From: Acidobacteriota bacterium
GTDB lineage: Bacteria; Acidobacteriota; UBA890; WLXD01
NCBI GenBank assembly: GCA_963666055.2
Contig: CAXWPH010000010.1
Span: 96,001-160,000, forward strand
Direction of reading: 5' to 3'
Length of the DNA: 64,000 bases
Shown: positions 1-64,000 of the stretch, piece by piece
Layout: each line of letters begins with the position of its first letter
How positions within the stretch are numbered: the first letter of the stretch is position 1
Translations under genes and position numbers: made by a program
Notes under the pieces: generated by a model
The model's database searches: none
What the model was told of the DNA's origin: nothing
The model's input: the letters and a program-made list of their open reading frames with translations, nothing else

Positions 1-568
1 CCGACTGTTGCTCTGCATCTGCGCATACAGCGCCGGGGTGGCGGTTGTGTCCACGGTCGCAGGAGTGTACGCGCAACAAGTGCTGCAACTCAGTCAGGTC
101 GAGACAATCTCCCTGCTGGTCATCGTCAACCTGAGCGCCGCAGCCGGCGCCTTCGCCTTCGGCCACCTACAAGACCGATTCGGCTCTAAGCGGACGATCG
201 CCATGACCCTACTGTTGTGGACCGCAACCACGTTGGGTGCGGCATTCATCGAGACCACGATGCAGCTGTTCCTCATCGGAAATATGGCCGGTGTAGCCAT
301 AGGATCGAGCCAGTCGGCCGGCCGCGCGATGGTGGCGCTGTTCTCCCCTGCCGCCAAGGCAGCGGAGTTCTTCGGTCTCTGGGGGATGGCAGTGAAGACG
401 GCGTCAATCATCGGGCCGCTGACCTACGGGATAACCAACTACGCCACCGGCTCACACCGCGTCGCCCTGGCGATCACCACCGTCTTCTTTCTCGCCGGCC
501 TGGCGTTGCTGTGGCAGATTGACGAGGAACGTGGGCGCCGGACAGCCGAAGCCTACGTTGAGGGCTGA
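1..568 (+). CDS. MFS transporter (UMF1-like), C-terminal part, truncated by the window edge
   Basis: Multiple TM helices, MFS motif GHLQDRFGSKRT, and AEFFGLW...K...IIGP typical of UMF1-type MFS proteins. Confidence 0.8.
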   Translation, partial: RLLLCICAYSAGVAVVSTVAGVYAQQVLQLSQVETISLLVIVNLSAAAGAFAFGHLQDRFGSKRTIAMTLLLWTATTLGAAFIETTMQLFLIGNMAGVAIGSSQSAGRAMVALFSPAAKAAEFFGLWGMAVKTASIIGPLTYGITNYATGSHRVALAITTVFFLAGLALLWQIDEERGRRTAEAYVEG

Positions 569-3435
569 GGTGGCGCGGCGGCAACGACGCGGTTGCGGCC
601 GCCCGATTTGGCCTGGTACATCGCCTGATCGGCACGCTTGAGCAAATCGTCCGCGATCGCGTCGTCGTAGCGCGACGGCGAGGAAAGCGTCGCCACACCC
701 ACCGAGATCGTGACGGTCACGTTGTGGCCATCAAATCGGAGCCGCTCGCCCTCGACTTCGGTGCGCAGCTTCTCGGCCAGGAACTGAGCGCCTTCGGCTC
801 CGGTGTTCGGCAGCAGGATGGCGAACTCCTCGCCGCCGAATCGCGCTGGAAGATCGGTGGCGCGCACCGTCTGGGAGAGCCCTCTCGCCACCAGCCGCAA
901 CACCTCGTCGCCGGCGGCATGGCCGAAGCGATCGTTGACCGTCTTGAATCGGTCGAGATCGAGCACCAGCAGTGACAGATGCTGGTCGGTCGGAACGCGG
1001 GTCAGCTTGCGTAGCTCGCGTTCCAGGCTTTCGAGGAAGAACCGCCGATTCGGTAGGCCGGTCAGCTCGTCGGTAGTCGCCATGCGCTCGAGCTGGGCGT
1101 TCTTCTCCACCAGTTCGTGTGTGCGAGCGTCGACCATGCGGCGCAGTCGGCGACGATCATCCTCGACGTGCCGCAACCTGCCCCTGAACAACACGCCGAC
1201 GAGGAGCAGCGAAAGAGCCGCCAAAGCGACGCGAAACCAGATCGTCTCCCACAGCTCTGGCCGCACCACGAAGCGCAGGCGGGCGGGCTCCCTGCTCCAC
1301 AAGCCACTCTCGTTGATCGCCTGCAACTCGAAGGTGTACTCACCCGGGGCAAGGTCCATGAACGTAACGCTGCGCTCTTCCGTGGGGCGGGACCAGACGT
1401 CCGACTGTCCGATCAGTCGGTATTGGAAACGACTGCTCGATTCATCTCGATACGACAGCGCGCTGTACGCGATGGTTACGCCGTTGTGATCAGGAGGAAG
1501 GTCGGCGAGCTCGGACTCGGTTGCCGGATCGCCGTCGACGAGCACGCCGCGAATCACTACCGCCGGCGGCACCGTCGACGCGACGCGAATACCGGGGCGA
1601 AAGACCGTCAACCCTGCGGGAGTACCAAACCAGAGGCGTCCGTCGTCGCCCGCAACGGCAGCGCCGGGGTTGCCGGCCGCAGCAACCAGCCCGTCTCCAA
1701 GATCGTAGTGGGACACACCCAGCGACGGGTCCCAGCGATCGAGACCGCGGTTGGTGTACAGCCAAACGCGCCCGCGGCGATCAACCACTACTTGGTGTAC
1801 GAAGTCACTGGCCAGCCCGTTGCCGTCACGGGTGAGCGCCGAAGTGCTGCCGTCTGGCAGGAATCGGATGGCGCCGTGGCCGTTCGTCGCCGCCCACACA
1901 CTGCCGTCGGGCGCCGGCGCCAGCGACCATACAGGCGACCGTTGCCAGCCCTCTTCCTTGTCGGGCCGTACGAACCCGCCGTCGACTTGCAGCCATACAC
2001 CGCGATCTCGGGTTCCGACCCACAGGCGCCCTAGGCTGTCGTTCGTGAGGGCGGTCACCGGTGCGTCGGCCAGGCGCGGGCCGGCCGGAGCTGGCGCGAT
2101 GCGATCGCCGATCACACGATGCAGGCCGCTGTCGGTCCCCACCCACACGGCGCCCCCGTGACGACGCAGCGCTCGCACCGCCGGACCGCGTACGAGGCGC
2201 GGGTTCCTGCCACGCGGCGCCCGCAGCAGACCACGTGTTGTGCCGACGATCAGCTCTTCCCCGGTGGCCACGAGGGCCGTGATCTGCCCAGCAGCGTCGG
2301 CGTTCACGTCGAGCTCGAGGCTCGGTCCGTCGCTGCCCCGGAACGCCACGATCCCATCTCGGGTGGCGGCCCACACGGTCCCTGTCGCATCAATATCGAG
2401 CGCCACCACGAAGTCGCCCGGCATGCCGTGAGCGGTCGCATAGGTCACGAAGCTCGAAGCCACCAGTTTGGCAGCGCCACTATCTGTCCCGAACCAAACG
2501 TTGCCTTCATGGTCTACCAGCACTGCGTTGACGCGGTCATCACCCAGCCCAGCGCGGACGTCGTATACCTCGACAGTCGGAGGGCGCACGTGGATCGCGC
2601 CGCGATCGGTGCCGAACCATAGGCCGCCTTCCGGCGCGCGCGCCGCACCAAGCACGTGCTTGCCGTCCGCCTCAGGTACTGGAATGAGTCGACCACCAAC
2701 CAGGCGGTACAGTCCGCGGTCGGTTCCAACCCACAGCAAGCCGCCACTATCGACGATCAGCACCGTGACCGCGGCGCCGGTAGGCAAGCCGACATCCTCG
2801 CGTAGCAACCGGTCGCGGTGCAGACGATACAGGCCACCAGGGCCGCCAACCCACGTTCGAGACGAAGGGTCCACGGCTACTGCCGTACAGCATCCTGGCG
2901 GGACTTCAGACTCGGGCACGGCGCGCCGTGGCCCTTCCGCCGTAATCGCTACCAGGCCGCGTGATGTCGCGAACCAGAGCGAGCCCCTGGGATCCGGGTA
3001 AATGGAGCGCACGACAGCACCGTCGAGACCATCCCCCAGCAGGACGCGAACGACGCCATCCTCAATGACCCCGACCCCACCTTCACGCGCGGCGAACACG
3101 ACGCTGCCATCCTCGGCTTCAGCCAGCGTCACGATGGTGCTACCGATCAGACCACCGGCGGCGGCGAAGCGCCTGAATTCCGACCCGTCGTAGCGCGCCA
3201 GACCGCCGCTAGTACCGAACCAGAGGTAGCCTTGCCGGTCCTGCAAGACGCTGTGCACTCGACTCGCCGGCAGCCCGGTGGCAACGGTATAGCGGGTGAA
3301 GTGGAACTGCTGCGCAGCGGCGCTCAACGGCCAGGATGCGGCCGACGCGGCGAGCACCAGGCACACAGGTACCAACACGCTCACACGGCGCGGGCGAGGT
3401 CGAACCTGTGGCAAGAAAGGCACCGTCGTAGTCAT
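553..3435 (-). CDS. Membrane-anchored diguanylate cyclase with periplasmic beta-propeller (two-component regulator propeller) and Y_Y_Y domain
   Basis: Signal peptide, repeated DxxGxLWFGTxxGL blades, Y_Y_Y region, one TM helix, DxLTGLPNRR, I-site RATD and GGEEF active site. Confidence 0.92.
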   Translation of the reverse strand: MTTTVPFLPQVRPRPRRVSVLVPVCLVLAASAASWPLSAAAQQFHFTRYTVATGLPASRVHSVLQDRQGYLWFGTSGGLARYDGSEFRRFAAAGGLIGSTIVTLAEAEDGSVVFAAREGGVGVIEDGVVRVLLGDGLDGAVVRSIYPDPRGSLWFATSRGLVAITAEGPRRAVPESEVPPGCCTAVAVDPSSRTWVGGPGGLYRLHRDRLLREDVGLPTGAAVTVLIVDSGGLLWVGTDRGLYRLVGGRLIPVPEADGKHVLGAARAPEGGLWFGTDRGAIHVRPPTVEVYDVRAGLGDDRVNAVLVDHEGNVWFGTDSGAAKLVASSFVTYATAHGMPGDFVVALDIDATGTVWAATRDGIVAFRGSDGPSLELDVNADAAGQITALVATGEELIVGTTRGLLRAPRGRNPRLVRGPAVRALRRHGGAVWVGTDSGLHRVIGDRIAPAPAGPRLADAPVTALTNDSLGRLWVGTRDRGVWLQVDGGFVRPDKEEGWQRSPVWSLAPAPDGSVWAATNGHGAIRFLPDGSTSALTRDGNGLASDFVHQVVVDRRGRVWLYTNRGLDRWDPSLGVSHYDLGDGLVAAAGNPGAAVAGDDGRLWFGTPAGLTVFRPGIRVASTVPPAVVIRGVLVDGDPATESELADLPPDHNGVTIAYSALSYRDESSSRFQYRLIGQSDVWSRPTEERSVTFMDLAPGEYTFELQAINESGLWSREPARLRFVVRPELWETIWFRVALAALSLLLVGVLFRGRLRHVEDDRRRLRRMVDARTHELVEKNAQLERMATTDELTGLPNRRFFLESLERELRKLTRVPTDQHLSLLVLDLDRFKTVNDRFGHAAGDEVLRLVARGLSQTVRATDLPARFGGEEFAILLPNTGAEGAQFLAEKLRTEVEGERLRFDGHNVTVTISVGVATLSSPSRYDDAIADDLLKRADQAMYQAKSGGRNRVVAAAPPQPST

Positions 3436-3454
3436 CAGTTTCAGGAATACCGTC

Positions 3455-3560
3455 CATGAGTTAGCAAAACTAACTAATAATGATTAAATAACTTTAAGTC
3501 TGATTCAAGACAATCATAGATATCTTTATCTTTTCACTATAGATCATCAATGACTTGGAG
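3455..3560. promoter_or_regulatory. AT-rich divergent promoter region with a 17-bp palindrome
   Basis: Abrupt AT-rich stretch between the divergent GGDEF gene and bolA; AGTTAG-caaaa-CTAACT at 3459-3475. Confidence 0.55.
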
Positions 3561-3696
3561 TAGCTGTGGAGACCGGTCACGAGACCGACCCGACCCGCTC
3601 CGCCTGTCGGTGCGCGCCATCAGCGATCGGCTTCTGTAGAATCGATGTGAGGCTGGCTCATTGGAGCCGCCGTCAAGCCCGCTGGGCGAGGAACCG

Positions 3697-3939
3697 ATGC
3701 AGAGTCCGCAGCTGCTGGCACCCGATGAGCTTCAGCGCATCATCGAGGCCGCGATCCCGAGCGCCACTGTGCTAGTCACCGATCTCACCGGCACGCGCGA
3801 TCACTATCGAGTGGAGGTGGTGGCGGAGGAATTCGAAGGCAAGACGCGGCTGCAGCAGCACCAGCTCGTCTACAAGGCTGTCGGTGACCACATGACGCAG
3901 GCAGTCCATGCGTTACAAATCCGCACGAGAACACCCTAG
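3697..3939 (+). CDS. bolA: BolA family protein
   Basis: DHY..EVV...FEGKTRLQQHQLVY...VHALQI motifs; adjacent to a monothiol glutaredoxin. Confidence 0.92.
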   Translation: MQSPQLLAPDELQRIIEAAIPSATVLVTDLTGTRDHYRVEVVAEEFEGKTRLQQHQLVYKAVGDHMTQAVHALQIRTRTP

Positions 3940-3951
3940 GAGCACCATCCG

Positions 3952-4293
3952 ATGAGCGAAGAACTGCGCAGCAGCATCGATGCCGCCGTCGCTAATAGCC
4001 CCGTTCACGTCTTCATGAAGGGCACGCCGGACTCGCCCCAGTGTGGGTTTTCCAAGGCGTCCTGCGATGTTTTCCGGGCGCTCGGTGTGGAGTTCACAGC
4101 CACCAACGTGCTCGAGAACCTAGACGCGTATCGTGCCGAGTTGGGCCAGATGACCCAGTGGCCTACGATCCCGCAGATCTTTGTTAACGGAGAGTTCATC
4201 GGCGGCTGCGACATCCTCATCGAGATGTACAACCAGGGCGAGTTGCACAAGCTGCTGGGAGCCGAGACAGCGGTCGTCCAGGACGGCGAATAG
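3952..4293 (+). CDS. grxD: Monothiol glutaredoxin (Grx4)
   Basis: FMKGTP..PQCGFS, WPTIPQ and FIGGCDI motifs. Confidence 0.95.
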   Translation: MSEELRSSIDAAVANSPVHVFMKGTPDSPQCGFSKASCDVFRALGVEFTATNVLENLDAYRAELGQMTQWPTIPQIFVNGEFIGGCDILIEMYNQGELHKLLGAETAVVQDGE

Positions 4294-4329
4294 CGCCCCG
4301 CACGTCGCCAACGATCCACCGGGTTCCCG

Positions 4330-5184
4330 GTGAACCCATACCGTCTGCTGGCCGCATTCACACGCGCCCTCGGACGCGCTGGCCACCAGTTCTGGTTCAA
4401 CAACGGTTTCAACGACTGCGCCGCAATCTCGTACTACGCGTTGCTGTCGATCGTACCGTTGGTGGGGCTGGTTATCGGGGTTCTCAGCCTGTTCGTAGGG
4501 GTAACCTCGGAGGAGATCGAGCAGATCCTCCGCGAAGGCGGCTGGATCGCTCCGGAGTTCGGCGCGGTAATCAACGCCGCGGTCACCGAGCTGCTGCGAC
4601 ACGGCACCAGCATCGGCCTCGTGTCGTTGGTAACCACGGTCTGGTTCGCGAGCCTGGTGTTCGGCTCCATTCAAACGGCGTTCGACCGAATCTTCCAGAC
4701 GTTCCATCCGCCACTGTGGGGGTTGATGAAACCGCGCCTGGTCGCCCTCGCCGCCGCCATTCTGCTGATGCTGAGCTTCGTGTTCAACATCCTGATGACG
4801 GTAGTGCGGAGCGTAGAGGCGCCGCTGGCCGCACGGATGATCGACTTCGTGGAGCGCTCGGCTTTCCTGAACTTCGCCAGCTCCTTTGTGCTCGACATCC
4901 TGGTGTTCATGCTCATTCTTTACACCCTGCCTCCGCGGCAACTGCATGATTGGCGAATGGTCATTCCTGCCGCATTGGTCGGCGCGGTGGGATGGCGCGT
5001 CGCCCGTGCCGGCTTCGGCATCTACCTGAGCTACGCCACCACGACCCTGACCTTCACCGGCTCGGCCGGCGCCGCCGTTATCTTCATGCTCTGGATCTAC
5101 TACGCAGCGCTCGTGCTGCTATTCAGCGCGGAGCTGCTGGTGGCGCTTGATCAGGCGCGCCGGGACAGCCCGATCGACCGGTAG
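4330..5184 (+). CDS. YihY/virulence factor BrkB family membrane protein
   Basis: AAISYYALLSIVP near the N-terminus, GS.GA..IFMLWIY...LF.AE near the C-terminus, multiple TM helices. Confidence 0.85.
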   Translation: MNPYRLLAAFTRALGRAGHQFWFNNGFNDCAAISYYALLSIVPLVGLVIGVLSLFVGVTSEEIEQILREGGWIAPEFGAVINAAVTELLRHGTSIGLVSLVTTVWFASLVFGSIQTAFDRIFQTFHPPLWGLMKPRLVALAAAILLMLSFVFNILMTVVRSVEAPLAARMIDFVERSAFLNFASSFVLDILVFMLILYTLPPRQLHDWRMVIPAALVGAVGWRVARAGFGIYLSYATTTLTFTGSAGAAVIFMLWIYYAALVLLFSAELLVALDQARRDSPIDR

Positions 5185-5203
5185 GCCGCGGCGAAGTGTG
5201 TCC

Positions 5204-5725
5204 TCAGCGCTCAAGCTCGAGGATGGCCGGCTTCCATGCCCTCGGGTCCGACGCCACACCGTGTGCCGGGCTCACTACCTCGACTCGATGAGCGACGAAA
5301 CGCACCAGGACGTAGTCGTCACCGCGGTTGCCCTCGACGTAGAACTCGTCCCACTCCGGCTTCCATCGCCGCGCCTTTTCGTCGGCATCGGTGATCACCC
5401 GCGCCACCCCGGTCAGGGTCACGTAGGCGCCGCTCGACGCGTCGAGGTAGTAGAGCGTGGCGCGCGAATCGTTGGCCAGCTCGCGCACCTTGCGGGTCGA
5501 TTTATTGGTGGCCATCCACACTCTGAAGTCGCTGTCAGCTGGAAAGGGGTCCATGGCTCGTGCCTGCGGTGCGCCGTCGGCATCGAGGGTGATCAAGGCG
5601 CAGTACCGTGCCGCCGTCATCACGGCGTGCGCCGCCTCGGCGATACGGTCGGGCTCTAGCAGGCCGTGGTGAAAGCCTGCCCCCAGAAACACCGACGCCA
5701 CCGCCACCACGAGGGCGCGCGTCAC
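5204..5725 (-). CDS. Pyridoxamine 5'-phosphate oxidase-like (general stress protein 26-like) FMN-binding protein
   Basis: LITLD..G.P.AR.M, VWMATNKSTRKVREL..D..ATLYY, YVTLTG. The N-terminus contains an in-frame repeat remnant (AGFHHGLL). Confidence 0.75.
   Translation of the reverse strand: MTRALVVAVASVFLGAGFHHGLLEPDRIAEAAHAVMTAARYCALITLDADGAPQARAMDPFPADSDFRVWMATNKSTRKVRELANDSRATLYYLDASSGAYVTLTGVARVITDADEKARRWKPEWDEFYVEGNRGDDYVLVRFVAHRVEVVSPAHGVASDPRAWKPAILELER
5656..5679 (+). repeat. Miniature remnant of the CTAG/TIR repeat inside a CDS
   Basis: CTAG-CAGGCCGTGGTGAAAG at 5656-5675 is identical to the left end of the 271-bp element. Confidence 0.7.
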
Positions 5726-7215
5726 TCAGTTCCGCCACCCGTCGCCCGGACCTCGCCGATCGCCGCGCGAATGTCCTCCAGCGCCATGCGCAGACGATCC
5801 GCATGAGCCCTGAGCGGCAAGACGCAGATACGAATCACGAAACGGCCGTCGAGCCGCGTGCCGGTCAGATAGATGCGCCGGCGGGAGTTGATCCGCGCCA
5901 TCAATCGCTGGTTGAGCGCATCGAGATCTTCTCCGGACAACCCCGGCGGCTTCAACCGCCAGGCAAGTATGGTCAGCTGGGGCTCTGCAACAATCTCGAT
6001 GTCGTCGATCTCGCGCAGGCGAGCCGTTATCCAGTCGGTGAGCTCGAACTTCTCCTGCAGGGCGTCCCGATACGGCCCGATGCCGTGACGCTTCAACGGC
6101 AGCCATACCTTGAGACCGCGAAACTCGCGCGAGAGCTCCGGGGAGATCTCACAGAAATCGACCAGATCAGGCTCGTCCTGAAGCGGCGGCAAGTAGTCAG
6201 CGCTGGCTGAGTGCGCTCGCCGCAACGCTTCGCCGTCGCGCACCAGCAGGCTGCCGACACCGTACGGAACGAACAAGCTCTTGTGCGGGTCCAGCACTAC
6301 CGAATCGGCCCGGTGAAGGCCGTGCAGAACCTGCCTGCCGCGCTCTGTAAGCGCAAAGAACCCGCCATAGGAGGCGTCGACGTGAAGCCACAGGCGCTCC
6401 TGCTCGCACAGGTCCGCGAGCTCGTCGAGCGGATCCACTGCGCCGGAGTTCGTGGTTCCCGCACTCGCTGCGACAAGGAACGGTGTGAGGCCGGCGTCGC
6501 GATCCGCGCGGACGGCGCGCAGCAGCGTGTCTGGACGCATCCGATACCGTTCGTCGGTCGGCAGGGAGCGCACCGATGCGATCGGAAACCCCGCCAACAA
6601 AGCCGCTTTGAGCACGCAGTGGTGTACTTGATCGGACGTGTAAATGATGCCGTTCAGGAAGTGCGCTGGCAGCCGCTCCCGGCGCGCCGTGACCAACCCG
6701 CTGAAGTTCGCCAGCGAGCCGCCGCTAGTGAGAAATCCGCCAGCCTCGGGCGGATAGCCGATGATCTGCGCGAACCACTCGATGACGTTGGCCTCGATCT
6801 TCGCCATCACCGGACCGGCCGCAAAGACACCCATGTAGCGGTTGACCGAGTCGTTGATGAACGAGGCGAGGGCCGACTCGAAGACGGCGTTGCCGTTCAC
6901 ATAGGCGAAGTAGCCCGGTGACGCGGTGTTCAGCGATCGCGGGATCGCCTCATCGAACAGCAGGTCGAGCAACTCGTCGAAGGGTGTGCCCTGCTGCGGG
7001 AGCGGCTCATCGAGCGTGCGGGCAAACTCGGTGGCGCCGTCTGTATTGGAGGCGGGCTGCTCGGCGAACGACATTACGTGCGGCACGACACGGGTCACGG
7101 TGGCGTCGATGAGGGCCCGTATCTCGGCCTCGTCGGGCTCGAGAGGCCAGGATCTTTCTGCGGCCGACGTTTGTGGGGCTAGACCCCGAATGTCGTCGTC
7201 GTGTGCTTCGGACAC
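5722..7215 (-). CDS. PLP-dependent (group II) amino-acid decarboxylase, aromatic-L-amino-acid decarboxylase-like
   Basis: TSGGSLAN, AGTTNSGAVDPL, WLHVDASYGG, DPHK (PLP lysine), ELSREFRGLKVW. Confidence 0.9.
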   Translation of the reverse strand: MSEAHDDDIRGLAPQTSAAERSWPLEPDEAEIRALIDATVTRVVPHVMSFAEQPASNTDGATEFARTLDEPLPQQGTPFDELLDLLFDEAIPRSLNTASPGYFAYVNGNAVFESALASFINDSVNRYMGVFAAGPVMAKIEANVIEWFAQIIGYPPEAGGFLTSGGSLANFSGLVTARRERLPAHFLNGIIYTSDQVHHCVLKAALLAGFPIASVRSLPTDERYRMRPDTLLRAVRADRDAGLTPFLVAASAGTTNSGAVDPLDELADLCEQERLWLHVDASYGGFFALTERGRQVLHGLHRADSVVLDPHKSLFVPYGVGSLLVRDGEALRRAHSASADYLPPLQDEPDLVDFCEISPELSREFRGLKVWLPLKRHGIGPYRDALQEKFELTDWITARLREIDDIEIVAEPQLTILAWRLKPPGLSGEDLDALNQRLMARINSRRRIYLTGTRLDGRFVIRICVLPLRAHADRLRMALEDIRAAIGEVRATGGGTE

Positions 7216-7314
7216 CGCCGCTCCGTCTACAAAGCAACGGCCGCCGAACCGCCGGCGACCTCACTACGGACCCAAGATGGTCGGATGCTACCATGGCGCT
7301 CGTGTGCGGACGCT

Positions 7315-7887
7315 TCACGCGCTACCCGCGCCATGCTTGGCTCTCTCGGAATCCGATACCAATTCTGTACCATCGCCCTGCGCATCGGTGTGCAACGCTG
7401 CGCTCCACTGCGCCGACGCTTTGCGGATCATGCGGGCGTCCTCATGCACGTAACGCATCGTCGTTTTGATGTCCGAGTGGCCCATCGCCCGCTGCGTTCC
7501 CACTAGATCCCGGTACGCCATGAACGTCCCGTAGGTGTGGCGGAAGGTGTGGATCGTGATGTCCTCGGGCAACTCCAACCGAGTCCTTTCTTCCCGCCAC
7601 ATCTTCTGTAGCGTCGATGTGCAGCCAGCCACGAGTTGCAAGTCGCCACGAGCGTTCGCCAACTTCACCAGCTTGCGGAAATGCTTGATCGCCTCGTCCT
7701 CGAGCCAGACGATTCGCTCCTTGGAGCCTTTGCCTATCACCACCAAGTGAGCTCCCGGCGTGTTGACCTTCACGCTCTTGACCGGCAAGCCGGACAACTC
7801 GAAGGCTCGCAGCCCCGTCAGCAGATAGGCCAGCCTCCTTCGTAACCGTGCAGGCCGGCTTGCCGGCGGTGCTCCACCCCAGCGATC
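7315..7887 (-). pseudogene. Tyrosine recombinase/integrase, catalytic domain only (N-terminus missing)
   Basis: YLLTGLRAFEL (R), GKGSKER (K), HTFRHTY (HxxR), MGHSDIKTTMRY (H, Y). The frame is closed upstream by TGA at 7888-7890 and has no N-terminal core-binding domain. Confidence 0.8.
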
Positions 7888-8030
7888 TCAGCCGGAAGCA
7901 GCGCCAGCTTCTAGGTGCGGCCACGGCCGGGCGATGACACTTGCCCCTCCAGGCGGCGAGAGGTACCTTCGCACATCCTCGCGGCCGTGACCTCTTGTGC
8001 ACCGGGTATACAGAAATGGGAGAAACGCGA

Positions 8031-8801
8031 ATGCAGCAACACAAGCCTGCCAAGCTCATATTTGCCCCGGTGGCAGTCTCGCTCCTACTGCTTGCGCAGC
8101 TAGCGATACCAGCATTGGCGGAATCGAGCGTTGCGTCTGCCGGTGCGCCCACCATCCGCAAGGTGGACGTCACCGACGATGAAACGCAGATACTGATCTA
8201 CGGTAAGAATTTCTGTGCCAATCCTGTCGTGAAGCTCTCGACCATCACGCTAGATATCGACTCTGTTGACCTAGGCGGCCCAGAGTTGATCGTCGCAGAT
8301 TTGCCCGAGAATCCTCTGGTTCCGGCAGGCTACCGACTATCGGTAGACTGCGGTGTCAACAACCGCGGCAATGGGCTCCTCGGCTACGTATTCGTCAGCA
8401 TCGGAGACATTGGCCCACGGGGGTACCCGGGGGCAAGCGGTGCGGACGGAAAGGACGGCGCCGATGGGAGCGACGGAGCCACTGGAGCCCCTGGCACTGC
8501 CGGAGCCACCGGGGCGGTCGGTGTTTCGCAATGGGAGCGACTTAAAGGGGCCTGCCTGACCGTCCCCATTGGGGCGATAACGTCGACCGTAGTAACGTGC
8601 ACCGTTGGCAAGAAGCTCTTGGGAGGCGGTTACTTGAAGGCTGACTCGAATGCGTGCAACGTCGATATCGGAGCAGCACATACAACAACCATCCTGTCGA
8701 GCGGTCCAACAACGGATAACGCTTGGAGGCTTTCGTTGTTCAATCAAAGCGGCGTCGTCGTATTCTATTCCGCTTACGCCATCTGCGCGGTCGTCGACTG
8801 A
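8031..8801 (+). CDS. Secreted collagen-like (Gly-X-Y) protein with IPT/TIG-like N-domain and Cys-containing C-domain; element cargo
   Basis: Signal peptide, I.IYGKNF...P.V.L motif, about 12 G-X-Y triplets, C-terminal C..GKKLLGGG...YAICA. Confidence 0.75.
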   Translation: MQQHKPAKLIFAPVAVSLLLLAQLAIPALAESSVASAGAPTIRKVDVTDDETQILIYGKNFCANPVVKLSTITLDIDSVDLGGPELIVADLPENPLVPAGYRLSVDCGVNNRGNGLLGYVFVSIGDIGPRGYPGASGADGKDGADGSDGATGAPGTAGATGAVGVSQWERLKGACLTVPIGAITSTVVTCTVGKKLLGGGYLKADSNACNVDIGAAHTTTILSSGPTTDNAWRLSLFNQSGVVVFYSAYAICAVVD

Positions 8802-8817
8802 CCGGCAAGCGGTATAA

Positions 8818-9021
8818 CTAGTCCCGACTGTCGACCCCAGCCACCTCAGCAGCCTCGAGCAGTATCACCAGCTGATCCTCGTGGATCTCCGACGGTGTCG
8901 TGGCCAGGTTGACCAGCGACAGGTCGGCCAGCGTGCGGATGTTGCATTGCCGCAGGGCGAGCGACGTAGAGATCCAGATGCCGTCGAGGTGGACGATCTG
9001 CGTAGTCGGGGTGAGCTTCAT
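8818..9021 (-). CDS. Small hypothetical protein, possible RNA polymerase alpha-CTD-like helix-hairpin-helix
   Basis: 67-aa ORF with ATG; ALRQCNIRTLADL resembles the alpha-CTD pattern L....I.T..DL. Confidence 0.4.
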   Translation of the reverse strand: MKLTPTTQIVHLDGIWISTSLALRQCNIRTLADLSLVNLATTPSEIHEDQLVILLEAAEVAGVDSRD

Positions 9022-9138
9022 GCGTTGGAGCTAACACCCCCGAAATGGCCGAATACCAAAAAAATACCAACTTCGGTGGTTTTAGGGGTGTTTTGATACC
9101 CTTAGGAGCCCCCAACCACGCTGGTATCACTGAATCGT

Positions 9139-9837
9139 ATGTGCGGACGCTTCACGCTTCGGACCCCGGCCAACATCGTCAAAGACATGTTCGGCCTCGA
9201 GCCGTTGCCCGAACTCCGACCGCGCTACAACATCGCGCCGACGCAGCCGATTGCCGTCGTTCGTTCGGAGGACGCGGAGCGCCGTTTGCATATGCTGCGG
9301 TGGGGCCTCATTCCATGGTGGGCCAAGGACGTCTCCATCGGTAACCGCTTGATCAACGCCCGCGCCGAGACCGTTGCCACCAAGCCCGCATATCGTGAGT
9401 CGTTCGAGCAACGACGCTGCCTGATTCCCGCCGATGGCTTCTACGAATGGCAGCGCCTCGGCAATGGCCGCAAGCAGCCCTTCCATGTCGATCTTTCCAC
9501 CGGTGACCCTTTCGCATTCGCCGGTGTCTGGGATCGTTGGCGCGATCCGGTCAGCGATGCTGTCACCGAGTCGTGTGCTCTCATCACCATCGAGGCGAAC
9601 TCGGTGGTGGCGCCGATCCATCACCGCATGCCGGTAATGCTGCCGCCATCCAGCTTTGCCGCTTGGCTCGAGCCCGATGCCCAACCGGAGGGGTTGCAAG
9701 AGATGTTGCGCCCGATTGCCGGCGAGCGAGTGCGCGCCACACCGGTGAGCGTCTTGGTCAACCGTCCCGAGAACGACGACCCGCGCTGCCTCGACCCGGT
9801 CGTTGCGCCTTCTCTGCAGCCCACCTTGTTTGGCTGA
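9139..9837 (+). CDS. SOS response-associated peptidase (SRAP/YedK/HMCES family)
   Basis: N-terminal MCGRF, RYNIAPTQ, RWGLIP, INARAET, RCLIPADGFYEW, IHHRMPV. Confidence 0.97.
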   Translation: MCGRFTLRTPANIVKDMFGLEPLPELRPRYNIAPTQPIAVVRSEDAERRLHMLRWGLIPWWAKDVSIGNRLINARAETVATKPAYRESFEQRRCLIPADGFYEWQRLGNGRKQPFHVDLSTGDPFAFAGVWDRWRDPVSDAVTESCALITIEANSVVAPIHHRMPVMLPPSSFAAWLEPDAQPEGLQEMLRPIAGERVRATPVSVLVNRPENDDPRCLDPVVAPSLQPTLFG

Positions 9838-9975
9838 GCGTAGACGGGACGCGGCGTCAAGAACGCGGCTGGCCACACCCGACCACCGTACTGGGCGTGC
9901 GCGCACTTGGGGATTGTCCCGCCGACTGGCGGCTGCCTATTCTGCGGGCTGTCTCACCTGTTCCCGGAGTCGTCA

Positions 9976-10977
9976 ATGGCCGCAGCTCGCCCGAGCATCT
10001 ACACCACCTGTCCAGAGTTCGACCGCGACCGACGGCGGTCGATCGTCGAGCGCGTCATCGAGACGGCCCAATGGTGTGAGGCTCACGGTCACGCCGGGAT
10101 GCTGATCCGCTCGAACAATCGCCTCGTAGACCCCTGGACGATCGCCCAACTTCTGCTCCACGAGACCGAATCCCTGCAACCGGTGGTCACCGTGCAGCCG
10201 CTCTACATGCACCCGTACACGGTGGCCAAGAAGGTGGCCACGCTAGCTAGCGTGTACGGCCGCTGCCCGGATCTGTACCTGGTGGCGGACGGCTCGACGG
10301 CCGACCTGCTGGCGCTCGATGACCGAGTGGCACACGACGACCGATATCGCCGTTTGACCGAGTACGCCGAAGTCATCACCGCCCTGCTCACCGCGGTACG
10401 CCCCGTTACCCACGTTGGCGAATGCTATCGGGTCTACAAGCCCGCCACGTTGACTCCCCTGACCGACGAGCAAAGGCCGCGCTTCTTCATAGCGGCGAGC
10501 AGCGGCGCCGGGCGGCGGGCAGCGCAGGAGCTCGGAGCACGGTCGGTGTCTTCATTGGGTCTCGGCGACGGCGCCGACTGCCTCTTGTTGGGACTGGTGG
10601 TTCGCGCCAGCAGTGAAGAAGCTTGGGAAGTAGCCCGCGCGCGCTTCCCCACCGACGCGGCGGGCCGCCTGGCGCACGGCTTGGAGATGGCCTGGAGCGA
10701 CTCGATCTGGAGCGAGCGACTGCGCGGACTGGCCGACTCGAACACAAGCGACAGCGAAGGATTGTGGCTCGGGCCGTTCGAGAATCGGCAGGCGCGCAGC
10801 CCTTATCTCGTCGGCGACACCCGAACAGCGGCGCGTCGGCTACAAAAGGCCCTCGGCGCCGGAGCCCGGACTTTCTTTCTGGAGCCGCCGCATTGTCGCG
10901 CCGATGTCGAGCAGGCCAACTACGCGTTCGAGGGCGCCTGGACGCGCTTTCAGTCACCCCTCACACTGACCGCCTGA
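9976..10977 (+). CDS. LLM-class (luciferase-like) flavin-dependent monooxygenase
   Basis: DPW......L..T..LQP.V.VQP.YMHPY.VAK.VATL, F.AASS.AG and PYLVG motifs. Confidence 0.75.
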   Translation: MAAARPSIYTTCPEFDRDRRRSIVERVIETAQWCEAHGHAGMLIRSNNRLVDPWTIAQLLLHETESLQPVVTVQPLYMHPYTVAKKVATLASVYGRCPDLYLVADGSTADLLALDDRVAHDDRYRRLTEYAEVITALLTAVRPVTHVGECYRVYKPATLTPLTDEQRPRFFIAASSGAGRRAAQELGARSVSSLGLGDGADCLLLGLVVRASSEEAWEVARARFPTDAAGRLAHGLEMAWSDSIWSERLRGLADSNTSDSEGLWLGPFENRQARSPYLVGDTRTAARRLQKALGAGARTFFLEPPHCRADVEQANYAFEGAWTRFQSPLTLTA

Positions 10978-11038
10978 CCAGCGCTACGATCCGCTCCGTC
11001 GGAAATGCTAGACGGACCTAGCGTCCTGAAGAACTCTG

Positions 11039-11482
11039 CTAGGCGCGCGCCTCGATAGCGTCGGCGAGCCGTCTGAGCCCTTGCTTGGTGAGCACACGCG
11101 CCGTCATGTCGAGCAGGCGTTGCCCGAGTCCGGCGAGGCGGCCGCCGACCTGGATATCGAGGTCGTACTCGAGCACAGTGTGTTCGCCGTCGTCGTGCAG
11201 CCGGATGCCTCCACTGCCCTCGATGAACCCGGGACCACCGCGTCCCTCGATACGCATCGAGTACGACTCCGGGGGACACAGGTCGTCGAGCTTCACACGG
11301 CCTTCGAAGCTGCCCTGAACAGGGCCAACGCCGAGCACCAACGCACCGGCGAACTCGTTGTCCCCCACCTGCTTCAGACGACGAAAGCCTGGCAACGTGC
11401 CGGCGAGAACCTTCGGGTCCAGTAGTGATTCCCACACGATCTGCCGCGAGGCAGCTATTTTCTGTCGACCTGACACCTTCAT
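11039..11482 (-). CDS. coxG: CoxG/SRPBCC accessory protein
   Basis: VW..LLDP.VLA..LPG, VGPV.G.F.G.V and VGG.LA..GQRL motifs. Confidence 0.85.
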   Translation of the reverse strand: MKVSGRQKIAASRQIVWESLLDPKVLAGTLPGFRRLKQVGDNEFAGALVLGVGPVQGSFEGRVKLDDLCPPESYSMRIEGRGGPGFIEGSGGIRLHDDGEHTVLEYDLDIQVGGRLAGLGQRLLDMTARVLTKQGLRRLADAIEARA

Positions 11483-11544
11483 GACGCCTCCATTCTACGT
11501 CCTCCGCGGTTCGGGTAGACTGCGCCGGGCGAGGAAAGGATCCC

Positions 11545-13142
11545 ATGACCGAGGTGGTGTACAGCATCGACGAGCAGCCACGGCATTGGTGGGAGACGCT
11601 GCTCTACGGCTGGCAGCACACGCTCGTCGACATCTCCCCTTTCGTTCTTCCGCTGGCGGTGGCAACAGCCATCGGGCTGGACGATGGTGCGCGTGCGGCG
11701 CTGATCAACTACTCGCTCATCGCCATGGGGCTGGCGACGCTGATTCAGACCACTGTCGGGAACCGACTGCCGATTGTTCAAGGACCGTCGGCGACGCTCA
11801 CCGGCACGCTCGCTCCCCTAGCAGGCCGTGGTGAAAGTGTGGTGGGTCTGGTTATGGCGAGTTGGGGCCAGATGCAAGGCGGCCTGACACAGGCGATGCC
11901 CCGGCCATCGTCCAGGAAGGCCAACGCCGCAAATGGCCCCAAATCGCCGTAACCCTTCGGGCGACAGGGGGTTGCGCGCGTATCCTGCGTCGTTCCTCGT
12001 CAACGATGCGGTAACCATCGCCTCCTCCTCTCTCCTTGCCTCCACTTCGCAAGACCCTGTCGCCAGACCCACCACACTTTCACCACGGCCTGCTGGGTGC
12101 CCAACTCGGACCGGCGGCCATGTGGGGCGCAGCGTTCGTCGGCGCGGCGGTCGAGGCGCTCATCGGCAGTACCGGCGCGCTCGGCGCGCTGCGACGTTTC
12201 TTCCCGCCGGTAGTCTCGGGCGTCGTCGTTGTGACTATTGGGCTGTCGCTCGGATAACTCGCGGTACGCCTGAGCGTCGGCGACGGCAGCGCCATCAACC
12301 TCGGGTTCGCGGTAGCGACCATCCTGTTGGTGGTGGTGTTGCAGGTGGCCGGCCGCCGTGTCGCCGGGGGTCTGCTATCGCGCGCGGCCATATTCGTGTC
12401 GATCTGGGTCGTGGGGCTCGGGGGAGGCAGCCTGCTGGACCGCGTCGACTGGAATCTGGTGGCCACGAAGCCCTGGTTTCAAGCACCCCGAGCGTTCCCG
12501 TTCGGCGGGCCGGGATTCGGATGGGAATTTGGCACTGTAGCGATCGTCGCAGTACTGGCCGGGTACTTCGGATCCATGGTGGAGTCAATCGGCGACTACG
12601 TCGCCACCTGCTCGGTAGTCGACGAGCCGCTTACCAGGCGTCATGTCGACCGTGGCATCGCCGCCGAGGGAGTGGGGTGCCTGCTGGCGCTGTCGGTGGG
12701 CGGGTTACCGTGCACCAGCTATACCCAGAACATCGGCATCATCAAAGTCACCGGTGTCGGCAGTAGGGTCGTCGTGCGCGTAGCGGCGGTCATTCTGCTG
12801 CTTTATGGGCTGTGCCCGAAGTTCGGCGCCCTGCTGGTAGCGTTGCCACGGCCGGTACTCGGCGGCGTGTTCGTGATCGTTTGCGGCCTGATCGCGACCA
12901 CCGGCATCGCCATGCTGGCGAGTGCCCACCAGGACGACGGCGCAACATTGATCGCCGGCATCACGCTGGTGGTGGCGTTGGGACTGCCCACATATGCTCA
13001 GTCAGTGCTCGGTCCCGCCTGGCTCAAGTCGTTGCCGCAGCTGGCCCGGCTCCTGGTGACCAACCCGGTTGTACTGTCGGTGCTGCTGGCGGTATCCCTC
13101 AACGCCGCCTTGGGCGCCATACCGACCGCTCCCGAAGCGTGA
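11545..13142 (+). pseudogene. NCS2 (xanthine/uracil) permease disrupted by the 271-bp repeat and an in-frame TAA
   Basis: GWQH and G.RLPIVQGPS before the insertion. Removing 11818-12092 restores the frame (APLGAQLGPAAMW...FPPVVSG). In-frame TAA at 12255-12257, then ESIGD and SYTQNIG..KVTG NCS2 motifs. Confidence 0.9.
11818..12096 (+). mobile_element. Non-autonomous TIR element (MITE-like), full-length copy 1: 271 bp plus 4-bp target duplication
   Basis: Perfect 30-bp TIRs at 11822-11851 and 12063-12092, flanked by CTAG/CTGG; near-identical copy at 63276-63545; interrupts a gene. Confidence 0.93.
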
Positions 13143-13198
13143 GCACAAGCAGGCTATGCGCCGCTGGCGGTCCACAGTGCGCAACATGACCCTACGGA

Positions 13199-14406
13199 TC
13201 AGGCTTCGAGCAATGCGGGAACCCCGATCGGCCGCAGCGCTTGCACCGCGGCCGCTGCCGACAGGGCGTGGCCCTCGCCTCCCGGACCAGCAACAATCTG
13301 CAACCCCACCGGTAAACCGCTGGCGTCGAGGCCTGCCGGCACCGACGCCACCGGCAGTCCCGCCAGGCTCAGCAGGAACGTCGGAGCGACCCAATCGATG
13401 TAGGTCTCCATCGGCTTGCCAGCGATGGTCTCCGGGTAGTTCTGCTCGACCGCGAAGGGGGGTATGGCCATCGTTGGGGTGAGCAGATGATCGAAGTGAC
13501 GGAACAGTTGACGGAACTGCTCCCAGACGCGTCCACGGACCTGCTCGGCGGACGCGAAGTCCATTACGGTGGTCCCCAGGCCGGCCTCGACGTTGTTGCG
13601 TAGGTTGTCGCCAAACTCGGCGCGGCGCTCGAGGCGCGCATACTGCTGCGCCACCATCCAATACCCCCGCAGTGCCAGGAACGCCGGGCGTGCGTACGAG
13701 AGATCGAAATCGATCTCTTCAACGCTTGCTCCGGCGTCGGCCAGTGCGTCGATTGCTGCGCGGCACACACGGTCCACCTCGGGGTCGATGCCGATCGCGG
13801 CAATATCGCCACAGTACGCCAGCCGCATTCCCTTCACCGGGCGACTCTGCACCAGGTCGACGAAATCGCGGTAGTCGATCGATTCGCCAATCGGCACAAA
13901 CGGGCTCGGCCCCGCCACCGCCTGCAACGCCATCGCCAGGTCCTCGGCAGTGCGCGCCATGAGACCGGTGACTTGCATCGTGTCCCAGGGATAGTCAGAT
14001 GGCCATGTCGGCACCAGGCCCGGGCTTGGTCGGATGCCGACAACACCGCAAAACGACGCCGGAATGCGCAGCGAGCCGCCCAAATCGGTCCCCTCGGCAA
14101 TATCGATCATACCGGTGGCCAGCGCCGCTGCCCCACCCCCGGTTGATCCGCCGGCCGACAGTGCTGGATTCCACGGATTACGGCGCAGAGCGGGCCGGCC
14201 TCCTCGCCGCTGCTCAGCCGTGCTTCGAGGTCGCGAGCCTGGTCCATTGCGGTGTCCGACAGGGTCACCAGCGCGTTGAGAGCGGGACTCAACGCCTCGA
14301 TACGGCGCAACGCGGTCTCGATCACCTCTACCGGAGATAGCTCGCCGGCGGCGATCCGTCGAACGGTCTCACACGCTCTCGGTAACGAGGGTCCGTCCGA
14401 GCTCAT
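13199..14406 (-). pseudogene. Amidase signature family protein with an internal deletion and frameshift
   Basis: The N-part ends ...EAGPLC and joins out of frame directly to RNPWNPALSAGGSTGG near 14183. The segment carrying the catalytic Lys (PxxxKD...GKTN) is absent; GTDLGGSLRIPAS is retained. Confidence 0.85.
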
Positions 14407-14436
14407 GCCGATCCTCTCCCGTGCTGGTGTCCGTTC

Positions 14437-14456
14437 CTAGCAGGCCGTGGTGAAAG
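14437..14456 (+). repeat. TIR remnant forming the 3' end and stop codon of the cyclase gene
   Basis: CTAG-CAGGCCGTGGTGAAAG, a 20-nt identity with the element left end. Confidence 0.7.
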
Positions 14457-15228
14457 CCACGACGCGGCAGAAGGCCGCCTCGCCTCCCCGGAACTTCCAC
14501 GGGAAACAGCCCAACGTCAGCCGGCGGTCATGTAGCTCCGGGTTGGCGATATCGGCGCCGAGGTTCTCGATGTGCATGCAGTTGGAGGGAAACAACTCAT
14601 TGTGCGTGAGCTGATAGTCGGACTCCGGGAACAGCTCTGCGACCCCTTCCGGACCACCGAACTTGTCCTCGCAGGCTTTCCGCACGCGGTCGCAATGATT
14701 GAACATCCCCTTGCCCAGGAAGCGCCCTATGGGGAGGTTCATGGGGTGATCGGTTGAGACTGCGTCGACGCCCCAAATATGGATCTTCTTGTCCAACAGC
14801 CAGGGAACGAGGTCGGGATGGGCGCCTGGATGCCGATGGATGTACTTCTCCTCGTCAGGCTCGGAACCGAACTGCGCGTGCTTCTCCCAGCCGGTATGCA
14901 GCAGCAGCATGTCCCCCTCACGCACCTCGACGTGCGACTCGATCATCTCGGGCGTGTAAACGGCGAACTCATCGAGCTCGTCGGCCAGGTTGACGATCAC
15001 TCCAGGCCCGTACAGCCAGTCCATCGGGATCTCGTCGATCGTCATGCCGCCGGTTACAAAGTGTCGCGGGGCGTCCAGGTGGGTCCCAATGTGGTTCGAC
15101 GTCTGAATGTACTGCGCGTTCACACCATGCTCGGCCTTACGCTTGATGTATTTGACCTCGAACGGTGGGTAGTAGGGCCAGAAGGAAACTTCCTGATTGA
15201 GCGGCTGCGAAAGGTCGTAGGGTTTCAT
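14437..15228 (-). CDS. Cyclase family (kynurenine formamidase-like) metal-dependent hydrolase
   Basis: HIGTHLDAPRH (HxGTHxD), LLLHTGW, WGVDAVSTDHP, HIENL; the ATG overlaps the upstream stop (ATGA). Confidence 0.9.
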   Translation of the reverse strand: MKPYDLSQPLNQEVSFWPYYPPFEVKYIKRKAEHGVNAQYIQTSNHIGTHLDAPRHFVTGGMTIDEIPMDWLYGPGVIVNLADELDEFAVYTPEMIESHVEVREGDMLLLHTGWEKHAQFGSEPDEEKYIHRHPGAHPDLVPWLLDKKIHIWGVDAVSTDHPMNLPIGRFLGKGMFNHCDRVRKACEDKFGGPEGVAELFPESDYQLTHNELFPSNCMHIENLGADIANPELHDRRLTLGCFPWKFRGGEAAFCRVVAFTTAC

Positions 15229-16784
15229 CGTGTCTCCGGTTCCGTTATGTGGCGCGAGGATCGTAGCAGGAGCTTCTGGTGTTCGTCTGGCGACGATTCG
15301 ACCACCCGAGAGTCGGTTCGCGACCGCATCAGCACCCAGTAGACGACAACGCTCACCGACGCGGCCGAGAACCAGGCGCCATCGAAGAGAAATGACACCG
15401 CCGGGACCAGCTTGCCGAGCAGCGCCGTACCGATCCCGGCGGCCAGTGCCACCATGGCGCGGCCGTTGACCCCGTTGCCGTACGTGTACTCGCCATGCTC
15501 GGCGTAAAGATCCTCGACTCGAAGCCGCAGCCCGCGCAGCAAGTAGTCGCACGCGATCACGCCGCCCACTGCTCCCAACAGCCCGGAGTAGCTGATGAGC
15601 CATCCCTGATATCGGTCGAGCAGCTGCCACGGCATGCTGACGACTGCGAGGAGCCCAGCGATCAAGCCGCCGGTGCGGAAGCTGATCCGACGCGGTGCCA
15701 GTGCCGAGAAACTGTTGGCGGGGGCGACGACGTTGGCGGCGATGTTGGTGCTCAGCGTGGCGAGCATCAGCGCCCCCATCGCCAGCAAACCCAATAGCGG
15801 ACTCTGATACTCGTTCGTGAGCCGTGCCAGCAAGTCGACGGGGTTCCAGATTGCCTCGCCGTACAGAATCACCGTGGCGCTGGTCACCGCCACACCAATG
15901 AAGGCGAACAGCGGCATTGTGGTCAACAGCCCGATCGCCTGGCCCGAGATCTGATCGCGCTGGCTGCGCGCGTAGCGCGTGAAGTCGGGGATGTTCAACG
16001 ACAAGGTGGCCCAGTAGCCCACCATCGCGGTGAGCCACGGCATGAAGAAACCGAAAAACCAGCGCAACGGTGGCAGCGGCTCGGCATCGGATACCAGCGC
16101 GTCGGTACGCGCCAAGATTGCTCCGATGCCGCCGACCCGCGCTGCCGCCCAGTAAAGAAGAGCGAGGCCGACAACGATGAGGAACGGTGCGCTTACCGTT
16201 TCGAGCCAGCGAATCGACTCCGTCCCGGCGTAAACGAAGTACATGTTGAGCGCCCAGAAGAGCAGGAACGAGACATATTCGGGCGCGCCGTATCCCATGA
16301 ACGCGAAGCCGGCACCGAGCTTCGCCCAGCCGTCCCAGAGAATCGACAGGATGGCATTGACGGCGGTGCCGCCGATCCACGTCTGGATGCCAAACCAACC
16401 GCAGGCGACCACCGCGCGAAGCAAGGAGGGCACGTGCGCGCCCCGAATCCCGAACGCGGCGCGCGCGAAAGCCGGGAACGGGATTCCGTAGCGGGTGCCG
16501 GCGTGACCGTTGAGCGCCAGCGGCACCAGCACAATCGCGTTTCCGAGCACGATGGTGAGCAGCGCCAGGCGCCAACCCATACCGGCCTGCACCATGCTGG
16601 ATGCCAGCATGTAGGTGGGGATACAAACGCTCATTCCGACCCACAGCGCCGCCAGGTTCCAGCGGCTCCAGGTACGAGCGGACAGGGGGGTGGGGGCGAG
16701 ATCGGCGTTTAGCAGCTCGGAGGTGGGAAGCGGCGCCGCCAGCTCTACCGGCGGGTCGTCGAGTAGCGCGCCTAGCCAACTCAC
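15225..16784 (-). CDS. NCS1 family nucleobase:cation symporter
   Basis: LWVGMSVCIPTY, GHAGTRYGIPFP...RAAFG, ACGWFGIQTW, WATLSLNIPDFTRY, NIAAN. Confidence 0.93.
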   Translation of the reverse strand: MSWLGALLDDPPVELAAPLPTSELLNADLAPTPLSARTWSRWNLAALWVGMSVCIPTYMLASSMVQAGMGWRLALLTIVLGNAIVLVPLALNGHAGTRYGIPFPAFARAAFGIRGAHVPSLLRAVVACGWFGIQTWIGGTAVNAILSILWDGWAKLGAGFAFMGYGAPEYVSFLLFWALNMYFVYAGTESIRWLETVSAPFLIVVGLALLYWAAARVGGIGAILARTDALVSDAEPLPPLRWFFGFFMPWLTAMVGYWATLSLNIPDFTRYARSQRDQISGQAIGLLTTMPLFAFIGVAVTSATVILYGEAIWNPVDLLARLTNEYQSPLLGLLAMGALMLATLSTNIAANVVAPANSFSALAPRRISFRTGGLIAGLLAVVSMPWQLLDRYQGWLISYSGLLGAVGGVIACDYLLRGLRLRVEDLYAEHGEYTYGNGVNGRAMVALAAGIGTALLGKLVPAVSFLFDGAWFSAASVSVVVYWVLMRSRTDSRVVESSPDEHQKLLLRSSRHITEPETR

Positions 16785-17671
16785 CCCGACGCGCCGGCCA
16801 GCGCCCGATCGCCGGCGCGGTGGACGACGCGCCGCACCAACACGCGTACCAGATGGCGCCGGAACTCGGCGCTGGCATGCAGATCGGCAGGCGGGTCGAT
16901 GTCGGCTTCCGCGGCGAGCTCCGCCGCCTCGATCACCAGCGCCTCGGACAATTCCTCGCCGATCAGCGCGCCAGCGGCGGCCTCGGCCAGAACCGGGCCC
17001 TCACCCACCGACAGCAGGCCGATCCGTGCGTCGGTACAGCGCCCATCGCCAGCCAGGGTCACAGCAGCGGCAACACCGACCAGTGCATAGTCACCATGCC
17101 GCCGGGCCATCTCGTCGAACGCCCAACCGGTCCGCGGCGTTGGGGCCGGCAGGATGACCTCCGTTAGCACTTCCCCGGGCTCCAGGGCGGTGGTCAACAG
17201 GCCGAAGAAGAAGTCGCCGACAGCGATGGTGCGCTCACCACCGTCGCGGCTACGAGCACAGAGCGTGGCGTCGAGTACCAACGCCACCGTCGGCAGCTCA
17301 CCGGCTGGATCGGCATGCGCAATGCTCCCACCGAAGGTGCCACGATTACGGATCTGCGGATGGGCAATGTGCGGCATGGTCTCGCGCAGCAACGGTGCGC
17401 GTTCGGCAACCAGCGCGTCGCGTTCCACCACCGCCTGTCGAGTCATCGCGCCAATGCGGAGCCCTCCGTCGTCGGTCGCCTCCACGTAGGCAAGCTCGGC
17501 GAGCCTGTTCAGATCCACCAGGATTGTCGGTTGTGCCAAGCGGAAATTCATCGCCGGGATCAGGCTCTGGCCACCCGCCAGGATCTTTGCCTCCCATGGA
17601 TCCTCGGCAAGGATGTCGAGCGCCTCCTCGAGCGTCTCGGGCGCGTGGTAGCGGAAGGGGGCAGGCTTCAT
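16781..17671 (-). CDS. Molybdenum hydroxylase FAD subunit (CoxM/CutM-like)
   Basis: AKILAGGQSLIP.MNFRL, IRNRGTFGGS.AHADPA, RRHGDYA. Confidence 0.93.
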   Translation of the reverse strand: MKPAPFRYHAPETLEEALDILAEDPWEAKILAGGQSLIPAMNFRLAQPTILVDLNRLAELAYVEATDDGGLRIGAMTRQAVVERDALVAERAPLLRETMPHIAHPQIRNRGTFGGSIAHADPAGELPTVALVLDATLCARSRDGGERTIAVGDFFFGLLTTALEPGEVLTEVILPAPTPRTGWAFDEMARRHGDYALVGVAAAVTLAGDGRCTDARIGLLSVGEGPVLAEAAAGALIGEELSEALVIEAAELAAEADIDPPADLHASAEFRRHLVRVLVRRVVHRAGDRALAGASG

Positions 17672-17702
17672 CGCGATCCCCCTGCGGTGGCCCTCGCAGG
17701 CG

Positions 17703-20051
17703 TCACGACTCGCCACCGCGGGCGTCACGCACCAGCTCGAACAGTCGATTGGGGCTGAGCGGAATTTCGCGAATCTCCAACCCGTCGATTCCCAAGGCGT
17801 CCTCCACCGCTTGGGCGAACGCCGCCGCCGTCGGTATGCAGCCCGCCTCACCAGCCCCTTTCACGCCCAGCGGCGTGTCTGTGGCCGGTGTTTCAATGTG
17901 GTCGATGCGAACCCTGGGCACGTCGGTGGCAGTGGGCAGCAAGTAATCCATGAACGAGGCGTTCAGCAGCTGCCCGTTATCGTCGACCACCAAGTGCTCG
18001 TAGAAGGCATTGCCGATTCCCTGCGCCACGCCCCCCTGGATCTGACCGTCGAGAATCATCGGGTTGATGACACGCCCGCAGTCGTGGACCACGACGTAGT
18101 CGACGATATCGACGTCAAACGTCTCCGGATCGACCTCCACTCGCATGGCGTGGACACCGCTTGCGGTGGTCCCGCGGCTTGGCCCGAAGTAGGCGGTCGC
18201 CTCCAGCCCCGGCTCGGTGCCCGGCGCCACCGCGCCGCGTAACGGATTCGACGCCACCGCCAGATCGGCGAGTGTGATGCGGCGCTCCGGGTCGCCGTCG
18301 ACGCGAACTTCACTGCCACCGAGCAAGAGGTGCTCTTCGGGAGCCTCGAGCAGCTCACTGGCGAGCCGCAGGATCTTGGCGCGCACGAGCTCGGCCGCCG
18401 CATGGCAGGCGTTGCCGGCAACCACCGCTCCGCGACTGGCGAAGGTTCCGGTCCCCCAGTTGAACTCGCGTGTGTCGCCGGTAACCACACTGATGTCGGC
18501 CACGTCGACGCCGACCTGGTCGGCGACGATCTGTGCCAGCGAGGTGTAATGACCCTGCCCCTGCGTGCCGACGCCGGTTGCCACATGCACCTTCCCACTC
18601 GGCTCGACCGACACGCGAGCACCTTCGTAGGGGCCGATGCCGGTGCCCTCTACGTAGGAGACAACGCCGACCCCGACGCGCCGCCCCGACTGACGCGGCG
18701 GCGGGCGCTCGTCGCCTTCGAACTCTCGGTAGCCAATCAATTCGACGGCGCGATCGAGGGCCGGCTCATAGTTGCCGCTGTCGTAGGTCAGCGAAGAGAA
18801 GTCCTGGTAGACAAGGCCATGGTGGTGTGGGAAATCGTCTGGCCCCAGGTAGTTGAGTCGCCGGATCTCGACACGATCGATTCCGAGCTCACCGGCGGCG
18901 ATGTCGAGCAGGCGCTCCATCACGAACACACCGTGCTGCCGGCCGGCGCCGCGCACCGGCGTCACGATGGGGCGGTTGGTGAATACAACACGAAACTCGG
19001 AGTGGTAGTTGGGTACGTCGTAACAGCCCAGCAAGGTGCATTGGCTGTTTATGGGAATGGTCAGTCCGTAGGGATCGTAGGCACCGGTGTCGTGCAGGAA
19101 CTCGTCGCGAATGCCGAGGATGCGCCCGTCGGTGGCGAGCGCCATTTCCGCCTCGTGAATTTGCGCACGCTCCTGTGTGGTGGCGTAGAAGTTCTCGCTA
19201 CGATCCTCGATCCACTTCACCGGACGACCGAGCTGCATCGAGATCCAAGGGATCAGCACCTCCTCCGGGTAGAACATCATGATCTTCGGTCCGAACGCAC
19301 CACCGATGAACGGCGCCACCACGTCGACTTCACGCTCCGCCAACCCCAGCCATCGGGCGAGTCCGTTGCGCACCGGAATCGGCGCCTGTGTGGTATCCCA
19401 GATCATCATCTTGCGAGCCCGTGCGTCCCAGCTCGCCACCACGCCGCGGTTCTCGATGGCGGCAGCGGCCCCGCGGTCGTAGTCGAAGCGGCGGCGTATG
19501 ACCAGATCCGCAGACTCGCAGGCCGCCCCGTAGTCGCCCTTGGTCTGCACACAGTGGGCCGCGAGGTTCGACCCCAGGTCCTCGTGCACAATGGCCGGCT
19601 CACCGCGCAACGCCGCCTCGAGGTCGACGACTGCCGGTAGCGGGTCCAGTTCGATGGCGATGTCCATCAGCGCGTCTTCCGCCAGATAGCGGCTGTCTGC
19701 CACTACCAGGGCGATCGGCTCGCCCGCGTACAGCACCTTGTCGCGCACCAAAGGCACCTGGGTACGCTCGTGGAAGATCAGGCCGTCGATCGGCGGCGGC
19801 CCCACCAGCAGTGGGCCATGTTGCCAGTAGTCTCCCAGGTCGGCGGCAGCGTATGCCGCCACGACCCCCGGCCGACGACGAGCGCGTGACAAGTCCACGT
19901 TGTTGAGGCGGGCATGCGCGTAGTCGCTACGGACGAAGGCGACGTGCAGCAATCCCGGAAGGTCGATGTCGTCGATGAACTGCGCTGCGCCGGTAAGAAG
20001 GCTGGCATCCTCGTTGCGCGGCAGCCGCCGCCCGAAGAAACGGCCGCTCAC
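17703..20051 (-). CDS. Molybdenum hydroxylase large subunit (xanthine dehydrogenase family, CoxL-like)
   Basis: GGAFGPK, PVRGAGR active-site loop, QGQGH.T..AQ, GTFASR, QIQGG.AQGIG, KGAGE. Confidence 0.93.
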   Translation of the reverse strand: MSGRFFGRRLPRNEDASLLTGAAQFIDDIDLPGLLHVAFVRSDYAHARLNNVDLSRARRRPGVVAAYAAADLGDYWQHGPLLVGPPPIDGLIFHERTQVPLVRDKVLYAGEPIALVVADSRYLAEDALMDIAIELDPLPAVVDLEAALRGEPAIVHEDLGSNLAAHCVQTKGDYGAACESADLVIRRRFDYDRGAAAAIENRGVVASWDARARKMMIWDTTQAPIPVRNGLARWLGLAEREVDVVAPFIGGAFGPKIMMFYPEEVLIPWISMQLGRPVKWIEDRSENFYATTQERAQIHEAEMALATDGRILGIRDEFLHDTGAYDPYGLTIPINSQCTLLGCYDVPNYHSEFRVVFTNRPIVTPVRGAGRQHGVFVMERLLDIAAGELGIDRVEIRRLNYLGPDDFPHHHGLVYQDFSSLTYDSGNYEPALDRAVELIGYREFEGDERPPPRQSGRRVGVGVVSYVEGTGIGPYEGARVSVEPSGKVHVATGVGTQGQGHYTSLAQIVADQVGVDVADISVVTGDTREFNWGTGTFASRGAVVAGNACHAAAELVRAKILRLASELLEAPEEHLLLGGSEVRVDGDPERRITLADLAVASNPLRGAVAPGTEPGLEATAYFGPSRGTTASGVHAMRVEVDPETFDVDIVDYVVVHDCGRVINPMILDGQIQGGVAQGIGNAFYEHLVVDDNGQLLNASFMDYLLPTATDVPRVRIDHIETPATDTPLGVKGAGEAGCIPTAAAFAQAVEDALGIDGLEIREIPLSPNRLFELVRDARGGES

Positions 20052-20569
20052 CCCTCGGACTCCCCATCGTCGGCGTGCATGCGGCGGGCCGCCAGCGCCA
20101 CCGCGTCGACGATGTGCTGGTAGCCGGTGCAACGGCAGAGGTTGCCCGACAGCGCCGCGCGGATGTCGTCTTCGGAAGGCTGCGCGTTGCGCTCGACGAA
20201 CGGCAACAAGGTCATCAGGAACCCTGGCGTACAGAACCCGCATTGCAGCGCGTGGGTTTCCCTGAACGCAACCTGCAGTGGATGCAGCTCCTCGGTGCCG
20301 GCGGGTGCGAGCGCTTCGACGGTGCTGATATCGAGACCATCGGCCTGCACCGCGAACATCAGGCAGGAACGTACTGGAGCCCCATCGACCAGCACGGTGC
20401 AAGCGCCACACACACCATGCTCACATCCAACGTGGGTGCCCGTAAGGCGCAGGTCAACGCGAATAAAGTCCGACAGCAACAACCGCGGCTCCACCACCCC
20501 GGTCACTTCGCAGCCATTTACCCGCAGCCGGACGTCCACTGTCTGGGGACTGGATCCTGCTTCGCTCAC
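20048..20569 (-). CDS. Molybdenum hydroxylase 2x[2Fe-2S] subunit (CoxS/CutS-like)
   Basis: GCEHGVCGACT, QCGFCTPG, NLCRCTGY. Confidence 0.95.
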   Translation of the reverse strand: MSEAGSSPQTVDVRLRVNGCEVTGVVEPRLLLSDFIRVDLRLTGTHVGCEHGVCGACTVLVDGAPVRSCLMFAVQADGLDISTVEALAPAGTEELHPLQVAFRETHALQCGFCTPGFLMTLLPFVERNAQPSEDDIRAALSGNLCRCTGYQHIVDAVALAARRMHADDGESEG

Positions 20570-20630
20570 GGCCGGTAACTATACAGACGGCCGGCGCCCG
20601 GCCGCGACCGCTTCCCCGGTCGTGTTCGGC

Positions 20631-22445
20631 CTACGTTGCCGCGTCGAGAACCGACTCTCCGCTGCTCTTGAGAAGGATCGAAACGGTCGTTCCCTCGCCT
20701 GGAGTGCTCTGCAGGTCGATGTGGCCTCCATGCGCCTGGACGATGTCGTGGCAAATGGAGAGCCCGAGACCGGTTCCTTGGTCACCCGGCTTGGTTGTGA
20801 AGAACGGTTCGAAGACGCGGTCTCGTAATTGCTGGTCCATGCCACAACCGGTATCTGAGACGGAGATCTTCACATAGCGGCCCGGCACCAAGCCCTCGAC
20901 CGACCTGTCGTATTCCTCCACCAGCAGGTTGCTCGTCTCGATCGTTAACACCCCGCCACCGGGCATGGCATCCCGAGCATTGATGGCGAGGTTCATAATG
21001 ACCTGTTCGATTTGGGACGCGTCGGCCCAGACGTTGTCGACGACCGGGGCGATGCGGAACTCTGGCTTGATCCCGTGACCCATCAGCCGGTCCAGCAATC
21101 GTGAGATGTTCGCAGTCAGATCGTTGAGTGCGAGATCACTGAGCTCGGGTGGTTCGTGTCGGCTGAACACTAGGAGCTGTTTCGCTAAACCAGTGGCCCG
21201 TGCGGTGGCTTCAAGCACCTGGTGCAGATCATCAGCGACCTCTGAACGTTTCGGCGTCTGGTCGAGCGCGAGCTCGGTAAAGGCCCTTACTGGGACCAGT
21301 AGGTTGTTGAACTCGTGCGCGATCCCAGCAGCGAGCTTCCCGACCACCTCGAGCTTCTGGGAACGACGCAGCTGCTTCTCGCGCCGTGCCAAGTCTCTGA
21401 CGGCTCTATCTCGCTGCCCACTGGAGTATCGCTGCTGTACGAAGGCGAGGGCTCCCAGAACCACGAGTGTCGTCGCAGCGCACGCGGCACGAGTCCGACT
21501 GGCCTCGTAGTTCTGGAAACCTATTGCCACGAGCCCAAGATGGAGAGCAGGAAGAGTCACGGCGAAGGCTAGCAAACGACCCGTACCCCACAGTTGTTCC
21601 TGGGGCTGCGGGATCGGCGCCACTTCCATCCGTTGTGCTGTAGCGGGCGCACTCACGACACCGACGCACGCCGCCACGATGACGAGCGCGTAGGGCAGCA
21701 GCCAGAGAGTGTCCCACAAGCTAACTGCATCTACGGCCGAGATCGCCTTGGCTTCGATCGCCCCCTCGATAACGTCCAACACAGACCAAGCCGCGACGTT
21801 GAGCGCCAAGAGACCGTAGACCCATCGCCAGTAAGACGCAGCATCTGTAGCGTGCCAGAGGGCCAGTAGGGTTCCGAGCAGGAGCAAGTTAAAAACCCCG
21901 AACATGAGGAACGGGGTGATCGACTCGAGATGTTGACTGCGGTCCTCGCTAGCAGGGATGAACACGAAATAGATCAGCAGACCGAACGCGAAAAGCAGAG
22001 TACCGAGAACCTCGATCCACCGTCCGGCGCTACTGGTCGTGGCGGCCTGCGCCAGATGCGGTCGGAAGGAGACGGCTACAAGCAGCCCCGCGTAGTAGCA
22101 AAGATACAGACCATCGGCCGCTAGTAGGCTGGACCCGGTGTCCTCCGGTACCGCCAGATACAGCACCCGAACCCCCAGCCAGGCAATGTAGGCGGCTGCG
22201 ATGGCAAGCCAGAACCTCCGGTGGGCTTGCTGGCGGCAGGCTCCCATGCCATGCAGGAGTGCGACAAGGGTGACAATGATGAGCAGCAGGTGCGTGTAGT
22301 TGTTGGCGAACTCGAGCAGCCACTCGGAATCGATTGCCGGCAGAAGAAACGGCAGCATCACGACAGCGTAGACGAGCCCCGAGACACGGACTACGCGATC
22401 GGCTAGCAGGTTATGCAGCATGCCGGCCTTCTCGTGCTGCGCCAC
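20631..22445 (-). CDS. Membrane-bound sensor histidine kinase (multi-TM N-terminus, HisKA + HATPase)
   Basis: GIAHEFNNLL H-box, NL.INARDAM, DTGCGM, FEPFFTTK, GTGLGL. Confidence 0.92.
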   Translation of the reverse strand: MAQHEKAGMLHNLLADRVVRVSGLVYAVVMLPFLLPAIDSEWLLEFANNYTHLLLIIVTLVALLHGMGACRQQAHRRFWLAIAAAYIAWLGVRVLYLAVPEDTGSSLLAADGLYLCYYAGLLVAVSFRPHLAQAATTSSAGRWIEVLGTLLFAFGLLIYFVFIPASEDRSQHLESITPFLMFGVFNLLLLGTLLALWHATDAASYWRWVYGLLALNVAAWSVLDVIEGAIEAKAISAVDAVSLWDTLWLLPYALVIVAACVGVVSAPATAQRMEVAPIPQPQEQLWGTGRLLAFAVTLPALHLGLVAIGFQNYEASRTRAACAATTLVVLGALAFVQQRYSSGQRDRAVRDLARREKQLRRSQKLEVVGKLAAGIAHEFNNLLVPVRAFTELALDQTPKRSEVADDLHQVLEATARATGLAKQLLVFSRHEPPELSDLALNDLTANISRLLDRLMGHGIKPEFRIAPVVDNVWADASQIEQVIMNLAINARDAMPGGGVLTIETSNLLVEEYDRSVEGLVPGRYVKISVSDTGCGMDQQLRDRVFEPFFTTKPGDQGTGLGLSICHDIVQAHGGHIDLQSTPGEGTTVSILLKSSGESVLDAAT

Positions 22446-22595
22446 GGTCGTTACCCCGCCCCGCTCTTGGAGTTCTACCCCACTGTGCGCCTTCTTCCGT
22501 CTTCCTCGCCCACTATCTCTATGTAGTAATCCCTTACGTCACGTTCTTACGAGGGGTTGCATCACCGCAGGGCTGCCCGTCCTCGGAATGCACAG

Positions 22596-23750
22596 CTAGG
22601 CGCCCAGATGCGCGGCGCGCTTGAGCAGCAACCGCTCGCCAAGCGGGGCAGAAACCAGGATCCGCACGATGCGCTCCGCAGCCTGGCCGTCGCCGTAGGG
22701 ATTCTCCATTCCGTCGAGCGAAGCTCTGAGCTCCGGCTGCAGCGCCCGCTCGATGGCAGCACCAATGGAGTCGGCCGCGGCCTCCACATCGATGACGTTG
22801 GCGGCGCGCTGACGCCCCTGCTGGCGGATGCCGACGTTGACTACCGGTATACCTAGCGATGCCGCCTCCATGATGCCGCTCGAGGAGTTGCCGACCAGCA
22901 CCGCGGCGTGGCCTAGCAGCCCCCAGTAGACCGTGGAGCCCAGGTTGACGTGCAGGCGCGCATCGGCACGCGCGGCGCAGAAGCGTTCGGCCCGAGCAAT
23001 AAGCTCACGGCTGCCGGCGTCGCTGTTCGGAAACAAGAAGACGATGGGAAGTTCCACCGCGTCGAGCGCCACGAACAACTCGTCGGCCTCGCGGACGGTG
23101 TCGCGCGCCAACGTAACGGGATGGTACGCGGCCAGGACCGGCGACGGAACCAGCGACATGCCGAGCTCGGCCTCAAGCTCCCGGCGCGATGGGAGCTGAC
23201 TTCGGCGGAGGTGGTCGAGCGATGGCGCGCCCACCTGATGAACCCTCCATTCCTCCTCGCCCATCGTCAGCACCCGTCGACGGGCCAGGGCGGTCGGTGT
23301 CAGGTGAATATGGCTCATCATGGTCAGCGCATTGCGCACTGCATGATCGATCGCCCCCTCGCTGACCTCGCCCCCCTCGATGTGCGCGATGGGAATGCGT
23401 AGCGCTAGCGCCGCCGCCGCCGGCGCAAGCATCTCGTAGCGGTCGGCGACCAGCAGCAGCAGGTCCGGGCGCATCCGCCCGAGGACGTCGGCGAGGCCGA
23501 GTATCGCCACGCCGATGGTCTTCGCCATGCCGACGTCGGTATCGGAGCTCAGCAGGCACTCTATCCGTTCGTCGACGATGAGACCATCGGCCTCGATCTC
23601 GGCGACCGTCGTTCCAAACTCGGGGGAAAAATGCGGCCCGAGCGCGATCAGCCGCCGGTCGATCTCCGGGTGTGCGTCGAGCTCACGCAGGACCCAGTAG
23701 AGATGGCTGTAGTCGGCCCGCGACGTGGTGACGACAGCGATGCAACGCAT
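22596..23750 (-). CDS. neuC: UDP-N-acetylglucosamine 2-epimerase (hydrolysing, NeuC-like)
   Basis: TSRADY, ADRYE, HIEGGE.S.GAID..VRNA, YHPVT, GNSSSG..EA, G.RQ.GR, NPYGDG. Confidence 0.88.
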   Translation of the reverse strand: MRCIAVVTTSRADYSHLYWVLRELDAHPEIDRRLIALGPHFSPEFGTTVAEIEADGLIVDERIECLLSSDTDVGMAKTIGVAILGLADVLGRMRPDLLLLVADRYEMLAPAAAALALRIPIAHIEGGEVSEGAIDHAVRNALTMMSHIHLTPTALARRRVLTMGEEEWRVHQVGAPSLDHLRRSQLPSRRELEAELGMSLVPSPVLAAYHPVTLARDTVREADELFVALDAVELPIVFLFPNSDAGSRELIARAERFCAARADARLHVNLGSTVYWGLLGHAAVLVGNSSSGIMEAASLGIPVVNVGIRQQGRQRAANVIDVEAAADSIGAAIERALQPELRASLDGMENPYGDGQAAERIVRILVSAPLGERLLLKRAAHLGA

Positions 23751-23811
23751 GTACCGATGGTATAGGCCGAGCCGGCGCAGACGAATCAGGCAGAACACCC
23801 GTGATAGATAG

Positions 23812-23845
23812 TCTACAATGTGAACTGTAAATTCGACAATGTCGA
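23812..23845. promoter_or_regulatory. Tandem palindromic operator-like sites upstream of padR
   Basis: Perfect TCGACA-A-TGTCGA at 23833-23845 and degenerate TCTACAATGTGAA at 23812-23824, 21 bp apart. Confidence 0.55.
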
Positions 23846-23890
23846 CTCGTCGGCAGAATTCAAGAACTCTGCGCTAATCGAGATTGACTG

Positions 23891-24220
23891 TTGGGAAAGA
23901 GCTATCTCGGCGAATTCGAACAGATGCTCCTGCTCGCAATCCTCCGCGGGGGTGACGACGCCTACGCTCTCGAGATCCGGCGCGAGCTACAAGAGCACGC
24001 CGGCCGACGTGTCAGTCGCGGAGCTTTCTACACCACGCTCGACCGTATGCAGGCCAAGGGCTACCTGAGGTGGACGACCCGTCCGATCAGCAACGCTCGT
24101 GGCGGCCGCCCGCAACGACACTTCCAGGTCACCGAGGAAGGGCTCGAGCAGCTGCGGCGCGCCCACCGGGCGCTGACCAGTCTGTGGGATGGCCTCGACC
24201 AGTACTTGGCACAATCATGA
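23891..24220 (+). CDS. PadR family transcriptional regulator
   Basis: LGEFEQ..LLA...AY...I..E, GA.Y.TL.R...KG and GRP.R.F.VT..G winged-helix motifs. Confidence 0.9.
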   Translation: MGKSYLGEFEQMLLLAILRGGDDAYALEIRRELQEHAGRRVSRGAFYTTLDRMQAKGYLRWTTRPISNARGGRPQRHFQVTEEGLEQLRRAHRALTSLWDGLDQYLAQS

Positions 24221-26910
24221 GCCGCGCCGGGAAATGCTCCCCTGCCCCGCCGCGGGCAGCCGAGCGCCTGCTCGAAGCAGCGCTCCCCCGAGGACAGGTC
24301 GGGAGCAGCATCATTGGCGACCTACATCAGGAATATCAGGAGCGCGGTGCACAGAGCGGGCGCCTGCGGCTCATAGCCTGGTACTGGCTGCAGGCGCTGG
24401 CGCTGGCATGGCACTACTCCAGGCGCGTCTCACCGCATGGAATCCCCCTCAACGACAAGGGACACGAGCCGATGACATCGCTGATCTCAGACCTGCGCTA
24501 CGGCGTCCGCATGCTCGTAAAGACGCCGCTCGTGTCGGTGATCGCGACCCTGACGATCGCCATGGGAATAGCTCTTACGGTGCACACCTTCAGCATCGTC
24601 TATGGCAGCGTCATGCGCGGCCTGCCGCTCCCGGATGACGATCGCTTGATGCAGATCCTGCAGAACGACACCGAGGCGGGCTTCCAGGGGATGTCGCTGG
24701 GAATTCACGACTACCTCGATTTCCGTGATCAGAGCGACTCGTTCGAGGAGCTCGGAACGTATTACTGGGGGACGGTGAATCTGGCCGGCGACGATCAGCC
24801 GCCGGAGCGCTACGAGGGGGCTTTCGTCTCGGCGAATGCCCTGTCGTTGCTGGGGGTTCCTGCATTGCTGGGCCGTACGTTCGTCGCCGGCGAGGACTCC
24901 TCCGACGCCGAACCCTCGATCGTGATCGGCTACGCGGTTTGGCGCAATCGCTTCGGCGGCGACCCCAACATCGTCGGACGAACGCTGCGAATCAACGGCG
25001 AGACCGGCACGGTACTCGGCGTCATGCCGGAGGGCTTCCGCTTCCCCTTCAATCACGAGGTCTGGATACCGCACCGGGCCGAAGTAGACGGGGCAGCGGA
25101 CCGCGGTGGCGGACGCTTCGAGACCTTCGGCCGCCTGCGTACCGACGTCAGCGTCGAGGCGGCCACCGCGGAGATCAGTGCAATCACCGAGCGGATCAGG
25201 TCGGAGTTCCCGGAGGAGATGGCCGGTATCGAATCGTACATTTCCCTGTTCGAGCATCGCTATATGCCGCCGCAGATCACCGCTGCGGTGTGGGTGCAGC
25301 TGGTCGCAGTGTTCGGCGTGCTAATGATCGCCTGCGCCAACGTCGCCAACCTGCTGCTGGCGCGCGCCTCGGTGCGTGGACGGGAGGTGGCAATCCGCTC
25401 CGCCCTCGGCGCCAGCCGCGCCCGCGTGATCCGCCAACTGCTGATCGAGGCCTTGGTTCTGGGTATCGTCGGCGGCACCATCGGACTGATCGCCGCCAAG
25501 ATCGGCGTCGACCGATTCAGCGCCGCGCTAGTGGATATCCAGAAGCCCTACTGGATCGACATACGAGTCGACGCGCCCGTCGTCTTCTTCTCCATCGCCG
25601 TGACCCTCCTGGCGGTGGCCCTCGCCGGCACCCTTCCGGCGTTGCGCGCTTCGGGATGCGGGGTCAGCACGATCCTTCAGGACGAGAGCCGCGGCACCAG
25701 CCTGCGGATGGGCCGTCTGAGCGGCGTTCTGGTGATCGGTGAGATCGCTATTTCGGTGGCGCTGCTGATCACCGCCGGCTTGATGATCAAGAGCATCATC
25801 AACGTGAACCGAGTCGATCTGGGCTTTCGGACCGACAACATCCTGACGGCACGGGTGGGGCTGTTCGAGGTCGACTATCCGGCTCGGACCGACCGGGAGA
25901 GTTTCTTCATCAGCTTGCTCGACCGCTTGCGCTCGCAGCCAGGCATCGACAAAGCGGCGCTGACGAGCCATGTTCCGGGTAGAGGGTCGATGCGTCTGCT
26001 CACCAGCATCGAAGGCGAAGACTATGCGTCGACCAGCGACTACCCGGTGGTGGCAGCGACGATCGTCAGCTCAGGCTTCTTTGACGCCTACGACGTGCCG
26101 ATTCTTCAGGGCCGTGACTTTCGACCGGAGGAGGCACGATCCGATTCGGACGCGGTGGTCATCGTCAACGAGTCGTTCGTACGCCGATTCCTCCCCGATG
26201 ACAACCCACTCGGGCAACTCGTCAAGGCCGGCCGAGTCGATTCCGATGACCCCTGGATGCGGGTAGTCGGGGTGGCCGCCGACATGCACATCGGCGGCGG
26301 CGTGGGCGGGCTCGGAAGCGATCGCAATAACCCCGAGCAGTACTACGTGCCCTTCGGTGCCTTCGACACGCGCTTCTCCAGTATCGTGCTACGAACGCCC
26401 GGCACCCCGCAGGAAGCGACCTCGGTGATGCGCAGCACGGTCACCGACCTCGATTCCAACATGCCGATCTACGAGGTCGCCACGATGGAGCGAGCAATGG
26501 AGCAGGCGACCTGGGCGTTCAGGGTCTTCGGGCAGCTCTTCGCCACCCTGGGGGTGGCAGCGCTGTTCCTTGCCTCCGTCGGCCTGTACGGCGTGATGTC
26601 GTTCTCGGTGTCGCTGCGCCGGACGGAGCTCGGTATCCGCATGGCGCTGGGAGCACAGGCGAGAGACCTACTCGGCACGGTCATGCGGAAGGGCGCCTGG
26701 CAGCTCGCGATCGGCATCGTGCTGGGCTTGGGGATTGGCGTCATCCTGAGTCGGCCGCTAAGTGCGATCACGTTTGGTGTAGAGACCACCGACCTCTCTG
26801 TATACGCGGCCATCGTGGCGACGATCACGGTTACCGGGTTGCTGGCAACGCTATTGCCGGCGCGCAAAGCGACACAGGTAGACCCGAACGATGCCCTGCG
26901 AATCGAGTGA
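24217..26910 (+). CDS. Duplicated orphan ABC permease (ADOP-type, MacB_PCD/FtsX twice)
   Basis: DLRYG.R.L.K.P, IACANVANLLLARA..R.RE.AIR.ALGA, GLYGVMS..V..R..ELGIRMALGA, PARKA..VDP..ALR.E; translationally coupled to padR. Confidence 0.92.
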   Translation: MSRAGKCSPAPPRAAERLLEAALPRGQVGSSIIGDLHQEYQERGAQSGRLRLIAWYWLQALALAWHYSRRVSPHGIPLNDKGHEPMTSLISDLRYGVRMLVKTPLVSVIATLTIAMGIALTVHTFSIVYGSVMRGLPLPDDDRLMQILQNDTEAGFQGMSLGIHDYLDFRDQSDSFEELGTYYWGTVNLAGDDQPPERYEGAFVSANALSLLGVPALLGRTFVAGEDSSDAEPSIVIGYAVWRNRFGGDPNIVGRTLRINGETGTVLGVMPEGFRFPFNHEVWIPHRAEVDGAADRGGGRFETFGRLRTDVSVEAATAEISAITERIRSEFPEEMAGIESYISLFEHRYMPPQITAAVWVQLVAVFGVLMIACANVANLLLARASVRGREVAIRSALGASRARVIRQLLIEALVLGIVGGTIGLIAAKIGVDRFSAALVDIQKPYWIDIRVDAPVVFFSIAVTLLAVALAGTLPALRASGCGVSTILQDESRGTSLRMGRLSGVLVIGEIAISVALLITAGLMIKSIINVNRVDLGFRTDNILTARVGLFEVDYPARTDRESFFISLLDRLRSQPGIDKAALTSHVPGRGSMRLLTSIEGEDYASTSDYPVVAATIVSSGFFDAYDVPILQGRDFRPEEARSDSDAVVIVNESFVRRFLPDDNPLGQLVKAGRVDSDDPWMRVVGVAADMHIGGGVGGLGSDRNNPEQYYVPFGAFDTRFSSIVLRTPGTPQEATSVMRSTVTDLDSNMPIYEVATMERAMEQATWAFRVFGQLFATLGVAALFLASVGLYGVMSFSVSLRRTELGIRMALGAQARDLLGTVMRKGAWQLAIGIVLGLGIGVILSRPLSAITFGVETTDLSVYAAIVATITVTGLLATLLPARKATQVDPNDALRIE

Positions 26911-26934
26911 CGTGAGAGTGTGGCGTGCCTGCTA

Positions 26935-28038
<1,104 letters not shown>

Positions 28039-28081
28039 GCGCGTTTCCTGTTCGCGTCGCCTGAGCTGCGCGACGGCGTGT

Positions 28082-28114
28082 CTAGCAGGCCGTGGTGGAA
28101 GTGTGGCCTGCTAG
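28082..28114 (+). repeat. Miniature 25-bp derivative of the TIR element with CTAG duplication
   Basis: CTAG-CAGGCCGTGGTGGAAGTGTGGCCTG-CTAG. Confidence 0.85.
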
Positions 28115-28238
28115 CATCAGACGGAAGCATATTCGAGATGGTGGCGAATGGCCTCTATGACGATAGCGGGATGCTCGCGGCCTCCCGTGACCAGCGTGAT
28201 CTCGAGCTTCGCCCGGCAGCGCGCACGAGCGACCGTGG

Positions 28239-28724
28239 CTATGCATCGTCATTTGGCCCCAGCTTCTCGGCGCGCTCGCCGATCAACTCGACGACCCGGG
28301 CCACTCGCTTCGTCCGCATCGTGACGCTTTGGGCATCACCTACGAAGCGCAGCATCTCGCGACGGAGTCCCGGCGGCAGCAGCTCCAGCGCCTCGACGCC
28401 CCTCTCTAGACGCTCCACCGCTTCGACGATGTCATCCGGCAAAACGTCGATCGGAGCATCATCAACCACCAACTCGACGCGCACCATATCTCCCGCGTCC
28501 ACCCCGGCAGCGCGACGCAACTCGTCGTGCAGGAACAGTCGAAAGCCGCCGCCACTGCGACGCATCAGCGTAGTAGCGCGCTCCCGCCCGCCGACGGTCG
28601 CAACCACCGGCGGATACTGCCAATCGTCGAGCGCAGCAGCCAGCTGCTGCGGAACGTCGACACAGCGCAGGATCCCCTGCCGGTAGACGCGCGCCTCGAA
28701 CGCCCAGGTAGCAGCACCGGGCAT
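28239..28724 (-). CDS. DUF1905 / YdeI-OmpD-associated family protein
   Basis: PV.ATV, ELRRAAGV..GD.VRVEL..D, LP.D and L.PG.RR.....V..A....TR.KR pattern. Confidence 0.7.
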   Translation of the reverse strand: MPGAATWAFEARVYRQGILRCVDVPQQLAAALDDWQYPPVVATVGGRERATTLMRRSGGGFRLFLHDELRRAAGVDAGDMVRVELVVDDAPIDVLPDDIVEAVERLERGVEALELLPPGLRREMLRFVGDAQSVTMRTKRVARVVELIGERAEKLGPNDDA

Positions 28725-28727
28725 CGG

Positions 28728-29900
28728 TCAGTGGCTGCCCTCGTGGGCGTGATCAAAGCGTTCGTGATGCTGTCGCAGAAGGTCCTTCCCGTAGTCGTTG
28801 CCGTTCGGGGTGCGCACCACGGCGTGCACATGGTTACGCGACGGGGCGTCGCCTTGCAGCGCTATCGGTCGCTGGTGATCAAACTCGATCAAGATCACGG
28901 GGCTGTGTACTCGGTAATAGAACACCGCGTCATCGTCGGTCGCACCCACCCAGCCGAACCAGGTGTCATCGAGGTGCTGGCGCGCCTCCACCATGCGGAT
29001 CGCGGCGTGCTCGTCTCGCATATCGCCCACGTACTCGGCGATCAGCGCGATCAACAGACCTCGTTGATGTTCGTCGAGGGCGCTGGCGCGGAGCCCCTCG
29101 TAGCGCATCTCGAAGTTGTCGCGAAACGCGGCCGTGAACACGTTGCGCGGCAACTCGTCGGCGATCTTCGCCACCGCCTGTTGTTCCGCGTTGAGCGATT
29201 GGATGAGTGCCAAGCCGCGCGCTTCTTCATCTTCGAACACCCGCGTGCCAGCGTACTTGCCGCCCGCAGCGTACGTCGGCTCGGAGCCCAGGAACGTAGG
29301 GGTCATGACCACCTGGTCGCCAAGCACGAAGTAGTTGATCACCAGATGATGTCCGTCGAGCTGCCAGCCCCACGGCTCCGCCTCAGACGGCTCCCCCATC
29401 ACGGTGAAGAAGTACAGTCCTTCGCCGTACTCCTCGAAATTGTTCACCAGCTCAGCGATCGTGGTGTTGAGGCGCATGATGTCGCGCGCCTTCCGCAGCC
29501 CCTTCGCCGAAAGGCTGGCACCCAGAAGCTCGTAGGCGGCGGTGCGTTGGGCCGCCGACATATCGCCGAAGCTCACACCGCGGCGGTCGTAGCGATGCAC
29601 GTTGTTCCAGCGCCTCCACTCGATGTCGTCGACGCCAAACGTCGTTGCACTCCGTTGCTCGGCGTCGAGCGCATCCAGGAATGTCGACGCGGCAGTCACC
29701 ACCGATGCGGTGGAAACACCAGTGGCGCGCAACGGAAAGAGATCAGCAACGACTTCACCATCCGCCGTGATACCGCGGAACGCCTCTGCCAGCGCGGTTG
29801 CCTCACCGCCCCCCTGGACCGCGGGCGAGCCGGCCAGCCCATACGCGCCCAACGATGCAGCGATTCCGACGACTGCGAACAACCCCAACAGGCTTCTCAT
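28728..29900 (-). CDS. Secreted DUF3500-like protein
   Basis: Signal peptide, PWGWQLDGHHL..N, TPTFLGSEP, YYRVHSP...IEFD, HVH.V.RTPNGNDYG. Confidence 0.8.
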   Translation of the reverse strand: MRSLLGLFAVVGIAASLGAYGLAGSPAVQGGGEATALAEAFRGITADGEVVADLFPLRATGVSTASVVTAASTFLDALDAEQRSATTFGVDDIEWRRWNNVHRYDRRGVSFGDMSAAQRTAAYELLGASLSAKGLRKARDIMRLNTTIAELVNNFEEYGEGLYFFTVMGEPSEAEPWGWQLDGHHLVINYFVLGDQVVMTPTFLGSEPTYAAGGKYAGTRVFEDEEARGLALIQSLNAEQQAVAKIADELPRNVFTAAFRDNFEMRYEGLRASALDEHQRGLLIALIAEYVGDMRDEHAAIRMVEARQHLDDTWFGWVGATDDDAVFYYRVHSPVILIEFDHQRPIALQGDAPSRNHVHAVVRTPNGNDYGKDLLRQHHERFDHAHEGSH

Positions 29901-29947
29901 ACTTCGCTCCTTCTCAGACCGTCACCATCGGAACCGCCGTACGCCGC

Positions 29948-31081
29948 TCAGCAGTCTAGCAAGCCGCTGCCACGAAGCTCGTGCAGCGTGTCGGCCAGGT
30001 GCCGCAGGTCGTCTTCATCGTTGTACAGGTGAACCGACACGCGGATGCCGTCGCCACGCGCCGATACCAGCACGTCGTGTTCGCGGAGCGCATCCCGGAG
30101 GCCGGCCGCGTCAGCACACCGCGCCAGCACGATTCCCGAAGCTGCACCTGGCCGCGCCGAGGTGGAGACCGGCAACCCGGCATCGACGAGCACTTTGCGT
30201 AGCAGGCCGCTCAGCTGCAGCACCCGCGACTCGATGGCGGCGGCGCCGAGCTCGTGCTGGAGCCCCAGCGCAGCGCCGAGAGTGAAGACGTTCGGGAACG
30301 GCGGATGCCCGGCTTCCATCGCACGGGCGTCGGGCGTGAGGTCCAGCTCGTCCGACACCAGCGCGTAGGGGTCGCGCGCGCTGCGCCAGCCCACCACCGG
30401 GTGGTTGCCGGCGTGGCGCTCGTTGACGTAGAAAAACCCGATACCGTAACCGGAGTTAAGCCACTTGTAGCCGGTGCAGGCGAGGAAATCGACGGCACCG
30501 CCGGATACATCGATCGCCAGAGCTCCGAGGCTCTGCGTGGCATCGACCACGAGCACTATCTGGTGTTCTCGACAAAGCTCACCAAGGGCGTCGAGGTCGT
30601 GTCGAAAGCCGGTTCGGTAGTGCACGAGACCGAGGGTGAGGATTCGAGTGTGCGGTTGGAGCGCCGCCGCGATGGCTTCGACCGTCACGCCGCCGTCGTC
30701 GTCCGTGTCCAGGAAGTCCACCTCGTAACCCAGCTGCAGCCACGGCCAGGTAACGGAGGGGAAATCGCCGCGGAGGGCAACTACAGACCCCGTTCCCAGT
30801 AGTTTCCGAGCCGCGAAATTGAGCGCCGAGGACGCGTTGTTGGTGAATGCGATCTCATGGCTGTGTGCGTTGATCAGGCGCGCCACGGAGCCGCGCACGT
30901 CCTCGACGCGGTCGAGCCAGGCGTCCCAGTGCACGTCGCCATCCCGGGCCGTGGCCTCATAGTAAGAGCACCCCGCCGCCGCCGCCGCCGCGGTGGATAT
31001 GGGCCCCCCGGCCGCGGTGTTCAGGTAGCAGCAAGTAGCTGCCGCCGGAAACGAAGCACGCACCTCAGGCCAGTCGGTCAC
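29948..31081 (-). CDS. Aminotransferase class V PLP enzyme (cysteine desulfurase/isopenicillin-N epimerase-like)
   Basis: YLNTAAGGP, DFPS, VVDATQSLG, GYKWL..GYG.G, RVSVH.YN. Confidence 0.88.
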   Translation of the reverse strand: MTDWPEVRASFPAAATCCYLNTAAGGPISTAAAAAAGCSYYEATARDGDVHWDAWLDRVEDVRGSVARLINAHSHEIAFTNNASSALNFAARKLLGTGSVVALRGDFPSVTWPWLQLGYEVDFLDTDDDGGVTVEAIAAALQPHTRILTLGLVHYRTGFRHDLDALGELCREHQIVLVVDATQSLGALAIDVSGGAVDFLACTGYKWLNSGYGIGFFYVNERHAGNHPVVGWRSARDPYALVSDELDLTPDARAMEAGHPPFPNVFTLGAALGLQHELGAAAIESRVLQLSGLLRKVLVDAGLPVSTSARPGAASGIVLARCADAAGLRDALREHDVLVSARGDGIRVSVHLYNDEDDLRHLADTLHELRGSGLLDC

Positions 31082-31231
31082 TCGTCCCCCACCCTACGAC
31101 TGACGCTGGCGCGCCGCCGAGCATCGATCTCCAGCCTAAACACCTCCGGGCACGAGCAGGGGCCATCGGTGTCGAGGCGCATGCGACCTTCGTCGATCCG
31201 GGCCGGGTGGTGAATCGCCGCTCCGATCCGA

Positions 31232-32359
31232 TCATCCCACGACAGTCCGATAGATCTGCTCGTCGGTAGCACCCTCGGTGGAGATCAACAGCACGTTGGC
31301 AGCAGCGTCGAGCCGCAGCCGCTCACGAATCAAGGCATTCTCGGAGTCGACGCATACAGCCTCGACGAGCCCGGTGGTCACCGCGCCGGACTCACCAGAC
31401 ACCACCATCGCATCGCCGGCAACCGGACGGGCCAACCGGCGCATACCCGACCTGGCAACTTCATCGCCACAGGTTACCCAGCCGTCGACGTGTCGACGCA
31501 AGATCGTCCAGGCCGAGGTGCTCAATTGTCCGCACGACAGACCCGCCATGAACGTGTCCGGAGCGTCAGCGAGTCGCGGGGGCAACAGCTCGTCGCTCTC
31601 CATCGCCTCCATCCCGCACCCGGCCCCCTCGGGCTCGACCAGGAAGACCGCCGGCCTTTCGGCGCCGAAGCGCTCCACCAGATACGCGGTGATGGATGCG
31701 GCGAACGAGCCCACGCCGCATTGCAGGAAGACATGTGTCGGCCGCTCTTCCCCGAGTTGGTCCATAGCCTCGTGAATCAGCGTGAGATATCCCTGCATTA
31801 CCCAGCGCGGGATTTGCTCGTACCCCGGCCACGCCATGTCTTGTAGCAACACCCAGCCATTGGCTTCGGCGTCGGCGCGAGCCTGCTCGACGGCCTCGTC
31901 GTACGTCCCCTCCACACGGCTCGCTCGCGCTCCGAGCTTGACGATCGCCTCGAGGCGCGCGTCGCTGGCCTGGCGGGGCAGGTACACGACGGCGGCATGG
32001 CCGAGGCGCGCCGCCGCCCAGGCCACGGCGCGCCCGTGGTTGCCGTCGGTTGCAGTAACAAACGTCAACACGGGTTCGGCATTCCGCTCGACCACCCTCG
32101 AGATCGCCCAGCTCGCCCCGAGCGCCTTGAACGCCTCGAGCCCGAAGCGGTGCGATTCATCCTTCAAGCGCATGCCCCCGACACCGAGCTCGGCAGCAAG
32201 GCCCGGCAAGGGCACCAACGGCGTCGGCGCATAGTCCGGCCACGAGCTATGAAACGCGTGCACCTGCGCCGCGGCGGCGGCTCCGAACGGCATGGTTGCA
32301 TCGTCGCCAGCGCGTCCGGCGGCATCGACATTCATCAGCAGCCGTATTGGCAGCGTCAC
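31232..32359 (-). CDS. dpaL: Diaminopropionate ammonia-lyase
   Basis: Y.PTPL, KDES.RFGL.AFKALG, TATDGNHGR, QD.AW.GYE.IP..VM.GY, SGESGA, STEG.TD. The start codon is uncertain. Confidence 0.88.
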   Translation of the reverse strand: MTLPIRLLMNVDAAGRAGDDATMPFGAAAAAQVHAFHSSWPDYAPTPLVPLPGLAAELGVGGMRLKDESHRFGLEAFKALGASWAISRVVERNAEPVLTFVTATDGNHGRAVAWAAARLGHAAVVYLPRQASDARLEAIVKLGARASRVEGTYDEAVEQARADAEANGWVLLQDMAWPGYEQIPRWVMQGYLTLIHEAMDQLGEERPTHVFLQCGVGSFAASITAYLVERFGAERPAVFLVEPEGAGCGMEAMESDELLPPRLADAPDTFMAGLSCGQLSTSAWTILRRHVDGWVTCGDEVARSGMRRLARPVAGDAMVVSGESGAVTTGLVEAVCVDSENALIRERLRLDAAANVLLISTEGATDEQIYRTVVG

Positions 32360-32619
32360 CCAGCCGCGTCCGCGGCCGCCTCCCCAGCGTCTTGTCGTTG
32401 CCAGATCTCGAACAGCACGCATACGATGTTACCTTCCAAGATGCCGAGGATCTCGCCGGAGCTCGCTCGACGTTGGGCCGTCACAGTCGCGCCCTGTCGG
32501 ATACGGCTAGAATCTGATGTTCGGACACCACCAAGTAGCCAGGTTGCAGACTACTGACTGAACTCGTTTGACCGAGCCCGAGCGCCGTTGTCGCCGTGCT
32601 CCGCCGCTGGAGACATTCA

Positions 32620-34362
32620 ATGCGCCGAATCGTCATGATCCTGGCCCTGCTGCTGTGCGTGGCGCCCGGCGCACTGGCGCAGCAAGTGAAGCCGATTGTC
32701 CACCTACTCGACAACGGAATGACTGTCCTGCTGGTGCCGCGAACCGGCGACCCGAACATCTCTGCCGGCTGGATCGCCAAGGTGGGTTCGGTGAACGAGC
32801 ACCCTGGCATTACGGGTGTGGCGCACCTTTTCGAGCACATGATGTTCAAGGGTACCGAGACGATCGGCACGATCGACGCCGCCGCGGACCGGCGAGTGAT
32901 CGAGCAGCTGGACAGGCTTCGCGCCGAGATCCGCAAGCACGAGCAGGAGCTACTGCGGCAACAGCGGGTGGGCGAGATCGACGACTGGCGCGACCGGGAG
33001 CACCGCTCGCAAGCTCACCAAGATCTCCTGGAGGAATTCGACAGCGCTCTGGGGGAACAACGCGGGCTGATCATCAAGGACGACTTCGATCGCATCTACA
33101 CGGGCGAAGGTGGGTCCGGCATGAACGCCGGAACGGACTACGACTTCACCGTCTATTTCATCAACGTGCCGGCAAACAAGTTGGAGCTATGGTTCTGGAT
33201 GGAGTCCGATCGCCTGATGAACCCCGTCTTTCGCGAGTTCTATAGCGAGCGGGACGTCGTACACGAGGAACGCAGGCTACGAACCGACAGCACCCCAACG
33301 GGGCTGCTGGACGAGCAGTTCGAGGCGACGTTCTGGGAGTCGTCGCCCTATTCGTGGCCGGTGGTCGGATGGCCCAGCGATCTGTATGGGCTGACACGCG
33401 AAGAAGCGCTCGAGTTCTTCGATGTCAACTATGCACCCAACAACATCAGTGCGGCGCTTGTAGGAGGGTTCGATCCCGAAGAAGCGATCGCCCTCGCTGA
33501 GCGCTACTTTGGTCGTATTCCGCGCGGCGAGCGCGAGCCCGAGCCCGTACGCACCTGGGAGGTCAAGCAGCAGGGCGAGAAGCGCATGATCGGCTACGCC
33601 GACACCAGCCCGCAGGTGAGAATCCGCTACCACGGTGTCGCCGACGGCCACGTCGATGAGCCAGCTCTGCTGGTCTTGGGGCAGTTGCTCTCCGGACGTA
33701 CGGGCCGGCTCTTCAAGTCGCTGGTCGAGGAGCAGGGAATCGCCACGTCCGTTTCGGGCGGACAGAACGGTCGCAGGTGGGACGGCTACTTCGAGATTCA
33801 GGGCACCGCCAAGCAGGGGCATACACCGGAGGAGGTCGAGTCAGCGATCTACGCTGAGCTCGAGCGCTTGAAAACCGAGCCCGTCCCCGATCGCGAGCTT
33901 CAGAAGGTGAAGAACCAGAACGCCGCGGCCGAGTTCCGACGGTTGCAGAGCAGCTTCGGCCTGCTGCTGCAGTTGCTGATCGCCGAGGGTTATCGAGGAT
34001 GGGAGACCATCAATACCACCGGCCCAAAGCTCCAGGCGGTCAGCGCCGAAGACATCCAGCGCGTGGCCAATACTTACTTCGAGCCCGAAGCGCGCGCCGT
34101 GGCGATCTACTACCGCAGCCAGGGCTCTGAACCCGAGGATCCACGCCTGGCCGGGCTGGATGATCAGGAGCGGCAACAGATCAACATGGTCCGGCAGCAG
34201 CTCGCCCAAGCCGCGCCTGACCAGCTCGACCAAATGCGCCAGCAGCTCGCCCAGACGACCGCAATGGCGGCACAAGTCCCCGAGGAAAACCAAGACATGT
34301 TCCAACTCATGTTGGAGCTGATCAGCGAGCGTATCGAAGAGCTCGAGGGAGAGCAGGAATGA
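32620..34362 (+). CDS. M16 family zinc peptidase, catalytic subunit
   Basis: Signal peptide, HLFEH (HxxEH), NAGT..D.T.Y, ERDVVHEERR. Confidence 0.92.
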   Translation: MRRIVMILALLLCVAPGALAQQVKPIVHLLDNGMTVLLVPRTGDPNISAGWIAKVGSVNEHPGITGVAHLFEHMMFKGTETIGTIDAAADRRVIEQLDRLRAEIRKHEQELLRQQRVGEIDDWRDREHRSQAHQDLLEEFDSALGEQRGLIIKDDFDRIYTGEGGSGMNAGTDYDFTVYFINVPANKLELWFWMESDRLMNPVFREFYSERDVVHEERRLRTDSTPTGLLDEQFEATFWESSPYSWPVVGWPSDLYGLTREEALEFFDVNYAPNNISAALVGGFDPEEAIALAERYFGRIPRGEREPEPVRTWEVKQQGEKRMIGYADTSPQVRIRYHGVADGHVDEPALLVLGQLLSGRTGRLFKSLVEEQGIATSVSGGQNGRRWDGYFEIQGTAKQGHTPEEVESAIYAELERLKTEPVPDRELQKVKNQNAAAEFRRLQSSFGLLLQLLIAEGYRGWETINTTGPKLQAVSAEDIQRVANTYFEPEARAVAIYYRSQGSEPEDPRLAGLDDQERQQINMVRQQLAQAAPDQLDQMRQQLAQTTAMAAQVPEENQDMFQLMLELISERIEELEGEQE

Positions 34363-35864
34363 AGACCGTCAGCGGCCTTCGCCCGCCAACGCTCGCGATG
34401 ATCGGGCTCTTGGCGATGACTACGGGCGTCATTGCGCAGCAGGAGATCGTCTCTCATCCACTCGAGCTCTCCTTTCCGGAGCTCGACTTCCAGCCCCCGG
34501 ACGGCGCCGCGCTGCGCCATGAGCTCAGCACGGGAACAGTCGCCTACGTGGCAGAGGATCACGCGCTACCGCTCGTCAATATCGCAATCTTGATTCGCAG
34601 CGGCGAGTACACCGCCCCGGCGATGCTGAAGCCAGGAGTCGCAAGCCTCGCCGGGAGCCAGATGCGCGCCGGCGGCGCAGCCTCGTTGTCGTCGTCCGAG
34701 CTCGACGAGGAGCTCGATTTCCTCGCCGCGCAGATTCGCACAGGCATCGGCTCGACGAGAGGCAGCGCCAACATGAACTGCCTGGCCAAGGACCTCGACC
34801 GCTGTCTCGATAGGTTCTTCGAGATCCTGCGCCAACCTCGCTACGATCAGGAGCGCATCGACCTCGCCAAGAGCCAGCAGTTACAGCGCATGGAGCAACG
34901 CAACGACGACACGGGAGGAATCGAGCGGCGCGAGTGGAGCCGGCTACTTTACGGCGACGCCCATTTCAGCACCCACGCCACCACCGAGGCCGAGCTCGAC
35001 GCGATCACACGCCAGGACTTGCTCGCGTTTCATGCCTACGCCGTTCATCCGGGCAACTTCATCTTCGCCATTTCGGGCGACGTCCAAACTGAAGAGATCC
35101 TCGGCAAAATCGAGGCCCGGCTATCGGATTGGCCCGGCGCGGAGGCGCCTGGTGACGTGCCGAAACCAGGGGTCGAGCCGCAGCCCGGCCTGTACTTGGT
35201 ACACAAGGAGGATGTGAACCAGGGCCGCGTATCGATCGGGCACCTGAGCACGGTTATCAGTAACCCCGATCGCTTCGCACTGCAGATCATGAACAACATC
35301 CTCGGGGGAGGCGGCTTTACGTCGCGCATCCTGTCGCGCGTACGATCTGACGAGGGACTCGCATACAGCGCCGGATCGGCATTCGGGCTCGGCACGCACT
35401 ACGACGGCAGCTTCCGCGCCTTCTTCCAGTCGCGGAGCGCCGCGGTGGCGCGGGCTACCAGCATCGTCATCGACGAGATCGGTCGCATTCGTACCGAGAA
35501 AGTGAGCGACGAGGAGTTAGCCAATGCCAAGGCCTCGTTCATCGACACTTTCAGCCGCAACTTCGCCAGCGCCGAGCAGATCGCCGGGCTGTTCGCCAAC
35601 CTCGAGTTACAGGGGCGCGATATCGGTCTTGTGTCGACCTACCGCGACGACATGGCAGCGGTAACCGCCGACGATGTGCTTCGCGTGGCGCAGGAGTACC
35701 TCCATCCCGACCGGCTCGTAATCCTCGCCGTGGGCAATGTCGACGACATGCTCGCAGGCGATCTCGACAATCCGGAGTTCTCGCTCGAGGCGATGGCCAG
35801 CGGCGGCAGCGTTACCCGCATCGCGTTGCCGGATCCGATGACAATGGAATACGCGGGGCGGTAG
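34359..35864 (+). CDS. M16 family peptidase, non-catalytic partner subunit
   Basis: EDH.LPLV and LGGGGFTSR...VR..EGLAY present, HxxEH absent; ATGA-coupled to the upstream gene. Confidence 0.9.
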   Translation: MKTVSGLRPPTLAMIGLLAMTTGVIAQQEIVSHPLELSFPELDFQPPDGAALRHELSTGTVAYVAEDHALPLVNIAILIRSGEYTAPAMLKPGVASLAGSQMRAGGAASLSSSELDEELDFLAAQIRTGIGSTRGSANMNCLAKDLDRCLDRFFEILRQPRYDQERIDLAKSQQLQRMEQRNDDTGGIERREWSRLLYGDAHFSTHATTEAELDAITRQDLLAFHAYAVHPGNFIFAISGDVQTEEILGKIEARLSDWPGAEAPGDVPKPGVEPQPGLYLVHKEDVNQGRVSIGHLSTVISNPDRFALQIMNNILGGGGFTSRILSRVRSDEGLAYSAGSAFGLGTHYDGSFRAFFQSRSAAVARATSIVIDEIGRIRTEKVSDEELANAKASFIDTFSRNFASAEQIAGLFANLELQGRDIGLVSTYRDDMAAVTADDVLRVAQEYLHPDRLVILAVGNVDDMLAGDLDNPEFSLEAMASGGSVTRIALPDPMTMEYAGR

Positions 35865-35879
35865 CGCCTTGAATCGACG

Positions 35880-37313
35880 ATGAGCGCTCAGCGCACGATC
35901 GCTATCCTTGGTGGCGGTTCAGCCGGCTTCACGGCCGCCCAAACAGCCGCCAAGCTCGGCGCCCGCGTGCTCTTCTTCATGGGCGACAACGCCGACATGG
36001 CGTCGCTGTGCGTCAATCGGGGCTGCATGCCGTCGAAAGCGATGTTCGAGCCGATCGACGCCATGCATCACGCCCGTCACCAGGGCCTGCTGCGCGTGGA
36101 GCCACTCCGGCCTGAGGCCTATCTCGGGCAGATCGTTGCCTGGAAGGACCGTGAGATCGCGCGCTTCCGCGCCTATCGGCAAAGAGCGATCGCGGCTTTC
36201 GAGAGCGACGAGTTCATCATCGTACGGGCCAACGTGCAGTTCATCGATGCGCATACGCTCAGCGCCGAGGGTCGTACGTACCCGTTCGACGCTGCCATCA
36301 TCGCCACCGGTTCGGTACCGCAACGACCGGCGATTGACGGGCTGCCCGAGCTAGGCGACGAGATCTGGACCAACGACGACATTCTCGCAAACACGACGTT
36401 GCCAGAGTCGCTCGTGCTCATCGGTGCCGGTGCTATCGGACTCGAGTTCGGGTTGCGCTACGCGCGACTGGGCAGCGCGGTGACCATCATCGCGCGATCG
36501 CGACCCTTGTCGCAGTATCCAGAGCGCTTCGGCCAGCGGCTCGCACAGATTTACGAGCGCGAGGGCGTGCGTGTGTTGCAGGCAACATCTCCGCAACGGG
36601 TACGACGCGACCGCGAGGGCATGTACGTCGTCGAGACCGAGGGGGCGCACGGATTCGAACCCGTCACTGCGGCGCGCGCAATGCTGGCGGTCGGCCGCCG
36701 ACCGGCCGTCGACTCACTCGACCTTCACCTGGCCGGTGTAGAGCTGGACGGCGGAAGGATGACGGTGGGTGAGGACCTGCGCCTGAATGACGCCGACAAC
36801 CTATTCGCCGCCGGCGATGTGATCGGCAGGCGCATGGTGGTGCATCAGGCACATATCGAGGCGGGCATCGCGGCGGAGAACGCCGTGACCGATGGCTCCC
36901 GCATCTGGGATCGGCGCTCCGACATTCAGGTCGTGTTCTCTGATCCAGAGTTCGCCTACGCTGGCGTGACGCCCGAGGCGGCAACAGCGATGGGGCACCA
37001 ACTTGTACACGGCTCCAAGGACTCGCGGCTCGTCGGCAAGCTGCACCTGGGCGGCGACGACCACGGCTTCGGCGAGTTCATTGCCGACGCTGAGAGCCAC
37101 AGCCTCCTAGGCGCCGGGCTCCTTTGCGACGACGCCAGCAACCTGATCCACCTTCCGGCATACCTGATCGACCACCGCCATACGGTTCATGACGGTGCTG
37201 CCGCCGAGTACTACCACCCGACACGGATGGAGATTGTCTCGTCGATCCTCGACGCCATGTCTGGAAGCCTCGGCGGCACACCGCCGACGCGCCCCGACGA
37301 GCGTAGCGGCTGA
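35880..37313 (+). CDS. Pyridine nucleotide-disulfide oxidoreductase (dihydrolipoamide dehydrogenase-like)
   Basis: GGGSAG, CVNRGCMPSK, IIATGS, GAGAIG.E, FAAGD, YHPT..E. Confidence 0.88.
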   Translation: MSAQRTIAILGGGSAGFTAAQTAAKLGARVLFFMGDNADMASLCVNRGCMPSKAMFEPIDAMHHARHQGLLRVEPLRPEAYLGQIVAWKDREIARFRAYRQRAIAAFESDEFIIVRANVQFIDAHTLSAEGRTYPFDAAIIATGSVPQRPAIDGLPELGDEIWTNDDILANTTLPESLVLIGAGAIGLEFGLRYARLGSAVTIIARSRPLSQYPERFGQRLAQIYEREGVRVLQATSPQRVRRDREGMYVVETEGAHGFEPVTAARAMLAVGRRPAVDSLDLHLAGVELDGGRMTVGEDLRLNDADNLFAAGDVIGRRMVVHQAHIEAGIAAENAVTDGSRIWDRRSDIQVVFSDPEFAYAGVTPEAATAMGHQLVHGSKDSRLVGKLHLGGDDHGFGEFIADAESHSLLGAGLLCDDASNLIHLPAYLIDHRHTVHDGAAAEYYHPTRMEIVSSILDAMSGSLGGTPPTRPDERSG

Positions 37314-37315
37314 CG

Positions 37316-37564
37316 ATGGCGGCTGACGATCTCGACCCGCGTCTCGGACCGTCGATCGACGGACTGAGACACCCGCCGACGTTCCAGCACCCGCCGTGGA
37401 CAGTCGGGGTCGTGCTGGTGCTCGGCCTGGTCGCCTTGCTGTTCGGTATCCTGGTGCGCCCAATCTGGCTGCTCGTCGGCTCTCCCTTCATCCTCACCTT
37501 GTTCGTCTGGCTAGGGGTGCGGTTCACCCAGTGGCGGCGTCGCCGGCGGCGGCCAACGCCGTAG
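37316..37564 (+). CDS. Small two-TM membrane protein
   Basis: Starts 2 nt after the upstream stop; two hydrophobic helices and a basic tail. Confidence 0.6.
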   Translation: MAADDLDPRLGPSIDGLRHPPTFQHPPWTVGVVLVLGLVALLFGILVRPIWLLVGSPFILTLFVWLGVRFTQWRRRRRRPTP

Positions 37565-37698
37565 ATGGACCCACGCGCCGGACCCACCAGAGCTTCTCAG
37601 CACCCTGCTAGACTGTCCTAGGGGCGACGCTACCTAGTCAACAAGGGGGACACCGGCTGTCTCGATAGGGCTGCCGGAGGTTCGGCAAGGGGATTCTG

Positions 37699-38310
37699 AT
37701 GCAAGCCACACGCATGATCGCTGTTCTCTGTGCGCTGTCGATCGCCACGGTACCCGTACTCGCCGCCCAGGCGGGCGCCGACACGCGCATTCCCTCGGGT
37801 ACACGCGCCACCGTCGCGTTGCGAGGCTGGCTCAGCTCGGCTGATGCCAACGTCGGCGACACGTTCGAGGCCGCGCTGGTAGCCGACATCCTGGTGGAAG
37901 GCCAGCTGGTGGTTCCCGCCGGCTCTACGTTCGTCGGTCGCGTCGCCGCCGTCGAGCGCGCCCGCGGCATGAGCCGCGGCGGCAAGCTCACGCTCGTCAT
38001 TGACCGGCTAGCGAGCGGCGACGGTGATTCGACGACGGCCCTTGCGACCGTGACCGGAATCGCCGAAGGCGGCGAGCTCGAAGGCAAGGACGACAGGGGC
38101 AAGAGAGCAGGAATCGGCGGCGTGATCGGTGGCGCCCTGGGCGCCATCATCGGCGGCGCTGCGGGACTGCTGGTCGGCCTCGTCGTCGGCGCCGGCGGCG
38201 CGATCGCCGGCGGCCGCGGCAAGGACGTCGAGCTCCCTGAGGACACCTATCTGCTGGTGAAGTTCGACCAGCAGGTCGATGTCACCTGGACCTGGCAACC
38301 GCAGAGCTGA
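37699..38310 (+). CDS. Secreted glycine-zipper protein
   Basis: Signal peptide, IP.GT, GD.F.A.L..D, VPAGS...G.V, GxxxG zipper. Confidence 0.7.
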   Translation: MQATRMIAVLCALSIATVPVLAAQAGADTRIPSGTRATVALRGWLSSADANVGDTFEAALVADILVEGQLVVPAGSTFVGRVAAVERARGMSRGGKLTLVIDRLASGDGDSTTALATVTGIAEGGELEGKDDRGKRAGIGGVIGGALGAIIGGAAGLLVGLVVGAGGAIAGGRGKDVELPEDTYLLVKFDQQVDVTWTWQPQS

Positions 38311-38371
38311 AGCTTCCGTCCCGGCTACGACTTGACGGCAGCGGGCGCCATCGGTGGCCGTTGCCGAAGTC

Positions 38372-39361
38372 TTACTGCTGCCCGATCTGCGCCTTGAGCG
38401 CCAAGATCATCTGCTCGATGTTGTCGCGGTCCGGGGCGTCCGGCGCTTGCTCCAAGTATCCCTCGAGCATCGTGATCGACTTGTCGTACTCCTGCGTCTG
38501 CAAGTACGCATAGCCGAGGTTCTTGCGAGCCACCGGGAAGTCCTCCCGCAAGGCCAGCGCACGCTCCATGTGCTCGATGCCCTCTTCTATGTGCTGCAGC
38601 TGCAGCATGACGGCACCGGCGTTGTATTGCAGCTCGGGGTTGTCGAGCGCCTGGGCCGCCGCTATTCGGAGGTGGGTCAGCGCCCCCTCGAAGTCCTGCC
38701 TGGCGGTGTAAACCTGTCCCGCCAGCTGGTGGGCCGAGCGGCTGTTCGGTCTCACCTTCATCATCTCGTCGGTCGCAGCCAGCGTGGCATCGTGGTCGCC
38801 CTGCGCGAAGCTACCCAGCGCCAGGATCTCGTGGGCGCTCACCCGCATCGTATCCACGCCTTCGCCGCTGACCCCTCGCATGCCCTCCAGCAACTCGTCG
38901 ATTAGGGATTTCATGCTGGCCCAGTCCTTTGCCTCGTAGGCGGCAAAGCCTTCCTCATAGAGCTTGTTGATGGCGTCGTAGTCGACCAGATCCGCAGGCA
39001 CTCCCAGCGCCAGTACGGCATCGTAGGTGTTGGGCCCGTGGCTGAACCGAATACCGCTGTTGTACACAGTGTCGTAGCCATCTGCCTCGACGCGCACGCT
39101 GTAGTCCAAGGTGGCGTAGAAGCCACGGCCCTGGAACTCGCCGTTTTCGTCAGCAGTCAGGGTGCGCTCACGCCCGTACTCGGGGTCGGTGATCATCACC
39201 CGCGCCCCGGCAATTGGTACCCCGTCGGTGTCTATGACCGTGCCGCCGACGCTACAGTCGGCGATCCCCTGAGCCAGGACCGACGGCGCGGTCGTCAGCA
39301 CCAGACCAGCGGCTAGGACGGAGGTCAACATTGTCGTGAAGCGTCGTGTCGGTGAGAGCAT
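38372..39361 (-). CDS. Secreted protein with carboxypeptidase-regulatory-like domain and TPR repeats
   Basis: G.V.D.DG.PIAGA.V...Y.VRVEA.GY, then TPR motifs (YNAG..., NLGYAY..., YL..APDAPD). Confidence 0.82.
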   Translation of the reverse strand: MLSPTRRFTTMLTSVLAAGLVLTTAPSVLAQGIADCSVGGTVIDTDGVPIAGARVMITDPEYGRERTLTADENGEFQGRGFYATLDYSVRVEADGYDTVYNSGIRFSHGPNTYDAVLALGVPADLVDYDAINKLYEEGFAAYEAKDWASMKSLIDELLEGMRGVSGEGVDTMRVSAHEILALGSFAQGDHDATLAATDEMMKVRPNSRSAHQLAGQVYTARQDFEGALTHLRIAAAQALDNPELQYNAGAVMLQLQHIEEGIEHMERALALREDFPVARKNLGYAYLQTQEYDKSITMLEGYLEQAPDAPDRDNIEQMILALKAQIGQQ

Positions 39362-39497
39362 GCAAGCCTCCTGTCGGCCTGACCCTGTGTGTCCAGAAAC
39401 GATGTAATTGTACCTTAGCGCACTCGTCACGATGCTCAAGGTCTCCAGCGAGGAGCCTGCTCCTAAAAGCTGTCTTCAGCAGCGTACGAGACCACCG

Positions 39498-40409
39498 CTA
39501 CGATCTTGTCACCGGCGTGCCTTCGAGCGCTAGGGCGACGGTAGCGCAGTGAATATCGACGATATCCGCCATTTCGGTGGAGTATCCGCCGGCCATCACG
39601 ACCGCCACCGGAAGGCCGCGATCGCGACACCAGTCGAGCACACAGCGATCGCGCCTTGCCAGACCTTCCTTCGACAGCGCCAAGCGCCCGAGTCGATCAC
39701 CGGCGAACGGGTCCGCCCCCGAGACGTATACGGCCAGGTCCGCCGCATGGTGCGCCGGCCCGTCAGCCAGGGCGCGTTCGAGCGCGTTCAAGTACTCGAC
39801 ATCGGCCACGGCGTCGTCGAGCGCGACGTCGAGGTCGCCTGCCTCCTTGCGGAAGGGGAAATTGCGTCGCCCGTGCATCGAGAATGTGAACACGCTTGGA
39901 TCGCCGCGGAAAATCGCCGCGGTCCCGTTGCCCTGATGCACGTCGCAGTCCACTACCACCACCCGTTGGGCTCGCTGCGCGCGTTGCTGCACGCGAATCG
40001 CCACCGCGACGTCATTGAAGACGCAATAGCCCTCACCGCGATCGGCAAACGCGTGGTGCGTGCCACCAGCGAGATTCACCCCTACGCCATACTCAAGCGC
40101 TGCTGCGCACGCGGCGATCGTCGCGCCGACGGACCGACGCGATCGCTCGACGAGCTGTGGTGACCACGGGAAGCCGATGCGCCGGATCTCGCTCGACGTC
40201 AGCAGCCCCTCGGTCACACGCCGGACGTACTCGTCCGTATGAGCCAGGCGGAGCTCGCCGTCCGTGGCGGCAGCGGGCACCTCGAGATCGGCGTGCGAAA
40301 CCACGCCGCTGTCGAGCAAACGCTCGCGCAACCGACAGTACTTCGCCATCGGAAAGCGATGTCCGGAGGGCAACGGCAGCACGAACTCGTCGCTGTAGAA
40401 GAGTCGCAC
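39498..40409 (-). CDS. Histone deacetylase family (Zn-dependent) protein
   Basis: HRFPM.KY, NLAGGTHHA, GYCVFND, DCDVHQGNGT, GADP..GDRLG, GGY. Confidence 0.93.
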   Translation of the reverse strand: MRLFYSDEFVLPLPSGHRFPMAKYCRLRERLLDSGVVSHADLEVPAAATDGELRLAHTDEYVRRVTEGLLTSSEIRRIGFPWSPQLVERSRRSVGATIAACAAALEYGVGVNLAGGTHHAFADRGEGYCVFNDVAVAIRVQQRAQRAQRVVVVDCDVHQGNGTAAIFRGDPSVFTFSMHGRRNFPFRKEAGDLDVALDDAVADVEYLNALERALADGPAHHAADLAVYVSGADPFAGDRLGRLALSKEGLARRDRCVLDWCRDRGLPVAVVMAGGYSTEMADIVDIHCATVALALEGTPVTRS

Positions 40410-40457
40410 GCGGTGTCTATCTAGCTTCGCAACCAGATGTGCTCAGCAACCCCGCCG

Positions 40458-41408
40458 TCACTGCGACAGTAAGGTCGGACAGAATACCGACACCTGCTCC
40501 AGCATGCGGCCCTTCTGTCCGCCCGTAAACCGCACCATGCATTGATCGTCCGCATAGTCCATGAAGTTGGTCGTCGGATCGCGCCGCGGCACGGCCGGAC
40601 ACGAGTCCTTCTTCAGCGGTCAACCCTCCGTTGGCACTCCTTCAGCAGGCGTATCGTCGACACGGTCCCCCAACCCTGTACAGCCACCCTGAAAGGTGTG
40701 ATAGAGGCCCAGATAGTGGCCCACCTCATGCGTCAGGGTGTCCCCTTCGTTGAAGCGGGCGAAGGCGCCGCCGGGCATCGATGCGTAGTGGATAACGACC
40801 CCATGCATCGGATCGGCCTCGTCCCCCCAGTCGTTGGGAAACCACGCGTAGCCGAGAATCGAGTCGGTCGGTCGGCATGTGTACACGTTGAGGGTGGTGG
40901 CGGGGTCGACGGCGTGCTTTCTCTTGAAGCTCCGCTCGACGCCCAGGTCCAAGCATTTGGAGGCGAATCGGTTGTGGTCGTGGCGGATGATCTCTCTGAG
41001 CTTGAACTTGAACCCCTTGCTACTGAAGGAGTCGCTGAGAACGGCCATCTGGTCGTCGACCTGTTGATCGGTGACATCGAACTCGCCGTTCTTCTTTCGC
41101 ACGATGTGGAAGGCCACCGGGATGGTGATCTTGCCCGCTAGCTCCTCCACGCCTCGTTGCGGCAGCTCACTGGCAACCACCATGTCCACCAGATCCTTCT
41201 CGGCCTCGCTCACCGGCCTCGTGGCGCAGCGAAGAGGGGCCGTGGCGTCGTCGAGCGCCCCGGCCGTCGAGCTCCGAACCAGCTGTGAGCGATCCCAGCC
41301 GTGAGCAGACTCACGAAGCGTCTGGCGGGCGGTTCGATGTTGTGCGGGTGCCGCCGCGAACGCCAAGAGCACGCACGAAACACCAATGGCTACCACGGCC
41401 TTGTGCAT
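40458..41408 (-). pseudogene. M43 (ulilysin/pappalysin-like) zinc metalloprotease with an in-frame TGA at a Cys position
   Basis: HEVGHYLGLYHTF zinc motif and DTP; TGA at 40620-40622, after which the same frame continues DSCP...DP..NFMDY.DD.CM..FT.GQ..RM (Met-turn) to TGA at 40458. AGGAGG RBS before 41408. Confidence 0.85.
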
Positions 41409-41571
41409 CAGAGAGCGGCCTCCTGAGGCCATCCGGAGAGGATAACCAATAGCTTACAGGCGCACGCGCCAGCCGGCACGGCGAGTGGCGTGGCTGATGT
41501 GAGCTACGCGGCTCATGGAACGACTGGTCCATGCGCGGCACGACGCCGACCGTGCATCAGGCTAGCAGGCG

Positions 41572-42291
41572 CTAGCGCCGCATCGCCAACAAGTCCGGCA
41601 CGGTAACCATCCTGAACCCTCGCCGGGAAAGGTTGGCGACCATCCACCGCGTCGCGGTAACCACATGGTCCCGCGCGCCGCCTCCGTCGTGGAGCAGGAC
41701 GATCGAGCCCGGGCGAACCTGAGTAAGGGTGCGCAGCGCCACACGTTGAGCCGACCGCGTGCTCCAGTCCCTTGCTTGCACCGACCACAAGATAACCGTG
41801 TGGCCGCGGGACGCCGGGATGCTATGCGGTCCTCGCAGCCGCGAGTCCATGGTTCCATAGGGCGGCCGGAGCAGCCACGGGCGTAGTCCCGTCGCCCTCT
41901 GGATCGCCTCGGCGGCGCGTTCGATCTCGGTGCGAATCTGCCCATCCGCCAGCGTCGGCAGCGATCGATGCGTGAACGAGTGATTGCCTATGGCATGCCC
42001 CTCGCGCACGATCCGTCTCGCCAGCCCCGGGTGACGCACTACGTTCTCGCCGATCAGGAAGAACGTCGCGACCACGCCATGATCCCGCAGGACGTCGAGG
42101 ATCTGGGCAGTGTCAGGGTCGCGCGGGCCATCGTCGAAGGTCAGGGCGATGACGGGCTCAGAAACGTCGACCCTGGAGACAACCTGATCCGACTGCGCCA
42201 GGCTGACGACGGCCTCGAACGGGGCGGCACGTGCAACCGTACCACTCGCAGCGAGCCCCGCTGCCAGGACCAAAGAAAGCCGTCGCACCAT
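41572..42291 (-). CDS. Polysaccharide deacetylase (NodB/CE4)
   Basis: LTFDDGP, ATFF, GNHSFTH, RPPYG, IVLLHDGG. Confidence 0.93.
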   Translation of the reverse strand: MVRRLSLVLAAGLAASGTVARAAPFEAVVSLAQSDQVVSRVDVSEPVIALTFDDGPRDPDTAQILDVLRDHGVVATFFLIGENVVRHPGLARRIVREGHAIGNHSFTHRSLPTLADGQIRTEIERAAEAIQRATGLRPWLLRPPYGTMDSRLRGPHSIPASRGHTVILWSVQARDWSTRSAQRVALRTLTQVRPGSIVLLHDGGGARDHVVTATRWMVANLSRRGFRMVTVPDLLAMRR

Positions 42292-42424
42292 CTCCTGCTC
42301 CGAGTCTCAGACCGGTGCACGAGTATAGCCGCTGGGGTATGCGCCTGGCCGACCCGCCAATACCTTTACGAGCTTTGTATGCCGATTCCGGCCAGAAACG
42401 GCTCGGTCGGGGTCTAGTGTCCCA

Positions 42425-42496
42425 CTAGCAGGCCGTGGTGGAAATGCGGTGGGCCCTGCTAGCAGGCCGTGGTGAAAGTGTGGTGGGCCCTGCTAG
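42425..42496 (+). repeat. Head-to-tail dimer of 30-bp mini-elements separated and flanked by CTAG
   Basis: CTAG-[42429-42458]-CTAG-[42463-42492]-CTAG; each unit matches the element left TIR and ends GGGCCCTG. Confidence 0.88.
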
Positions 42497-43290
42497 GAGC
42501 CGCTTCGGACGTAGATCGTGATAGCGGGCCCGAACAGAGCCACAAACGCCGGGTTCTCGGCGCTGACCATATCGATGATGTTCAGGTCGGGCAAGAAGTT
42601 CAGCCGCCGGCGGATCGGCACGGCCACCTTGAGGTGCTTTTCCAGGTCGCTTTCCGCCTGGCGCCGCTGAGCCGGCTGCGACAGGCCACGGTAAATCACC
42701 ATGAACGAGAATTCGCGGTGCGAGTCAGTGGACCGCAGGCCGGCGCCGTAGAGATAGAGCGCCTCCAGCCACGCGAAGTCGTCCCAGGTGCCATCGAGCG
42801 AGGCCAGCGAGACTGCCACCTCCTGCACGGTCATCTTCCTGATACGACGACGCCTCGGCCTAGGGCGCGCCGCCTCCTGCGCCGTGGGGTCGGCTACTTT
42901 GATGGCAGCTTTCGTCACCGCGGGCTTCTTCACCGCGGGCTTCTTTTTCACCGCAGGCCTCTTCTTCACCGCAGGCCTCTTCTTCACCGCAGGCCTCTTC
43001 TTCACCGCAGGCCTCTTCTTCACCGCAGGCCTCTTCTTCACCGCAGGCCTCTTCTTCACCGCAGGCCTCTTCTTCACCGCAGGCTTCTTCACCGCAGGCT
43101 TCTTTTTCACCGCAGGCTTCTTTTTCACCGCAGGCTTCTTTTTCACCGCAGGCTTCTTCTTCTTCTTCACCGCAGGCTTCTTCTTCACCGCAGGCTTCTT
43201 TTTCACCGCAGGCTTCTTTTTCACCGCAGGCTTCTTCTTCACCGCAGGCTTCTTCTTCGCCACTTTCTTGTTGGCCTTCTTCCTGGCCAT
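42493..43290 (-). CDS. Histone H1-like KKPAV-repeat protein with a C-terminal globular (nucleotidyltransferase-like) domain
   Basis: GAGAGG RBS, MARKK, about 20 KK(K/R)PAV repeats, then a ~110-aa domain containing LEALYLYGAGLR. Confidence 0.8.
   Translation of the reverse strand: MARKKANKKVAKKKPAVKKKPAVKKKPAVKKKPAVKKKPAVKKKKKPAVKKKPAVKKKPAVKKKPAVKKPAVKKRPAVKKRPAVKKRPAVKKRPAVKKRPAVKKRPAVKKRPAVKKKPAVKKPAVTKAAIKVADPTAQEAARPRPRRRRIRKMTVQEVAVSLASLDGTWDDFAWLEALYLYGAGLRSTDSHREFSFMVIYRGLSQPAQRRQAESDLEKHLKVAVPIRRRLNFLPDLNIIDMVSAENPAFVALFGPAITIYVRSGS
42912..43259. repeat. Coding tandem repeat, mostly 18-bp units (TTCACCGCAGGC(T/C)TCTT(C/T))
   Basis: Directly visible contiguous tandem units encoding KK(K/R)PAV on the minus strand. 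Confidence 0.95.
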
Positions 43291-43419
43291 GGGATACCTC
43301 TCGACACTCGGGAGACTGCCATCGGCCATACCCGCTGGCGGCTACGACAGCGTAGAGCCCCGATCGTGCAGGCGTGCGCGACCGAGCCCGGCAAGAAATC
43401 GTGAAACATTACCGGGTTA

Positions 43420-43472
43420 GTTTCGCTTTATATTCGTTTTATAAGACGAATGTAATACGAATAAAAGTCCTT
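43420..43472. promoter_or_regulatory. AT-rich intergenic site with a near-perfect 20-bp palindrome
   Basis: ATTCGTTTTATAAGACGAAT at 43432-43451, plus a further ACGAAT 11 bp downstream. Confidence 0.55.
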
Positions 43473-43590
43473 TTCGAGCCTCCCCCAGGCCCTCTTATGG
43501 ACCGAGGCTACGCTTCGCGTCAATGGGCTGACGCGCCGACCGATGATTCCGTCGACCGCGCCGGTTGGCCGCGCAGGCTACGCTGGCGAC

Positions 43591-44448
43591 GTGAGCCTGC
43601 GAGAGCGAATGAGGTTCTGGCAACAGTTCCGGCGGCAAGCCGCCACCACGGGGGCACTGACGCCGTCCTCCCGATACCTGGCCACGGCCATGGTCCGCCC
43701 GCTTCGGCAGCACCGGAGGACGACACCAGCGGAGCCGGTTCAAGTTGTCGAGATGGGCCCGGGCACGGGGGCCATCACGCGCGAGATCGTTCGCCTCCTA
43801 CGGCCCGGCGATACACTCGATTGCTACGAGATCGATGACGGATTCGCGAGCTACCTGCGGCAGCAGGTGGCCACCGACGAGCTATTCGAATCGGTGCGCG
43901 ATGGTGTGCGCGTGCACGTGATGCCGGCTCAGGCAGCAAGCCTGGAGAGCGCCGCTCAGTTCGTCATCTGCAGTGTGCCGCTGAACAACCTGGCGCCCGA
44001 CGTTGTGCACGACATCTTTCGTACCGGCGCACGACTCCTCGACGGACGAGGGTGGTTCACGTATTTCGAATACATTGCGCTGCCAGCGCTCAAGCGGCGC
44101 TTCACGGGCGCCCGCGAGCGTCAACGCATCGACGGGGTCCGGCAAGTCAAGCGCAGGCATCGCGCAGGTGGTGCGGAGAGACAGGTGGTCTGGGCCAATC
44201 TCCCGCCGGCACGGGCGGTACATTTACACCTCGACCAGCGTCGTCAGGAAAACGTCGATGTCGGCGACGGTATTCCAGATACCCGGCGCTACCCGCAGGC
44301 CTCCTTCGCGCAGGCTCACCCCCACGCCCGCCTTCCGAAGCCGCGTGTGAGCCTCGAGCGTCGCCTCGGTGGTTTGCCCGACGAGCCGCAGGATTGTGGA
44401 GCGTTGTTCGGGAATCAGCGAGCTGGCGACACGAAAGCTGGCCGGTAG
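43591..44448 (+). CDS. Class I SAM methyltransferase (phospholipid N-methyltransferase PmtA-like)
   Basis: TGA.TPSSRYLA..M, VVEMGPGTGAIT, F.YFEY, VWANLPPA.V. The ORF overlaps the convergent gene by 225 nt. Confidence 0.82.
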   Translation: MSLRERMRFWQQFRRQAATTGALTPSSRYLATAMVRPLRQHRRTTPAEPVQVVEMGPGTGAITREIVRLLRPGDTLDCYEIDDGFASYLRQQVATDELFESVRDGVRVHVMPAQAASLESAAQFVICSVPLNNLAPDVVHDIFRTGARLLDGRGWFTYFEYIALPALKRRFTGARERQRIDGVRQVKRRHRAGGAERQVVWANLPPARAVHLHLDQRRQENVDVGDGIPDTRRYPQASFAQAHPHARLPKPRVSLERRLGGLPDEPQDCGALFGNQRAGDTKAGR

Positions 44449-45342
44449 TCCATCAATCAATCGATCGAGAAGCACCGTAGAGTGAGCGGCTACCGCGTCG
44501 ATACCCGTCTCGACCAAGAACTCGAGCGACTCGGCCATGGCGGCGCCATGGATGAACGCTGCCGTTTCCGGCACGTCGAAGCGGATCGCACCGGGACGGT
44601 GTCGTGGCTCCAGGTCCGCCAGCCGGTTGAAGTCGTCGGCACCGACGATCGTCGCCCAGTTGAATGTCGGCAGCCGGAGCCGCTCGACCCATGTCGGATG
44701 CACATAGGTAACGCCGGTGCCATAGGGTGACATGAGCCACTTGTACCCGGCGATCGCGACCACGGACGCCTTGCATCGGGCGACGTCGAAAGGGATTGCA
44801 CCAACCGACTGCGAGGCGTCGACGAGAAAGAGTGCGCCGTGCTGCTCGCAAGCTGAACCAATGGCGTCAAGGTCAAGCCGCCGTCCGTTCGCGAAGTTCA
44901 CGTGACCGACGCTCACCACCCGGGTGCGCCGGCAGATTGCCGCCACCACGTCGTCGGGATCGACGAAATCCACCTCCACGCCAAGTGCTCGCAGCCCCAG
45001 CCATGGGAGATTGTTGGCAGGAAACTCCCCGGTCGGTACGACGACGCGATCGTCGGCGCTCCATTCGAGGCCGCAGGCTACAAGGCTGATCCCGTGCGAA
45101 GCCCCTGTGGCCACAGCAACGTCGTGCGGACAGCAACCGAGCAGCTCCGACGCCGCTCCACGAATGCGGTCGGGAAGGGAGAAGTAAGCTGCATCGTCGA
45201 GCCCGGACGGGTCGCGTTTCCAGTCCAGAGCGCGCTCGGCGGCGGCAATCGCGCGTCGCGCCATCGGCCCTTGGTTGGCCCCATCGAGGTAGACGCGACC
45301 GCGTAGATCGAACTCGTTGCTCAGATCCAGCGTTGCTGTCAA
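44224..45342 (-). CDS. Aminotransferase class V PLP enzyme
   Basis: YLDGANQGP, EFPAN, VDASQSVG, GYKWLMSPYGTG; the TTG start overlaps the upstream stop. Confidence 0.88.
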   Translation of the reverse strand: MTATLDLSNEFDLRGRVYLDGANQGPMARRAIAAAERALDWKRDPSGLDDAAYFSLPDRIRGAASELLGCCPHDVAVATGASHGISLVACGLEWSADDRVVVPTGEFPANNLPWLGLRALGVEVDFVDPDDVVAAICRRTRVVSVGHVNFANGRRLDLDAIGSACEQHGALFLVDASQSVGAIPFDVARCKASVVAIAGYKWLMSPYGTGVTYVHPTWVERLRLPTFNWATIVGADDFNRLADLEPRHRPGAIRFDVPETAAFIHGAAMAESLEFLVETGIDAVAAHSTVLLDRLIDGLPASFRVASSLIPEQRSTILRLVGQTTEATLEAHTRLRKAGVGVSLREGGLRVAPGIWNTVADIDVFLTTLVEV

Positions 45343-46199
45343 AAGGGCGCGTCTTCGGAAGCCGGGTGTGACTCGTAGAAGCGGTCGATCGCTTCCCACG
45401 CTTGGACAGCCGTGTCAGCCCAGCTGATCAACTCCAGATCTTCCGGACCGATGGTACCGGCGGCAGCCAAAGCTTCGAGGTTCACCACCTGCGACCACCA
45501 GGCCCGGCCGAAGATCACTACCGGGATCCGCCGCATCTTGCCGGTCTGGATGAGCGTCAACGCCTCGAACAACTCGTCGAGCGTCCCGAAGCCACCCGGA
45601 AAAGCCACCATCGCGCGCGCCCGCAACAAGAAATGCATCTTGCGCATAGCGAAGTAGTGAAAGTTAAAGCAGAGCTCGGGCGTTATGTACGGGTTCGGTA
45701 CCTGCTCGTGCTCGATCTCGATGTTGAACGCCATCGTCGCCTGACCTGCCTCGCTGGCACCGCGATTCGCCGCTTCCATGATCCCGGGACCACCACCGGT
45801 CGTCACAACGAAATCGAGAGGCTCGTCGGCCTGCTCATACTTCGCCGCCATCGACGCGAAGAGCCTTGCCTCCTGGTAATAGGGCACCAGCTCGGAGAGC
45901 TTGAGCGCTCGCGTGAGTGCCGCCTGAATCTCCGGATCGTCCGGAGCGCCGGCCGCCGCCTCGCGGGCGTTGGCGCAGGCGCGCTCCGAGTCCTCCGGCG
46001 ACGGAATTCGCGCGCTGCCGAAGACGACGATCGTCGACTTGACGTTCATCTGCAGCTGCATGAGCTGCGGCTTGGCGTACTCAAGCGCCAGTCGGTAACT
46101 GCGTAGTTCTGGGCGGCTCAGGAAATCTGGGTCCTGGTACGCCAGTCGGTGGCTGGGCAGATCGGACAATGGAACGGTGGGGTCGCTGGTGTCGCTCAT
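45339..46199 (-). CDS. LOG family protein (TIGR00730-like Rossmann fold)
   Basis: VFGSAR, TGGGPGIMEAANRGA, EQ.PNPY, FHYFAMRK, FPGGFGTLDELFE. Confidence 0.93.
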   Translation of the reverse strand: MSDTSDPTVPLSDLPSHRLAYQDPDFLSRPELRSYRLALEYAKPQLMQLQMNVKSTIVVFGSARIPSPEDSERACANAREAAAGAPDDPEIQAALTRALKLSELVPYYQEARLFASMAAKYEQADEPLDFVVTTGGGPGIMEAANRGASEAGQATMAFNIEIEHEQVPNPYITPELCFNFHYFAMRKMHFLLRARAMVAFPGGFGTLDELFEALTLIQTGKMRRIPVVIFGRAWWSQVVNLEALAAAGTIGPEDLELISWADTAVQAWEAIDRFYESHPASEDAPF

Positions 46200-46262
46200 G
46201 ACACGAGCTTACTCGCCGCCCTCGGGGCTCGCCGGCTCGAGAATCGCGTGAGTGCCAGAGAG

Positions 46263-47930
46263 CTACCGAACACGGGTCGCCCGACGCAACGAATCAACAA
46301 CTAACTCGAGCGAATCGGCAACCGGGACGCGTAGGTGCACCCGCACCACGGACCGTTGACGCTCGCGCAGGGCCTCGACGTCGCTGAGGGCCTGGGCGCG
46401 AGCCAGCGTTCCCATCGTATACGGCCGGCCGGGGATATCCAGATCTTCAGCATCGTCCGCCGTAAAGACGAGATAGACACCCTTCGGCGGCCCTCCCTTG
46501 TGAAGCTGGCCGGTCGAATGCAGGTAACGCGGCCCCCAGCCGAGTGTCGTCGCAAGCCCAAAGCGCGCTACGACAAGAACACGGATTTCATCGAGCAGCG
46601 CGGTGATGTGGACGTTGGTAGGGAGGAACGCCAGCAGCGCACAATAGCCGTCGGCCGCCGTTGCACAACGCTGGGCAAGCCACCTACCGAGCGCGTCCCG
46701 GTCGTCGCCAAACCCACTGACCGTCTCCTCCGATACATAGACGCTCATGTGCTTGTCGTCGAAGGCTGGAGTCGAATCCGGCGGCCGGTCTCCGTCCTGA
46801 GTGCGATCCAGCATGCACTGTGTGCGAACTTTTGCCGACGCTACATCCGGCTCATCGAAGGGGTTGATCTCCATCAGTGCTCCCGCGGCGGCAACGGCAA
46901 CCTCCCAGCGTAGAAACTCGGCTCCGAGGTCAGCCGGATCCGATAGCGTGTAGTGGATCACCGGGTGTCCCGCTGCAACCAACTCCTCACCGATGAGACG
47001 GGTCCGATCGCTGTCCTCGGTGCTGTCATCAACAATCACGAACAGCCGATCCGACCCGTAACGAGCCCCCTCGAAGATCGGCTCGCGGACGACCGGAACC
47101 AGCCCCTTGCCTTGCTTCCCGGTGCTCTCGGCAACGAGTTGCTCCGCCCAATCCGCAAAGCCCGCTAGTCGAGGCACGGTTACGAAAGTGATCTTGTCCC
47201 GGCCGGCAGCGAAAGCCTCCGCCAGGATGATCCCCAGCCTCACGCTGGTGTCGCCTGACGAGCTGCGACGCGATTCGGCTTCAACAGCCCGATCAACCAG
47301 CGCTGCGACCGGAACTCCGGAAAGCGCCGCAGGCACGAGGCCGAAGTAGGAAAGCGCCGAGAACCGTCCGCCTACGTCCATCGGATTGCACCATACCCGG
47401 CCGCCACTCTGCTCGACGCGTGCCTGTAGGGCCGTGCCGGCGTCGGTGATCGCCACCAACTCGACAGCTGAACCCTCACTTGCCGCCATGTGCAAGAACC
47501 AGTCGGCCAGCACCGCTGTCTCCAGCGTCGTCCCAGACTTGCTCGCCACAATCACGGCAGCGCCGGCAAGCTTGATCGCACGCGCCACGCTCATGACCGC
47601 ATCCGGCACCGTCGAGTCGACGACGCGCAGCCCTTCCGAGCCAAATGCCATCGCGCATGCTCTGGCGGCCAGGCTGCTTCCACCCATCCCGATCAGCAGC
47701 ACACTGCCTGCATGCCTGCCCGGCCAATCCACCGCGCGCATCGAGGCGGGAAGCTTGAGCCACCCTAGCCGCGAGCCTACAGCCTCGCGTGCGGCACCAC
47801 CCGCGGCCCAAAGGCCGGGGTCGCCCGAATAGAGTCTCGAGCTGAACCCTCGACGATCGAGGCGCTGAGCTCGGGCGTCGACAGCTGTTTGGAGCGGCTC
47901 GAGAAGGTGTTCCTGCTCAGCTGTCGGCAT
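46263..47930 (-). CDS. pgi: Glucose-6-phosphate isomerase (Tal-Pgi C-terminal type)
   Basis: GMGGSSL, SKSGTTLET, VGGRFSALSYFG, EQL.AESTGK, NPFDEP.V, GPRYLHSTGQLHKGG. Confidence 0.88.
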   Translation of the reverse strand: MPTAEQEHLLEPLQTAVDARAQRLDRRGFSSRLYSGDPGLWAAGGAAREAVGSRLGWLKLPASMRAVDWPGRHAGSVLLIGMGGSSLAARACAMAFGSEGLRVVDSTVPDAVMSVARAIKLAGAAVIVASKSGTTLETAVLADWFLHMAASEGSAVELVAITDAGTALQARVEQSGGRVWCNPMDVGGRFSALSYFGLVPAALSGVPVAALVDRAVEAESRRSSSGDTSVRLGIILAEAFAAGRDKITFVTVPRLAGFADWAEQLVAESTGKQGKGLVPVVREPIFEGARYGSDRLFVIVDDSTEDSDRTRLIGEELVAAGHPVIHYTLSDPADLGAEFLRWEVAVAAAGALMEINPFDEPDVASAKVRTQCMLDRTQDGDRPPDSTPAFDDKHMSVYVSEETVSGFGDDRDALGRWLAQRCATAADGYCALLAFLPTNVHITALLDEIRVLVVARFGLATTLGWGPRYLHSTGQLHKGGPPKGVYLVFTADDAEDLDIPGRPYTMGTLARAQALSDVEALRERQRSVVRVHLRVPVADSLELVVDSLRRATRVR

Positions 47931-48483
47931 GGCCGGCGGACAACGCCGCCACCCGTCGCAGCTCCCGGCGGCGCGCGTCGAAACTGTCCTCCAATTCCTC
48001 GACCTTCATCAGCACGCGCTGATCACGCTCGTCACCGGAGAACTCGTTGGCGACCCAAGCCCGTACAATGTCGGAGGCGAGATCGGGCCCGAGAACGCGC
48101 GCACCCAGGCACAGCACGTTGGCGTCTACGATGCGGCGCGCGTGCCGCGCGCTCACGGCATTCTGGCAATGCGCCGCGCGAATTCCGGGAATCTTGTTCG
48201 CCACGATGCTCGCAGCAGCACCCGAGCTACAGACGACAACGGCCAGGTCAGCCTCCCCCGACAGCACTGCGTACGCCACGATCGTGGCAATGTCGGCCAG
48301 GTCCGCAGCGTCGCTCAATCCGCCGCCATGAACGGCGTGCTCTTTGGCAGTATGGCGTTCTTCGCGTAGCTCGGCAACGAGCTTGTCTTTCAGCTGGTCC
48401 CCTTCATGGTCGGCGCCCAACGCCACACGACGCAGCTGTATCGCCCGGCTTTCGCCAACTGGTCGTTTGGTTGCTACCGCCAT
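47917..48483 (-). CDS. rpiB: RpiB/LacA/LacB family sugar-phosphate isomerase (divergent)
   Basis: ALGADH.G, C..G....I.ANKIPGIRAA, DANVLCLGAR; lies in the tkt-pgi operon. Confidence 0.78.
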   Translation of the reverse strand: MAVATKRPVGESRAIQLRRVALGADHEGDQLKDKLVAELREERHTAKEHAVHGGGLSDAADLADIATIVAYAVLSGEADLAVVVCSSGAAASIVANKIPGIRAAHCQNAVSARHARRIVDANVLCLGARVLGPDLASDIVRAWVANEFSGDERDQRVLMKVEELEDSFDARRRELRRVAALSAGHADS

Positions 48484-48499
48484 GTTCTCGTCCGTGTCC

Positions 48500-50527
48500 T
48501 CAGGCCTGCTCTAGTAAAGCGCGAGCATTGGCCTCGACATTTTCTACGGTGAAACCGAACTCCTTCAAGTTGGTCGGCGCCGGCGCGGACGCGCCGAATC
48601 GATCGATGCCGATAACGCGCCCGCGATCGCCGGCGTATCGACTCCAACCAAATGTCGTACCGGCTTCCACCACCAAGCGGCGCTTGACACGCGGCGGAAA
48701 CACCGCGTCACGGTATTCGGTGTCTTGTCGTTCGAACAACTCCCACGAGGGCATGCTCACCACACGAGCTGCGATGCCGTCCTCGCAAAGGCAGCCGTAA
48801 GCTTCGACCACTAGCTGCAATTCTGATCCGCTAGCAATGAGAATGATCTCAGGCTCACCGTCGACGTTGGCGCCCGCAAAGACATACGCACCGCGGCGAA
48901 CGTCGCTCGCATCTGCGTCGGTTTCCAGCACCGGAAGCTTCTGCCGGGTCAGCGCAAGTGCGACCGGCCCCTCTTCTTCAATCGCCACCACCCACGCCTC
49001 GCGCGTCTCATTAGCGTCACCTGGTCGGAGCACCACCAGCCCGGGAATCGCTCGCAGCGATGCCAGCTGCTCGATCGGCTGATGTGTCGGACCGTCCTCG
49101 CCGACACCGATACTGTCGTGCGTGTACACATAGATCGCCGGCAGCCGCATCAGAGCGGCCAGACGGATCGCCGGCCGCATGTAGTCGGAGAAAATGAGGA
49201 ACGTTCCGCCGTACGGGCGCAGTCCGCGGTGCAACGCCATGCCGTTCATCATTGCGCCCATGGCGTGTTCGCGGACGCCGAACCTCAGATTCCGACCCTC
49301 GAACGCTCTCGGGCCGAGGTCATCGTGACCATCGAGCAACGTCTTGTTGGAGCCCGCCAGATCGGCGGAACCGCCAATCATCTCTGGCACTGCTGCGGCC
49401 AGCGCATTGAGCACTTTCCCCGAGGCGGCGCGTGTCGCCATGGGTCCGTCGTTCGGCTCGAAGCGTGGTAGGCCACGACCCCAATCAAGAGGCAGGTCCC
49501 GCCGGGTACGGCGATCGAGCTCCGCGGCGAGTTGCGGATGAGTATCCGCATAGCGCTCCATGTCCGCCTGCCACGCCACCTCCAGGCTTCTTCCTTCAGC
49601 CACCGCCCTACGGAAGTGGGTAGCAACGTCGTCCGGAACGTAAAACGGCGGCTCGGCAGGCCACCCGAGCTGGCTCTTGGTAAGCGCCAGCTCGTCCTCA
49701 CCCAGAGGCTCACCGTGCGCCTTGGAGGTGTTCTCGCGGTTCGGGCTGCCGTACCCGATACGAGTTGCGATGGCGATCAGCGACGGCTTGTCGGCGACCG
49801 CCTTGGCAGCGTGGATAGCGGCGTCGATGGCATCGAGATCGTTACCGTCAGATACCGTCTGCGTATGCCAGCCGTAGGCCCGGTAGCGCGCCGGAATATC
49901 TTCGGAGAACGCCAGCGCCGTCACGCCTTCAATGGTGATCTTGTTGTCGTCGTATAGCACGACGAGCTTTCCGAGACCGAGGTGCCCGGCGAACGATGCG
50001 GCTTCGGCCTGTACTCCCTCCATCATGTCGCCGTCGCTGGCAATCGCGAAGGTGTGGTGATCGACTGGGTGGTGGTCGCCGCGATTGAACTCTGCCGCCA
50101 AGCGGGCTTCAGCCAGCGCCATTCCGACGGCGTTGCCGAAGCCTTGCCCCAGCGGGCCGGTCGTCGTTTCAACGCCGGGTGTCGCCCCGTACTCAGGGTG
50201 CCCGGGCGTGGCGCTGCCCCATTGTCGGAATCGCTTGAGCTCCTCCATCGGCAGGTCGTAGCCGGTGAGGTGTAGCAACGAGTAAAGGAGCATCGAAGCG
50301 TGCCCAGCCGAAAGCACGAAGCGATCGCGGTTCGGCCAATCCGGGTTCCGCGGGTTGTGCTTGAGGTGCCTGGTCCACAGCACGTAGGCCATGGCGGCGG
50401 CTCCCATCGGCATTCCGGGATGCCCCGAGTTGGCTCGCTGAACTGCGTCAGCGGCGAGCATCCGGATAGTGTTTATGGCAAGCGTATCGACCGCGGCGAT
50501 GGTCGGTGCTGGCTCAGTCGTCGGCAT
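48500..50527 (-). CDS. tkt: Transketolase
   Basis: [60 protein letters not shown]. Confidence 0.98.
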
Positions 50528-50761
50528 CCCTTTCCCCTGACTACCTAGACTCAGAGCTTCTTCGGCAAGCCCGCGGCCGCAACGTTGACTTTCCGTCGCG
50601 CGCCGTTGTCCGGGCACAAGCGGCCACAGTGTAGCAGCAGCGAGCCGGTGGATTAGTTTGGCGGCCTGACCCCTTACGGCCCGGAAAGAATCGCCTTCGT
50701 AGCGCTTGCCCGGCTTGCTACGATCTAGCGGTTGGGCGAAAACTCTCTGGGCTTGGTGCCA

Positions 50762-52171
50762 ATGTTGCGTCGTCTGTTAGCGCTGGCAATCCTGGCGATG
50801 TGCACGAGCGCATGCGCCGCGCCGCCGGTGCCGTTTTCATTACGCTTCACCGTCTTCCCTACCACTCAAGGCGCCGACATCGTCGTCGAGGTCCACGGTG
50901 GGCGGGACGACCTTGCATGGGTCGGGTTCGCCGCCGGCCCTGGCGCCCCGGCCGATCTGCCCCAGCGCGTTCAATCCGTGCAGGCGCGGACACCGGACGG
51001 GCGCCGACTGCCACAACGACGTCACGGAAGGGCCGGGTACCAGATAGAGCTCGAGGGCTCTAGCTGGCAACTCAGCTACAGCCTCGATCTACGGCCGCGC
51101 CCCGGTGACGACATCTTCTATCGCTCGAGCGTGAGGGAAGACGACTATCTCGTGCTCGTCGGCTCTGACGCCTGGGCGCGTTTCTACACGCAGCCCGACG
51201 CGCTCGCCATGAGTCCGACCGAGAGGCCAGGCGGTGTTGTTCTGGAGGCACGGGCAGCCTTCAACCTCCCAGAGAAGCCTACTGCCTGGAAGGTCGCGAC
51301 AACCGCCAGGGCGCGCAGCGCACGAACCTTCGAGCTATCCGAGCATCCGACCGCGAGCGTCTTCGCACTCGGCCCGTTCGAGATCCGGGACATCGACGAG
51401 GTGCCTGGGCTCCAGCTGGCCGTCCACCCACGCTGGAGCGTGCTCAACGAATCGATCGACGTCCTCATCGGCAAGCTGCTGCTGTCGCACCGGGAACGGC
51501 TGGGATCGCCCGGGAGCACCACGGCCCTGGCGCTGATGAACCCGCTGCCGCAACAACTTGGGCCCACCGGCGGACTACGGACCGCCGGCATGGTGCGCGG
51601 TCGGTCGCTGATCCTGTACGCCGGTGCCAGCCCGTGGGTCGAACCTGACGACCCGCAACTGCGCGAGGCGATGGCCGTCTTCTTAGGGCACGAGCTCTTT
51701 CACCTGTGGGTTCCTTCGGGTGTCCAGGTAACGCGCGAGCTGTCATGGTTGTCGGAAGGCTGGGCAATGCATATGGGACGTCTGGCGGCGGTCGACGTGG
51801 GGTGGCTCAGCCAGCCGGCGAGCATTCAACGCCTTCAGGACGCATACCGCCGCTATCTAGATATCGGAGGCTATCGGGCAGGCAGCCTGCCAGAGGCCAG
51901 CATGGGCAGCGAGAGCCGGCGCGATCTGCTGTATCTGCGGGGCGAGCTGGTCTTCCGTCTGCTCGAGCGACAATGGGCACTGACCAACAGCGGCAACTTC
52001 GAAGCGGCGCTTTGGCTCGCCTTGGCAGATGCTTACGACGGCCGCACGCCGCTCGACGCCGAGAGCGTTCGGTCAGCACTCGCATCGTTGGTCGATCGCG
52101 GCACCGTTCGGCGCTACGTCGAGGGCAGGTCGCCACTGACACCCTCGGCGCTGGGCCTACGCCGACGATAA
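50762..52171 (+). CDS. Putative lipoprotein gluzincin-like (M61/M1-related) metallopeptidase
   Basis: Lipobox-like TSAC, HELFHLW, WLSEG, Y.RG motifs. Confidence 0.65.
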
Positions 52172-52191
52172 TTCGCCGGCGGCCTCGAGCC

Positions 52192-52758
52192 ATGGCGCTA
52201 GCGATAGTCCTGCTGGCGGCCAACCTAACCAGTGCCTGCACGCCGATCCCGGCGCCAGATCGTAGCCAGAGCGACTCACCGCGCATGCCCCCCATACGGC
52301 GTGGTGATTTTCTTCCCGACTTCGCATTCGTCGACACCGATGGCGCCACAGTCCGCGCCGCGGATCTCCGTGATGCGGTCGCCGTGCTCACATTCGCAGC
52401 GCCCGGGGCACCCTTCGCCAACGAGCTCCTGGATCGCCTCGCAACCGTCGACCTACGACTGGAAAACAGCCCGCGGGCCACCCGATTCGTTGTTTTCGCC
52501 ATCGGCTCAGATGCGCTGAGCGCCGCGGCGCTCCGCGCTGGACGCCCGTCGGACTGGCTGGTGCTCACCGGGCCATCAGCCCAGATTATCGACTTCGCGA
52601 CCCGCTTCGGAGTCATGACCTGGACGGAGGACGATGGTCCCGCCCATACCCTGCGCGTTGCGGTCGCCGGGCCATCCGGTCGAATCACCGAATTGCTCGA
52701 GGGTCTCAGCCCCTGGTCTGTCGAGGATCTGCTGGCGGCGGTGGCCGCCGCCGACTGA
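52192..52758 (+). CDS. SCO/SenC-like thioredoxin-fold lipoprotein lacking CxxxC
   Basis: Lipobox LTSAC, LPDF.F.D.DG......DL, W..LTG....I..FA..FGV, HT....V.GP.G.I. Confidence 0.6.
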   Translation: MALAIVLLAANLTSACTPIPAPDRSQSDSPRMPPIRRGDFLPDFAFVDTDGATVRAADLRDAVAVLTFAAPGAPFANELLDRLATVDLRLENSPRATRFVVFAIGSDALSAAALRAGRPSDWLVLTGPSAQIIDFATRFGVMTWTEDDGPAHTLRVAVAGPSGRITELLEGLSPWSVEDLLAAVAAAD

Positions 52759-52833
52759 AGAGTGCTCCCGTCGCGCCTGGCATCGGCACCCATTTCGTCA
52801 CCACGATATGGAGCGATTATCTGTTACAGGCCA

Positions 52834-52984
52834 CTAGCAGGCCGTGGTGAAAGTGTGGTGGGTCTGGCAAGTAGGTATTGCGGGGGAGGGCGAGAAGCGC
52901 CGACGAGGCGATGCAGGAACATCGTTGAGGAGGTGCGACGCGGCCGTCGCCCGTAAGACCTACTTGCCCGGAGGGTTACGCCGC
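52834..52984 (+). mobile_element. Divergent single-arm copy of the TIR element
   Basis: CTAG plus an identical 30-bp TIR (52838-52867), then a module homologous to the reverse complement of the right arm of the full copies. Confidence 0.85.
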
Positions 52985-52993
52985 ATTACTCAT

Positions 52994-54826
52994 CTACACC
53001 GAGACAATGTCGGCGGCTTCAGCCGGGCCTGTATCGATCGTGCTGTCGTACTGCAACCGGTACAAGCAAGCGTAGATGCCGTCCATAGACAGCAGCTCCT
53101 CGTGTGTGCCCTGCTCGCGCACCTCGCCATGGTGCAGCACCACGATGCGGTCTACCTCACGTATGGTCGACAGTCGGTGCGCCACGATCAGCGCCGTGCG
53201 ATCGGCCACCAGGTTGTGCAGCGCCCGCTGGATGCGCGACTCGGTCTCTGAATCAACACTGGAGGTGGCTTCGTCGAGCACCAGCACCGCCGGATCCGAC
53301 GCCAGCGCTCGAGCGAACGCCAGGAGCTGTCGCTCGCCGAACGACAGGTTTGCGCCGCGCTCGCCCAGGGGTGTCTCGAGACGCTCAGGGAGCTCGTTGA
53401 TAAAGTCGGTCGCTTCGACGAGGCTGGCGGCTCGCTCAATCGCGTCGTCTTCGACGTGCTCCGATCCCAGGCCTATGTTGGCGCCGATCGTGTCTGTAAA
53501 CAGGAACACGTCCTGCGGAACGGTACCGAAGAATCGGCGTAGAGATCCGAGCTCGAACTCGCGAGCATCCACCCCGTCGATGGTGACCCGCCCTTGCTGC
53601 GGCTCATACAGGCGTTGCAACACTTTGACCACCGACGACTTGCCGGCGCCGGTCGCGCCGACAAGCGCTACCTTTTCGCCACGGCGCAAACTCAGGTCTA
53701 TTCCCTTGAGCACCGGTTGCCCCTCGCCCGCCGTGTCTTCGTAGGCGAAGGTCAGGTTCTCGAGACGGATCTCGTCTTCAAACGAATCGAGCGTTGGCGC
53801 ATCGACGACGCTGGCAATCGTCACGGGCTCGTCGAGAAGGGCGAAGATCTTGCCGGTCGATGCGGCCGCACGCTGCAATGTGTCGTACTTGTCGGAGAGA
53901 TCCTCGAGCGGCATATAGAAGCGGCGCAGGTACTCGAGGAACTGCACCAGCAACCCCACCGTTACCGTGCCGCCGATGATCCCGAACCCTCCGTAAACAA
54001 GCACCAGCGCGGTGGCAACGGTTGTTGCGGCCTGAACCGATGCCGACAGAAACGACGAGTAGCGGACCCCGCTCAGATCGATACGCAGAAGATCATCGCG
54101 CAACGCCCGGAACTCGTCGCGCTTGCGCTCCTGCTGACCGAACACCTGAATCACTCCCATCCCGGTCAATGATTCCTGCAGGAAGGCATTGAGGCGCGCG
54201 ACGAGGGTTCGCGAACGATCGTAGGCGTCTCTCAGTCGGACCCGCACTGCTGCAAGGATGGCCACCAGAAACGGCAAGACGACAAACGACGCCAGCGTCA
54301 GGCGCCAATCGATCCACGCCATCGCCGCAACGATGCCGACCAGCGTCACCAGGTCGCGCGCCATCGCCACGATTCCCTGTGACATGAGCTCGTTGAGCGT
54401 TTCGACGTCGCTGGTGACTCGCGTCATCACCTGACCAATCGGATTGCGATCGAAGAACGACATCGAGAGTCGCTGCAGGTGGCGGAACGTCGCCATCCGC
54501 AGGTCGTGCATCATGCGCTGGCCGGCCAACTGCATCAGATACAGCTGGATGAAACGCATCGCCATCTCGCCTACTTGGATGGCCAGGAACACCAGGATGA
54601 GCGTCCAGAGGCCGCCGAGGGCAGACGCGTCTCCCGTCGCTGCCGGCGTCACGTGGCGATCGATTGCCAGTCGCAGCAGGTAGGGAGCTGCAAGCTGCGC
54701 CGCGGCGAGCAAGGGAAGCGTCAGGCTGGCAAGCACAAGCAGACCGGCGTGCTGCTGAACGTATGGTCGCAGCCGCTTCAGAATGCGCAGATCGCGACTT
54801 CGACGAGCTTCTTGCCCGGCGTCCAA
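52994..54826 (-). CDS. ABC exporter subunit (TMD+NBD, MdlB-like)
   Basis: GATGAGKS, LSFGERQ, LVLDEATS, IVAHRLST. Confidence 0.95.
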   Translation of the reverse strand: MDAGQEARRSRDLRILKRLRPYVQQHAGLLVLASLTLPLLAAAQLAAPYLLRLAIDRHVTPAATGDASALGGLWTLILVFLAIQVGEMAMRFIQLYLMQLAGQRMMHDLRMATFRHLQRLSMSFFDRNPIGQVMTRVTSDVETLNELMSQGIVAMARDLVTLVGIVAAMAWIDWRLTLASFVVLPFLVAILAAVRVRLRDAYDRSRTLVARLNAFLQESLTGMGVIQVFGQQERKRDEFRALRDDLLRIDLSGVRYSSFLSASVQAATTVATALVLVYGGFGIIGGTVTVGLLVQFLEYLRRFYMPLEDLSDKYDTLQRAAASTGKIFALLDEPVTIASVVDAPTLDSFEDEIRLENLTFAYEDTAGEGQPVLKGIDLSLRRGEKVALVGATGAGKSSVVKVLQRLYEPQQGRVTIDGVDAREFELGSLRRFFGTVPQDVFLFTDTIGANIGLGSEHVEDDAIERAASLVEATDFINELPERLETPLGERGANLSFGERQLLAFARALASDPAVLVLDEATSSVDSETESRIQRALHNLVADRTALIVAHRLSTIREVDRIVVLHHGEVREQGTHEELLSMDGIYACLYRLQYDSTIDTGPAEAADIVSV

Positions 54827-54828
54827 CT

Positions 54829-56622
54829 TCAGTACCTCTCCAAGCGGGCCGAGATCTGTTGCTGCTCGTGCATCGCAGCGTAGAGGCCCGGGCGAGCGAT
54901 CAGCTCGCCGTGCCGGCCAGCGTCGACCACGCGGCCAGCATCCATCACGTAGATGCGATCGGCATCTTGGACCGCCGTGATGCGATTGGAGACAGCGATA
55001 ATAGACCGGCGCTGCCGCTCTTCCGTGAGCCCGGCCAGAATGACCCGCTCCGTCTGCGTGTCGACGTTAGACAGGGCGTTGTCGAGCACCAAGACCGGGG
55101 CATCTGTCACCAGCGCCCTGGCGAGCGCCACTCGTTGCCGCTGGCCGCCCGAGAGGTTGAGCCCACGCTCGCCGACCTCCGTATCCAACCCCTGCGACAA
55201 ACCGCTCGTTTCAGGGTCGAGGCCGGCGCGTACGGCAGCGGCGGCCAAGCTCTCGGCGCTGGCCGACGGATCTCCGAACGCGATGTTGGAGCTAACCGAC
55301 GTCGAGAACAGGAAATCGTCCTGTGGCACGTATGCCATGTGGCCGCGTAACTGGCTCAAGTCCAGGCGATTGACGTCGGCGTTGCCAACGTAGACGGTCT
55401 CTTCGGGCACCTCGACCAAGCGCATTAGAGCTTTCAGTAGAGTGCTCTTGCCCGAACCTACTCGACCCACCAGCGCTACGAACTCGCCGGGGGCGACGTC
55501 AAAATCAACGTCCAGAAGGGCTGCTCGGCGCGCTTGCTGGCTAGCCGCGAGCGCCTCGCCGCCCAGGCCACCGTACGCCGCCATGGCGTCGGCGTAGCGA
55601 AACGTCAGGCCGCGCACACTGATTCCGCCGGTCGCTACGAGAGGTTCCGGTTCGGCCGGCGAGGCGATCGTCTCCGGCGCCTGCAGAATCTGATCAAGAC
55701 GTTCGAGCGCCGCCGAGCCACGCTGTAGCAAGCTGAGGATCCATCCGAAGGCCACGGTGGGGAACGCCAGCATGGCGACATAACTAATGAACGCGACGAG
55801 GTCACCGAGGCTGAGACGACCCGCTGCCACTAGTGGTGCGCCGAGGCCCAGCACGCCAACGTACGAAAGTCCGCCGGTGAGGCCCACCAGTGGGATCATC
55901 TGCGCCCTGGTCCACGACTCCTTGAGCGCCCACCCGACGTAGTCTTGCGAGCGCTCCTCGAAGCGGCGCGTCTGCACGTACTGCAGATCGAACGAGCGCA
56001 CCACCTGCGCTCCGGCCAGGTTCTCCTGCACGGTCGTGTTCAAGGCGCCGAGCGACTCCCGTGACGCCACTGCATAGGCGCGCATCCGGTGCGCCATACC
56101 GCGGACGATCCACGCCATCAGCGGTAGCGGTGCCACGACGACGAGCGTGAGCTGCCAGCTCAGGGTCACCATGAACCCGATGCCCAAGATCCACAGCAGA
56201 ACGGCGTTGGCGAAGTACAGCACTCCAGGGCCGCCCATCGCCCGTACGAGCATCACGTCGTTTGTAAGCCGCGACATCAGATCGCCGGTGCTCAGCACAT
56301 TGTAGAAGCTGGGGGCAAGGCGCACCAGGCGCGCGTGAACGAGCTCCTTGAGGTCGTACTCGACCCGCCGCGAGATGCCCAGAACCCAAATACGCGACGC
56401 TATACGCGACACCGCCTGTACCGCAGCGAGCCCAACTATCGCGCCCCCGTACAGCATCACCTGACGCCGCGCCGCGCCGCCGTCGAGAGCGTCGACGGCG
56501 GCGCCGAACACTCTCGGTATCGCCATATACGCCGCGTTGGTGACGAGTAACACCATCATCCCGAAGGCGTAGCTGAGGCGGTAGCGCGTGAACAGGTGCG
56601 CATACGACCGCAGCATACTCAT
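54829..56622 (-). CDS. ABC exporter subunit (TMD+NBD, MdlA-like, degenerate Walker B/H-loop)
   Basis: GRVGSGKS, LSGGQRQ, LVLDNALS, VSNR; typical heterodimer partner. Confidence 0.95.
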   Translation of the reverse strand: MSMLRSYAHLFTRYRLSYAFGMMVLLVTNAAYMAIPRVFGAAVDALDGGAARRQVMLYGGAIVGLAAVQAVSRIASRIWVLGISRRVEYDLKELVHARLVRLAPSFYNVLSTGDLMSRLTNDVMLVRAMGGPGVLYFANAVLLWILGIGFMVTLSWQLTLVVVAPLPLMAWIVRGMAHRMRAYAVASRESLGALNTTVQENLAGAQVVRSFDLQYVQTRRFEERSQDYVGWALKESWTRAQMIPLVGLTGGLSYVGVLGLGAPLVAAGRLSLGDLVAFISYVAMLAFPTVAFGWILSLLQRGSAALERLDQILQAPETIASPAEPEPLVATGGISVRGLTFRYADAMAAYGGLGGEALAASQQARRAALLDVDFDVAPGEFVALVGRVGSGKSTLLKALMRLVEVPEETVYVGNADVNRLDLSQLRGHMAYVPQDDFLFSTSVSSNIAFGDPSASAESLAAAAVRAGLDPETSGLSQGLDTEVGERGLNLSGGQRQRVALARALVTDAPVLVLDNALSNVDTQTERVILAGLTEERQRRSIIAVSNRITAVQDADRIYVMDAGRVVDAGRHGELIARPGLYAAMHEQQQISARLERY

Positions 56623-56655
56623 TCGGTTCTCCGCGAACAGTGCCGACGCAGCGTG

Positions 56656-57261
56656 CTATTGCGCCAACGGAGGTTGCAGAAGGAACGCGCGGAGCGCGAA
56701 CAGATAGCCACGCCAGACCTGGAGCTGTGCCTCGAGCTCAGGCGTATCCCGGAAGCCGGAGTGCTCGAGCGTCATGGTCGTGCGACCTTCCTCGACCTCC
56801 TCGAACGTAAGCGTGACGAGCGACTCGTAGGCGCCCGCGGGAAATACTTCCGCTGGAGGCAGCCAAGTGAACACTAGACGGTCCGGTCGATCGACCTCCA
56901 GATATCGCCCCTGCCACACGCCGTCGTAGCCCTCCCAGCCGAAGCGGAACTCCTCATCCTCACTGACCGTCATCTCGGCCCAGTGTGGCAGCCACTCCAC
57001 TAGCTGGTTCGCATCGGTCCACGCATCAAAGGCAATCTCGGGACTCACTGGAAGCGCCAGTACCAGCCGCACCACGCGGTCGGTCTGCAGGATCTCTACG
57101 GAACCTTGCCCCTGCGGTCGCAGGATCTGGGTTGCCCTGGCCCCGTGTGCCGGCGTTGCCGCCACGACGACCAAACCCACCAGCGCGGCACCCCTGGCGA
57201 TGCCCAACAAACCAGGCCAGGCGGCTCGCCGCCGCGCTCGACGCGCTGTCTCAAACCTCAT
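56656..57261 (-). CDS. SRPBCC/AHA1-like domain protein with signal peptide
   Basis: PE.AFDAWTD...L..W, G.YLEVDRP.RLVFTW, TT.TLEHSGF. Confidence 0.8.
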   Translation of the reverse strand: MRFETARRARRRAAWPGLLGIARGAALVGLVVVAATPAHGARATQILRPQGQGSVEILQTDRVVRLVLALPVSPEIAFDAWTDANQLVEWLPHWAEMTVSEDEEFRFGWEGYDGVWQGRYLEVDRPDRLVFTWLPPAEVFPAGAYESLVTLTFEEVEEGRTTMTLEHSGFRDTPELEAQLQVWRGYLFALRAFLLQPPLAQ

Positions 57262-57392
57262 TGTGGTCCCCACCCCGTTGCGACCATCTCCGTCCAGCCC
57301 ACGCTCACCTACCGAGGTTACTGAAAAAACGCCGCAACCGCCACGCGCGCCAGGCCCGAGCCCAGCACTCAACGGCCATCGGTGGAGAGATC

Positions 57393-58574
57393 TCAGACGA
57401 CGCCACCGGCTCGCAACAACGCTATCTGCGCGGAATCGAAACCGAGCTCTCCGAGAATTTCGTCGGTATGCTCTCCGAGCGATGGCGGTGACCGGTGTGG
57501 GTCACCGCGTGTGCCGTCAATGCGTATCGGGTTGCCCACCATGCGGAGACCTGAGGACCCGCTTTCTTTCACTAGCCCGCTGTCGAGCTCGATTTCCTCA
57601 TCGAGTGCCTGGCCTACCGACCGCACGATCCCGCAGGGCACACGTACGGCCCGCAAACGATCTATCCACTGTTCGCTGGAGCGTTCGACGAGGCGCTCTT
57701 CGATCAGCCCTTCGAGCTCGTCACGGCGTTCGACGCGACCAGCGTTGGTGCGGAAGCGCGGGTCATGGACAAGGTCCTCAAGCTCCAGCGCCGCGCAGAA
57801 CCTCCGCCACAGGGAGTCGCTCGCGACGCCGATCACGACGGTGCCGTCCGCCGTCGGGAACGGACGATACGGCACCAGGCTCGGGTGCGCGTTGCCCAAT
57901 CGGCGCGGTTGTATGCCGGCGGTCAGGTACTGCTGCGCCTGGTAGGTAAAGGTGGAGATCAATGCATCGGTCAGCGCAATCTCGACGTGCGCACCGCAAC
58001 CGGTGCTCTGGCGTTTCAAAAGAGCCGCCAGCACGCCCTGCACCAGGTAAAGGCCGGCAACCTCGTCGGCTATCGATACACCGGCTTTGGTGGCCACGCC
58101 ATCGGTAGGCCCGGTCAGGTCCATGAGCCCGGACTCGGCCTGGATAACAAGATCGAAGGCCGGGAGCGACGCGCGCGTACCGGTTTCGCCGTAACCATTG
58201 ATAACGCAGTAGACCAGGCGCGGGGCGCGCCGTCGAACATCGTCGTAGCCAAAACCCAGCTCGCTCATCAGGCCCGGGCGGAAGTTTGAGACCACCACGT
58301 CAGCACGTTCGAGCAAGCGCCACAGCACGTCGCTTCCGGCGGTGCTCTTGAGATCAAGGGTCACGCTGCGCTTGTTGCGATTCACAGACAAGAAGTACGT
58401 GGCCGTCCCATGAAAAAACGGCGGGCCCCAGTGACGAGTGTCGTCTCCCTGTCCGGGACGCTCGACCTTGATCACGTTCGCCCCCAGATCGCCGAGGATC
58501 ATGGTGGCAAAGGGTCCGGCGAGAATGCGTGTCAGGTCGACGACCAAGATGTCCTGCAGCGGCGAGCTCGTCAT
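57393..58574 (-). CDS. CaiB/BaiF family III CoA-transferase
   Basis: DLTRILAGP, LGDLGA.VIKVE.P..GDDTR.W, NRNKRS, NFRPG, FDL.IQAESG. Confidence 0.95.
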   Translation of the reverse strand: MTSSPLQDILVVDLTRILAGPFATMILGDLGANVIKVERPGQGDDTRHWGPPFFHGTATYFLSVNRNKRSVTLDLKSTAGSDVLWRLLERADVVVSNFRPGLMSELGFGYDDVRRRAPRLVYCVINGYGETGTRASLPAFDLVIQAESGLMDLTGPTDGVATKAGVSIADEVAGLYLVQGVLAALLKRQSTGCGAHVEIALTDALISTFTYQAQQYLTAGIQPRRLGNAHPSLVPYRPFPTADGTVVIGVASDSLWRRFCAALELEDLVHDPRFRTNAGRVERRDELEGLIEERLVERSSEQWIDRLRAVRVPCGIVRSVGQALDEEIELDSGLVKESGSSGLRMVGNPIRIDGTRGDPHRSPPSLGEHTDEILGELGFDSAQIALLRAGGVV

Positions 58575-58686
58575 GGTGCTCGTTCCCGGGCGTGTCGGCC
58601 GTGGGGCGTTTTTTCCGCGGCCACTCTATAGACAGGCCCAATAGGCGTCGCTATTATGGCCGCGCAGCCAACCGCTGGGAGGCACA

Positions 58687-59037
58687 TTGGCAACGCAGCA
58701 GTCCTTTTCTGCTCGTCTTTCTTTCCCCCCTCAAGAGTTCCTCGAGGGTGCCGACCGCGACAACGAAGCCTGCCGTAGCCTCTGGGTCGCTGTAATCCAC
58801 AAGGCCATGAAGGACCTGGCGTATGCCTGCGCCAAGGGAACTCAGCCTGCCTTGACCCCGAGTGAGCGAGAGAAGCTACAGCGCATCCACGAGCTCGACA
58901 CGCCGGAATCGTTCTTCCATAGCAACTGGTTTGAGGAGATCTGTCGCAACCTCGAGCTGTCGGCCTCGCGGATTCGCAGCGAGATCCTCGCACGGTACGC
59001 TCAGGAAACGCGGGGACGAGCGGCGATCAACCGATAG
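58687..59037 (+). CDS. Small helical hypothetical protein (paralog-like of 61002-61373)
   Basis: GGAGG RBS before TTG; LW.AVI..A..D...FF....FEEIC..L.L....IR. Confidence 0.65.
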   Translation: MATQQSFSARLSFPPQEFLEGADRDNEACRSLWVAVIHKAMKDLAYACAKGTQPALTPSEREKLQRIHELDTPESFFHSNWFEEICRNLELSASRIRSEILARYAQETRGRAAINR

Positions 59038-59046
59038 CGGAGACGC

Positions 59047-59520
59047 CTAGTCACGTCGATGGGCGTCGCGGCCCGGCCTGTATCCAGCGTCGTAGCGACG
59101 TACCCGGTAGGGAAGCTCGATCGGTTCCACCTCCACCGCCGTTCCGGTGGGAAAGAACGGTGCCAGCTTCAGATCTGGCAACAGCGAGCCATCCCCGTCC
59201 CCGGAAACCAAGCGAGCGTCTGCAACAGCGCACAGCCGTTTGACAGCGTCTCGCAACTCCTCAAGGCGCACCCCCTTCACCGTCGGGGAGGCAGCGCCGA
59301 GCAGCGCCTGCGCGCTGCTGATCTTGGCATGCGCGCCGCGCCAGTTGCGTCGTCGGGCATGCAATAATCCGGCCGCGAGGTGGATTAGCCCTTTGCTGAA
59401 CTCGTCGCGCTCACGAAGCCAGAGGCGCTCTAATTCCTCGTGGGCGAGCCAGTACTCCCCCTGATCGAACCGCGCCAGAAACCTACGAAGCTCCTCGGGC
59501 ACAGCGCACCCACTACTCAT
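59047..59520 (-). CDS. DUF309 domain protein
   Basis: F..GEYW.AHE.LE.LW...KGLI..AA...H....N..GA. Confidence 0.85.
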   Translation of the reverse strand: MSSGCAVPEELRRFLARFDQGEYWLAHEELERLWLRERDEFSKGLIHLAAGLLHARRRNWRGAHAKISSAQALLGAASPTVKGVRLEELRDAVKRLCAVADARLVSGDGDGSLLPDLKLAPFFPTGTAVEVEPIELPYRVRRYDAGYRPGRDAHRRD

Positions 59521-59533
59521 TCAGGACGACGGG

Positions 59534-60151
59534 TTATCGGGGCCACGGCTCACCGAAGCCTGCCATCGCCGGTCGCCGGTCGACCGGCCGCTGGCCCACT
59601 GATTCGCGCGAGCCATGACGCATCACGGTCAACTGGCGCGGCTTCATGCCTTCAAAGAAGCCGTCGATTTCGTGCGTTGATACGGCTCGAGGCGGCCGCT
59701 GCCATTCCGTCGAGGCGAAAGCCAGGCGCGATTCGGTGACGATTCGATAGCGGATACTCGGAGGCTGTGCCCCACCGTCACCGTCAAAGATGGCGAAGAT
59801 CGCACCACCCGGCATCAGCACCGAGCGGAGCTCGGCAACGATCTGGCGGGCGCGTTCCTTGGACAGCAACGTCAGCATGTTCCAACAGACAATTCCGCCG
59901 TATCCGATTTCGCCGAGGTCGAGCTCGCCGCCACGTTCGAGACGCGCCGCCAGGTCGATCGCCGAAACTCGATGGCCGCGCTGAGCCCAGAACGTGATGT
60001 TCGATGGAGTCGTCGGCCCCAGGTCCAGCACCGCCGCCTCGGGTCCGATCCGCGACAAGACGCCCGTGAAGCGCTCGAACAGGGCCGAACGATACTCGCC
60101 GGAGGTGAACTCGGCGTTCTCGGCCGCACTGCTCGACCGTCGCAACACCAT
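59534..60151 (-). CDS. Class I SAM-methyltransferase-like protein
   Basis: VLDLGP...SNI.F, Y.GI.CW, L.PGG...A.F; directly downstream of the bactofilin gene. Confidence 0.7.
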   Translation of the reverse strand: MVLRRSSSAAENAEFTSGEYRSALFERFTGVLSRIGPEAAVLDLGPTTPSNITFWAQRGHRVSAIDLAARLERGGELDLGEIGYGGIVCWNMLTLLSKERARQIVAELRSVLMPGGAIFAIFDGDGGAQPPSIRYRIVTESRLAFASTEWQRPPRAVSTHEIDGFFEGMKPRQLTVMRHGSRESVGQRPVDRRPAMAGFGEPWPR

Positions 60152-60170
60152 CGGTCGTGACCCTTTCGAG

Positions 60171-60716
60171 CTATCCCGCAGAGACGGGCGTTTTTCTGGG
60201 GGTCTTCGCGGCCGCGGCCGACGGCCCTCGGGCTGCTTCGGTCGGGGGTGGAGCAGCAGCCTCCTTCGGCCGCTTTTCGCCGATCGGCGATACCGGCTTG
60301 TCCACCGCAGCAGGCTCCATCTCGACGCTGCCCTTGAAGTAGGCGCCATCTCTGACCTGCAGCGATGGTGTCCTGATGTTGCCAGTGAGTGAGGCGGTCG
60401 CTCCCAGTACGAGCGTTTCGGCGGCGTGCACGTCTCCCTTGACGGTGCCTTCCACCAGCACTTTGGTGCCTTTGATCAGTGCCTGGACGTCAGCCTGCTT
60501 GGCAATCAGCAATTTCTCTCGCGCGTGGATCTGGCCCTCGACCTTGCCCAGGATGGTCAGGTCCTCGTCGCAGGTGATCGTTCCGTTGACATACACGCGC
60601 TCGCCGAGCGTCGAGCCACTCGCCGCGCGGGGACTCGGCGGCGGCGGAGCAACAGCCTTTGGCGCTGACGGAGCCGTTCTGATCCTGTCCTTGTCGTCGT
60701 TGTCGAACCAACCCAT
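60171..60716 (-). CDS. Bactofilin (polymer-forming cytoskeletal protein)
   Basis: Beta-helix repeats G.I...EDL.I.G.VEG.I ... V.G.V.G.V.A...L ... GA.F.G.V.M. Confidence 0.92.
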   Translation of the reverse strand: MGWFDNDDKDRIRTAPSAPKAVAPPPPSPRAASGSTLGERVYVNGTITCDEDLTILGKVEGQIHAREKLLIAKQADVQALIKGTKVLVEGTVKGDVHAAETLVLGATASLTGNIRTPSLQVRDGAYFKGSVEMEPAAVDKPVSPIGEKRPKEAAAPPPTEAARGPSAAAAKTPRKTPVSAG

Positions 60717-60849
60717 CGGTCTCCTCGGATTTTCCTCAGGCGTCGCTGCATAAGGGTATCGAGCGGGCGGCAGGAGCGAAAGGAGCAGGGACCTTTGCGC
60801 CTTTTGTTCGCCTTAGGTGGCCATTTCCCCACCAATCCGAACTCCTAAC

Positions 60850-61000
60850 CCCTTGTAACTCTTGAACTTAACAGTATTAGTCATTATTAGTTAGTATAAA
60901 GCATTATAATATATTTATAACTCATTTATTGACATTTTAAGTATCTTAAAATACGTTATTAATCAGTTATCAACTGATAAACATATTGGGAGATAGTTTT
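60850..61000 (+). promoter_or_regulatory. AT-rich island with a sigma70-like promoter and three 17-bp palindromes
   Basis: TTGACA (60929-60934), 17-nt spacer, TACGTT (60952-60957); palindromes at 60904-60920, 60935-60951 and 60962-60978. Confidence 0.7.
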
Positions 61001-61001
61001 G

Positions 61002-61373
61002 ATGTCTAATAGTCATTTAAACGCACGACGCTCCCGACCACGCCTCGAGCGTGAGGTTCCGCCCACTGGGTCCATCCACGCGGCTCAATACCTAACCGGA
61101 ACCCCCGAGTCGGTAATCTGGGGTGAGGTGTTGTTGCGCGCGATCGACGATTTCAAGGTCTACACGTCGCACCGACGAGATCCAGAAGCGAATCCGGTCT
61201 CCGCCAAGACGCTGCGCTCGATCCTCGCCGACGGCTGCGATCCGGAGTACTGGTTCTTCGGTGAAAACACCGGCTTCGACGCGGTGTGCATGGTGCTGAA
61301 CATCGAGCCTGACGTCATTCGTCGCCACCTTCGCGCCTGGATCGAGGAGATCGGTGACGAGCTCCGCTACTAG
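61002..61373 (+). CDS. Small helical hypothetical protein (paralog-like of 58687-59037)
   Basis: GGGAG RBS; PE..IW.EVL.RA.DD...WFF....FD.VC..L.I.P..IR. Confidence 0.7.
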   Translation: MSNSHLNARRSRPRLEREVPPTGSIHAAQYLTGTPESVIWGEVLLRAIDDFKVYTSHRRDPEANPVSAKTLRSILADGCDPEYWFFGENTGFDAVCMVLNIEPDVIRRHLRAWIEEIGDELRY

Positions 61374-61474
61374 GACGGAGTCTCGTGATGCCGTCAGCTT
61401 GCCGCACGCCGCATTCGTCGTGCCGATATAATCCAGCATCGTTATCGACCTGCTCGTGAGTTGGAGACGGCAAG

Positions 61475-61708
61475 ATGAAGATCGAACTGACCTATTGCGC
61501 CGCTTGAGGGTATGAGCCTCAAGCCGTCAGTCTGACGGCCAAGATTCTGTCCGAGTTCAAGCAGAACATCTCAACAATGAACTTGTTGCCGCGGGCCGGC
61601 GGAAAGTTCGAGCTCGCGGTAGACGACGAGCTCGTGTATTCGAAGTTGGCCACCGGGTCGTTTCCCGACGAAGGCTCGATCTTGCAGCTTCTACGCGAGC
61701 GTTCCTGA
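61475..61708 (+). CDS. Rdx (SelT/SelW/SelH-like) selenoprotein, CxxU
   Basis: MKIELTYCAA-TGA-GYEPQA...GGKFELAVDDELVYSKLATGSFPDE; GGAG RBS; TATAAT at 61427-61432; hairpin at 61523-61539. Confidence 0.92.
61523..61539 (+). promoter_or_regulatory. Putative bacterial SECIS hairpin
   Basis: GCCGTCA-GTC-TGACGGC with a G-containing loop, starting 15 nt after the in-frame TGA (61505-61507). Confidence 0.7.
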
Positions 61709-61711
61709 AGC

Positions 61712-62548
61712 TCAGCGCTGGCAGCGTGGACAGTAGTACGTCGAGCGCCCAGCCTGGATGACTCGACGAATCGTCGTCGCACATCGACCGCAACCGCGAC
61801 CAGCGCGACCATAGACCTGCAGCCGCACAGCGAAATAACCTCGACTGCCCTCGACATCTCGGAAGTCGTTCAGGGTGGTGCCGCCTTGCCGTAGCGCGGC
61901 TTCGAGAACTTCGAGACACGCGGCGTGTAGACGATTCCAGCGAGGAGCCGCGATTCGTCGGCATGCTGTCGCCGGGTGGATCCGCGCCAACCACAACGCT
62001 TCGCTCGCGTAGATGTTGCCGATCCCGGTAACCACCCGGGCGTCCATGAGCATGTTCTTGACAGGGCGCCTGCTGCCTCGAGTCACCGCATATAGGTGCT
62101 CGGCTGTGAACCCAGTGCCGAACGGGTCCGGGCCGAGGCGCGCGAACAGCCGATGGTTTTCCATGCCCACCTTCGGAATGACGAGCATGAGACCGAACCG
62201 GCGCGGATCGTTGTACCGCAGCTCCCGCCGCACCGTCGGATGATCAGATGACCACCAAAGGCTGACGTGGTCATGCGGGTGCAGCACGGAAGTCCGATCC
62301 GACCAGACCAGGCGACCGCTCATACCCAGATGAATCACGAGTAGCTTGTCGGCCGAGGTATCGATGATCAAGTACTTGGCGCGGCGGCGGACTGCCCCAA
62401 CGCGGCTGCCTACGAGCCGCTGCAGCGCGCCGCGATCGATTCGTTCGCGCAACCGGGGCTCACGCACCTCGACACGCTCGAGTCGTGATCCAAGCAGCCG
62501 AGGCTCGAGCCCGCGGCGGACCGTCTCGACCTCGGGTAGCTCAGGCAC
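61712..62548 (-). CDS. mutM: Formamidopyrimidine-DNA glycosylase
   Basis: PELPEVET, RRAKYL, HLGMSG, DPRRFG, GIGNIYASE, C-terminal CxxC...CxxC zinc finger. Confidence 0.97.
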   Translation of the reverse strand: MPELPEVETVRRGLEPRLLGSRLERVEVREPRLRERIDRGALQRLVGSRVGAVRRRAKYLIIDTSADKLLVIHLGMSGRLVWSDRTSVLHPHDHVSLWWSSDHPTVRRELRYNDPRRFGLMLVIPKVGMENHRLFARLGPDPFGTGFTAEHLYAVTRGSRRPVKNMLMDARVVTGIGNIYASEALWLARIHPATACRRIAAPRWNRLHAACLEVLEAALRQGGTTLNDFRDVEGSRGYFAVRLQVYGRAGRGCGRCATTIRRVIQAGRSTYYCPRCQR

Positions 62549-62629
62549 GTGACGGACCGGTCGCATCTCCGACCAAGATCCAGCGGCGGTTGCCAGGAGT
62601 CTGCAATCTCATGCGTCACACAACGAGAA

Positions 62630-62663
62630 AGAGGGGAGCGAGCCGGTGCGCTCGCTCCCCTCT
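62630..62663 (-). terminator. Intrinsic terminator-like hairpin downstream of the H1-like gene
   Basis: 14-bp perfect stem AGAGGGGAGCGAGC/GCTCGCTCCCCTCT with a 6-nt loop and a short T-run on the minus strand. Confidence 0.7.
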
Positions 62664-62707
62664 CCTTGATCGGCTGGCAGATCGCTAGAAATGCTGAATG
62701 CCTAACG

Positions 62708-62958
62708 TTAGCGCCTGCCCCTCTTCTTGGCGGCGCTTCTTGCTTGGTCACCTTCTTCTTGGCGGCCTTCTTCTTGGTCACCTTCTTCTTGGCGGCCTTC
62801 TTCTTGGTCACCTTCTTCTTGGCGGCCTTCTTCTTGGTCACCTTCTTCTTGGCGGCCTTCTTCTTGGTCGCCTTCTTCTTGGTCGCCTTCTTCTTGGCGG
62901 CTCTCTTCTTGGTCGCCTTTTTCCGAGTTGGCTTCTTCGTCTTCTTCTTCGCAGCCAC
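62708..62958 (-). CDS. Small histone H1-like Lys/Ala-rich DNA-binding protein with an apparent 1-nt frameshift near 62743
   Basis: Purine-rich RBS, GTG-AAKKKTKK, repeated KKKAA/KKKVT units; the adjacent frame ends ARSAAKKRGRR-TAA just before the terminator. Confidence 0.75.
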
Positions 62959-63271
62959 CCCTATACCCCCTTCTTGATGCCCCCAAGAGATCGCGGTGTC
63001 CAGAATGGAACCGCCGTGACCGAAATTATGTTCCACGTACTCAAGAGGTGTAAGTCGACACAACGAATTCCTGCGCAAAAAAAACACGCCGCTCGAAACG
63101 CGACTCGCGTCATTTGATCGCCTTCCGAACAACATTTCGACACCGCAAGAAAGAGCAGCGCCGCACGCAGCTTCCGGTTTCATTGAAAGCTGTCTTACCG
63201 GGTATCGCCTTGCCGCGGCGAGGGCCGAGGTGGAGGTTGCCAAGAAGCGCGCCGAAGAAGCGCGCCGATCT

Positions 63272-63549
63272 CTAGCAGGCCGTGGTAAAAATGTGGTGGG
63301 TCTGGTTACGGCGAGTTGGGGTCAGATGCAAGGCGGCCTGACACAGACGATGCCCTGCCATCGTCGAGGAAGGCCAACGCTGCAGATAGCCCCAAATCGC
63401 CGTAACCCTCCGGGCGAAAGGGGGTTGCGCGCGTATGCTGCGTCGTTCCTCGTCAACGATGGCGTAACCATCGCCTCCTCCTCTCTCCTTACCTCCACTT
63501 CGCAAGTCCCTGTCGCCAGACCCACCACACTTTCACCACGGCCTACTAG
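63272..63549 (+). mobile_element. Non-autonomous TIR element, full-length copy 2: 270 bp with a perfect CTAG duplication
   Basis: CTAG at 63272-63275 and 63546-63549; TIRs with a few mismatches; colinear with 11822-12092. Confidence 0.93.
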
Positions 63550-63551
63550 CG

Positions 63552-64000
63552 CTACGAGCGCATGCTCTCCGTGGGCGTCCTGTCGCATGCCAACCTCGAC
63601 CGCAGTGCCCGCCTGGCGTATCGGCGGGCGCTCGGTGCACAGGTCACGCTGATATGCCCATGCGGGAACCACCGAACCGGTACAGCCCATTGACGCTCCA
63701 GTTCGACCAGCGACTTGGGGTCGACAACATTGTCAAACTGTGCGCCGATCACCACGACGTCGTCGGATCTCAGGCGTAGTCGCCGATGTCCGGGGGCATA
63801 ACGGCGAAAGGCCTCGCCGGTGAGATCGCGGTCGACGCCGGCGTCGATAAGCGCCGTCCGTATCGATGCCATCAACGGTGACTCCCACATCGTGCTATGT
63901 GGGTCGACAATCGGCGTCCAAAGGACCGCCGCATCGATCTCCGTCGCGGTCGTCAACGTGAGCGCGGCGACCCATCCGCCTAAGCTAACGCCCCAGAGGC
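63552..64000 (-). CDS. Alpha/beta hydrolase, C-terminal part, truncated by the window edge
   Basis: LWGVSLGG nucleophile elbow at the edge, GA.FDNVV (Asp), HGHIS (His). Confidence 0.75.
   Translation of the reverse strand, partial: LWGVSLGGWVAALTLTTATEIDAAVLWTPIVDPHSTMWESPLMASIRTALIDAGVDRDLTGEAFRRYAPGHRRLRLRSDDVVVIGAQFDNVVDPKSLVELERQWAVPVRWFPHGHISVTCAPSARRYARRALRSRLACDRTPTESMRS

Follow-up and report, generated by a model that had tools for sequence, protein, structure and literature searches.

The bacterial repeats closest to the one analysed here are the type II MITEs, a class whose definition follows PMC10969869 and of which MITEPsy1 is an IS5-related member that inserts at CTAG or YTAA (PMC3189936), as far as the available text of the two sources goes. 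MITE interiors are usually regarded as leftover filler, and how MITEs reach hundreds of copies on borrowed transposases is an open question. In the available portion of a review, the MITE cores of Neisseria, E. coli and Anabaena are described as having no common sequence or motifs (PMC3184786). The plant MITE mPing, the internal regions of which promote transposition, provides a precedent for an interior that raises mobility; unlike the family described below, mPing is eukaryotic and belongs with one transposase family, and a shared fold is absent from the available part of its account (PMC9921582). Other repeats relevant to the comparison are the ERIC/IRU repeat of Enterobacterales, about 127 bp long and TA-flanked according to the accessible text of PMC10969869 and PMC3184786, and the Geobacter metallireducens multicopy family Gmet_R1001-R1024, unexplained repeats that the accessible text of PMC2700814 calls 'predicted short RNA elements'. 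The literature searched, mostly non-subscription, contains no account of one structured core common to MITEs of different IS families, and the supplements of PMC3543383, PMC2996986 and a MITE census (bioRxiv 2024.01.18.576219), sources available in part, may contain family members.

The family described here resembles type II MITEs such as MITEPsy1 in that it is non-coding, has ends that match autonomous IS, prefers CTAG, reaches a high copy number, occupies intergenic and stop-codon sites and forms a long stem-loop. It differs from them in that a single structured core, set at a fixed spacing behind the end, is common to unrelated IS families and phyla. It is well supported that these repeats make up a superfamily with an unusual property, namely a conserved, strand-specific folded cargo that is carried across transposase families and phyla.

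The window is the whole stretch of DNA that was analysed, 64,000 nucleotides of the genome G000, which is 95.7% complete. Its locus at 52834..52984 consists of CTAG, a 17-bp end of type T1, an 11-nt spacer, a 103-nt hairpin arm and an 11-letter stub of a partner arm (Table 1). The copy is a truncated dimer without a right end, because the letters at 52974-52984 belong to the base of a partner arm that is otherwise missing, and comparison with relatives showed that native sequence resumes after this stub. A decayed right terminal repeat at 52985-53000 was ruled out, since those letters are native in genome G002, and the copy itself thus lacks one of the two terminal repeats of a type II MITE. 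Two substitutions in the most conserved loop of the family (52892-52896) indicate that the copy is decaying. A minus-strand remnant at 52769-52833, missed in the original prediction, adjoins it back to back at the same CTAG, and both remnants together occupy the gap between two convergent genes. The insert is missing from the orthologous site in all four same-genus genomes aligned (five orthologous loci were fetched). An assembly artefact is excluded because public contigs that span 52300-52843 and 52841-53500 match with zero differing letters (runs X1 and X2). As a locus, the 52834 stretch is an ordinary one, a truncated and decaying copy of a CTAG-flanked MITE.

Table 1. Features of the 52834 locus, its neighbours and the other copies of the family in the window.
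Feature	Position	Strand	Remark	Basis
CTAG target site	52834..52837	none	common to both back-to-back remnants; TA or CTAG duplication	sequence, flank census
Terminal repeat, type T1, 17 bp	52838..52854	+	same as left end of IS1182-like element in G011	
Sub-terminal spacer	52855..52865	+	absent from autonomous IS	
Hairpin arm, B' subfamily	52866..52968	+		
Outer stem of arm	52866-52891 with 52943-52968	+		
Loop 1 of arm	52892-52896 and 52937-52942	+	first part decayed in this copy	
Inner stem of arm	52897-52901 with 52932-52936	+		
Loop 2, purine-rich, and apical stem	apical stem 52907-52913 with 52920-52926	+		
Junction CCC-GGA-GGG	52967..52975	+	joins the two arms of a dimer	
Partner (A') arm stub	52974..52984	+	element ends here without right terminal repeat	comparison with full G007 dimers
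Second truncated element	52769..52833	-	IS630-type end (T3) and first half of A arm	
Left neighbour gene	51706..52758	+	convergent; without NCBIfam match	
Right neighbour gene, MsbA-like ABC transporter	52994..54826	-	convergent	
Full T1 dimer, 271 bp	11818..12096	A arm +, B arm -	splits xanthine/uracil permease gene	
Full T1 dimer, 270 bp	63272..63549		intergenic	
Lone T1 end	5656..5675	+		
Lone T1 end	14437..14456	+		
Collapsed T1 remnant	28082..28114	+	without core	
Two tandem collapsed T1 remnants	42425..42496	+	without core	

Ten clear matches to the 16-letter end motif were found in the window, where the chance expectation is 0.66 for all 13 matches at three mismatches. The covariance model R1 detects exactly five arms, at 70-107 bits, and gives antisense readings of 21-22 bits; since R1 includes the 52834 arm and near relatives, this result supports the arm count and not its significance. 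No Rfam family reached the gathering threshold in the window or in 14 diverse loci, and a hairpin match in the window with an E value of 6.9 was dismissed as chance. The 11818 dimer adds 275 bp, out of frame, to the permease gene at 11545-13142. The lone and collapsed T1 ends are likely to be deletion scars of full elements. Two tandem arrays within long open frames, at 42870-43308 (18-nt units) and 62698-62980 (15-nt units), are probably low-complexity protein repeats.

In G000 as a whole, the T1 end has 380 matches, 320 of them directly after CTAG. An iterated profile gave 267 near-full arms, which belong to end types T1 (208), T3 (26), T2 (22), T4 (3) and T5 (1), with seven unassigned, and the offset at which the arm starts is identical behind each end type. 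Full elements, 269-272 bp long, are composed of two head-to-head arms on opposite strands. There are 111 T1 pairs under 450 bp, mostly of this length, and they show the terminal inverted repeats and short non-coding core of a type II MITE. CTAG is present on both sides in 83 of 105 T1 pairs, and for the remainder a duplication of TA is a better fit than one of 4 bp, though they may have no duplication at all. With genes called by a home-made procedure, 61 of the 129 paired elements occupy a stop codon, and a single one, the 11818 dimer, lies inside a gene, compared with 2755 of 5391 CTAG sites; a self-removing intron-like element is ruled out by this intolerance of coding regions. Other copies are found within operons, for example gyrB-gyrA, rpoB-rpoC and murF-mraY. 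Past mobility is evident from the empty orthologous sites and the split permease gene. In a census that started from the ends, the core was present in 104 of 111 T1 pairs, 9 of 11 T2, 10 of 10 T3 and 2 of 4 T4, and the core-less pairs, including seven of T1, are each different from the others. Some elements are chimeric, pairing a T1 end with a T3 end at the opposite side, and a T2 element has inserted into the CTAG within the loop of an A arm (L065:1270-1571 and G000:C15:682752-683156); such cases are a likely route for end swapping. An unrelated IS5 element with TTAA flanks and no core occurs in eight near-identical copies (G000:C2:350101 and seven other places).

The ends can be attributed to different transposase families. 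T1 equals the 17-bp terminus of an IS1182-like element of 1497 bp, present in four copies in G011, with a protein whose best family is IS1182, at a score below the cut-off; identity with this element is limited to the 17 bp, with none further inward, so that only the ends of the autonomous IS are shared. The MITE ends of another genome, G160, match an IS1182 of the same genome above the cut-off. The T2 end is similar to those of IS5 elements in G007 (NF033581, above the cut-off). For T3, T4 and related ends the counterpart is IS630, whose ends in G007 and G000 are similar (above the cut-off). Ends starting with GTACT, which also carry the core, resemble those of an IS701 from another genome and probably belong to that family. 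In the 95.7% complete genome G000 there is one IS630 and no transposase for T1 or T2, so the helper transposase is deduced from relatives. A core inside an autonomous IS was found in none of 60 transposase loci searched by profile and none of 49 searched by model (the loci partly overlap), and strong core matches near IS are MITEs inserted alongside, in many cases sharing one CTAG with the IS. The distance between the end and loop 1 is 52-56 nt for 43 of 45 end variants, which are not independent of each other, and this applies to one-arm and two-arm forms alike. To judge from sequence comparison, the same core recurs behind the ends of at least three transposase families and in many bacterial phyla. 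The original prediction of distinct subfamilies sharing one TIR was thus right but too narrow, one core being common to unrelated TIRs as well. G007 contains no fewer than 150 copies of IS5 type, together with 43 matches to IS630, and IS and MITEs crowd shared CTAG sites.

Selection for structure had been proposed from two stems of the window, that of the 52834 arm at 52866-52968 and that of copy 1. A letter-by-letter comparison placed both stems as described and reproduced the four pairs that differ on both sides and the single G-T wobble; both stems also retain a mismatch near stem positions 11-12. The CGATG/CATCGT stem is indeed kept in all five arms of the window, and the junction CCGRAGGGTTACG in all three elements. 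The region 52834-53000 folds far better than shuffles (RNA z -6.75), and the DNA fold z of the arm is -6.14 on the plus strand and -3.74 on the minus strand. Alignment A1 comprises the 52834 arm and 37 of 45 non-redundant arms, and the omission of eight near-duplicate or visibly decayed arms favours pairing somewhat; 89.1% of its 1400 cells pair, against 34-48% in slid-partner controls, and 28 of 37 pairs show both-sided change. In an alignment of the extended class, 92.6% of cells pair and 19 of 27 pairs change on both sides, so the covariation holds beyond the two stems from which it was proposed.

Complementarity of this kind could also arise with no selection at all, if template switching kept the inverted repeats complementary and the shared loops reflected common descent or gene conversion. 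Correction events are visible, in that perfect and mismatched versions of one stem coexist in G000 and the 3' stem of the 52834 copy is the complement of the 5' stem in G007; template switching does occur and probably drives stem turnover, and the even decay of copies reported below would be in line with an absence of selection. However, template switching wipes out mismatches and yields only Watson-Crick pairs, whereas outer-stem mismatches on the motif strand comprise 84 G-T and 26 A-C, by symmetric scoring, in 91 non-redundant and not independent arms (from 391 motif matches, 375 of them with a stem). Private mutations in G000 comprise 13 G-T and 11 A-C, which differs from 84:26 at a Fisher p of 0.04. 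Asymmetric loop letters persist while the stems are saturated, and the apical stem covaries in other phyla. The pair that closes loop 1 is C·A in 52, A·G in 34 and another pair in 5 of the 91 arms, for which the search pattern permitted only A or G at the second site, motif-found sets carrying the motif by construction. As sheared pairs, C·A and A·G can replace one another. A tree from which those columns were left out places 16 and 15 single changes at the two sites and 17 joint ones (sign test p about 0.03; of 7 independent pairs, 5-6 are in agreement and none conflict), with the qualification that the tree is based on about 105 columns and that block exchange between arms could mimic joint change. 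Taken with the conserved loop letters and the one-strand excess of G-T over A-C, this coupling shows that template switching is not the full explanation. With this and the covariation in the larger alignments, the predicted purifying selection on a single-strand fold withstands both of the refutations that were named with it. The reading without selection is largely refuted, and we consider it very improbable.

Selection on a strand-specific, single-strand fold is well supported by comparative sequence evidence. By RNA energies the more stable strand is the motif strand in 78 of 91 arms, and by DNA energies in 56 of 91. The junction has the letters C-GNA-G or their complement in 39 of 63 arms that have a junction, and 28 of the 91 arms are without one. 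On one strand these letters read as a cUNCGg RNA loop. On the other strand they read as a DNA mini-hairpin loop, in the available text of PMC13037366. With loop readings for both strands, the junction does not decide between DNA and RNA. In the outer stem of B-type arms, some 14-16 pairs down from loop 1, a C·C or T·C mismatch recurs across many subfamilies and is corrected in some copies. To our knowledge, readings of the core as an IHF site, kink-turn, SRP loop, attC or 6S-like RNA do not fit.

The stage at which selection acts was addressed with private mutations in 80 of the 81 T1 dimers of G000, one divergent copy having been dropped. Their frequency per site is 0.85% in the terminal repeat, 0.76% in the outer stem, 0.94% in loop 1, 0.90% in loop 2, 0.70% in the variable loops and 0.42% in the apical stem (p 0.06). 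Because these mutations fall evenly, the core behaves like the terminal repeat, being kept between lineages and decaying after insertion. The evenness of new mutations, together with the two lost loop letters of the 52834 copy, points to selection at the copying step rather than on each copy, and it is most likely that selection acts when elements are copied. The purifying selection of the original prediction is thus supported for the lineage but not for the 52834 copy itself.

The best overall explanation, to which we give about an even chance on comparative grounds, is a non-autonomous element moved in trans, whose folded interior raises its chance of being copied whatever the end family. 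A DDE transposase matching the ends would move the element in trans, and the interior module, with its predicted one-strand fold, would raise the chance of copying whichever transposase family supplies the ends. The fold may form in single-stranded DNA, at a fork, in a cruciform or in a transposition intermediate, rather than in RNA, and the two purine-rich loops may be the binding site of a putative host protein, some 54 bp away from the cut end; both of these steps are more weakly indicated than the preceding ones. Such a loop-bound protein would favour transposase loading or synapsis in trans. Stem sequences would turn over by template switching while selection keeps the loops and the register, and with one arm per strand each end would have its own module. 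The recurrence of the same hairpin behind the ends of different transposase families across phyla makes it likely that the hairpin helps copying. The core offers a mutable handle in the form of two loops, a covarying non-canonical pair and a fixed spacing, and if the module raises mobility regardless of the ends, it may be of use in transposon tool design.

A role at the RNA level is suggested by the orientation of T1 dimers. Between co-oriented genes, transcription meets the B arm first in 39 cases and the A arm first in 7, while at the stops of convergent pairs the arm order is 7:7, so the host does sense the orientation. The core might accordingly be an RNA module read by a host factor, such that read-through transcripts tolerate the insertion, by way of stability, processing or reduced polarity, and carriers persist and spread, with transposition being independent of the core. 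The bias is limited to dimers with a co-oriented downstream gene, on both inferred replication strands, and the 61 of 129 paired elements on stop codons, the copies in operons, the clearer preference of RNA energies for the motif strand and the existence of cores without ends are all in keeping with such a module. A further precedent is that ERIC copies affect mRNA decay via RNase E, according to the available text of PMC10969869 and PMC3184786. Against it, the loops of inserted copies are unprotected (33 mutations at 45 loop sites, no deficit), single arms are antisense as often as sense (sense to antisense 16:18, and 7:6 for B arms), tRNA-adjacent cores are antisense, and a fixed distance to the cut end is unexpected for a transcript module. 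We regard this RNA reading as possible though doubtful; if the core is only such a tolerance signal, it would still indicate that a widely conserved host factor reads an RNA motif not recognised so far. A mechanism that acts in cis at the copying step is the most likely one, with RNA-based tolerance next. Harm from an antisense B arm, considered as the cause of the orientation bias, is unsupported by the 7:6 ratio of single B arms. A replication-strand bias was likewise rejected: 55 of 80 dimers fit by raw skew, but the ratio is 21:13 (p 0.23) without co-oriented pairs.

The hairpin also recalls group 2 REP/REPIN sequences and their TnpAREP (RAYT), with which it shares, in the available text of PMC8266576, a strand-specific imperfect hairpin, inverted doublets and, less clearly, an AA/GC irregularity. 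The core might thus be a present or former substrate of an HUH (Y1/Y2) nuclease, REP-like and self-spreading, and merely captured by DDE ends. In loop 1, AA faces GC as in the E. coli REP bulge that TnpAREP needs (PMC8266576, available in part), with an extra variable base and further mismatches; the head-to-head doublets resemble REPINs, end-less cores exist, and locus L188 has a core on the 5' side of an IS91-type gene. In contrast to REP/REPIN, however, the family is about three times longer and has DDE-type ends, and neither GTAG nor CGTC was found at the foot of the hairpin, where the letters vary by end type. A RAYT (Y1) gene or Y1_Tnp match was found in none of five carrier genomes, and four close genomes lack a full Y2_Tnp, with a single match that is weak and partial. 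At the further IS91-type loci that were searched, many of them cut short, the matching place has no core, and no family recurs among 115 neighbouring proteins. An origin in an HUH substrate is accordingly improbable. An IS91/ISCR end was rejected for want of a fixed place beside the Y2 transposase gene, the arrangement being seen at one locus only. Copying through RNA, in which a reverse transcriptase would recognise the fold, the cDNA would snap back and a DDE transposase would integrate it, could account for the fast stem turnover, the RNA-like non-canonical pair and a gain of copies by cut-and-paste ends; no reverse transcriptase was found among the 115 neighbours, the single full copy that was scanned has no promoter-like site, and this route has very little likelihood.

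The wider search for the core was run with a pattern and with R1. A strict core pattern was present in 16 of 61 relatives, with zero matches in the reversed control, and a pattern scan covering 6 of the 64 parts of a species collection yielded 115 stretches, which corresponds to an estimate of about 1300 overall. R1 confirmed 73 of 80 tested pattern stretches and matched 43 of 141 genomes of the phylum, a count that includes G000 and the unpublished G071, on which no conclusion depends. By record title, the 91 non-redundant arms come from Acidobacteriota (22), Omnitrophota (10), Planctomycetota (7), Myxococcota (4) and Pseudomonadota (2), with four other phyla represented once each, which may be binning errors, and 42 arms without a phylum name, making nine named phyla in total. 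The named carriers of T1-ended dimers are Acidobacteriota. Inspection of adjacent protein genes, proposed as a check in the original prediction, revealed no family that recurs in the 115 proteins scanned, out of 120 picked. A BLAST comparison of a full copy with plasmids and phages gave zero matches, and 56 stretches of viral contigs that fit a loose pattern were rejected on inspection, none being hairpin-like.

Four repeats that we take to be ERIC, by their size, flanks, Enterobacterales spread and ERIC-PCR primer sites, their records being without the label, carry the letters of loop 1, and their apical stem begins with G-T and C-G, similar to the core. Two are intergenic in E. coli K-12, and those of Citrobacter and Rahnella come from plasmid records. 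Model R2, built from 20 extended cores of the phylum (1 of 21 omitted for length) with zero enterobacterial rows, ranks the four first to fourth, weakly but on the expected strand, in 10.9 kb made up of loci chosen because they hold ERIC-like repeats, with E values of 6e-6 to 4e-3 by rough calibration; the next match there has 13 bits. R2 matches three of the five window arms at E below 0.001, and R1 gave no significant result on the E. coli pair (one at 9.9 bits, the other not listed). The ERIC-like repeats differ from the core family in being shorter, single hairpins with a different middle and with loop 1 about 25 nt from the end, compared with 54. Conversely, the family is a 270-bp dimer with IS1182-like ends and does not have the ERIC format of a single hairpin of about 127 bp with ERIC terminal repeats. 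Homology between the core family and the ERIC-like repeats is plausible from these sequence similarities.

A broader and tentative proposal, which we think may be correct although the balance is against it, is that there is one ancient folded module, of which the ERIC centre is one form, and that it is a portable helper capturable by any DDE ends; a putative conserved host protein would bind its purine-rich loops, in single-stranded DNA or RNA, and so let tiny elements win transposase in trans. If the ERIC link is true, the question could be addressed in laboratory E. coli, and there would be a cause for the conservation of the ERIC centre, which has long gone unexplained; if the portable-helper proposal is true, bacterial transposition would have a structured, family-independent cis-element in common.

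The Gmet_R1001-R1024 repeats, compared by eye, match the extended core class, with an apical palindrome of the same type and, in many rows when the opposite strand is read, the loop letters CAAGG and AACGC. The available text of their account contains no link to IS ends, covariation test or cross-phylum scope (PMC2700814). The extended class, which has an extra middle helix, is abundant in G014, G013, G011, G019 and G129, with 121 pattern matches in G014 and one in G000. Solo intergenic cores without recognisable terminal repeats occur at L405, L408, L429 and L430. Several cores without terminal repeats lie directly behind tRNA or tmRNA genes, in antisense; these are palindromes of about 165 bp that have the same core, no IS-type ends and an antisense motif strand, directly 3' of the gene (L053/L418, L054/L420, L424 at tRNA-Asp, L059 at tRNA-Ala and L325 at tmRNA), and they are possibly a tRNA-targeting subclass.
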